A DNA stretch of 64,000 nt from Psilocybe cubensis (GCA_017499595.2 CM039007.1:2728001-2792000), one strand, 5' to 3'; positions 1 to 64,000 are shown, numbered from the stretch's first letter. Numbers and translations are program-made. The notes: generated by a model from the letters alone, not told the origin.

Positions 1-397
1 GATTATCGTTCTCATGGTATGTTTCACCCTCGAGCAGATATTGTGGCGAATTCAGGACAACTGATGTCCCCTTTTCTAATTTTCTTCTTCTAGGATGTAT
101 TCAGTGTCGAAACACGCTTTACCTTCCGCGATTCTTCACTTCTAGTTTTCCTTTCACGTTAGCAACAGTACACGCACCAGCGTCATTGTAATCGACCTAC
201 CTGATGGAGTGGAAGAACGTCTTCAAGCTTCCGAAGCGCACATAGTCTACTTCGAACTGCCTTGGGCGCAGTGGGAACAAATACAAGGATATGTTATCGG
301 CGTCGGCGCTGCGGCTTTGGATAGAACGGGAAGCAGGTCGCGCGAAGTAGGATACGGCGGCAAGGTAATAGTGCCGAGCACTTGTACTAGTTCGTGA
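1..397 (+). CDS. 3' exons of an unidentified intron-containing gene (runs off the left edge)
   Basis: GT..AG-bounded segments near 17-93, then a frame reading ..TSVIVIDLPDGVEERLQASEAHIVYFELPWAQWEQIQGYVIGVG..STCTSS* ending at 397. Confidence 0.45.
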
Positions 398-2030
398 TGG
401 CTGTTGTTTTCCTAATGGGTGGCTGTGCTTACAAGCTTTAGATGCGCTTGAACGCTAATTGAGGTACTGAGCATTGGACTTTCGTTGTGATTTCACTTCA
501 AACAGAAAATGCTTTTCTTTATTAACTTTTGTTGTCAATCGTTTGAAAAGGAGACTGGATGTCAGAGAATATCGATACATGGCCGCCACATAATGCAAGG
601 TCTAACTGAAAGCTTAGTGGACTTCGGTTGTTTAATGCCCCTCCTCCGAGTAAGCAGACGTATTGTGTTAATTTTGTGTGGGATATTTGGCCTAATATTG
701 TTATAGCTTCCTTATTGTCAGTCCTGTTGTGTCATCAGAGACGAGCGCTGTTGCAGCTATTTATTGTAACTCAATGAATGCTTTGTAGGAAACAGGGAGG
801 AGCCGGGCGTTATGCGATAATTTCGTCAGCGCGAATAAAGCGACACTGAAATCAGTAAGGGGTAGGCAGCGGTGATAGCCCACATGAATCAAACAAGAGT
901 TGCGTATTTTCCTCCCCAAAATTGAGTAGTCGCAATCTAGTGCAACGCCTATCTAATCAAAGGTTTACAGGGACGATCAGAAATTAGGATCGAATAGAAA
1001 GCGGGTGTGAAGAATGAATTTTAATCTCGCCCAAAGGCCTTGGTTCCTTGCATTGCTTCCTTGTGCCCGTACTGCTGAATACAAGGATGAGTTCTTGGCC
1101 AGCCTCGAGGCGTACAAGCGATCTTCGCTTTTGGCTCGGGGCCGTTATTTTATGTTTTGTTATGTATCGGTGTCGCTTCGTCGATTTTTTTTCTTTTTTC
1201 TGGATGCAACTTCAATGACCTCTATATACAGATTCTTTGACCTTACAAACATGATTTCAAGGCCAGAGTGCATACATATGGTTGTCGTTGTGCTCAATTA
1301 GTAGTATGACTTGAGTATAACTCAAAGCTGAACATATACTTACTAATATACACGCTCGCGCACAGATACCCAAAGTCCGACCCCGTCACTTCAAACACCG
1401 ACATCTAGAAGAAAGAGAAGAAAACAATGATATTTCTCGAATTCCCGAGTCAACTTATCGCGCGTTGTGAATCATGATCATATGATAAGATGCGATAATT
1501 CGCTAGCGACCATATTCTGCCAATGTCATTGTCATTGCCATACCCCTTTCCATTCTATTTCTGTGATGGGAGGCTAGTGCTAGCGATGGGGTTCGATTTT
1601 TACTCTATTGGTTCCATCTGCCCAACCCCACACCCATACAGCAATACTTGCAAACTTGACATAGCCCCAAATTTAGGCATGTCAATCTTATCCCCGGATG
1701 CGAAAATCGCGGGTTTGAATACGTTGTTGCATCCGATGGACCGTAGAAATTTCACTCCAACGCCGGTGTTTGATATGGAAGGAAGGGGTGGTGTTTTGCT
1801 TTATATTAGGGATTAGCTGGTTATTGTTGGAGTTTTAAATTCGGATGCGCGCGCGTCCTTTGTGGTTTTTCTTTTCACTCTTCTGTACTTGACTCTCAGG
1901 TCGTTGCCGTATATCCAGCATCCTTCGGGCTCGAGGCCACGATACAACTCTCCCTCTTCATTTCACGCCTTAAGGGTGTACATCTCATACTGGGTGATCG
2001 GGTGGCGGGTTTCGATATTTGGATCTAAAA

Positions 2031-4040
2031 ATGGCTCCAATGCTTACAAGCACGACTACTTCTGCTCTCAGTCTTGCTGATCAGACATTGGACAACACGG
2101 TCGGCGCGATCTTTCTTGGTGTTGTTGGAGCCTCGTTGTGCGCAGCATTTTACCCATTTAACCCTGTGTGTTAACTAAATGTGTATGATCCTCCATGAAC
2201 AGGCTTTTCGGTATCACAACGCTGCAGGCGTATTGGTATTATCACTCATACCCATTTGATTCGATGTTGCACAAGTGTTCAGTCAGTCATATTCACGTCA
2301 TTTGATGGCTGTACAGACTGATTAATAATCACTTTCTGGCGTCGAACAGGTGGCGGTTCTATGGTGTGTGGATCTGTTGGTTATACTAAGGAGGGGTGGA
2401 GGAAGACTGACCAGTTGCCGGATTATGGGGCGTATGTTACTAGGACCCTCGACGCCTTCCATCTCAGCTTGGTTATCCATGCGGTGTACACGTATGCGGT
2501 TACTGGGTTTGGAGATTCCGCTGCGCTTCTGAAGATTCCTTGGTGAGTCTTTAATTGTAAATGAGCAAGGCAGATGGTTTATTGGTATGGGATAGGTCAA
2601 TAAAAGTAGGCGTTATACGTCATAAGAGTGCATGGGACAATGGCATTGAACTAGTTATGCTTTTGTTATAGCTTCAAGCCAGCGTAAACGTAGGTGTTGG
2701 CTTTCATCTCGCATGATTTGAAACCTAAAGACCTGCTGCAGGTTGTCATCATCTTAATAGTTCATTCGTGCGTATTAGTATTGCACCCCATTTCCCCAAC
2801 GTCCTGATGATTGATGAATGAACTGTAGTCTTTACGCCATGCGCGTTTGGTTACGTGAGTATCATGCTTGAAGTTGGATATTACATTCCTTCTGAAGGAA
2901 CATTTGTGAACATAGTTGGCGGGTACCACAGAGGCGTTCTTGGGTACATTGTGGTACGTGATTATAATCAATCAAGCATGAAACTATTGACTAAATTTTC
3001 AAAGACATCTGTGGTCATCGCAGGATTTGGTATGCACCCTAGAGTTTGATATAATCACTTTCATTGACTAGGCACCTCAAGTGATTGGCGTTGCATTTTC
3101 TTATTCTATGTAAGAAATCTAGCTCAGTACATATGGTGTTTGCGGTCTAACGATGGTGTCAAATCCCCAGTTACACTGTCCATGCATTGGACGAGCTTCA
3201 TAAGATATCTGTGAGTTTTCTCTCTCCAGAGTCGAACCAGAAGACTGAGAGACCATTTTTAGTGGGCAATCGACGCCGCATTAGGGGCATCTACTGCGAT
3301 AGACTTTGTTATTACAGCTGCGATGTGTTACTATCTCCGCAAGAGTAAAGGGAAGGTTACTAGGTACATAGTCGGGACGTTATAACGTTCTCGTGATGCA
3401 AGTTTCTAACATGAAGACAGGTTAAACTCGAGGATATCTGTAATCATGCAGTACTCATTGAGCTCAGGGCTTCTCACTAGGTATGCAAGTGGCACTGTTT
3501 GTTTTGCAACCATTAATTCTTATTTTTCAATTCATCTGAAGCGCGTGCTCGCTTTCTGCTATGTTTACTGTGGGTTGCTCGTACATGTCAGCGCACGACT
3601 CAATTGACACTTACATTCTTTCCAGTTCATTCTGATGCCCAATACTTTCATCTTCATCGCCCTTGAATTCCTTGTCACGCAACGTATGTACACCATATTC
3701 AAAGGATGACCAACCAAATATATTGACTACCGAGACATCGCACTCTTAGTCTACGTGGGCTCTTTTGTTGCTATGTTGAACGCCCGTGAAAGGAAACTCG
3801 GTAACACCTCATACGCAGAAGATACATACACACAACCTTCATGGAAACGACCCCTTCGCTCACACAGTACCTCCAGCTTCTGGAGCCCGAGACCGGGATC
3901 GCCTCTTGAACTCGAAGTCCAGATTCCTGTAAGTAATCCTGCAGATCACTACAGACTCGGTGCCTTATCATTGTCCTGACTCCTAGAAATCACCATCGTC
4001 TGCTACCTTTAAACCCGAGACTATTGGGCAGGCTTTGTAA
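2031..4040 (+). CDS. DUF6534-family multi-pass membrane protein (multi-exon)
   Basis: Spliced translation MAPMLTST..LDNTVGAIFLGVVGASL/LFGITTLQAYWYYHSYPFDSMLHKCS/..DAFHLSLVIHAVYTYAV../..MPNTFIFIALEFLVTQ/LYVGSFVAMLNARE. The LFGITTLQAY and LY..S..AMLN.R motifs are typical of this Agaricomycete family. Confidence 0.85.
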
Positions 4041-4727
4041 TCCACACACACAGCCGGAGTATCTGAAAAGAACACCTTTGACGCGACGTACTACGGCGTC
4101 CCGGCTTTATTTAACGCCCAGAACCATTCATTTGTATCATCACCTCAACTATTTCATCCATACTCATGTACTTACCTCTAGAAACCAGGGTTTTGACATC
4201 TCTCTCTGCCGGCGGAGATGTCACCCACCTTTCATACTACTCAGACAGTGTTTGATATCCACAAACTACCCCGTGCCTACTCCTTTCGTGTATATTCGTT
4301 CTATCAATGAGGATGTTCCATTCTACCGGTATACCCCAAACTAAATTTACATCTACAAGAATCAAAGCATTTACCTTGATGTGATATAGTCCTTGGCGAC
4401 CCAATACGGCATTATCCTTCCGTAGTGACCTCCCACAAAGAAGTGGCCTGGCGCCGTGTTCAATCTTCCCGTGTATTGTGATCACACACACCTGACGTAT
4501 AACGCATTCCCGTCGCAGAAGCTTAACCATATCAACTATAGTTAACAAACATCCACTAGCATGGTGCGATGGACGCATCAAATGAGGAAGTGGGAACCCT
4601 TTTCTAAGAATTCGAAAAGGGTAAGTTGGAATGAAACGAAGGACAGGAAACAAATAAATACAGAAGTAGGGTTAGGTACTTTTCTCATCAGCACCTCAAA
4701 ACTGGAAATTGGCACAATATATCCCAC

Positions 4728-6976
4728 TCATCCTGAAAATGAGGAGGGGTCCCTAACCATTGCGTCTTCACAGCCGAACCATTCGAGCCACTCGGTGGCA
4801 TGATATAGAGCGCGGCGCTTCGGCCATTGCTCAACCTCTAGCACAGAGCCGTGAGGTGGCATTGTTTTCGATACGTCTTGTTTGCGCAGGACAGTCCAAT
4901 AATTGTTGCCGATACGAACAACGCGGACCATGGGGAATCCGTGTTCTACCACAGCCAACACATTTCGGACATGGACATCTGATAGACCAACGAATCGAAG
5001 CGTCGGTGGTATACCATGGCGAAGTTGCTATGGACGATGTAATATATCAGCACAGCGACGATTAGAAAAGGGTGAAGGCAGTTACGTTTAAAAATGGTAT
5101 GGGATCCCGAGCTGATTGAGAATTATAATCGAGCGTAAGACGGAGGGCCAGTACGGTCCGCGGAATGAGCCAAGAGGCTAGACCGGGCGCCAAATCAGAC
5201 GGATAGCTAATTTTCAGACCTCTGAGACCTCCTAACGAAGGTAAAACCCCCCATATGGCAGCATCGAACCCGACAGCGTGTTGTATTGATTCTTCGCGAG
5301 CTATTAGCTGGAGGGATCGTAGGTGCCTTCGTCCACGCAGAAATTCGGCAATAGCAGGAAATAAGTCACGATCCATCGTTCTTCGACCAATGGATTCCAC
5401 GGAGAAGGCGAAGTGTCGCAAGAAGGGTAGTGCGTTTACGTGCTGGGCGCTTCGGAATTGACTTGAAGCGTTCGGGCATTCTAGAGAGCAGCAGGTGATA
5501 TTCAAGTTCTCCAATTGTCGACCGTTGTTCAAGATCTCAGCAAAAGCGTTGGTTACGGCTGGGAAATGTCCAGTGAAGAAGATGGTGGTAAGATTACGAA
5601 TTGAGAGACTGGCAGCAGGAAAGGTCCAATGCGGCGATGGATGAGGATTTTGGAGTGCGATGGTTCTTAGAGAGATGCTATTTTGACTTAGAAGCCCGTG
5701 GATAGAAGAAGGATTCGCAGACACGATATTCATCGTATATGCAAAGTGGGATAGATGCCTGAACTCCAGTAGTGATAGATCAGCTGGACCATCTGGTGAT
5801 CTGGGGACAAGGTGTTGGTCAGGGAATTAATGGAGAATATAATACAGACGAACTTCAAGGAGAGACCCCGTAGACGGGGACTCGACGTCTGCAATATACG
5901 GAGAACTGGGAGTATTCCTTCACTGGTAGCGGAGATGTGAACATTCCGTAGGTTAATCAATTTTGGCAGTGCGTTCGTCAACATTCCTGAGTTCTGTTGT
6001 CAATCCCAAGAAAACAATTATTTCGCGACGAGTGTAATGACATACCAGTCTGAAATGCTACCGATCCATCTTTATCCCGCCTCGAGGCAAATATCCTTAG
6101 AGTCCTTACTGCACATGCAAACGATGGGTCGACAATGATTCGCGTTAGAATATCTGCACTCCTCTGAGCATGTCTCGCATCTTCATCTTTCTGAGACAAT
6201 AGCGTCCTTGGGTCGGCATAGGTGTCTATCTGGTCCTCTTCGCCGTCTGTCCCAGTGAAGTGCAAGTCCAGCTCCCAAAACAATAATTGCGATGCTATTC
6301 GAGAAAGAGGATGAGGAACGAAAAGCAGAGCTTTGAGATCCCTTCGTGGGAGATGCAGTGCTATTTCTCGCCAAATTTCCGCTGATATTCTTTCTTTCAG
6401 GTTATGTTTTGGAAGAGGCGCCAGCAGCTAATTTTGGAGAAGAATGAAGTGGCCTTAGTTCTAGGCCGTATATGATGTAGATAGTCATCACCTTCTCAAC
6501 CGTAACAGATCGTTGATGAAGAAGTGCTTTCGCCTCGGGGTTGTCAGGTTCTACTGCCAGCGCTGCTTGAAGATCTGAACAACACGTACGCAGCATTTCA
6601 AGATGCTCCGTCAGTTGAATTCTAAACGTAGGGAAGTTAATATACAGACCATCTTGTGCTCCTAATGGTGAACCCCCCGCGAGCCTGGCCTTTGCACGCA
6701 ATATTCTGGCCTTCGCTATACTTTCCGGACTGAGAGAGACAACTTGCAAACATGACTGGATCGCGTTCTCGATGACCGTTCTAGAACGTCTATGCAGAAA
6801 ATCCCATTCAGTTCCACAAAATACAAATAGGATTCCAAGATATAATGAGCTACACACCCTTCGAAATGAAGACATTTCATGGCGTAAAGCAAGAGATCCA
6901 CCTTTTGGTTGTCGGAAAGGTATGAGGCAACGTCTCGAATGCTGGCATCGAGGATTTTTGGGTTGAATACATTCAT
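4728..6976 (-). CDS. TPR-like + F-box + LRR-like protein (multi-exon)
   Basis: MNVFNPKILD.. start; TPR-like KARILRAKARLAGG..DLQAALAVEPDNPEAKALL; F-box-like ISAEIWREIALHLPRRDLKALLFVPHPLSRIASQLLF; leucine-rich repeats (LINLRNVHI, LRGLSL, LRSLQL, LRGLKI). Confidence 0.75.
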
Positions 6977-9186
6977 GATGGTGGGTAGAGCGCAGCACCG
7001 CCAAATTGAATACACGATATAAATGAGCCAGCTGGAGACTGTTGAGGTACACAAAATCGGGCCAGAGTCTAAAGTTCCCAGCAACAAGGGAAGAAGGGTC
7101 TGAACTGAACGTCGTAAACGACAGGATGCTCGCGGATCGAAACGCCATGGGACAAATTTACGGTTACAGTCATGATTGAGCAATGTGAACTCTGTTGTTG
7201 CTGAGTCTGGACTAGTCTGGACTCTTTTGACAATTAAAAAAAATTACGCTCTTTCGTCTTTTCGGAGATTTCCTTGTTCAGGAAATAGATATTTTGTCCG
7301 AACCTCGTCTAATTTGGAATGTAGGAAGGTACCATCACAACATTGCCTTATTTGGAGTGATATGTTTTTTCGTGTTCCCGGTGATCTTGTCCAATAGAAA
7401 TTGTAAGTGCTTCCCGAGGCCACGCACTCTTTGATTTTATGATGTGCGTCATACTAATATCTTCGGTCAGTTAATGGAAACATAAATCGTGTCAACCAAC
7501 GGCAGACAACTGTTCCCCGCCTTCCATACCCCACATCGTTCTTGTTTGCCAATGGACCTATCCTTGTCGTACGGGTACATTGAGACCTCATAGGCCCCAC
7601 CTGCCATCGGACTTTCTCGCTTGAAGGGCGATTTCTTCACTGTCTTGGGGTACTGGCCTTCTATCCGACTTCTTCGCGGGCCTTTCGAATATTTAAACGC
7701 ATACTCTTGGTCTGCAGAATCACATTGTGTCAAGTTGGCTGGTTCGTAAGAAACACCAATGGGTAAATGTAAGTTCCTCAGTACCCCATATATCCACGAG
7801 AAACCTTCGTGCGTCTCAGCAAACGTCATTCGGAACGTGGGGGAGCGTTCTAGAATCCATCAAGTCACAGGCGGCAGAAAGCTTTCAAAAGTCACCAAAT
7901 GATGGGTGCCATTCCTTCCAACTCTATTGGACACAGGAACAGTAACAGAATTTCATTGGAAGGCACATAAACAAACCATTTAACTTTTGAAAACTCCTCA
8001 CACGTCACGAACAAGACAAGAAGAGGTTAGTGAGTAATTATGCTTCGCGGAAATCATTGTGTTGTCAAATGGTGTTGAACGTGGACAAACCGTGTCTTTC
8101 ATCTTGGATCAGGAATACTTTCCATCAGTTTTCGATCTTCCTCACCAAACTACACCAGAGAACACCCCTTACGAATGCGTAACTAATGGCATCCAGTATA
8201 CGTACTATCGGTGACAGCCACCGATGTGTTGTATAAATTGTACAAGGCACGCCAGTCACAACAATTGAAATGAATTGCTCCTGACTGCCATACTTCATTC
8301 TTTACACACTCGTTGGGTTCTAATATTAAAAGTCGATACATATTTACATTCATTGCTTAAGGTAAATATGACCTTGTTAGCGTAAACCGCAACACATGAA
8401 TTCATCGCCTTGGGAATCGTTACCCATTTTCGTACATTAGGATAGTTTTGAGATGTCAGGAAAAGTATCATTAGATTAGAGGTGCACCTCCCCGGGTGTT
8501 CACGTCTGTAGCACACATATGTCCCCGATCCTTTCCGTATATTTCCCTAATATGCCCTTTTGAACCTCATTCGAAGAACTGACGTCGGTAACCCCCCCGA
8601 GAGGGAACTTCGTTGAACCTACGGATGCTTCTCTCTGATCACAATGTTCCTATCGCCCGACTGACCGTCGAACGATTTGACCTTGATGGGATAACACCTG
8701 GCCAGGAAGCGTAGGAAGGGTACCGCTCCGACAAATGAGAATAGGTAAATGTCTATCAAGTCCTCGCGGGCACAGGTTGAAAGTGCACGGTATCCGGTAT
8801 CCGACACACGGACACTCTCATGTTGGAGAGACATTGCTAAATCCAACAGAAGTCGTCCACGGATTGACTCCATTGAGCGGTTTCATGTGCTTCCAATATA
8901 TATTACGAGAACCTTGAATGAGTGATAAGAAAGTCTAGACAGGACTACGCTTCACCATGGCTAAATTCCGAGGTGGTTTGGACATATTATGTTTCTGAGC
9001 ACATTAGGAGTTCTATTCCCGAACAAACGTTTCCTTGAAAAAGGCTATACGAATATCGGGTTATTTTGAATAACAGAGCAAAAACCGCTCCTATTCTAGG
9101 TCATAAACGACTTCCCTTCAAATTTGCTCTTCTCCGTCAAACGATACGCAGTGATATCCTATGCGCTTATACCCACAATCTATTCT

Positions 9187-10546
9187 CTAATTCACGGAAA
9201 CGCTCTTTCTCCTTCTCGATACTGCTGCGCCATCTCCAGGAAGGCGGCCTCTACTTTCTTGAAAGACGTCCGAAGTAATGGACACCACATCTGGCAACCG
9301 AGCGTGGGCAAATTGCTGAACCCTATCTCGTACCATCGTCTCCAACTTCACGGCGTCGATACTAAATTTGGCGAGACCTTCGGGTACTTTGTCGAGAGAT
9401 ATCGCCTCCTGCTTCGAATCGCGCTCAAACAAAATAGCGCCCTCGTGTGTAGGTCCATTTGGAGAAAAGTATATGGGAGGTGGATTTGGCAACTCCGTCA
9501 ACGGAGTTGGTTGAGTCGAATCGCTCCTAAGATCAAGGTTTCCATCCAACTTCATAAGTCCTTCAAGTAAATCCGGGGGAAGTGTTACCAGGTCGGCGCC
9601 TCCTTTCTTTCCGTATCGGCTTAATTCGACGATTTCCTCTGGTTTGCGGAACCCAGCGGCCATTATCTGTGTTGAGTATCCGCAACGCGTGTATGTTTCC
9701 TTGATACGGCGTACCAGTGCAATACCCGGATGGTCTTGTAATGGCTGATCGTCAAGGCCGCTGGGATTTCCTTCGGCGATGGCGCGTGCAGACCACCAAT
9801 CCTTGACCCTTCCAATGAACGGAGAAACCACTGATACACCAGCCTGAGCGCAAGCGATGGCCTGTACTAGGCTGAAAATCAGAGTGAGATTGGTATGTAT
9901 TCCGTCGACTGATTCGAGGGTATGCGCAGCATGAATTCCTTCGGGAGTGGCAGGAATTTTTATGAGGATGCGCGTTCTAGGAATGTGCAGTTCTTCAACG
10001 AGTTTGATCAGCGCTCTTGACTTTGATAGAATGCCAGCGTAGGAAAAACCAAGTCGAGGATCGACGGATATGGAGACACGACCTGGAATGATGGACAAAA
10101 TTTCGGCGCCAACGCGAACAAGCTTTAAATAGGGTAGTTAGACTACGTGAATACATGTGTTCCACAGAGGATATATCCGGATAAATGAAGATCAAAGAAA
10201 TAAAACGTACCAGATGATCCAAGGCCAATTCAACTATCTCATCCACTGTCGGAGACTTGGGCGAGAGGCTACGCAAGGAGTAGGTGACGGCATCATCAAT
10301 GAGATATGAATATTTTGCAGTTGATACGGCAGCAAAAACCAGAGAGGGATTTGTAGTGGCGTCTACTGGACTAAATTTTGCGATTTCTAGTGTTTTTGAC
10401 GTTGAGAGACAGAGTTAGTCATTAGGTTAGAGTATCTAATCAAGTTGCTCACTTTCATACTCGGCACCGTCCGATGCTATTATTATCCCTCTATTATGCA
10501 CAGCGTCCAGAGCATTGAAAGTAGGCAGAGTCTCACAATCAGGCAT
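9187..10546 (-). CDS. Transaldolase-family protein (divergent paralogue)
   Basis: Motifs IASDG, DATTNPSL, Schiff-base ILIKIPAT.EG, NLTLIFS, SPFIGRV and LAKFSIDAVKLE; two introns near 10387-10452 and 10125-10210. Confidence 0.9.
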
Positions 10547-11478
10547 TGACGATTGCGGGTATCAAGAGCAGCGTTTGGGTCGCTTATATGTAGTCAAATA
10601 TCAAACACTGACCTGGTGAATAAGCAAGACCTTGCTAATCCAGCGCTGATCGAATCCACACTATTGGCGATCGTGGCAACTTCGCATGGCGAGATCGGCC
10701 AGTAATTAGACTTTCCTGCGTTCTTTTGTCAGCTTTCAAGAACATACCCAATAAAAGTCGGCACAATCCACCAACCACGAACGTGCTTTAAATTCGTGGG
10801 TTTACATCGTCTCGCCGATCAGATAGATTAGTTTTGTTAGTTCCAATTTTATCAGATTGTATCATGTCCAACTGCTTGGGTATAATGCATTGATATAGCG
10901 TGTGTTGTCTGTAGAATCGCCATCATTGGGCAATCATTGGGTCATCGTGATAACCAACGGCGTCATAGTCATGAACGAATGAGGGGTGTCGGATAGCCAT
11001 ATCGCCGAGTCCGAGCTTTTGGGGTCACGTGGAATCAATTACTAATGAACGCGCTCAGAACGCGTCGACGCCCAAAAGCATACATTTGGCCATTGACGTG
11101 CCGTTGACTGTCCGGTGTATGGGTTCAAAGTTGAAATAATGAAGTCTTTATAACGAAAGGTAAAACTTTGCAGTTGCTTGCATGTTAGGGCAGAGGAACT
11201 CACAATGAATGCTTACAGGGATGAACTAGTGCGAACTCGCTATTTAATAATACAAATGGCAGTAGTTAACTTAAAAGTACACCAAATCAGCTTCAATTAA
11301 TAATTTAGAATTCTCAGAGGCCGTGAGAATATCTGACTTTTCTGATGCACTGACTTGAAAGCCAAAAACCATGAAATCCATTCTATTTGAAAGATTTGAC
11401 ACAAGATATAAAAAGGATAAAGACCATAGACCCAGTAAAAATATGTCAGAATATTCTATGTAAAGACGCCATCGGCCT

Positions 11479-13554
11479 TTAAGATCCGGGACTATTTTTG
11501 TAATTGTCAGAATGCAGTTTACTGAGATAAGATACAAAAACACTGACACAGGGGCGACTGTTGGGGCTGGTCCAGCAACAGTGGCGATGTTGTTTGGGAA
11601 GGGGGTGGCCGCACACTAAGAAAGTAGAGATGAGAATGTGTATACACCTTCTCATGTGTTATGACTCACAGCAGCTTGTACGTCTGCACGAGAGAAGGAG
11701 GCGGGGAATTTGATGGGGCCGGTGAATGTCTTGGGAATGGGGACGACCTGGAACCCAATCATAAGAGCATTTTCTTATGTGTAGCCATCATTAGCTTACG
11801 TCAGAGCAGTCAATCAAGTTCCTTTGTCCGAGTACTTGAAGCTTAGCCATAGCTGCCTTGAAGCTGTTCATCATTAGGTTCTGATTGTCTAAGAGTCGGA
11901 ATAGGTCAGATTTTGCATTTTGAATAAAATATAAGGCCAGATGATACTCACTAACCATTCCCTGCCAGAGGCAGGCAGTTCGAGGGTCTTAAAGACATAC
12001 ATAAGTATTCCGCTTAGATTTGTGTCACGTCATAACATACCTTGGGAGATAGCGAAGTCACTCTGGAGACGCATCTCACCGGCAAGAGGAGAGAGGACTT
12101 CACCAGGCTGGCTTCCGTTTCTGTTTCAAATAGACCCAGCGGTCAGAATCAAACAATCTGCAGATAGTCTTAGATGCATACCCTGGGAAAAGTCTTCCCT
12201 TGAGGAGAACTTCAAGGAAGACTTGAGTGTCGCTATCAAGTTGTTAAGCATAAGGATATTCAAAAGAAAGATGATGTGACTAACAAAGTGCCGACAGTAC
12301 TGTAGGTGGTGTCAGTTAGCTTTCCTGACAAGATATATTGAAAGGGCACTCACGAGTCGAAGGGGGTTCCTGGGATGGTCTATATGTCATCAATATTCAT
12401 CAGTCTCAAATTTATCCAGTACATCGTCTCATACTCACGGGGTCGACGACATCCTAAAGAACGTTGTTTTAATAAGTGAGGACATACTCTGAGAAGAAAC
12501 CTGTACTTACTGCAGCAGCAATGGTGTGGGAGGAAAGAAGGGCAACAGCCTCAGCTGGAGAGAATCCAGCATCGGCGAACCTGGCCAGAATAGAAGTAAC
12601 ACTGTCTACATTGACACTTAGATCCAGTTCAACCTTCCTAAGAAAAGAGCGACATACCAGTGGGCTCTGGGACAGTGAGATCGGGGGCGGGGGCAAGAGG
12701 TGGTGGGCGGCCAAACATGAACTGAAGCCTTGGGGCACCCGGGCAGTTAGCAGTTCCAATAGCAGCTGCGAGGTGGACGCTAGTGGGAAACGTAAGTTCG
12801 AAGTTCTGAATATTTTGAATTGCTTTCACTCACAAGTCTCCTGCAGTGAGGCCGGTTTCTTGGAAGACGGGGAACTGGCGTGCAGTGATATCATCAATTC
12901 TGTGAAGGGGGTGACAGGGTTAGTTCTGAATAAAGAAATGGTATGATATCGGCGCGTATTACCCTCCATTAGCGTCTATAGAATATTGACGATTAAGTAA
13001 ATATCAATAATAAGCTAAGGTATAGCTTACGGAATGCAAGTTCGGTGCTGTTGAAGATCAGGATAGAACCATCGGCTCCTCCACCCCTGAGATGGATTGA
13101 TTAGTAAAACGGAGTAGTCAGAATGTAGTGATGCACTGACTTTCCACCTAAATCGCAATGTATGTATTAGACTAGTTATCATGAGACACTCAGAATTCTA
13201 CTCACCGTGGATTGAAAATCCAATAGCATCGTGGAACGAGAGACGAAGAGCAGAGTGGGCCTTTCATTGGAGGTCAGATGGTGCCGTTGAAATTTTCATA
13301 AATTACACAAACCTCCTCTCCACATTCGCCTCCGTCAAAGAGGTCGGTTTGGATCTTCTGGACAATAGGGAAGAGCTCTGGGAGTCGAATAAGCCACCAA
13401 ATGAATAAAATGGTTTTGAGGACTTACTGCAGCAGGCAGCATTGGCAGTCACTTGGCCAGTGGCGCATGTAACACGCTTTGTCAATGCAGCATTTACAGC
13501 CTGTGAGGCGGCAAGGGCAATAGAGATGATAGCTGCAAGGCGAGCGAAAGCCAT
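11479..13554 (-). CDS. mnp: Class II fungal heme peroxidase (AA2), atypical manganese peroxidase with E/S/D Mn site
   Basis: Signal peptide + KR propeptide; [27 protein letters not shown] (distal R/H); GGGADGS; NCPGAP; proximal [23 protein letters not shown]; many short introns; ends VPGS*. Confidence 0.95.
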
Positions 13555-15327
13555 TGGAATGAAGTCTTTAGAATGAGAGTAGACTGATCATTCTCGAGGT
13601 TTTTGCTCGTCTTTTATACTTTTCAATCTCATCTCACGATTTATGAAAGCGGAGCCGCATCCACAATTTTGGTTTGTTAACTGACGTTCCCTATTGGCTA
13701 TAGGATAACAAAATACAACCATCATTTGCTCCCAGCACAATTCTCAACAGGAAACAATGAAATGAATTGTGCGAACTCACAGTCAACCATGCATATACTT
13801 TCCACTGTCGCGTAGTCAGCGAAGCTCCAAGAACTCGTGGAGCAGTGACTGCGCAAGCCTACATTCTAGCATTATTTCAAGATAAATGTCGCTATAATTA
13901 GTCTTGCCACGCCATGAACTTGCCCAAAACAAGATATGGGCGCCTTCTGGACATATCGGAGCATTTATACCACCATTAGTTATCACAACGCTTACAAGAA
14001 TAATATACCTCGTCCTAGCGGACATAACAGAGATCAGAGAAAGAGAGACCGATCGTTCTCATTCAATCATAGTCTAAAACAGAGCTATCATGTGGTTGAG
14101 CCACGGCTCCGTAGGGTCGTGGAAATTTCTTCCCGGTGTTGCAGTAGCCTATTGGTAGCCGGATGCATTAGCCATCAATGTCGGGAAAAATACTGATTTT
14201 CACTGAATGATTGACGAGCGGGAGAATCGAAGTCTTGTGAAAGGTTGTCGAGAACCTTACGCAAGAAATGAACAGACGGACAAGTATAGAGACCAAACAT
14301 CACTTTGAGGATATTAATTTCTCTGTACATGACTGGTTTACTGTCATCGTGCAAGGCATTTTCCGAATTTTTTGAAAGTGAGTACGAAACCACACTCACG
14401 CAAGATAGTAAATTATATAGCACACGAATCAATGGCTAAAGTGATATCGCTCCAGATCAAGGGCGAGGGCGATCCAAGGAGCTGGAAAGTCCGTATACTG
14501 GAAATGTCTGTATTGCTTTTAGAAACTGTACACAAAGAGATTGGAAACCGAATGTCACTGGAACCGAAAGCTAACAAATTCAGCATCAGAGGAAACATTA
14601 TTGTACATTTCTGTTCTCGAAGTTTCTTTTGCAAAAATAATGCAATCCAGTGTACAGTAGTCGAATTGATTGTCTGTACTTTAGCGGAGTACCCGGATAG
14701 GCAAACCCAGCTCCCGAGACTTTGATATGAAATCGTGGGTTCCTCTGGGCGAACACTGCGGTACCGTGTGAGGGGATAGACCGGCCACCGAGAAGTATGT
14801 ATGGCGCTGGTTAGGGGTCGAAATCAAGGATCTTACAACTGTGGGAGTTAAACGACAACCGTGGTAGAAAGGTCACCGCAAACAGAATACATTACTAATG
14901 TTCCCGAAGCGCAAGTTAAAAATCTGATATATCTCACCCAAAGGTAGGGTACAGACATGATGCTCCAGAAACGAGGGAAAGGATCCAACCACTCAGTCAG
15001 ACGGGTTTGAGAAATATTGTGGACCATGTTATCGTATTCAAGACTAGAGCCGGCAAACCCTTTCTAATATTATGGTAGATCATGGAAAGATTGTAACCAT
15101 TCAGAACAATACTCCCTGCCTAGCATCGGGTTCAAAGCCAGCAATGAAAATAACAAAATTTTGAAAACGAATACCTCGGGAAAGGCACCTGTAGCTACTG
15201 TCCAAAAGTAAATAGTAGGCCCCCTAGAAGCTCAGTAGAATTTCTTTGACTTTATTTCAATAAAGTTATGTTTTAAATATATACAGAATAAACAAGGGAA
15301 TTGGAAGCTGTAATCTCTATACTTTGG

Positions 15328-17454
15328 TCAAACATGGCTCCAGCTACTTTCTGCGGTGTCAAATTTCTTTTCTTCCGTGCGGTGGACCTTGATCTGAGAA
15401 AAATCGGCAGTGGTCAGTCTTCAACAATCACGGAGAATTATAACAACGTACACCAATAACCTCTGGCTGAGAGCTAGTGTGGGGTCGGATCTTTTGATCT
15501 ACAAGCTCTTGATCAAGGCGAGCACGGTAGCTTGTAGATGAAAGTCCCAGCGAATCCTATTACAATGTAAGTGAAGAATAAGAGGGAATTAAAAAATAAC
15601 GCACTTCGCCTATCTTATCTTCTTCACCACCACCTGTATGTGCCGCAGCGGAACGTCCTGTGATAATTCTTCCTACACTGTAGGAGGAGTCGTGACCGGA
15701 CTGCGATGATTTTCGAGAATTTAACCTGCGTCGGATGATATCCATGAAGGTTTCTTCGAAGGAATGCAGAAAAATAACGAACATAGCGATATAACTTATA
15801 GTGTACACTGTGAAATAGATTGATCAGTCGTCTGTTCATTAAGGTGGAAAAACGAAGCCTACATTTGGTGACCAAGAACGATACGCCGAGGAAAATAAGG
15901 TTATCAGGCATTGCTACATACTAGTAGGGGCATATGTTTAGCTGCGATATACATCAGACAAAATGAGACGCACAGTGAACAGCGAGGCCATTGATGCAGC
16001 ACTATGCAAACCTGTAAGCATGATCTTTGGGACAATATGTAGACTTCATAATACCATGTGAGAGTTCCCGAAATCAGTACGTATCGAATAATACTGAAAA
16101 TTCGATTGTTTGTACTTGAAAAGTGTGAACAATCAGACTTCGAGGCCATAGCACAGTAGCGCTCACCTGCTAAACGAGTTTCTGCTCTTGTACAGGTAAT
16201 AACACATTGATACGGCAAGAACGGCGTCGATAAACGTAGAAGTCGAAAATGTTGCGCGCACAACCCACTACGAAACATAATGAAATCGAGCATGATGAGA
16301 TATTCTTGAGAAACTAACCGCCATAGCTTCGACGTCGACCCAACTTTTCAGTTTACAACTGCAGGGGGTATGAGCTCTATTGCACAGATGGGATCGAAAT
16401 GACTCACGAGTAGATAGCTAACACTGTCAAAGATAGTGATAGTTTGTCAGTGCACAATAAAACCAACTGAAGTCTAACTAACGTAGCCCAACGACTGCAT
16501 AAGATGAATGTGAGTTGCACTCGTCAGGAGGAAGCAATGTGGCAATAAAGCGTACCGTAGCCTCCAATCATTATGCCAACCTTGTTAAGACACGTTCAGC
16601 TATCTTATCAAGCAAGCCATTGATTTACATCTGAACTAACCACAGCGACGGGCCATATGCGCGAGAAATGGCTTCCGACTGGAGGGTGAATGAATCAGCG
16701 AAACACTCAAACATGTTGGAAGAAAACTCACGTTTCCATACTCTTATCACATAAAGACTTGAAGAATGAAACCTCAGATTAGTGGTATTTCAAAGAGCGT
16801 GGAGCGGCTGACTTACGTTTGGACTAGGACAACGATAACCACCTAATGATTTATTCAGTTTTCTAGTCATCATATACCGAAGAAAAGTCTAGTTACATTC
16901 AAAACGATCTGAACTTTTAGACTCCTTCATGATTGGGAAGTGTTAGGGCATTTGGTGATAATGGGCCAAAATGAGGACGTACCAGACAACGTGCAACAAC
17001 GCCACAAGCTTCCCAAACTGTAGAATCACATAATGATATATCCCGTGGATTGTCATGACAAGATGGATAGTGTCAAACAGCCTATGAAGATTCGTCAATG
17101 TTTCTTCAGGAATGATTGCTTTCGAGTTCCTACACAAGGCTGGCAACCTAACCACCGTCAAAGATCAGATACGCAGGGAGCATAGATAAAGATAATACTG
17201 ACAGAGATCTTCTGGAACTTCCAATCCTTTGGATAGTTGTGGAAGTACAGGTAAGCCAAAACGAGGGTGATTCCATAAAGGCTATGGTTGCAAAATTGGG
17301 TGGTTAACAACTGTCGAACGCTGCTCAGCGGATTCGGAACGTACACTGAAGAGAAAACACAGCCGAGATATCCAGCGCCAATCGTGTTCTCAAGAGTGAA
17401 CGGTCCAAGGGCTAGCAACGCCGCTGCGCCTGCGTTGGGAGTGGCCTGTGCCAT
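15328..17454 (-). CDS. DUF6534-family multi-pass membrane protein (multi-exon)
   Basis: MAQATPN..TLENTIGAGYLGCVFSSV/LYGITLVLAYLYFHNYPKDWKFQKIS/..LFDTIHLVMTIHGIYHY../..MPDNLIFLGVSFLVTK/LYTISYIAMLNSRK; same motif set as the gene at 2031-4040. Confidence 0.85.
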
Positions 17455-20432
17455 GAAAAGAGCGCGAATGGGGACGTCAAGGACTAGGCTGAGCAATGCA
17501 AAGGAATGAAGTATTTGAACGAGGACCACTGAAAAAATCGGCGATCGCAACCAGAGAATCGGTTTCTTTCTAGCCCCTGAAAAACCGTCAATACTGTGGT
17601 GTTCGTGTGCGGGGTGTATATCCGACCTTCGGTAAGGACGACTAGAAATCAGTAGATCTAGTGTATCAAGATATAGAGCGCATGCGTTATCAAATTCCTG
17701 GACACGATTTAAAATGTTAATCAATTGGAAATTTAGGGAAACCCACGTTCCCCAAGAAGCTTCAAGAAAGTTAAAGCGAGAATGCACTCTTCCTAACCTC
17801 ACCATTGCAGAACAAAAAACACTCAGGAGTCAGAAGGATCTAAGTCGCGGATGATATAAGAATGGTAAAGTTGGGGCATGTTACTAACATTTTATCACGG
17901 CATCCCCTGATTAGGCATACTGGCCAAGTATAAGTTAGGTATTTCGATTCTCTTGGTTCCGCGAAGTAAACGCGAGTATCTGATTCACATATCCAAAGGA
18001 GTCAGATGGAGCATCGGCTCCCGTACGGACCTTGTATACCGGACATTGTAAAGCTCTAGAGCACTGTTGATTTGAGTTAAACAAATGAACATTGAGGTGA
18101 TTTGGAAGGAGAACATCGCTCGTCGTTCCGCTTTCAACATTCTGGGGTATTCTAAAGCAAAGCAACGACCGGAGTGATGATGACGCGCAAAGCTTCAAGA
18201 ATGGCCTCGGCATTCTGATGGCCGAGGGTGCAGGTCCGGATCCTGCCATGGTATCTATCGGCAATCAGACGATACTGGGTCCTCGCCAAGACCATGGTGA
18301 TCGAAGGAAACCGAAGGAACGATAAATTTGCTCTGCAGAAACGAATCTGAAAATTAGTCTTAAAGATAGACGTTGGAGGTGGATACCAAAATAAGGTATC
18401 TTGCCCAATGGTTTTCGAGTCTGTAATACTAAAGATAGTATTTTAACTTTTTTTGCCTGAACAAGTCTAACTATTTGACAAGCATATTGCCTCTGTGAGA
18501 TCCATTAGCAATGTCGGACAAAATAAACTGTAATAAGTTTTGAAGAACCACACCCATGCATATGGTTGCACACAATGTACTTTTGGGCCTAAATCTTCTC
18601 GGAGATTTTATTTTTTGCAAAAGCGTAATAAGAAAAAAGAAAGAACAAAATTCTAAAGCTGCACACTTTGGTAGGATGATATATGAACACGAATATTTGT
18701 TGACCGAAATTTAGGAAACGAGTGGATCAGTGGCGTATGAATCAGTTGCGATCTATGTTCCCCATTTGTTTTCAAATCCAGGTCAAGAACATCAAGGACG
18801 GAGGATGACCAACCTGTTCCTTCTATCCTTCTTGAGATAGTTAGATCTTGTATCAGGACAAGAAAATCTTCAGCATATAATAACTTTGAGCGCCTATTGG
18901 CAAAATTTGGAAAACTTCAAAACATAGCTGCACCGGTGGAAAAATGTGAACGAATCCTTCAATGTCAGTTTTCTTCTATGCTCTACCTCAAGAACAGTAA
19001 GCAGACTTTGCTGAGTGGCGTGTGAGCCTCTTGTGATAATTCTAGATATGGCATCGTATTTCCTCCTATTCCGAAGTTCTACATGGAAAAGTGGGGGATA
19101 TTCAAAAAATTAGTGGGAATGATGGAACTGAGAAGTTAACCTAGCGTACGGATTGGGCACGCAAGGGTACTCTGTGGCTTAAATGTGGGGAAAAAATTGT
19201 CTCCGATTTTATTAGTTCCTTCTCCAACTGGGTAAGAGCCCTATACGATATGTGATCAAGTGTATTTTAGACAAACGCGTCTCATCGCCGTCGACTCGTT
19301 GAACACTGTTGAGTAAGGTATAGATGCTCTCACATCCCTCGGCGATGCTGCCTTGATTCCTCAAGGAGAATGCTTCCCCTCAAATCAGAAATGGGGGACG
19401 CTTCCTTTCTACTTGGTCTGGAGTATGTGGCGCTTAGTGGCGTTGCAGGGCGAGCGAAAAGTTTACAAGTAATCCCGATTATACCGCGTTTGGGATTTTC
19501 TTAACCGCATTGGTGCCTATTGGTGAACACTTGCGTACACGTGGTTATCGTGAAGAATTCACGTGGTAAGGTTCAAACAGAAAAGAGCAGAAACTGGCCA
19601 AGGCGACTTTAAAGCATGACCATAGTCGAAATTGAATCGCAAGTCAACTGGGTGGCTTGCGAATCCGCACCATCGAAGTTCCAGAATTCAACCATTCTTC
19701 ATGCGCATCCGTGACCTAAAGTTCTACTCGATAGGAGGCGTGAAATGATTATACATTCTCTGATAACACTCAGCAGAAGGTTCTGTGGTTTATTTATCTT
19801 CCGTCTTTGGGTACCCAATTTGATCAAGAGCATGTGCTCAAGGGCCAACCCGGCATCAAATCGCATTTCTGTCATGAGATGCGCAACATGCATGAAGGCC
19901 ATGCACATTTCATTTTGACGGTGTGCCGTAGTACCGGTGATAAAATCACAATATCACAAACTCAAAATTTTTGAACCTAACGAAACACATCCAAGCTATC
20001 TTTTCAGTGCTTAAGAGAGTGAAAGACACAAAGAAAGTGGTCTCCGATATACCGTCACTGATAGCCCTAACTCTCGGTTCGGGTCCGACGGAATGGACAG
20101 TTTGAACCCGATACACTGTAATTTCCCATTAGAATCAAATATTGGTACACAGTTCTAAATGCGTACATTGAGAGCTGAGGTGTTTATCTTTGGTCCCACA
20201 CTCATATTCCAGCCATGACGCATTAAGCTTTGTGAGAGAGTACATACCTGGGGAAGCTTCGGATTGAGGTATGGAATGAATCAGCCATAATCGAAGCGTT
20301 GATGAGATTTACCACCTTTTGCGTTGACTGGATGTATGTTTATTTCGCCGTAACGCATTTTTTCTACCGTGTATATGACACTGCTCCGTGATGAACTGGG
20401 GCGTCCACCTCAAGTCCTGGTAGGAAAAATTG

Positions 20433-21098
20433 GGATTATTCTATTCAGGAACCCCAGAAACCCCTAGAAACCCCTAGAAACCCCAGGGGTTTCTGAATAG
20501 TCCTCGAAGCAACATTCTAAACCCCTGCTTGAACATGCATGGGAGGTTTAAGGTCCGACCTAGCTTTGCTGGTCTGCCGTGTCGTGCCGTCGTCGTCGCC
20601 TTTGAGTCAATAGTTGATCGTCTTCATGTGAATATATTCAATTGTTCAATTTCTGTACGCTAACGTCTCTAGTGCAAGCAATAGTGCCAATGAAACTCAA
20701 CAAACCCATTCAATGAGCTTTAGAGTCGTTCAATGGTTATTTATTCAAAGGGATATCATATTTGATGTTTATGAACACCGAGGTAGGGCATCCAGAGTAC
20801 TAGAGAGTATAGTAGTGGTTTTAGGTACAAGAAAATACATTATACAGAGGTTTCTAGGCTTTTACGTAGTTCTTTTACTGCTTTTTTTATTTTCGAGCGA
20901 AGTTGCGCCTACGCACCCGAGTGGCCACTTGAAACGGCCCGCATGAGAATACAAGCTCCTACTTAATCCGCCGAAGCGGCATTCTGAACATTCATCACAC
21001 CTTCATCACAACATTCATAACGATTTTATGAATTTTGAGGGTTTCTATGGGGTTTCTGGGGTTTCTGGGGTTTCTGGGGTTTCTGAATAGAATAATCC
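20433..21098 (+). mobile_element. Non-autonomous MITE, Mutator (MULE)-like, copy A
   Basis: TIR GGATTATTCTATTCAG..CTGAATAGAATAATCC with subterminal (AGAAACCCC(T))n repeats; perfect 9-bp TSD GAAAAATTG at 20424-20432 and 21099-21107. Confidence 0.85.
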
Positions 21099-21130
21099 GA
21101 AAAATTGCTTACATTCACAGTTGCAACAGA

Positions 21131-21770
21131 GAATTATTCTATTCAGAAACCCTAGAAACCCTAGAAACCCCATAAAAACCCCCAAAATTCATAAAATCGT
21201 TATGAATGTTGTGATGAAGTTGTGATGAATGTTCAGAATGCCGCTTCGGCGGATTAAGTAGGAGCTTGTATTCGCATGCGGGCCGTTTCAAGTGGCCACT
21301 CGGTGCAACTTCGCTCGAAAATGAAAAAAGCAGTAAATGAACATGTTAAAAGCCTAGAAACCTTTGTATAATGTAGTTATTTGTATGTAACACCACTAAT
21401 ATACTCCCTAGTACTATTTCTTGCATCTTATAGTGCTCTGGATGCCCTCCATCGGTGTTCATAAACATCAAATATGATATCTCTTCGAATAAATAACCAT
21501 ACAACGACTCGAAAGTTCACTGACTGGGCTTGTTGAGTTTTATTGGCACTATCGCTTGCATTAGAGACGTTAGCGTATGGGAATTAAACAATTGAATACA
21601 TTTACATGAAGACGATCAACAAGCCAACGACGACGGCACAACACGGCAGACCAGCAAGGCCGGACCGTAAAACGTCCCATACATGCAGGGGCTTAGAATG
21701 ATGATTTGAGGACTATTCAGAAACCCCTAGAAACCCTAGGGGTTTCTGGGGTTTGTGAATAGAATAATCC
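21131..21770 (-). mobile_element. Non-autonomous MITE, Mutator-like, copy B (inverted relative to copy A)
   Basis: Reverse-complement homologue of 20433-21098 over its length with the same TIRs; degenerate 9-bp TSD TGCAACAGA / CGCAAAAAA. Confidence 0.8.
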
Positions 21771-23292
21771 CGCAAAAAACTTATAAATTTACGCAATTTT
21801 GAGTGCCGAGGACTCGGTGAATCATGGTTAGGAGAAGGGACTGTGTTGAACCATGTAACTATTGAAAAATGCAGAAAAATGTTAGGTGATAATTCTGCGA
21901 GGTTGTCCCGCCTCACATACCACCACACTGCCACTCTTCCTGTACTACTTTATTCCGTCCATCAAGGAATTTAAGGGGGTCAAAATTCACAAGGTTGAGG
22001 AGTACATAAAGTACTAAACATAGCTTTCCACGACGGGCAGCACTGCCCTCAAAATCCGGACGATCAACAGCGAAAAGGAAAAATAACATCCACAGATAAG
22101 ATTAAAAATACCCCAAAGCAAATCGTTACGAGTAAAGTGCGATGGCAGCTCGACAGCCAGCGACGGCCAGAGCATGCCAGATGTCTGATAGCGGCCTAAT
22201 TGCCTCGGCATCCATATTCTAGTTAAACGAAGGTGTACTTTGAGGTGGCTTCGTGACTCGGTGGCGGGGGACATTGAGCGGACACACGGAAGCTCCCCCT
22301 CATCCCTCTGTGACGGCCACACACAATTCCAACGCTGCCCTTTGCCCGGTTGCGGTTACAACTTGCCACCGTATCTTTGCACGAGCGTTAGTCCAAGCGG
22401 AAAACCAATCTTCTGGGGACCACTGCCACAAGCATCTGACAGCGAGTCGTCAAGGTAAGAAATAGGCAAGCATGTCAAGAACGTCAAAGATTTTCTTGAT
22501 ATAAATACCAAGATGACTTGCAGAGGGGCTGAGCGCGCTGGTGATCGATGATGAACGGTTCAGCATTCAAAACGTGATGGACCCCTTTTAGATTTCGGGT
22601 TCTGAGAATCAAACTTCAATGTCCGAACACTTCTCCCGTGAAGCCGTGGAACATCCTTGCGCTTAAAAACTCGAGAATTTTAATTTCTCGATGGACTTGG
22701 TGGTAGGATTTCAGCATGTACTGAACACTTCAATTCATTGGCATGTTCCCGTAAATAATTATCACGACTGAATACAACTATCTAGTCCGTAATGATAACG
22801 AATTACAAATTTATTTCAATTTCCGCCAGAGTGTGCCGACGCGGCGATTCTGATAGTTCAAATGGGGATATCAGAACCCTTAAATAAGAAAGCGGCAGAA
22901 CGACGAAGAAAAGGAGTCTTGGCGGAACGTGTTGCCCGAGCGATCTGGCATAGAGTGATTCCGCTTACGAAGAGGGTTGCTCGCTGTTGCTCGCAACGGA
23001 AGGCATGAAGGTGTTATGTGCCCGAAGAACAGGATAATAACGAAATTTCAACTTTTTTATATTATTGTCGAGGCAAAGATATACAGCCTCGAAGGACAGG
23101 GAATTGTCTATAGTGGTTATATGGTATATGTTGTATAGTCCGAAGAAAGAGCGAAACGGCACAAAAAGAATGAGTGTCCATTTGATCCCGAAAAGAAGAA
23201 TTAGCTACGCGTAGTTCATCTGTAGGACGTACCACGCACAGCAGCTCGTCGAGCACATTAGATAGAAGTAGAATGAAATCACATTAAACGTG

Positions 23293-23990
23293 CTATGAAA
23301 GGGGCACGAGAGTCCACGCTGCACCGAGAATTACACCGAGCGAAACAATGATGAGCTGGCTGATAGGGATATTCAACACGTCTAACCGCGCTCCACTGGC
23401 GATAGCAGGGAAGGTTGTGGCGAACGGTAGTGTTGGGTTTGGAGAGCCACTCAGGGTGACAGTTGGAATGCCCGTTGCGGGTGATGGTCTGGATGTATCT
23501 GTTGGTGTAGAAGAGGCGTCGAGGATTGTAAACCGTGAGGAGGTGGTGTGCATGACTCCATGCGTGGAATTAATGAAAATAAGGAAGTAGTCGTCCCCTG
23601 CAGGAAAGTCCTGTAGGAAGATATTGAGCTTCCCCTGAGATGCTGGAACTAGAGGGTCCAGCCATTAGAGATAGATTAAGATTGGTGCCATAGAGCACTC
23701 ACCGTTTCGAGCAACCAAAGTCAACCCATTCGAATTCAGCCTTGCCATCTCCACATCGAAACCATGAATGTTGTCTCGTAGGGCCTTCGACCATGTTATG
23801 AGATTGGTGGCGCCGTTCGACCACTGCGCTGACAAGTGCGGCTCATCGATAATGAAGTAGTTGGCTGAAAGAATACAGATTAGTTCAGTGCCCAGCTGCT
23901 TCCTGTAGTGTGCTAACCCGACGCTGTCGAAGCAAAGAAGAGCATCGTCATGTAGACCGCAAAGAGGTTAGAAAAAGCCGATGCACGCAT
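23293..23990 (-). CDS. Small secreted Ser/Thr-rich, probably GPI-anchored cell-surface protein (Kre9/KNH-like N-terminal domain)
   Basis: Signal peptide MRASAFSNLFAVYMTMLFFASTAS; ..IDEP..QWSNGATNLITW..FPAGDDYFLIFINSTHG..SSRFTI; S/T/P-rich stalk; hydrophobic C-terminus ISQLIIVSLGVILGAAWTLV; two introns. Confidence 0.8.
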
Positions 23991-24241
23991 GTTTTCGTCG
24001 TCGTCGTTATATCTTCAGTTTTAGGGTGTAACGATAGGTTGAAGAGAGCTATTCGTAGTTTTCGAGAAGTTGTTCGTTGAGATTGGACGTAAGCGTTGTG
24101 CGGTGTCCAGGCGGCGTCCGTTACTGACTGAAATTGGGCCAAAACTTTTTGCCAGATAGGCACCGCTCACGTGACGCTGACACGCCCCCTTGTTCCTGTC
24201 GGGCCGAGGCGCCGCAGATATACAGGAAATCATAGTGGATA

Positions 24242-24461
24242 CACTGCTGGCACCCATTCGTATATGCCAGATATAAATGAATTAGAAACACGTTTTGTAT
24301 ATGGAAATCAAGGTTTTGTTGTAATTTTCAGAGAAATATGGTCCGGAATACACTTCCGAAGCGTATTTCTCTGAAAAATGCCAACAAAAAGCACACAGTC
24401 AAACACGTAACGTGTAGTTAATTCGTGTTCATTTGACATATACCAATGGGCGCCAGCAGTG
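24242..24461 (+). mobile_element. CACTA/CMC-type MITE, copy A
   Basis: TIR CACTGCTGGCACCCATT..AATGGGCGCCAGCAGTG; 3-bp TSD ATA on both sides. Confidence 0.85.
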
Positions 24462-24471
24462 ATACGTAGAA

Positions 24472-24694
24472 CAATGCTGGGGCTTATTAGTATATGTCAA
24501 ATGAACACGAATTAAATACACGTTACGTGATTGAATATATGCTTTTTATTGGCATCTTTTTAGAGAAATATGCTTCGGAAGTACATTCCGGACCATATTT
24601 CTCTAAAAAATGACAACAAAAAACTCGATTTCCATACACAAAACGTGTTTCTAATTCATTTATATTTGGAATATACGAATGTGTGTCAGCAGTG
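24472..24694 (-). mobile_element. CACTA/CMC-type MITE, copy B (inverted)
   Basis: Reverse-complement homologue of 24242-24461; termini CAATGCTGG..TCAGCAGTG; 3-bp TSD GAA on both sides. Confidence 0.8.
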
Positions 24695-25388
24695 GAAGCA
24701 GTTCACCTAAAAATGCGCCATCCAAATTGTATCCAAAACTCAAAAAAGGTAATAAATTTTGTCAATCCTATGGGAGAGGATGAAGAATAGGAGAGGATTT
24801 TAGTGGGTATTGCGTCAGTAAGAAATATTGGGGACAGACCAAGTTCACACTCACAACCCCGCCTATATGACTTGATAACACTGCTGGAGGCCATTGAAAT
24901 ATGTCAAATAAAAACAAATCACATATACATTTTGTATTCAGAAATTACTAGCGGACTGCAAGGCTATGTCGTGGCCGAACATGCCAATAATGGATAATGC
25001 TCCACAGTGCCCACAACCTCAGCATTGCGTTTTTATTACTCTACAGTTTTTCCACTAGTACCAAGACACAAACGGAGAATCTATCAAAGAAAGCCACCAC
25101 AATTCTGCTAATAGCTACTTCATAGTAATGGCAGTTGTATTCATCGGGGGTTAAATTGCCTTTTCTTGCCTAAAAATTATGTGATTGGTGCTGTATATAG
25201 GACTTACTTCTTGATGAGTATTTACCTCTACAAGATACTCTCAAATCAAATTTAGGCAATAGCCTGGAATATAATCACACCGTAATCTCAACCGAGCCAT
25301 CAAGCGCTGGGTATTGCCTTTAATTGATATCGGCTCCGAAATGCCACGTTGTTGATCTGTGGGAGCGGTACTGATCTATCATTCTAAC

Positions 25389-26291
25389 CAGCTAACCTCT
25401 GAGCCACAAATGATGCATCAAGGTCACAACATTCCCTGGAATATTATCTCGTCCAACTTTCACTTTGTATCCAACGACAGGCGCTTCACATCACCGAAGA
25501 CTTCATTGATCGTTCACAAGCCGGACGAGAAATCGCTCAAGCACTTTATTCGCAAGTTTGGAACTGCCATCCGCACGTTCTCAAAGACAGAGCGGACAAA
25601 ATACCCAGAGTCATTCGAACCTCTGCTCACAGGAAAGGTGTTCTCCGATGAGCTACGGGAAAAATACCCTCAATACCTAGACGAGCGTAATCAGAATATC
25701 GAGGCTTGGTTTGCTGCCGGATACAGCACGAGCAACGCCAACCTCGCAGAGGCCGTCAAGATCCTGCTGCACGAAAACGAAATGTCTACACTGCTGATGC
25801 TGGCCCAGCACCCGTCGATCCCTCTTGCTCAACTCAACCATCTCAGTTGGGGACACCACTTTGGATTCTCGCGTGTCAAGGAATCTGCACTTCGCGCTTA
25901 CATGTTCTTCAACGCCGCCGAAGCAACAGGGATTCTGGAGAACGGAAAATACACGACCATTCAGCCCGAGTATTCTTCGCTGCTCTCGGAGATTGCGAGC
26001 TCGATGGACTATCCTGCGCAGCAAGTAACGCATCAAGAGTTCTTACGAGAGTGTGGTGTTTTGCAAGGGGGCACTAGCTGGGTACCTGAGGAAACTTACG
26101 TTCACTCGGATTACGCACGTCTGCAGAGATATCTCAAGAAGCTGTTTGAGCTGATGTACAGATACGACATGCTGCTTGCAGAGTGTGGCGCCGAGCCGGA
26201 ATGGGATATCGAGCTGGCGTACCAGTTTCCACTAAGGGGAAACATCAAGGTCGGCTGGGACGAGTCACAGCAGCGAAACGTACTAGCTTAG
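25389..26291 (+). CDS. Intronless hypothetical protein (~300 aa)
   Basis: Uninterrupted ORF with globular-protein composition (MMHQGHNIPWNIISSNFHFV..LSWGHHFGF..LFELMYRYD); a degenerate copy of its 5' part lies just downstream. Confidence 0.7.
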   Translation, partial: QLTSEPQMMHQGHNIPWNIISSNFHFVSNDRRFTSPKTSLIVHKPDEKSLKHFIRKFGTAIRTFSKTERTKYPESFEPLLTGKVFSDELREKYPQYLDERNQNIEAWFAAGYSTSNANLAEAVKILLHENEMSTLLMLAQHPSIPLAQLNHLSWGHHFGFSRVKESALRAYMFFNAAEATGILENGKYTTIQPEYSSLLSEIASSMDYPAQQVTHQEFLRECGVLQGGTSWVPEETYVHSDYARLQRYLKKLFELMYRYDMLLAECGAEPEWDIELAYQFPLRGNIKVGWDESQQRNVLA

Positions 26292-26450
26292 ACTTGGTAC
26301 TCATCTTCTACTTTATGACTGGAATCAAGCGCTGACTGTCACATGTTTGACAAGTGTCTACGCCTAGATGACAATGAACATGACACCTTGCGGGACCGCG
26401 CAGCGTTGGTTGCATAAATCATCAACGGAAACCTACCGACAACTTCAACG

Positions 26451-26760
26451 ATGCATCAAGGTCATAACATCCAATTTCCATTTTGTTTCCAATGACATTC
26501 GCTTTACACCACCGAAGACTACCCTACTGATCAATAACTTGGACATAAAAACTTCCAAGCAGTTGAAGCATTTTATCCGCAAGTTCGAGAGCACTATACA
26601 GGCGTTCCAGGCACATTTGGGCCTCTGAGCACAGGGAAACTGTTTTCGGACAAGCTACTTGGACAAGTATCCGGACCACCTCGACAAACACAATCAAAAT
26701 ATTGAGAATTGGGTTAAGCGGCGGTACGATATATAAAGCTCTGTACAGTGCATGAAGGTC
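26451..26760 (+). pseudogene. Degenerate partial tandem duplicate of the 25389-26291 gene
   Basis: ATGCATCAAGGTCATAAC.. then SNFHFVSNDIRFTPPKT..LKHFIRKF and DKYPDHLDKHNQNIENW match the upstream ORF, with deletions and frameshifts. Confidence 0.75.
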
Positions 26761-26875
26761 TTTGACGACGTGGAACAAATATACATGTTGTGAAGATTCT
26801 GATCCAAAGTGTCTGGCTTGGCGTCGCGATGAAGGCTATCATATTATTTAAAACCAAAACCCATCCTTTTTACGT

Positions 26876-26991
26876 GGTTCTATAGTGTAGTGGTTATCAC
26901 ACGGGATTTTGAAGATACGGGAGGTTAGGGATTCAGTTGACTAACCGTGTGAAATATTCCCGTAACCCCGGTTCGAGCCCGGGTAGGACCT
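26876..26991 (+). tRNA. tRNA-Gln(UUG) with ~44-nt intron
   Basis: GGTTCTATAGTGTAGTGGTTATCAC (A box), anticodon stem CGGGA/TCCCG with loop TT-TTG-A, intron ~26913-26956, T arm CCCGGTTCGAGCCCGGG, acceptor TAGGACC-T, T run downstream. Confidence 0.92.
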
Positions 26992-29601
26992 CTGTTTTGG
27001 CTTTCGTGCTTCAAGCACTTTCATTTTTGTCATAGTACTTATTTCAAGTGACACACTCTTATTGCCAGCAGCACTTACATACGTTGGTACGAATTGTAGA
27101 GCATTGTCACACCACAATGGATAAAAGGATGACAACTCTATTGACGCAATGAACTTGCCGTTTTACATTATGTTCTCTTTATTTCTCCCATAGCATTGGT
27201 AAACTCACTGGGGCTTTGCGTTTTTTCTCATGCATTGATTCAGATGTATATAGGCCAGCAATGTACATATGCGTTTAATCTTGTGGGGAATGCAGTCATC
27301 CAGATACCACTGATCTTGGAGAGGCCATACAAACAATTGAATGTGTCAGGTTCCAAGATTTTTGTAGTGTGTGTGATCCTGAGTATCTAGCAGCTTATTA
27401 AATTCGCAAGAATTCGCCTGATATTTATTCATCGTGCATATCCTGGAAGTGCACAAGAGTTCTGGTCCACTGGTCGCGTCCGAGTCGAGTGGCAGCAGCT
27501 CGAGTCACGTTTATCGTTCTGTTTGTCCGTGTTGCTCAGCAGCCCCAATGAGCACCATGTTGGTGGGTTTGCTCACAACCACCAGAGATGAAATTGGTTT
27601 AGGTGAGAAACAGGACAAATTCGTTATCTTGATTTCGCCATGAATCCAGGTGACACACAAGGCGCCGTTGAAGCTGCAGGATGAGAACAATGAGATCTAG
27701 GTTTTCGGCTCGCAATAGCAAAGCGCAGGTGGAACGAGGGGAGTTTATGGTCAATGATTACTGGGACACTGATCTCAATTTCGTGGTTTTTGTAAAGTAA
27801 TTACTCACAATTTCCCTGACCCCCGTCAATGTCGACTGGTCCTGGAATGTGGAGAGTGGTAGCGAGGATTCAAGATGCGGTCACTACTTGCAGTCAACGG
27901 GACGGAGGCTTACCGTATCTTTTGTTCAGACCCTGGGCATCATATGCAAGATATCGGCGGGCCATGTTAATTAAAGTCGGCCAAATGGACGCACAGTACT
28001 TCATCAACGTAGATCAAGTGGACTCTCGCCGTGTCCCTATGCGCTGTGATTGAGGTACATCGATGGAGTCGGCATTGAGCAGGGAATAGAGGGACAGAGG
28101 AGAAGTAGAAGGATTCACGGACGCGGCAGGTGTTGGGGGAGCAGCTTAACACGATTGGTTAAACACTTCTCCATGGTTGCGCGTCGTCCTTAAACCACCA
28201 TCATCGACGTATACAGAAAAGGGGAATCGTGGCCGTGCAATGGTCCCAAGCACACGTCCTTATCATGATTTCTTTGGCTTCAAGATTGACAACGCATTGA
28301 TGGAACGCGTACACGAGTATAGATGGGCGGCTTGCATACGGCAGACCTGGTGCGTACTTCCGTATATCTGATCTTTTTCTGATCTTTTTCATACAGGTAC
28401 TGCACTCAGAAATGTTGGGTAACAGCACATAGGGATTATATGAGCAGTATCTTGTAGTATCCCGGGATCCCTCTGCTGCTTTTTAAGAGCATAATACGAT
28501 CATTACCACGACTATGATGACGCCCTCACGACCTCAAAAATCCCTATCCCTCATTCTCGAATCTTGAATGTAACACCATATCGGTATCCCTCATTCTAGA
28601 CTCTCGATACCTAGGAGCAAAGACTACTGAGTCAGAATCGACGCTCGCCACCCAATGATCACTTCACAGTGCCATGTAAGTGCACCCATACTCCTTCTGC
28701 ACGATCCTACACCGTACACCCACCCTGAGATCGACATTTCATCTTTCAGAACCAGCTGCCGAGTCCTGACACCACAGCTTTCAAAAACCCGTCATTGCTG
28801 CCAACAGGCAAATGACTTGGGATTAAATAAGCGTCTTTGCGCTCACGATCCCTGTGAGAGCCAACCAAGATAGGTAAACCGTGTGCTCATACACATAAAA
28901 ATACGGTATCGATTTGCATTTCTGAAGCTGATGTCATCGACGTGTACAGTAGCAAGGGGATCCAGTAGCGCAATGGTACAAAGCAGGCGTCCCCACAAAC
29001 TTCAATGTTGCATTCGTCAGTGGGAATGGTGCTTTAGGAAGGCGGGGACAGGCGGACTGCTCTCTACAACGGATTGGTGCGTATAGGATCTGAACACCCC
29101 TCCACCCAGCCAAACACGTTCGTGTCCCCATTCTTTTCTTGAACATCATATCTCTCTTTGCGGCTGACAGACCCCCTTTCTACCATCCCTCATGATCAAC
29201 CAGCATGCCCAGTGACACATTACAAGTGTCCGCATCGCTTTCGGCATCACGTCGTGCGAATGTGCTGCGTTGACTAAGTTTGGACAGTACGGGTCGTACA
29301 ATAGATTAGTCGTAAGTATCTGTTCCATGAGTTTGTGGAGATCGCAACAGGTATGTATTCACTTGCGACATTCTTTTGCCACCTTGATAGTTCTGTCTTT
29401 CTAGTCTCGTTAGTAGCTATAACCTAGAAGGATAACAAGGCAATTCAATTTTGATGCTGTACACGTTCCTTGTATCTCCGATTTTCTGTCCAAAATGACA
29501 GTGATAAATATAACACGTATAAAAGCAAGGAGGCCACGTTGCCACATCAGATTACCCAGTCTCCCACCGTCTCACCGTCTTCCCTCAGGACCACCAGTGA
29601 C

Positions 29602-32600
29602 ATGAACGACAACCGTCTGCTTCTGCGGGCACATCTAGCTAGTAGGTTTACGTTGGTGTCCGCAGAAAAACTGTATTCATTGACAAAATCATCAATAAGG
29701 TATCGGATTCCAAGGCGATGTTTTCAATGAGTCCAAACAGCGGGCGTTTTACTTTGCGGAGGTCTTCGTCGACAACAACCAAGTGAAGAAACTCAAAAAA
29801 CTGAAACCAAAGTCGGATAGGCTCAGCTGGGAGTGGGGCCAAAGCAATCAAATGTGAGTATCATAGGGTCGGGCGACTTGAAACTGATAGCTGACGGTAC
29901 TGCACGTCAGATATTTCTCCCCATCGTCCAATCTCAGAGTCGATCTCTATCGAAGTTTCAAGGTCAAAGTGCCGGGGATGGACTCCTTCGTCGGGAGCTT
30001 CGAAGGTAGAATCACAGAATTGCTTGAAAATGGCGAGTACATTCCTCCCCGTACTTATGCTGCTACTGATCCCAGTGATCCCAGGCTTATCGTCAAAGAT
30101 CTTACAGAAAAAAGATGGCACCTCAGTTGGAATAAATATTAACGTTGGATTATCCGGGATTATAGGACCCGTGGGATCAATTGAAGAGTTTATGAAAAAG
30201 GTCGATAGCGATGTATCCCGCCTGAATGGCGTGGATAGCGCAGCATCGCGGACGTTCTGCCTTCTTGCGCCCGTGCTGAGCGGAATCGTATCCTTGATGG
30301 ATAATGTTTCACAGGTACAATATCTCTCTTACCATAAGACCAATGTACACCGTCTTACGCATTGGTGCAAAGGCCCATCCCATCTTGAGCGCCTCTTGGA
30401 CAGTCATATCAAGCATCTATAACGTACGCTTTCTTATGTTTCATTGCATAACAGATACTTACTTCAATGATAGGCAGCGCAGGAGACCGATACACAGGAT
30501 CAGATTATTCAGGATATGGCCAGCACGCTTCGAGAAATGCTGGGTGCCGCAAACCAGGTTCCAAATCTCCCCATGCTACCAGGCATGGTTGATGTAATTG
30601 AGAGGATTGGTCGGACGTCTCTGGATGTTGCATCACTGATTGACGAATACACTCACTTGTCCTATGCTGGTATGTTTTCCTATTGTTTAGAAGGCAACGG
30701 GATGCTCATTCAGACTGGTACCTACAGAGCGCCTGGCGCAGATTCTGCCAGGGGAGCTCGGTCGCCGGGTGGACTCGTGTAAACAGCAATGCAAAGCCGT
30801 ACAGAAGCTTCTTTTTCAGAGAGTTCAGATAGACACGCACACAAAGGTGGAGAAAATAGGTCTGTTTTGTCTATGCACTATTTGATTCCAACATCAGCGC
30901 TCATTACAATTTTGCAGATCATAAGGTTGACGCCGAGGCACAGAGGCAATTAGGTATGACACCAACATATATACTCTGCAGGCTACTAAGACTGTTTGAT
31001 GAAGCCAAGGAAATCGACAACTGGCTGGCACCTGTACACACCTCGCAAAATTATAATGAAGCATATGGAAAACGAGAGGAAGGAACATGTTTGTGGTTCA
31101 TTGAGGAAGAAGAATTTGGATTCTGGTTAAGAACGCCGGGGTTCATATGGGTTTGCGGAAAAGGTATAGAACTTTGTTTCACCAAGTTGTCTTCTAACGA
31201 CTTTACAGCGGGAAGTGGGAAAACAATCTTATGGTTAGTGATTGCTTTTATCAAAGTAACTGTTCAGCTCTAATCCTGCTTATCATTTCAGCGGGCAGAT
31301 CATAAAAGCAATTCAACAATTGACACCATCTGTTGCACTTGCTTACTTCTTTTTTGATGCAAGAGATGGCCAGACAGCGCAACAACTGCATATGAATCTC
31401 ATTCGCTCTCTCATCTCACAGTTGTCTCATCAAAGCGTCAGCGGCATTTCGTCGGATATACGTGATCTGTACCAAAAGGTCTCCCCCATGCATCCACTTG
31501 ACCATGAGCTTCAGGACACTCTTGGAAAAATATTAAAGGAATTCTGCAATGTATACATTGTCCTTGATGCTCTAGATGAATGTACAGATCGGGACAGAAC
31601 ACTTGGATGGTTGGAAGCCCTACTCGGACATTTGGACAACAATGAAAATCTTCATTTGGCAATAACGAGCCGTACAGAACCCGACATACAGTCAGTATTT
31701 GGGCGTTTGAATCACACCATTGTCAATATGAGTACTGCCGCAAATAGGGATATTGGCCAATATATCAAGACTTACATTCAGGCCAAGGAATTCACCAAGT
31801 TTGATGGAGAGACTCGGGATCATGTCTTATCAGGTTTGATGGACCGTGCGGAGGGCTCGTATGTTTTCCTTTTTTTATCACACAACACATTGTCAATTGA
31901 ATATGTTGCAAGGTTTCGTTATGTTGCTCTACAAATTGAGAACTTGAAAAAGTGTGCAAACAAGATGGAGTTGGATAAGGCAATAAATGATCTTCCATGG
32001 GGACTGGATGAAGTTTATGCTCGGATCCTACACAAATGTGAGGACAGATATATTGAAGATGTCAAAACCTTCCTCCAGTTTCTGGCATTCTCACAGGAGC
32101 CATTGACACTTAATGCACTTGCCGAAACAATACTATTTGATTTTCCATTGGGCTTTAAGGGTACTTTAAACCTGGATAAAAGTTATTTGGACCCAGAAGA
32201 CATTCTACAACGTTGTGGAGGACTTGTGATTGAAGATTATAATGGCAAGTCAATACTTTATTAATTGTAAAAGTACTTGAGTAATATTTTATGCAGGATC
32301 CATCAAGTTATCTCATTTCTCAGTCAAGGAATATCTCCTTTCCAACCGAGTTGATGTCAAATTCCAAATGAATGAGCATGCATCCCATATGTACATATCA
32401 CAGATCTTGATATCATACCTTCTGGAATTGGACACACTTGAAGTTCAATTTGGTCATTTCAATTACCTGAAACCATATGCATTGCACACTTGGGCTAAAC
32501 ATGCTATACTATCAGGTCTGGAAAAGGATCAAATGTTTTGTGCATTTGTTGCTCGGCTTTTACAATGCACTAGTGCTTCATTAAGAAGGGAATCCACAGT

Positions 32601-34047
32601 TGTAGTATATCTACTGACTTGTGATATTTTGGTTAAACAAACAGGCTTGGATTGGGCAGTTTCAGAGGGTTTGGAAACTGTGGTTCTGTATATGTTGGAG
32701 GCTGGAGTTGATCTGGACATAAATGGAAGAGAATGTCAAAACACACTTCTAATTGCATCTAATCATGGCTTTGGGCTTTTAGTATCATGCCTCCTGCAAT
32801 ATGGTGTAAATGTAAACACCCGGTATGAAGATGGAACTGCACTCCAAGCAGCATGCTTCCAAGGTCATGAACAAATTATTAATATTCTTCTAAAACATGG
32901 TGCAGATGTAAATGTCCAGGGAGGCTATTTTGGAAATGCACTCCAAGCAGCATCATCTGGAGGTCATGAGCAAATTGTTAATATTCTTCTGCAACATAAT
33001 GCAGATGTAAATGTCCAAGGAGGTTTTTATAGAAATGCACTCCAAGCAGCATCATCTGGAGGTCATGAGCAAATTGTCAACATTCTTTTAAAACATGGTG
33101 CATATGTAAATGCTCAGGGAGGTTACTATGGAAATGCACTCCAAGCAGCATCCTTCCAAGGTCATGAGCAAATTTTTAAAATTCTTCTACAATGTGGTGC
33201 AGATGTAAATGACCAGAGAGGTGAATATGGAAATGCACTCCAAGCTGCATCATCTGGAGGTTATGAGCAAATTGTTAACATCCTTTTAAAATATAATGTG
33301 GATGTAAATGCCCAGGGAGGACATTATGGAAGTGCACTCCAAGCAGCATCATACCATGGTCATGAGCAAATTGTCAACATTCTTCTAGCAAATGGTGCAG
33401 ATGTAGATTTCCAGGATGATAGCTATGGATCTGCACTCCAGGGAGCATCCTTCCAAGATCATGAGCAAATTGTCAACATTCTTCTGAAATATGGTGCAGA
33501 TATAAATGCCCAGGGAGGTGTATATGGAAATGCACTCCAAGCTGCATCATCTGAAGGTCAAGAGCAAATTGTCAACATTCTTTTAGAACATGGAGCAAAT
33601 GTAAATGCTCAAGCAGGTGTATATGGAAATGCACTCCAAGCAGCATCATCTGGTGGTCAAGAGCAAATTGTCAACATCCTTCTGAAACATGGAGCATATG
33701 TAAATGCCCAGGGAGGTGAACATGGAAATGCACTCCAAGGAGCATTGGGAACATACTGGGGACCTTACATGCATGTGGCAGAAATTCTTTTGGATAATAA
33801 TGCTGATGTGACCTCATTAGAATATGTGGACCGAGTTAAAAATCCTGAACTTCAGCAGCGTCTGCGCATTGGCTTTAGGCTATATCAAGCAAAGGTGAGT
33901 TATTATTTTCATACAGCATCTTATTCTATTCATTTCTCCTGCTTTGCCATATACAAACAGCTTTCTCAAATCCCCACACACCGTTTAAATCACTATTATA
34001 CATTTAGCTTTCCACATCTTCTGCGGGATCGTAGGTTTATCATGTAA
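29602..34047 (+). CDS. Fungal NLR: N-terminal C2-like domain + helical domain + NACHT NTPase + ankyrin repeats
   Basis: Spliced Walker A GK/AGSGKT, Walker B YIVLDALDEC, ITSR, FRYVALQI, LP.GLDEVYARIL, HFSVKEYLL; ~10 ankyrin repeats GNALQAAS..GHEQIVNILL; N-terminal exons read FYFAEVFVDN..LSWEW..LRVDLYR..FVGSFEGRITELL (C2-like). Last exon uncertain. Confidence 0.9.
32830..33745 (+). repeat. Highly conserved 99-bp ankyrin tandem repeats
   Basis: GGAAATGCACTCCAAGCAGCATC...CATGAGCAAATTGTCAACATTCTT recurring every 99 nt. Confidence 0.9.
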
Positions 34048-34584
34048 ATGTATAGTTCTCTTTCTTGATCATAAACAATGAATTAGTTTTACTGAGCTAT
34101 CTCACAAGATGAAGAGCTCTATTTTACAGTAATGAAACTTTGTTGACAGTAAGTTTCTGAGAAAATAAAACAAAAGGAGACGGGTGTACACGCTATGCTG
34201 ATCCACATTGTTAGTGATGCAACAAGACACCTCGCTGACCACCTGAGATCTCTTGCATATGCTGTTACCATCTCTTACTATTTCTGATGCATTCGCTCTA
34301 GCACTAAACCAAGAATCACATATGGCCGAAATAAGCCCTAACAAACAAATTTATTCAGCACAAAGCTCCCAGTTAGCATTAACGCCAGCAAGGCGAGGCA
34401 AACCAGTACTAAATGAAGTATAAACAGATAGAATATAACGAAACGGAAACACCAAAATTGAAAAAAGAGGTCAAGGCATGGGATGAATCACGTATACCTT
34501 GTGGTACATAAGAAAAAAAAAACAAGAAGAAACAAAACAGTCTACTGAAAACTCATCTAAAGATTACGCTTAGTTTTCAGCGCA

Positions 34585-37500
34585 TTACACATCCTCCCCT
34601 CGACTCCTCGCTTCAACCAAACTCAACTCGAGCGCAAACCTCAAATCATCGTCCAAATCCTCCTCCTCTCGGGCTCCATAAATCGCACCACCGGACGAAA
34701 CTCTAGATCTAGCACTTGAATTTGGGCTGGCTACACTAGCACCAGGTCTTCCCCAGGAAACGACAGCCGGTCGGATAGGAGAACCGGCACTGCTGCCGAC
34801 GCCAGCAGAAGCAGCAGCAGCAGCGACGGAAGAAAAGGATGGCGATGGAGGGGACGAGGACAGCCTCGCAATTCCTAGCGCTAGTCCACCAGTAGACGCA
34901 CCCCACACGCTCACTTTGGGTTTGAGCGAGGAAGGGCTCGGAGTCGGGTTAAGGCTCCCACTGGTATTGACATTGGGAGCAGAAGCAGCAGGAGTCTTCA
35001 AACCGCCACTTGGTTTGGTACCCTTTCCTTTCCCGACCAACGATGGACTAGGACTACCAACTTTTCTTTCCTTTTCCTTGCCCTTTCCATGCAAGGAACT
35101 TCCCTCACCCGGACTGGTGCCAACACTCCCGGTAATAGGTGGGAAGTGCTGTTCCTGACCCTGTCCATCCAACATTGCATTGACCAAAGATGGGTCAATA
35201 TCGTCGCCCACAATGTTCTCTTCTTCAGCAAGATACTCTTCACCGGCCTCCAAAGGCTCTCCACCATCGATACCGCCACCACGCCAGGGTGAAGATACTT
35301 GTACTTTCGCATTCGAGCGTGACGGTGTGAGGATAGGCTGACCAGACGACGTCCTCGCTGGCTCATGGTAGCGATGGTGACGACGGGAACCGGCCATCGC
35401 CAGTCGAGTGTTTTGCCCTGAACGCGCACGAATGGCCGAGGACGAGGACGATAGCGACGACGAAGATATGGATGGCGAAGGCGACACAGATGCTGATGGA
35501 GATGGGGCAGCAGAAACCCCGTCGGACGAAACACCAGACGTCGACGACGCTGATGAGGAGACAGATGGCGATGGCCCAGAAACGCTCATCCCATCATCTT
35601 CATATTCATCGTCTTCTACAACGTCTTCGTCAAACATACCTTCATTCTCCAGCTCTGCCCTCCTAGCACGTTCCACAGCGGCAGCAGCAGCTTCATCCCG
35701 ACTCAGCATAAGAACATACTCAACTGCCTCAGCTTCACTCAGACCCAAGCTGTCCAACCCTGCCCGATGCTCGACCTGCCGCCTCGCCAGAGCCGCGGAT
35801 GATGTGCTGGAAACGTTTCGTTCCGCATCTAAGAGATCGCGAGATTCTGCAATCGTCTGCCGCATTTCATATTGACCTGTAGAACAACGAAGCATTTATT
35901 AATGAACATTGATGAAAATGAAAGATGTAAATGAGGGAGAAACACATACCAATATATTTCGCAACCCCCGCCCCGGGCTTCTTCTTCCCATGCGCACCCG
36001 TCCCAGGTGCATGTCGCCCCCTCACACCTCCCTTGCCTCCTGATTGAGCACCATGTCGAACAACATCTGCATGCCATGCCATAATTGTATCGCCCACAGC
36101 AACAACAAGGACGTCCTTTTCGTCATTAACCACGATGTGCCTAACCGCCTCTCTCCCTCCGGCTGTCCTAGCCATAACAGGAGCTACCACCCCACCGGCC
36201 CCATGAGGCGCTAGAGCCAACGCCCCACCTGCCAACCGTACCTGCTGTCCCCTACCTCTTCCCCTAATCTTCGCGACAGGCGACACAAACGACCTCAAAT
36301 GCGCAAACGAGATCCCATCCCACACGTGCGTCGTCCCGCGGGCTGACCCGGTGACGAGCACTAGTCCGTCCCACCACAGAGCAGTGACACTCGCACCGTC
36401 GCGGTGCGCTTCGAATGTACGGAGAGGAGGTACGTGGTCCACAAGCGGTGAGACGGCAGCACCCCAATGGTATAAGCTGACACATCCCATGTGGTCACCT
36501 ACCAGTACAAAGCTTTCAGAGGACTGGCCCCCGAAGTACGGCACGACGACACTTGTAGGCCCGAAATTCGGATCGCCGAACGGTGTAATTTCGACGGTGT
36601 GACATAGAGGGTCTCCTTGGTCGACAGCTCCTGTTGAAGGGATCCGAATCCTATAGAACAGAGGGTCATCTTCGTATGCGATCAAGAAAGCAAGGGAGGC
36701 CGCTGTGCTGTCGATGTTTGGATCGATGTCGAGCGCGGTAACCCTTCTCGCGGCACCCTCCACGGATTTGAAGGGACATTCAACGAACACTTCTTTCACC
36801 TTAACCCTGACCTTGTCATCGACAAATGCTGATGAACGCCCGACCCAAACATGCACATCTCCACTCTCCCCAACACCCACTACTACACCCACACCGTCAT
36901 CCGTGGTCGAAAAGGTGGCCTCAGCGCGAACACACTTATCCGGGACAACACCACCCCCTGCACCGACTCCAACGACACGAGATCCAAAGCGATCGACCAG
37001 CATCGGAGGTGAGCTCCATGTACACCTGATCGCAACGTCTTCGCCAGTTTGTGCATCACGATCTGCATTATTAGCAAAGACACCAACATCCCAAACCTTG
37101 ACCCGCCCGTCGTCTCCGGCACTGACAACCCATCTGCCTTGTTTCTGGACAAACTTTACATCCCTGACAACACCCTCGTGTTCATCACCCACCCTGCATC
37201 TCTTGACCTGCACACCCGAGCCTCCAGAAATGCGGAGACTACCATCCATTGCCCGGGGTGCTGTGCTGATTACCAGGTCTCCTGCACGCGTACCCCACGC
37301 AACACGCGCCGATGGCCCCCATGTCGGAGAAGAAACAACCACATCGCAAGCAGTGACGTTTGGTGTAAACTGAGCATTCGGGTTTCCGTTCAAGTTGCCA
37401 CCGTTTCCACCCGGTCCGAAACCCATTCGGGCATCAACGTACCCTGTCAACACTCGACCAGAGAGCGGCATGGAGCGTGCAACAACCCCATACTGGATCG

Positions 37501-39078
37501 AGGCTGTAAGTAACGCCGCCGTACCATTTCGTGTGCTGGGATAAAAATGGCGAGTCGACTGACTTTCAGACGACAGGGCCTGAGGTACCGAGGTTGTCGA
37601 AGGAACTCTAGTGAGAAGGACATTGGAAATCGGAGAGTGTAGAATTGGGGTGTGTGTTGTCGGTATGGACCTGGAACGACTCCATCGGCTTCATAAGCAG
37701 GAGTCAGTAATTCGACCACGGGTATCCAGAGAAGAAATAATGGGGGATATATGCACAGTACATTCGCATAATAGCCACCAAAAAGTAAGGGGTATCAATA
37801 TAAAAAGCATGATGGAAATTGCGGGTGCATATATGCGCAAAGACTGCATAGAAACCGCACAAAAAGGAGTGAAAAAGGATCATGAAACTTGGAAATAATA
37901 TCCGCATATATCCAGCAGAAAAGATGGAAGATGGATATAAACAGCGCAATAAAAGCTGCAGGCGCATATATGCGCAAAAAATGCACAAAAAGGACACGGA
38001 AAGGACTAAAAAAGACCATGGAACTTGGAAATGATGTTTGCATATATCCTGTAGAAAAGATGGGAGATCGAAATAAACAGCGTGGTGAAAAATGCACACA
38101 CATATTTGCATCAAGTCTACATAAAAAGGACACAAAAAAGAGTGAAAAAATAACGGAAATTTGAAATAATGTTCGCATATATCCAGCAGAAAAGATGGAA
38201 GATCGATAAAAACTGCGTGATGAAAGCTGCACGCGAATATATCCGCAATGTCTGCATACAGCGGACACGAAACAGAGTGAAAAAAAACGCAAATTCGAGA
38301 TAATGTTCGCATGTATCCAACATAAAAGATAGGAGATCGAAATAAACAGCGTGATGGAAATTTCACGCGATTATATCCAAACGGTCTGCATAAAAGAACA
38401 CAAAAAAGAGTGAAAAGAATAACGGAAATTGGAGCCAATGCTCGCGTATATCCAACAGAAAAGATGGGAGATCAAAATAAAAACAGTGCGATGGAAAATG
38501 CACGCGAATATATGCGCAAAGTCTGCATAGAAAGAGCATAAAAAAGGAGGGTAAAAGAATAACGGAAGTTGATGTGCATATATGCGCAAATACAGCATAG
38601 AAAGGCCGCAAAAAAGAATAACGACTCACCCAATCATGACATATCGCCACGAAAACTCGTCTCTCCAGCTCTTTCCGTCTCCTCGCCTGAGCAAGAAAAC
38701 TTTCCATAAACTCGAGTTGGGTGCAGACATACTTTGTCGATTTTTTTCAAGTTCCAAATCGCTTTCAGGCGATACCCCAAGAAAATAGCATGCATATGCG
38801 CGACGCCATGTGTTATCCGCCTTTACGTGGTGAGCAAGATACGAGGAGACACATCCCAAGGCGAGTAACGCAGGTGGTGTAAGGTACGAGGTGATAGAGG
38901 TGAGTGTCTCGGGAGGTACGTCAAGCAAAATGCTACGCCGAAGACCATTCTTTGCTGGCTCATCGACGACGGCTTGTTGTTGCTGTTGAATTCCATGTTG
39001 GCAAGCGGTTTGGTTATCAGTGTGGTTGGTTTGTGAACTGTCGTCTGTTTGATTGTTTGGTGTGGGCCTATATAGCAT
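34585..39078 (-). CDS. F-box/WD40-repeat protein with C-terminal ubiquitin-interacting motif(s)
   Basis: F-box LLDVPPETLTSITSYLTPPALLAL..NTWRRAY; WD-like HEGVVRDVKF..VVSAGDDGRVKVWD and LVTGSARGTTHVWD; UIM-like EEDLDDDLRFALELSL and LSEAEAVEYVLMLSRDE. Start codon uncertain. Confidence 0.85.
37750..38622. repeat. ~135-bp degenerate tandem repeat (about 6 units) inside the first intron of the F-box/WD40 gene
   Basis: Unit starts at about 37891, 38027, 38162, 38296 and 38431 (GGAAATAAT..GCATATATCCAGCAGAAAAGATGG..). Confidence 0.8.
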
Positions 39079-39882
39079 ATAACTTGGGTTTTGTGCGATA
39101 GAAAACAATTTGATGCAGAGGCTGTGGGCAACTGCGTGGGCGCTGTGGACGATGATGAGCAACGGAGAAAGCGGATGAGTCGGGTCGGCTCCGCAGGTGG
39201 CATTTTATTTGGTTATATTTGCTTATATTTGGCCAGGCTTCATATTAGTAGATATTAGTCGAATCTTGGTCGAATCAACCTTTTCGATGAAGTCAAAGAT
39301 TATTTCATATATCTCATCCGTTGTAGGACATAGGGAAGGAGACATACTTATAATGTACGACAGTTTACCCCTTCGAACGATTTAGAAGCTATACTAGGGA
39401 CTTTTTAACCACATTGCCCAATGTTTAACAACAAAAATGCATGCAACTCTCGCTTGAGAAGCAACTGTCTCTCAGCAGCCGTATCTGAATAAACAGGAAA
39501 ATTTTATGTTGACCCAGAAGAGTTATAAGCATTGAGTACGGAGGGTGGGTGTAGTATGTGGGCCGATGCGGCATGAAAATACCGCACCAAGATGTCGTTG
39601 TATTTCATTTCAAGTTCTATTCGTATCACCGCCGTAAAGGGACCACCCTCCTTACAAGGGTTGTATTGAAGGAGATCAAACAAACTACGTTCTACTTTAA
39701 AAACAACCCCCTTCCGTTAGCCTTAACTGGTCATCTCTGGCCATAAGCCTGAGAAACGGAGGGCGTGCTCACCTCTCTTTTCTGCACATCTGATAGCCCA
39801 CTTAAATTCATACACAAAGCTATCGGCACTATTCGGATCTCTACAGTGACTGATGACACACATATACTGCTACATAATTTAT

Positions 39883-51125: not shown

Positions 51126-54100
51126 TTATGATGACAGGGCCAAATAGAGTTCTTTGTCAAAATATTTGTTTAATCGGAACTCGGTGCTAGTGGAATGACT
51201 GTTATGTGTAGTAAGGCTTCGCCTTGCCTTCTCGCCCATCTGAGGGACCAGATCAACCAGGGAGCGTATTTGATTCAATGGTAAAATTCCACCCATAATG
51301 GTGTTATCTGTACGTTGACTTCGTTTTAATTTATACATGCCGGTTATTGGCTCTGGGTAAGGTCCACGGATCGCAGAACCTAGAGACTGTGGCTGATTTA
51401 AAACCTCAAAACGTTGGACGTATGTGAGAAATCTTCCAGTAATATCGGGAGACACAGTACTGGGTGTCTCTCCGACAATGCGAAAAATAATACGAATGTC
51501 GACGACAGAATGGCCTACAATATTGGCTGGTCAACGGGGTTCGGAAAAAAGTCACAAAGAAGTACTACCTTGAAGCCCGCTGCGAGGCCACTCCTCAGAT
51601 TCATCCACGTTTATGATTGCTGAATCGAAGTATCCAAAAGGATGTTTGTTAGATGGCGGATATGCATTAAGTGTGACTGCCTCCAGGATCTCATGAGGGT
51701 ATTGGTACGCAGTCGACTGTATACGGACCTTATGCCATACCTCAAGTTTTGAATACGGCAACGGACAACCGGGAGGAGAAACACGCCTGCCAGTTATCCC
51801 CTTGATGTGATAACCTCGAGAATTGGTCTATCTCGGATTTGATTCCTTATTGATGAGTGACACATAATCGGCAATTGCTGGTCGTAGGTCGGGAATTTTA
51901 AAAATGCTCGCAACCTCGTCGATATGCAATCTTTTGGAACTAGCATCCCTAGATAAATGGGCAACAACGTTTTTGCTGCAAGAAAATGTTCTGTAGGGGA
52001 CTGGGCCTTCCAATACGCCACGCTCATAGAGACTAGCTTTGTAGAAGTAATCCACAATGCGATTGGACTTTGCTGATTGAAAGGTTGTCATCGGCATGAT
52101 TGTTGAAAGAAGTTCTGACGTTGTGTCCATCACAACCTCGCCGTTTTCCTCCCCCTCATCCCCCTCCTCCTGCTCCTCCTCATCCGTAATTGTTGCAGAG
52201 TGTATAGCCCGAAAATCAATCCTCATTTCTCGTATAGCTGTAAACAAATCGAAATTGCGCAATTTGTCACGACGATCAAGGTATCAACAAACTTGAGGCT
52301 CGTATCTTTGATTATTGCTGGAACTGGAAGGGGCTTTGACCACCTCGATATGTGCATGCTCTGTCGTGTCTGCAGACCATTGGATTGCACATCCATTTAG
52401 TCTAATTGCGTGTACTACACTTTGCAAAAACTCGAGTTTTGGAATATAGAAATTATCGATTGGGTTGTTTTTTTTACCTCGACGTGCTCCCGCGTCAAGG
52501 ATGGCTTGTTTATTGGCATGGAAATCTTGCAGTGCCTGCTCAATTCTGAGACACATTGCCTCGGAGATTGTTTGAGATTGTGCGAGATACCGAAAGTCCA
52601 TCAGAGACCGGATGGCTAAGATAAAGGGTGTACTGACTGTGTCTGCAATGAGAGCAACAATGTATCGCTGAACGTCCCGATGTTCCCTACCGGTCACTTG
52701 TTTCAAGGAAGAAATCCCTTCCTTGAAGTGTCGGAAACCAGTGCGGTGCTGTAAAATCGAAAATCGAAAATCCAATTCGGAACCTCCGACTGCAGCAATG
52801 CACCATTTTGCATCATGATCCCAGAACATCTTGTGCCAGTGATGAAGGGGTTCAGGCGTAAGGAATGCAGAAGGATCAGACAAGGGCCAATCTCTCCAAA
52901 ACGGTAGGTGAACCCCATTGAGACGGTGCTTTTTGCTTTCTTTTAGATATGGTTTGAGATGATTAGGGGGCTTAACATTGTTGATGGCCATGATGGTGTT
53001 GATTGTATGATCTGCAGTTCGGGAAGGGTGGCGAAAGGAATCCCCAAACGTCTCGTATTGTGCCAACGTCACAGAGGATGTGGATCCTGCGACGCAAGCC
53101 GCCAGAGCAGATTCTGGAGTATCAACGATAAGGGCAGCAAGCGGTGTAAAGCAGAAACGATTATTCCCCAATGCATCTGCCATGGTGGTTCCCACCCTCG
53201 CAGTTTGTTTGACCGATTCTAGAGCAATGTCCATGCACTGGTGATATAGCCGTGCTGCCATCATCCCATTCACAGCTTTGGAGCGATGAAGAAACTTTGG
53301 TATGGGAAGAAGAACAAAAAGAAGGAATAAATGATTTGACGATTTGTTTCTAACGTTCATCATTATGTTGGCAATGCTGATAAGGCCAGGGTAGGCGACA
53401 CGGCCTCCGGTCATGTTGGAAATGTTGGTTTTATCCGTGGAAATAATAGGAGGTACAAGTGTTGCTCCTTTTGGGAGCTGGTCCTTGGGAACCTTGTTAT
53501 ACTGTCGTCAAACTTGGACAAAGGCATTGCTACTAACCTGCATAAAATGCGCAATGTCACCGCTAAACCACTCAGTGTATACCCACATCATCTCGTTGCA
53601 CTTGTCGAAGAGCTTGAATGGGCTAAAGTGCATGCTATCTTGGAGCAAGGGACTGATGAGAAGCGCCTTGATACATTCCAATCCATCGCGGTAAAAAAGC
53701 GTTAGCTGATTTTTGCTTGGTATTTCTGGTATGATCATTTGACTCTTCCACTGCGGACCAGAGGGAAGGATCTCTGCCCGGTTGCGTAGATCTTTTGCCG
53801 ACTTGTAGGACAAGTTGAGTTTTTTTATCTATACGGGATCGACTCAGCTGAAATAAATAATGATGGGAATGTACGCTCAATTACCAGTTCAAGTTTCAAA
53901 AAATCATTCAGCATTCCTACGCTCATGTCAGAGCGAAGTAGGAACAGGGAGAGCTCCCATTCATCTTTCGAGGCAAAAGGATAGTACAAATTTTCCGCCC
54001 GCTGGGGTTCGAATTGATCCTGTTTGAGCTGATCCATGAATGTAAGGCCTGTTCCAAATGCTCTTCCAGCCCCGTTATAATCCTCCTTCATGTACGGATA

Positions 54101-54430
54101 GTTGTATTTTGATGCCTTGGGGGGTGGGTCATCTTCCATCTCTGATGACGCGCCAAGAAAATTGTCGATATAGTCCACTTCCATAAAATTACCAATTTCG
54201 GGAGAAGGGTCTCGAGATACGGGGGTTGCTGATCTAGATGTAGAGCTTGAACGATTGGACTGAAAATGCATAACGTTCTCATATTGAAAACGACATGCCG
54301 ATTTTGGTTGATTGATGTGATTTTGGACATCTGCATGCTTAGCGAATGGCTTGTTGCATCGAGGACAACGCACACAGATTTCCTGAGTTCTCTTGCCCTT
54401 GCCCTTTCCCATGTTGAAACAACGACTCAT
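51126..54430 (-). mobile_element. Plavaka-family transposase gene, inactivated by in-frame stops
   Basis: N-terminal CxxC..H finger; YYPFASKDEWEL; LPSGPQW; LFYRDGLECI; YTEWFSGD; IISTDKT; AYP..ISIANI; DTPESAL; PFWRDW; PEPLHHWHKMFWDHD; QVTGREHR; IPKLE; SADTTEHAHI; FRLNKY. Stops at 52284-52286 (TGA) and 51828-51830 (TAG). Confidence 0.9.
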
Positions 54431-55809
54431 ACAAAAGCGAAGATACGAAAAAAAACTGATAATGTAATGTTCAGTAACGTGCAGTGGGTCTATAAATGTT
54501 ATCTGATTATGTCTCCGTTAATACAAACAAATTTCACATGGGTTAGTATTCAACCAATCCGTAGTACAATCCAAGGAGGGCTTCGGAAGAGCTTTACTGT
54601 ATATACGCACCAGAACAAAGACACTAACACATTTTTTGAAGTGGGTGGAAGAAGCATCAACAAACGTAAGTTAGTTGATTTCATTGACCTTGATGATAAA
54701 TTCAAACGCACAGCAGTTACAGTAAAGCCAGAAGCTTTCATCCCAGCGAGAATTTGCATATTGGTCTGGCGATACGAGCAGCACACAACTACAGATAATA
54801 AAACAATCGTCATTATGTTACAGGACATACACGCCTTTCAGTACTAAATAAAACATGGCATGTATGTAAATCAAGATGTGTGTCAATGTGTTGTACAATA
54901 TCAAAGTCGCCGTCGTTTAGAAGGCGGAACAGACTCTGATTCTGATGAAGAGATAAGCATTTGCGACGTAAAGGCATAATCGAACACACGTACTCGGATT
55001 TGTGCTCTCCAGCTTGACTTTCATGCCATCCAGATACAGTTTATCCCTCACACTCGTACCAAGTTCCAGAATCTCCTTGGGAGTTCCTAGTTTGTGACGT
55101 GGTTAGTGAATATCCAAAGGCAGACACTGGTCCACCTACTCAATTGCGTTGAGGAATCCGCACAGGCATCACAGTCAATGAGAGTGATTACGGGTAACTT
55201 GAGCATCTTTGGGACCAAGGAACGAGGAAGCTGGTCGATACTGCGACATATAACCTTGTTCAATTCTCCGCTGCAGACGCCCTGAAGCTGGACAAAAAGC
55301 AAACTGGTGTCGGTACAGCAAGGGGCACCACCAATGTTGTTATGTTTGGCTTCTGCGTCGTAGGCTAGAATCATACGGGCATAGCGGCAAAGTATCATTT
55401 CATGGAACTTTTCTGTCGCCATGATATTTTGTGCATCCTTGTTTTTGTCCGTCTCAATCATGTAGTGGATGGACTTCGTGCGATGACATAGCCACTCTAG
55501 AATAGCCAAGGCTTCGCCACGGGCAAAGATGCACGCCTTGCGCTCTTCGTCGCTCAGGCTGTTGGTATCCCACCGCATCCATGCGTCTAACTGTGCCGAA
55601 GTCTTGGTGGAGAACATCTGATCGGGATTTTGTCAGGGTACGTATTGGTGCCACCCCTATCCGTTATCGTTATCTGTTACGGTCCCACGCTGTCATGCCT
55701 TGTTCTATCTTTGTGTTCGGTCCCACGTCTATCGTTCTCCTGTTTCATCTATTGATAGTTGTCATATGTCGAGTACTCTGGTCCGGGAAGTAGTTACTCC
55801 GGTCTCCAT

Positions 55810-55818
55810 GTATATATA
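55810..55818 (+). promoter_or_regulatory. TATA box in the LTR U3 (repeated in all four LTRs)
   Basis: GTATATATA about 35 nt upstream of AGCTTCGATAT, the inferred transcript 5' end. Confidence 0.6.
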
Positions 55819-55998
55819 GGGTCCTGGGGTCAGTAGTCAGACCCCAGCTTCGATATCAACTTGGTCTTTGGGCATTCTTCTCTCTTGACTTAAGTCGATT
55901 CCTAACAGCATATCGAAGCTACCCAACGTTGCCCTGGTACTCTATCCACTGCAGCGCTCGTCTACTCCACTCTACCTTGCCCCCACCTATTATACTCT

Positions 55999-56895
55999 AT
56001 GGCCGACCCTCCTTCGCCTTACGATGGGTTCATGACGATGTCTCTCGACGACCGTTTCGCCCTCCTCTTTAGGGCGCAGCAAGTCCGGTTTGACGCTGAT
56101 AAAAAGGTTGATGACCGACTGTCTGCCATCGAGTCTAAACTCGAACGCCTCACAGCCTCCCTACCCAAACCGCCTGCCGCTCCCACTCCCTCTGCTCGCG
56201 CACCTCGCGCTCGACGCACCTCTAGGAAGGAACGCCCGGCTGCACCTACCTCTACCCCTACTACAGGGCCCCCGCACTCCCAATCCATCCGCTCTACCAC
56301 TACCAAAGCCGCCCTCGAGAAGATCGTTGCTACCCTGTCTATTGCGGACGAACAGGCTGGCCACGTCATAGGGCGCGCGGGAACTGGCTTACGCCAAATC
56401 CACGACATCTCGCATGCAAAGATCTCGGTCTCCCCCGTCGTCACCTCCGGTTTGCGTGCCGTCACTATCAGGGGCACCGCTCGTGAAGTCGGTGATGCTC
56501 TCTCTGCTATCGGCAAGCGGATTGCCCGTCGTCGCATCCGCAACCCTAGGTCCAAGAAGCCTAAACAGCCTCCTGCGCCCACTGCTGCCCCTCCTACCCT
56601 CGTCGTTGAACCTCCTTCTCCTACTCCAACCTCGAGCTCTACCCCAACTACGCGGACACCCCGTTCCGGGACGGCTTCTCCGCACTCGCCCACTCCTACG
56701 GCTGTTGACACTCGCTCCAGCCCATCCTCGTCGCTCGCCCCTGGTTCGCCTATGGAGGTGGACGCTCTCAGGGCTCCGCAGCAACACTCTGACGGTTACT
56801 CTCGCCCCGGGCCTGTTCAGCCTAGGGAGGGAATTCAGACCGCGCGTCGTGGCGGTGGACCGCCTCGTGTCTTTGGTGCAAACCGTCCACGGTGA
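55999..56895 (+). CDS. Coiled-coil + type I KH-domain RNA-binding protein, 298 aa (LTR element copy 1)
   Basis: KH: ATLSIADEQAGHVIGRAGTGLRQIHDISHAKISV..RAVTIRGTAREVGDALSAI with GxxG loop; N-terminal heptads VDDRLSAIESKLERLTASL; PMEVD; C-terminal RRGGG. Confidence 0.9.
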   Translation: MADPPSPYDGFMTMSLDDRFALLFRAQQVRFDADKKVDDRLSAIESKLERLTASLPKPPAAPTPSARAPRARRTSRKERPAAPTSTPTTGPPHSQSIRSTTTKAALEKIVATLSIADEQAGHVIGRAGTGLRQIHDISHAKISVSPVVTSGLRAVTIRGTAREVGDALSAIGKRIARRRIRNPRSKKPKQPPAPTAAPPTLVVEPPSPTPTSSSTPTTRTPRSGTASPHSPTPTAVDTRSSPSSSLAPGSPMEVDALRAPQQHSDGYSRPGPVQPREGIQTARRGGGPPRVFGANRPR

Positions 56896-59376
56896 AGACC
56901 AGGTCGTTGGGACACCGACCTTTAGAGGGGAGGTGATGTCAGGGTACGTATTGGTGCCACCCCTATCCGTTATCGTTATCTGTTACGGTCCCACGCTGTC
57001 ATGCCTTGTTCTATCTTTGTGTTTGGTCCCACGTCTATCATTCTCCTGTTTCATCTATTGATAGTTGTCATATGTCGAGTACTCTGGTCCGGGAAGTAGT
57101 TACTCCGGTCTCCATGTATATATAGGGTCCTGGGGTCAGTAGTCAGACCCCAGCTTCGATATCAACTTGGTCTTTGGGCATTCTTCTCTCTTGACTTAAG
57201 TCGATTCCTAACAGATTTCGATAGGTCTCGTAGTCGAGCGCATTTGCCAAGATCATGCACACGCACAGAGCTATCAAGCTCGAGTATCCGGACTGCATAC
57301 TGTAGAATGGGACATGGTACATTTCATAAAAATCTGAGAGAAAATAGAAGAAAAGAATCAGATATCTTGTAGGAAACGGTAAAAAACCTCATACCTTCTG
57401 GGTCGCTGTCACCTTCAACCAAAACCTTGTAGAACCAATGTATGGTTTGCTGCAGGAAAAATCGGGACGTTGAATGATTCGTATTCGTTGCCCTGTATCC
57501 AGCGGTAAAATAGTGAATGATTCCTGTCAGGGTTTCTTCGAAGGAAGTGGAGGAGTAAAAATGTCCGCCACGGCAAACCACTGAGGAGATAGAATACGCC
57601 ATATGTAGAGTATTCGGTCTCATGAAGCTGTTTTTCAAAGTAGCGTCAATATAATCAAATGGGTAGGACATTCAAAAATCACATACAGTTCTGACTGGTT
57701 ATCAAGAACAATTGCCTCGTAAATCCAGTCTTGGTTGTGCGTTTCCCCGTAATCCAGCTTGTCTCCCAGAAATACACGGCGGTCAGAAGAAAGGTCAACA
57801 TCCAACCGTCTGGGATACATGATAATCCACAGCTTCAGTCCATGAAGAGGTTGGATGAAGGAACAGAAACCATTGGCATCGATATGGATATCTGAAAATG
57901 CCCCCTCTGTAGCTACGAGTCCCCATGACATATCACCAAATGGGACGGGGGTACTATACTTCCAGCTACCAGATGTAGCCCGAAGAGCAGCCGCCTCAGT
58001 ACTCAAGTCAAAAGAGTGAGCGCCTGCATGAGGTAAAGGGATGTCGAGGGCATTGAGGATCTTTCCTCTTTTGCCTTTCATCCTCGCTGCTTCCATGACC
58101 TGAGAGAGGGACCCACGCTTAATCCTCTCGATGGGGTTAGACGACATGGTCGACATATCTGTTACGGCCATTAGCATGAGACGCAGAAAGAAAAATCAAA
58201 ACATCGAAGAGGAAACACACCTTGGATTGACCTGGTACTCGTCATATCACCCATATGGCGACGTACCTGGCTGTAGAACTCGTCGGAGCAAGTTGAAATA
58301 GACTCCTCTTGAGAAGGAGACATAAGGACGACGTTCCTTTCAGAGAAAGACTCCATCAGATACATGGATTTCGTGGTGCTGCGGTCGAATACCGCAAAAC
58401 ATGATTCTTCGGGACGTGCTATGTGCAATGGAACTCCATCGACGTAGTCACTCTCGACCAATTCCAGAACCCTTTCAACACGATCCACGTCGGCTTGACT
58501 CTTGTTTGGAGAATAAATAAATGACGAAAAAATCAATATCGAGAATGACTTACATGGGCAACAACGCAGAAACTTTTAAGTTGGCCACGACCGTTGTAGG
58601 TGGACCAAACTTTGGTGCCATACACCTTCTCCGGAGTGCTGACGACATCAAGGGTGGTGTTGCTGTCGTACAGATCGACATCAATACACAGGTCGTCGTC
58701 CGAATCAAATGTGTCGGTAGCCTGCGTCGGCTTGCGTTTGGGAGGCCGCTTGGAAAGGCCCTGCCGGCCCTTCCCTTTCCCTTTCTGAGAGGAGTCAGCC
58801 GTGGTGTTTTTGCTCCTGTTTATCTGGGAAACAGGAGGAATCCTCAAAATAAGAGGAGCAGGAGGTGCGTTCTCCCCCTCCTTTTCGCCTTGGCTGTCTT
58901 CCAATGTATTCCTCTCCATGTCTGAGGAATCATTGTTTTGCTCTGGGCCTACCCCCTCTCCATCGACCGACATTCTGTCCTCCTGGACTGGTGGAACATC
59001 CCCTTGCCCCTGCTTCTCGGTCTCATTGTCTGACGAACTGTCGTCTGGCCTTTCCTCCTCACCATCTTCTGACATTCGGTTCTCCTCGTCGGGTCGTTCT
59101 CCATCTTGCCCCTGCTTTTCGCCCTCGTGAACTTCCGATATGCGATTTGCCTCGTCAGAAGACCCTTCAGCTCCTTGTCTAGCCCCGCCGTCTCCCAAAT
59201 TTTCTGGACCATTGGTATGTGGACCATCCTCCATTTGATGGTCGACATCAGCTTGCTCCGGATCGACGTTCATCTCACAATCCCCTGCAGTTGAGGGCCC
59301 AGTATTCTCAGTCTGAAGTAGACCAGATCCAATATTATCACTCCGCGGCAAACCAGGTTGCTCGTCCGTGGGCACA

Positions 59377-59562
59377 TCCTTGCCAGCCACCGAAGATGTG
59401 TCTTCCGGAGGCTGTATATCTGAGGTAGGGACCGTATTGTCCCCGTTCTCCTGTTGACCCATGCTGACATCCTTGCCAGCCACTGAAGACGTGTCTTCCG
59501 GAGGCTGTATATTTGAGGTAGGGACCGTATTGTCCCCGTTCTCCCGTTGACCCATGCTGACC
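59377..59562 (-). repeat. 93-bp tandem duplication in the acidic exon of the JmjC gene
   Basis: VSMGQ(R/Q)ENGDNTVPTS(N/D)IQPPEDTSSVAGKD occurs twice in frame. Confidence 0.85.
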
Positions 59563-60062
59563 ATTTCCGTCGTGTCCACTTCGTGATCATCGTCACCCTC
59601 CGCGTCTGCGTCGGACCCTTCACAGGTGGTTTTTTCACCATGATGGGAAACGGTCTGAAGTTGAGCTGTTTTAAACGGATTTAAATCATGTAATTGACGC
59701 AGACTTTGCTTATAACTTACCGTGTGGTTCAGTGCTGCGCCTTGCTAGGTTAGAATTTGCTGTAACCTCGGCGCTGCTCGTTGACGCTGGCCAATTATTA
59801 GTTTAAATTGTTATTTTGTTACAGTACGTAGAACACACATATGAAAAAGTGAAACGCGGGATCTTGTGCAATTACCCGCTCGCATTCCATCCAGCAGTCT
59901 GAGATAACAAGTTTATATAAGGCTGACTGGATGTCGCAATTTTGCGCTGCAATGATTTTCCAAATTTCCATCTCCACTTCACGCAGAACACGGGGGCGAC
60001 AATTACCGAGCGCTTTTGAGGCCTAAAGGAGTGCGTTAATCCAAGTTAAACTGGGAGGATGT

Positions 60063-61645
60063 TGTCAGGGTACGTATTGGTGCCACCCCTATCCGTTATC
60101 GTTATCTGTTACGGTCCCACGCTGTCATGCCTTGTTCTATCTTTGTGTTCGGTCCCACGTCTATCGTTCTCCTGTTTCATCTATTGATAGTTGTCGTATG
60201 TCGAGTACTCTGGTCCGGGAAGTAGTTACTCCGGTCTCCATGTATATATAGGGTCCTGGGGTCAGTAGTCAGACCCCAGCTTCGATATCAACTTGGTCTT
60301 TGGGCATTCTTCTCTCTTGACTTAAGTCGATTCCTAACAGCATATCGAAGCTACCCAACGTTGCCCTGGTACTCTATCCACTGCAGCGCTCGTCTACTCC
60401 ACTCTATCTTGCCCCCACCTACTATACTCTATGGCCGACCCTCCTTCGCCTTACGATGGGTTCATGACGATGTCCCTCGAGGACCGTTTCGCCCTCCTCT
60501 TTAGGGCGCAGCAAGTCCGGTTCGACGCCGATAAAAAGGTTGATGACCGACTGTCTGCCATTGAGTCTAAACTCAAACGCCTCACGGCCTCCCTACCCAA
60601 ACCGCCTGCCGCTCCCACTCCCTCTGCTCGCGCACCTCGCGCTCGACGCACCTCTAGGAAGGAACGCCCGGCTGCACCTACCTCTACCCCTACTACAGGG
60701 CCCCCGCACCCCCAATCCATCCGCTCTACTACTACCAAAGCCGCCCTCGAGAAGATCGTCGCTACCCTGTCTATTGCGGACGAACAGGCTGGCCACGTCA
60801 TAGGGCGCGCGGGAACTGGCTTACGCCAAATCCACGACATCTCGCATGCAAAGATCTCGGTTTCCCCCGTCGTCACCTCCGGTTTGCGTGCCGTCACTTT
60901 CAGGGGCACTGCTCGTGAAGTCGGTGATGCTCTCTCTGCTATCGGCAAGCGGATTGCCCGTCGTCGCATCCGCAACCCTAGGCCCAAGAAGCCCAAACAA
61001 CCTCCTGCGCCCACTGCCGCCCCTCCTACCCTCGTCGTTGAACCTCCTTCTCCTACTCCAACCTCGAGCTCTACCCCAACTACGCGGACACCCCGTTCCG
61101 GGACGGCTTCTCCGCACTCGCCCACTCCTACGGCTGTCGACACTCGCTCCAGCCCATCCTCGTCGCTCGCCCCTGGTTCGCCTATGGAGGTGGACGCTCT
61201 CAGGACTCCGCAGCAACACTCTGACGGTTACTCTCGCCCCGGGCCTGTTCAGCCTAGGGAGGGAATTCAGACCGCGCGTCGTGGCGGTGGACCACCTCGT
61301 GTCTTTGGTGCAAACCGTCCACGGTGAAGACCAGGTCGTTGGGACACCGACCTTTAGAGGGGAGGTGATGTCAGGGTACGTATTGGTGCCACCCCTATCC
61401 GTTATCGTTATCTGTTACGGTCCCACGCTGTCATGCCTTGTTCTATCTTTGTGTTCGGTCCCACGTCTATCGTTCTCCTGTTTCATCTATTGATAGTTGT
61501 CGTATGTCGAGTACTCTGGTCCGGGAAGTAGTTACTCCGGTCTCCATGTATATATAGGGTCCTGGGGTCAGTAGTCAGACCCCAGCTTCGATATCAACTT
61601 GGTCTTTGGGCATTCTTCTCTCTTGACTTAAGTCGATTCCTAACA
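60063..61645 (+). mobile_element. Non-autonomous LTR retroelement (1,583 bp) encoding a KH-domain protein, copy 2
   Basis: LTRs 60063-60339 and 61369-61645, apparently identical to each other; 5-bp TSD GATGT; same PBS and PPT as copy 1. Confidence 0.95.
60431..61327 (+). CDS. Coiled-coil + type I KH-domain RNA-binding protein, 298 aa (LTR element copy 2)
   Basis: Intact ORF, 6 amino-acid differences from copy 1. Confidence 0.9.
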   Translation: MADPPSPYDGFMTMSLEDRFALLFRAQQVRFDADKKVDDRLSAIESKLKRLTASLPKPPAAPTPSARAPRARRTSRKERPAAPTSTPTTGPPHPQSIRSTTTKAALEKIVATLSIADEQAGHVIGRAGTGLRQIHDISHAKISVSPVVTSGLRAVTFRGTAREVGDALSAIGKRIARRRIRNPRPKKPKQPPAPTAAPPTLVVEPPSPTPTSSSTPTTRTPRSGTASPHSPTPTAVDTRSSPSSSLAPGSPMEVDALRTPQQHSDGYSRPGPVQPREGIQTARRGGGPPRVFGANRPR

Positions 61646-63119
61646 GATGTGGATACACCTACTTTAAGCAGCTGCTCCCGGTCACATTTCTTAGAATACC
61701 AAGATTTATTCACAAAAAGAAGGATGGGGGATATGAAAAGGGCGACATGCAGAGGAATTTTTAAATGAGATGGCGTGACCTCTGAGAGGAACAACGCAGC
61801 ATCAGGATGGCCGCTTGCACTAGGGTATGTTGAGCAGATTGTATCAATGAATAGAGGAAAGAAAACTTACTAGAGATTTGCAAGAGTAGCCGTGTCCGTT
61901 GGAATGTCTGGTAGAACGTGTTCATCGTCCTTCATACCGCGCATTCCTGACAAGATTTGGTAGTGTAGCGAGGCGCAGTACACATTCCCGATTATTTTCC
62001 CCACAACACCCTTGAAGTGGTTACGCGCCAGACAGAGTAATAGCGTTGATTCCGAGGGCCCGCCCTGGGTGAAAGCAGATGACGGCGTGTCACTGATAGA
62101 AGGGGTGTTGATGTTTCTGTGCGACTTAGAGTCGGCTCTGAGGATGCGCTTCCTGGCAGAGCAGAGCATTGCCGGCCAGTCCTTCAAGTCATCTACAAGC
62201 TACAATAATTGTTTGAAAATTAAGAATTAACATTGAGTGACTTCATGATCGCATACCTTGAACCGTGAAAATATTTCCTTAGTTCCTGTGCTGGCCTGTA
62301 TTTCATTCAGGGGCACGGTCACCGGCAACAATGGTCCAAAGGCTGCTGGCCACAACGCTACGAGATCGAGTAGACGGTATGCTGCAAATAAGCTACCACT
62401 AGTCCCTACCACTTTTTATGATAAAACAATAGCAAGTGTTAGCACACTCTTTTTATAACTGTTGATGGTTTTATCACAAAGCAAAATAATGAGAAGACTG
62501 GTCTATTTCTCATAAGTTTACTTCGCTTTTTCAAAGCCTTTTTCATTAGATAATACCCTTCTTTCTCATTATCTTTAGGGCGCTTTTTCATTACCTTTTG
62601 ATTAGATACTAGCCTGGTTATTTGATAAGATTGTTCTACATCAATATATCTTATCTTTGCTTGGTCATTTCTGATGCCATGCCATCAAATCAGGAACACT
62701 GTGGGTACTTCTAGGCCATGTCTATCAATCCATCAAAGCTATTATTAAATAAACTTTTCTCTCCTCGGCCCCTTGGTCTATAAATAGTGCTCATCCTATG
62801 CTACTTTTGTGCATTGCTGGCAATGGATTGGACGCTTTTGGGGGCATTTCTGGACCGTTTCCCTTGGTGTTTTTTGGTAGACCTATAGTTTTAAAGTGTC
62901 CCAATCCGAATATGAAATCAGAATTGCAATATCTTTACTCATTATTGTGCAATTAAGCGTACGATGTTTTGATCAAAAAGCGCACCTTGAATAGCACCAT
63001 CCAGGGGCTGGTATGCACCCTTCTGACTATGCCATTATTTTGTATTTATATTAGACAGAGTACATGCCAAGTTTCAGCTTAATTGGGGCAGTGGAACCTA
63101 TTGAACTAGCATATGCATC

Positions 63120-64000
63120 CTACCTCTCCTCCTACCCCTTGTATGAATACCTTCCTGATCAGATATTTTCAAGCCCAACTGGGATAAAGTAGGCGCTTAT
63201 TATACCAATTTTTAAAGCCTAAAATATTGGTGAAACTTCAAGATTTAAGGGTACTACCCCCTACTCCCTCCAGAACTTGTGTATTTTATTATGGGATAGG
63301 ATGGGCTCTCAGACCATTAAAAGACATGTAGATCCACTACTAACAGTACATAGAGTCCAAAATTTACCCTTGAAAGCCCTCTTCAACAAGGGAACATACT
63401 GATTTAAGGGGGGGTATGAGGATAGGTATGGTAGGTTATTGATCAGGCCATATCTCTATAAATACATTGTCATAAATCATATTGTTGACGTCTACAGATA
63501 CCTATAGTTGCCCCCTAAATATCTTTCTTAGGCTGAAAAATGATCCGTCCATTAGCTGAGATGCTGCAGAGGGAATACCATTCTTCATCAAAATGCATAG
63601 TATTTTCGCATTTACCATATATAAATGATTATGATCAGGAAATATAAAAGCAGGATAGTATAGCCTCAGAATGCAGCTTTCCAGAACATCAAGGATGTTG
63701 TGCATCGGACCAGTGGTTGCTGAGATATGAAAAGAAAGGTGTTGAAGAACCCATCAGAGACCCGGATGGATATTGGCCTTTATTTATGCTTTGTTTGTGG
63801 TCACCTCTTTGGCCTTTCTCCGAGATACATTTTGACATATCTCAGCTCATACTCATCGGATTTCCATGAGTCTATATACCACAGATAGGTGTCATTTAGG
63901 GCTACACAGCCGTATAGTTTATGTATTTTATAAGTGTTATCTTTTACATCATATTTCGCTTTTCCTCCATTTTTGAACAACAATGCTTCTTCTTCTTGTA
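63120..64000 (-). pseudogene. Degraded, CpG-depleted coding relic (probable transposon cargo), runs off the right edge
   Basis: Protein-like frames (..LNDTYLWYIDSWKSDEYELRY.., ..LHNILDVLESCILRLYYPAF..PPLNQYVPLLKRAF..) broken by many TGA/TAG/TAA stops. Confidence 0.4.

Follow-up and report, generated by a model that had tools for sequence, protein, structure and literature searches.

Two copies of a 1,583-bp element lie in a 64-kb window of Psilocybe cubensis DNA (the window being the whole stretch analysed, 64,000 nucleotides). They are best read as copies of a non-autonomous LTR retroelement that is young and has recently been mobile; it belongs to an old Agaricomycete family and would prime its own reverse transcription, take its enzymes from a Ty3/Gypsy helper and use a KH-domain protein of its own in place of Gag to aid packaging. 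We give this reading as a whole a probability of about 0.6.

The copies, at 55631-57213 (copy A) and 60063-61645 (copy B), are 98.4% identical, with 26 differing sites and no indels, and their parts are listed in Table 1. Each has LTRs of 277 bp that run from TGTCAGGG to CCTAACA and is flanked by its own 5-bp target-site duplication (TSD), and just 1,029 bp with one ATG-to-stop open reading frame (ORF) extend from LTR to LTR; the lengths, LTRs, separate TSDs, polypurine tract (PPT) and single 298-aa ORF given in a preliminary description of this DNA are all borne out. The window holds neither a third copy nor a solo LTR. The insertion of copy A is independently proven, because two raw DNA runs labelled as the same species carry the precise empty site: a joint from 55625 to 57214 occurs in 467 reads of run X15 and 366 of run X16, and omits exactly 1,588 bp, that is, the element plus one copy of the TSD. 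Direct LTRs with TG..CA ends, a TSD with its empty site, a primer-binding site (PBS) and a PPT, the features that define LTR retrotransposons at the level of the order, are thus all present. Related LTRs in metagenome loci read TGTAAGGGG..CCCTTACA. Of the four elements covered at both ends, three have a TSD, which in locus L012 is ACAAC, next to LTRs of 363 bp; the fourth, L018, has none. G-rich tracts occupy the position of the PPT in L007, L011, L012, L016 and L018 as well.

Table 1 Features of the KH-encoding LTR elements, in positions of the 64-kb window
Feature	Position	Strand	Evidence or remark
TSD GATTT, copy A	left 55626..55630, right 57214-57218	+	read joint omitting 1,588 bp
5' LTR, copy A, TGTCAGGG...CCTAACA	55631..55907	+	277 bp; 2 differences from 3' LTR
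TATA box TATATATA in LTR	55811..55818	+	about 35 nt upstream of self-primer
Hairpin CTGGGGTC-8 nt-GACCCCAG	55824..55847	+	between TATA box and self-primer
Predicted transcript start and self-primer AGCTTCGATAT, then conserved CAACTTGG	55846..55856	+	exact reverse complement of 55910-55920
Primer-binding site ATATCGAAGCT	55910..55920	+	2 nt past LTR; complementarity to LTR
C-rich, G-poor leader with C tracts	55921..55998	+	C 42%, G 12%
Sole ORF, copy A, 298 aa	55999..56895 (stop codon included)	+	pN/pS 0.165 against copy B
Long N-terminal helix, aa 16-53, putative coiled coil	56044..56157	+	3-4 hydrophobic spacing; AF2
Type I KH domain, GxxG = GRAG	56332..56511	+	Pfam aa 112-171; model aa 109-177
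Basic patch IGKRIARRRIRNPR	56512..56553	+	directly C-terminal of KH domain
PMEVD motif, aa 251-255, in disordered tail	56749..56763	+	loose PMxVD in 22/33 members
QTARRGGGPP motif, aa 280-289, near C-terminus	56836..56865	+	QTARR-like in 20/33 members
Polypurine tract AGAGGGGAGGTGA	56924..56936	+	adjoins 3' LTR
3' LTR, copy A	56937..57213	+	277 bp
Copy B	60063..61645	+	5' LTR 60063-60339, PBS 60342-60352, ORF 60431-61327
Copy B, 3' end	3' LTR 61369-61645; TSD GATGT 60058-60062 / 61646-61650	+	LTRs identical

The protein carries a type I KH domain, as the preliminary description had proposed. Pfam KH_1 (PF00013) reaches 35.7 bits over profile positions 3-64 of 66, well above its gathering score of 21.5, the GxxG loop is intact, and KH_1 was matched in all 33 family members. 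In the AF2 model only two parts are structured: a helix at residues 16-53 (pLDDT 87-94) and a β-α-α-β-β-α domain (strands 109-116, 141-144 and 152-159; helices 117-124, 126-138 and 161-177) with the topology of a type I KH domain, which falls almost exactly where it had been expected, at about residues 108-176. Every match listed by Foldseek is a type I KH domain, the best among them being hnRNP K KH3 and PCBP1/2 KH1/KH3, with target-normalised TM scores of 0.80-0.89 and superpositions of 1.1-2.8 Å rmsd over about 70 residues. A profile search of the PDB matched KH chains alone, all inside profile positions 86-161 and the best of them poly(C)-binding KH domains (E 6e-7 to 4e-6), so that by sequence and fold matches alike the domain is closest to this class. 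The flanking segments also agree with the earlier account: 28 of 33 relatives show heptad spacing in the N-terminal helix, as a coiled coil would, and the Pro/Ser/Thr linkers are disordered in the model, pLDDT falling below 50 at residues 55-94 and over most of 189-298. A basic patch resembling GKRxARRRx is found in 32 of the 33 members, and one clade of eight members is missing both C-terminal motifs, PMxVD and QTARR.

Relatives of this protein are numerous. A profile search returned 1,243 protein clusters at E<=1e-3, 262 at 1e-10 and 69 at 1e-30. There are 38 homologues of similar length, and five Agaricomycete genera are named as hosts. Fourteen members make up one P. cubensis cluster, on at least eight contigs of 3-4.7 Mb, and 11 of these proteins are 298 aa long; Termitomyces and P. 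cf. subviscida likewise have several copies each. In 12 of 29 metagenome loci with a family ORF, direct repeats lie on either side of it, spaced 1.25-1.85 kb apart. No fusion of the ORF to pol was found among these loci, and in 11 longer matches that were checked Pfam recognised KH_1 alone in ten and no domain in one. No description of such a family was found in the literature, in line with the earlier statement to that effect, and the family, which is large, old and widespread among fungi, is apparently undescribed. Its ORF is under purifying selection both within and between lineages: copies A and B differ by 14 synonymous and 6 non-synonymous changes (pN/pS 0.165), of the 22 variants with the best support across the genomic copies 17 are synonymous and 5 non-synonymous, and dN/dS lies between 0.16 and 0.50 over eight locus pairs. 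Among CpG-type variants 8 are synonymous and 3 non-synonymous, whereas under neutrality 34% would be synonymous (P=0.009). The size and age of the family, the selection on its ORF and the Tf1-type self-primer site described below all go beyond the preliminary description.

The PBS repeats, as an exact reverse complement, 9-13 nt of the LTR (10-13 nt in the metagenome loci). The two window copies and 18 of the 29 loci have such a complement, as 16 distinct sequences, 45-115 nt upstream of the PBS. A TATA box precedes it by about 35 nt, an arrangement that recurs in 11 sources of the scan. Complementarity of 11 nt, as in copy A, was reached by 3 of 1000 shuffles; a strict scan gave 11 matches, every one on the ORF strand, compared with one in reversed sequences and three in 20 shuffled sets. 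RNAalifold predicted 14 pairs, nine with compensatory changes, counts that are partly circular because the sequences had been picked by their complementarity, a circularity that the shuffled and reversed controls, which address chance, leave in place. The minimum-energy RNA fold likewise pairs the 5' end with the PBS. A tRNA-type PBS was ruled out, since the site lacks the initial TGG expected of one for a tRNA 3' end. Priming thus seems to be of the Tf1/sushi type, with the transcript predicted to start at 55846, if self-priming is taken as PBS/LTR complementarity in the sense of PMC4600332, PMC2864245 and PMC6317226. A hairpin (-15.4 kcal/mol, z -3.5), whose 3' arm shares the first 2 nt of the self-primer, stands just upstream, and hairpins of differing sequence recur at the equivalent place in 11 of 12 elements. 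A conserved upstream hairpin is not known to have a place in the Tf1 model, and its presence counts against the reading.

No reverse transcriptase (RT) or integrase was found in the window, and at E<=5 the ORF matched none of the Pfam families for Gag, CCHC, protease, RT, RNase H or integrase, which leaves KH_1 as the sole domain and upholds the description of the element as an LTR retroelement without pol or gag. It thus encodes none of the set (Gag, protease, RT/RNase H, integrase) by which autonomous Ty3/Gypsy or Ty1/Copia elements are defined. Read depth over the bin at the LTR/leader border is about 610 in X15 against about 614 predicted, a hand estimate obtained as LTR depth plus internal depth, and the agreement gives no hint that a partner with the same LTR, PBS and leader is abundant. 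When 55300-61900 was compared with Rfam at E<=1, no hammerhead ribozyme was found, and the one match, to a miRNA, was at chance level and outside the elements; a retrozyme, which would have a hammerhead in its LTRs, was accordingly rejected.

The preliminary description had also allowed for a Gag-derived protein, and this part found no support. It is very unlikely that the ORF is an ordinary if highly diverged Ty3/Gypsy Gag, in an element of TR-GAG type, in which KH has replaced the nucleocapsid of a true Gag. The ORF does occupy the position of gag, and the earlier remark that PM(E/D)xD often precedes the nucleocapsid in fungal Ty3/Gypsy Gags was matched in one Ty3/Gypsy Gag, that of locus L012, where GEPMDIDRL lies 16 aa ahead of a CCHC knuckle; however, hhalign of the ORF against a Gypsy Gag aligned the short PMxVD motif only (E=0.14, not significant) and found no match to the capsid half. 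Pfam at E<=5 gave KH_1 alone and no Gag family in any of the 33 members, no capsid is among the PDB sequence matches or the Foldseek matches listed, and the one structured region outside the KH domain in the AF2 model, a 38-residue helix, is too small for a capsid domain. No longer protein was found to have the full-length ORF, or the C-terminal 59 aa of it, in common with the element, which is weak evidence in the same direction. LTR elements do capture host sequences, and KH is a cellular fold, so that the ORF might alternatively be a passenger, either a captured host gene fragment without a role or a host gene using LTR promoters. We disfavour this as hardly probable at all: the LTR-ORF-LTR layout with covarying self-primers is common to deeply diverged clades, 11 of the 14 P. 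cubensis copies keep an intact ORF, selection preserves it within and between lineages, and profile searches found no full-length cellular counterpart, the next matches being multi-KH proteins with similarity confined to the KH region.

We tentatively propose the following mechanism. Transcription would begin at the TATA promoter inside the LTR, the transcript would fold back with its initial 10-13 nt onto the PBS 2 nt past the LTR, and the cleaved 5' end would prime the minus strand as in Tf1 and Tj1; the PPT would then prime the plus strand, and integration would yield the 5-bp duplication. Protease, RT/RNase H and integrase would be supplied in trans by a helper from among the self-priming Ty3/Gypsy chromoviruses (Tf1/sushi/Tcn1 type), which would most likely provide the capsid shell too. 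The KH protein, with its coiled-coil-like helix, poly(C)-type KH domain, basic patch and disordered tails, may stand in for Gag, multimerising through the N-terminal helix. It probably binds its own C-rich RNA and so secures packaging; the leader, with 35-49% C and 8-16% G in 11 of 12 elements, is a candidate binding site, and binding there would favour packaging and copying of the encoding RNA over helper RNA.

A role outside packaging deserves consideration, although we regard it as unlikely. Cellular poly(C)-binding proteins stabilise, export, promote translation of or shield from silencing their target RNAs, and the KH protein might do the same for the element RNA while a helper Gag packages it through RNA signals. 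The closeness of its fold to the KH domains of PCBP and hnRNP K, the C-rich leader and the lack of significant likeness to any Gag are all consistent with this, and purifying selection is compatible with any function of benefit to the copy that encodes the protein. Yet a diffusible stabiliser or suppressor would aid all copies plus the helper, so that within each lineage the ORF would be under weak selection only; the combination of coiled coil and RNA-binding domain moreover resembles packaging proteins such as L1 ORF1p (PMC6428221). That family members persist without any Gag remnant could further suggest that the protein forms the element's own RNP in the style of LINE-1 ORF1p, borrowing RT/RNase H and integrase but no helper capsid. 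This we consider quite improbable, as in the LTR elements known so far RT and integrase arrive as Gag-Pol within particles.

Under the preferred reading, in which the KH protein replaces Gag, the element displays individual features of several known systems. Among the closest are the TR-GAG elements of plants, non-autonomous LTR retrotransposons that retain a gag ORF and are termed 'semi-autonomous' in PMC13570524; the likeness to them lies in the small size, the presence of LTRs, PBS and PPT, the absence of enzymes and the one conserved ORF in gag position. The retained ORF, however, does not read as a Gag, having a coiled-coil-like helix and a KH domain in place of capsid and zinc knuckle, and the host is a fungus and priming apparently by self-primer, whereas TR-GAGs belong to plants and are tRNA-primed. 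TRIM and LARD elements share helper dependence and small size with our 1.58-kb element but are defined as non-coding (PMC13570524), in contrast to its intact 298-aa ORF with a pN/pS of 0.165. With Tf1, Tf2, Tj1 and the Tf1/sushi-Tcn1 chromoviruses it has in common the 5-bp TSD and, by its complementarity, self-primed reverse transcription; it lacks, however, the genes (Gag, PR, RT, IN and chromodomain) that make them autonomous. BARE-2 of barley ('life without GAG') reportedly has no functional Gag either and parasitises a partner, but is said to keep pol and to share sequence with BARE-1, whereas the KH element has neither gag nor pol and carries a foreign RNA-binding protein.

Outside LTR elements, LINE-1 ORF1p offers a parallel in layout and presumed logic, as an analogy with no homology implied: a coiled coil, a single-stranded-RNA-binding domain and a basic region, encoded by the RNA that is packaged (PMC6428221). 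ORF1p is a coiled-coil trimer with RRM and CTD, and its element is of the non-LTR type and copied by target-primed reverse transcription; here a heptad helix is present and the RNA-binding domain is a KH. The KH domain itself resembles PCBP1/2 KH1 and KH3 and hnRNP K KH3, its best sequence and fold matches, at 20-33% identity, but these cellular proteins contain more than one KH domain each, and here a single one stands between family-specific flanks. What emerges is a tiny mushroom retrotransposon that must depend on another element's enzymes, its own gene encoding only an RNA-binding KH protein.

A repeat finder, self-BLAST and pairwise alignment agree on two copies of the element, which differ from each other at 26 positions with no indels and each carry a single ORF of 298 aa (see table). 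The preliminary description of their structure was right and the observation is real. The LTR pair differs at two sites in copy A and at none in copy B, so both insertions are young. Neither reverse transcriptase (RT) nor integrase was found among the 18 window ORFs scanned, an Rfam scan returned nothing relevant, and no further copies or solo LTRs lie elsewhere in the 64-kb window. The pS of 0.056 between the two ORFs is far above the divergence of the LTRs between the copies (1-3 differences per 277 bp), which suggests either mosaic copies formed by recombination of co-packaged RNAs or strongly constrained LTRs. The pre-insertion target sites of both copies are also alike (GGAT-T-GATA around the TSD), possibly by chance with n = 2.

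Positions of the two elements, their parts and neighbouring features in the window
Feature	Position	Strand	Remarks
Copy A	55631-57213		1,583 bp
Copy B	60063-61645		1,583 bp
LTRs, copies A and B			277 bp; TGTCAGGG...CCTAACA
TSD, copy A			GATTT, 5 bp; separate duplication per copy
TSD, copy B			GATGT, 5 bp; separate duplication per copy
Purine tract AGAGGGGAGGTGA			abuts 3' LTR in both copies
Target-site stretches compared, copy A	55621-55640 / 57209-57228
Target-site stretches compared, copy B	60053-60072 / 61641-61660
Self-primer AGCTTCGATAT	55846-55856		in LTR, ~35 nt downstream of TATATATA
Primer-binding site (PBS) ATATCGAAGCT	55910-55920		2 nt past LTR; exact reverse complement of AGCTTCGATAT
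Upstream hairpin	55824-55847		also in metagenome loci L001, L003, L006, L007, L011, L012, L014, L015, L016, L019
Plavaka (KDZ-type) transposase ORF	52284-53507	-	Pfam E = 2.3e-64
Tandem 93-bp units	59374-59559		two units, 96% identical
Frame holding the 93-bp units	58533-59744	-	403 codons
NPHP3_N/ankyrin-repeat frames	31260-34047	+	two adjoining frames

KH_1 is the only credible Pfam match in the ORF, spanning aa 112-171 and profile positions 3-64 of 66 with a score of 35.7 bits (cut-off 21.5). The same domain is matched by all 33 of the 33 aligned family members, none of which matches a Gag, zinc-knuckle, protease, RT, RNase H or integrase family at E ≤ 5. Against PDB sequences the family profile finds KH chains only, all inside profile positions 86-161, with KH3 of PCBP1, PCBP2 and hnRNP K as the best matches. 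An AlphaFold2 model made from the family alignment has a mean pLDDT of 62.8, in which a long helix (aa 16-53) and a domain of beta-alpha-alpha-beta-beta-alpha topology (aa 109-177) are confident (pLDDT ~87-95), while residues 55-94 and most of 189-298 lie below 50. All Foldseek matches listed are type I KH domains, with hnRNP K KH3 and PCBP1/2 KH1/KH3 on top (target-normalised TM 0.80-0.89, rmsd 1.1-2.8 Å over ~70 residues). The KH fold anticipated in the preliminary description is present in the model, at aa 109-177; a capsid fold is not seen, and the model offers neither room for one nor any sign of it. In the ESM Atlas, the whole protein is matched by two Basidiomycota KH clusters (0.85 and 0.81), which are leads only, and residues 1-105 have no usable match. 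Outside the KH domain, 28 of the 33 members have a heptad pattern within their first 75 residues, by a crude test demanding L, I, V, M or F at ≥75% of a/d positions in a proline-free 28-residue window. A basic patch, GKRxARRRx, comes after the KH domain in 32 of them; a PMxVD pattern, loosely defined, and QTARR are less widespread (22/33 and 20/33, respectively), and one clade of eight members is without both.

The protein had earlier been called 'Gag-derived or Gag-replacing'. Given that neither a Gag family nor a capsid fold is found, derivation from Gag is not supported and replacement of Gag stands as the best reading. The one point of contact is the sequence GSPMEVDALR of the KH protein, which resembles GEPMDIDRL in the Gypsy Gag that holds the KH element of metagenome locus L012, where it precedes the zinc knuckle by 16 aa. 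When the family was compared by hhalign with the two halves of this Gag, nothing was found in the capsid half and the PMxVD motif alone was recovered, at E = 0.14; Gag homology was accordingly rejected, and the motif gives no more than a lead towards a protease site or docking motif held in common. Longer proteins sharing the whole ORF were not found, nor were any sharing residues 240-298 among 92 candidates, both of which are weak evidence. Pfam searches of the 11 longest profile-search matches gave KH_1 only in ten and no domain in one, with no fusion seen.

The family extends well beyond the window. Similar-length homologues number 38, and the source names comprise Psilocybe cubensis, Psilocybe cf. 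subviscida, Agrocybe pediades, Dendrothele bispora, Termitomyces sp. and Sphaerobolus stellatus. Entries from P. cubensis match the window proteins at 99% identity, and their 90% cluster counts 14 proteins, of which 11 are 298 aa long, on at least eight contigs of 3.0-4.7 Mb; more diverged or truncated copies are present among the homologues. An exhaustive profile search yielded 1,243, 262 and 69 clusters (defined at 50% identity) at E ≤ 1e-3, 1e-10 and 1e-30, respectively. Family-length matches span 250 to 400 aa, and two matches with the same helix-KH-basic core are as long as 760-770 aa. These long relatives, P0119 (759 aa) and P0125 (770 aa), form a distant subfamily that keeps the N-terminal helix, KH domain and basic patch and adds an extension of ~370 aa of low complexity and, separately, a conserved segment at the C-terminus, with no other Pfam domain. 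A maximum-likelihood tree of the 38 proteins contains several deep, well-supported clades. In this tree the Sphaerobolus (Geastrales) protein lies closer to Dendrothele (Agaricales) than Dendrothele does to Psilocybe, which could reflect either several old coexisting lineages or horizontal transfer.

A single metagenome scan gave 29 loci with relatives of the KH ORF, 12 of which have direct repeats either side of the ORF at a spacing of 1.25-1.85 kb. Four of these 12 (L001, L002, L005 and L014) show 100%-identical contig-end overlaps of 63-127 nt, which look like assembly closure of collapsed LTRs and are no evidence of circles. Locus L012 (1142-2998) holds a complete KH element with 363-bp LTRs that are 97% identical and the TSD ACAAC. 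It is inserted in the same orientation inside a Ty3/Gypsy gag, between the capsid domain and the zinc knuckle.

Several lines of evidence indicate that the protein matters to propagating lineages, with signals of purifying selection both within and between them. The ORF holds 20 of the 26 differences that separate copies A and B, 15 of these 20 at third codon positions; 14 are synonymous against six non-synonymous (pN/pS 0.165). Among genomic copies sampled by reads, 17 of the 22 ORF variant sites listed are synonymous. CpG transitions dominate this variation (18 of the 23 listed C>T/G>A changes), and CpG-type changes were therefore tested alone: eight are synonymous and three non-synonymous, where the neutral expectation is 34% synonymous (P = 0.009). 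Between loci, dN/dS is 0.16-0.50 in eight pairs, the ninth being saturated. The excess of C>T/G>A at CpG sites is itself a signature of methylation-driven decay. Variation in X15, one of two raw DNA read runs labelled as the same species, consists almost wholly of transitions (61 C>T, 34 G>A, 16 T>C and 5 A>G of 119 places), and the CpG observed/expected ratio in copy A is 0.97, i.e., without CpG depletion.

How reverse transcription begins can be read from the 5' end of the element. The PBS does not start with TGG and so is not a site for a tRNA 3' end, for which reason tRNA priming was rejected; the 64-kb window contains no tRNA genes. The PBS is instead the exact reverse complement of a stretch within the LTR, and an 11-nt complementarity was reached by only 3 of 1,000 shuffles of the downstream 22-mer. 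A strict scan for a TATA box, a 10-13-nt stretch, an LTR end ...CA and the reverse complement, in that order, gave 11 matches in 11 sources, all 11 on the ORF strand, against one match in reversed sequences and three across 20 block-shuffled sets. With a tolerant scan and inspection, the arrangement is found in 18 of the 29 loci and in both window copies, with 16 distinct primer/PBS sequences, and the loci without it are mostly truncated on one side. The PBS of L012 matches the 3' LTR version of its primer, the 5' LTR copy having one change. RNAalifold on 11 elements predicts a helix between the 5' end and the PBS of 14 pairs, nine with compensatory changes, a count that is partly circular because the sequences were chosen by their complementarity. 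Folded singly, 55846-55930 also pairs its 5' end with the PBS (-19.1 kcal/mol, z -2.4). This layout agrees with self-primed reverse transcription as defined for Tf1, Tj1 and the Tf1/sushi and Tcn1 groups in the relevant passages of PMC4600332, PMC2864245 and PMC6317226, the RNA start here being predicted from sequence; no short contigs start at that predicted position. Downstream of the TATA box and just ahead of the self-primer, 11 of 12 elements share a stable hairpin (-12 to -19 kcal/mol, z -1.9 to -6.1) whose 3' arm runs into the first 2-5 nt of the primer; the structure is kept while the sequence varies between elements. Start-site definition, strand transfer and primer structure are possible roles.

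Raw DNA reads place the insertions in repetitive surroundings. The empty-site joint 55625->57214, which omits exactly 1,588 bp, that is the element plus one TSD copy, occurs in 467 and 366 reads of two runs labelled as the same species. Summed read depth is ~520-600 in the copy A flanks (54800-55630 and 57214-58000) and ~384 (X15) and ~279 (X16, the second run) in the element interior. Overall coverage is at most ~57-fold, taking 1,632 million letters and a minimum of 28.8 Mb in distinct contigs. Flank depth is far over coverage, so the host DNA around both elements is a repeat present roughly ten or more times, whose other copies supply the unoccupied site seen in the reads. LTR depth is ~3.5 to 4 times internal depth, so solo LTRs exist too. 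The ratio of internal (55977-56939) to flank depth is ~0.68 in X15 and ~0.50 in X16, which hints at copy-number differences between strains and hence at recent activity.

The two elements have the same orientation within the host repeat, 2.8 kb apart, and no terminal inverted repeats of the host repeat were found in 44000-64000. With copy A taken out in silico, a minus-strand frame grows from 181 to 237 codons. The Plavaka transposase ORF lies 2 kb upstream of copy A, and the tandem 93-bp units encode a repeated acidic Ser/Thr-rich peptide for which no Pfam family was found. Further off, the adjoining frames with NPHP3_N (NACHT-associated) and ankyrin-repeat domains are typical of a fungal NLR-like gene.

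Lacking RT, RNase H, integrase and protease, the element needs a helper. Other transposons lie beside several metagenome loci, namely a Gypsy gag upstream of L011, a protease beside L019 and a copia gag beside L026, but these, like the Gypsy gag around L012, are the targets or neighbours of insertions, and the sequence at each locus includes none of their LTRs for comparison. Such locations fit integration guided by a chromodomain and may equally reflect survival in repeat-rich DNA. Self-priming calls for an RT/RNase H able to cleave and extend such a primer, which suggests as the probable helper a self-priming Ty3/Gypsy chromovirus of the Tf1/sushi/Tcn1 kind. According to PMC2864245, Tcn1 is present in basidiomycetes.

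We tentatively propose the following role for the KH protein. Its layout would combine a putative multimerising helix, a KH domain of the poly(C)-binding type for single-stranded RNA, and a basic patch. Between PBS and ORF start, 11 of 12 elements have leaders rich in C (35-49%) and poor in G (8-16%); the twelfth is without an intact start codon. Taken together, layout and leaders suggest that the protein may bind its own RNA and secure its packaging, by analogy filling the role of Gag/nucleocapsid or of LINE-1 ORF1p (PMC6428221). In its fullest form, to which we give a probability of roughly one in five, the model would be of a whole fungal LTR lineage that has given up both Gag and Pol, in which a KH protein with a coiled coil covers the very RNA from which it is translated, in the manner of LINE ORF1p, and delivers it to the RT and integrase of a helper, while the RNA primes itself from a 5' end that is flanked by a hairpin and imitates a structured primer.

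The usual picture of non-autonomous LTR retrotransposons is of non-coding shells (TRIM, LARD) or gag-only derivatives (TR-GAG). The element described here is a semi-autonomous LTR retrotransposon, self-priming and with a foreign RNA-binding protein. No description of a KH-encoding LTR element was found in the full-text literature searched. Family ORFs are currently annotated as 'hypothetical' or 'K Homology domain-containing' host proteins, with ~20 gene models in P. cubensis, and such models should be masked as transposon genes. The family extends Tf1-type self-priming to non-autonomous elements of mushrooms and provides 16 natural covarying primer/PBS pairs with a conserved hairpin. A system of 1.6 kb and one ORF makes the minimum self-encoded needs of a retroelement testable, together with the origin of cis-preference in LTR elements and the hijacking of a helper particle or enzyme. 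The family shows that a non-autonomous parasite can swap Gag for an RNA-binding module of cellular type that is unrelated to it and that purifying selection has kept in lineages which diverged deeply. If the full model is true, the lineage would represent a third category of LTR retrotransposon, distinct both from autonomous elements and from passive RNA parasites, kept across the Agaricomycetes.
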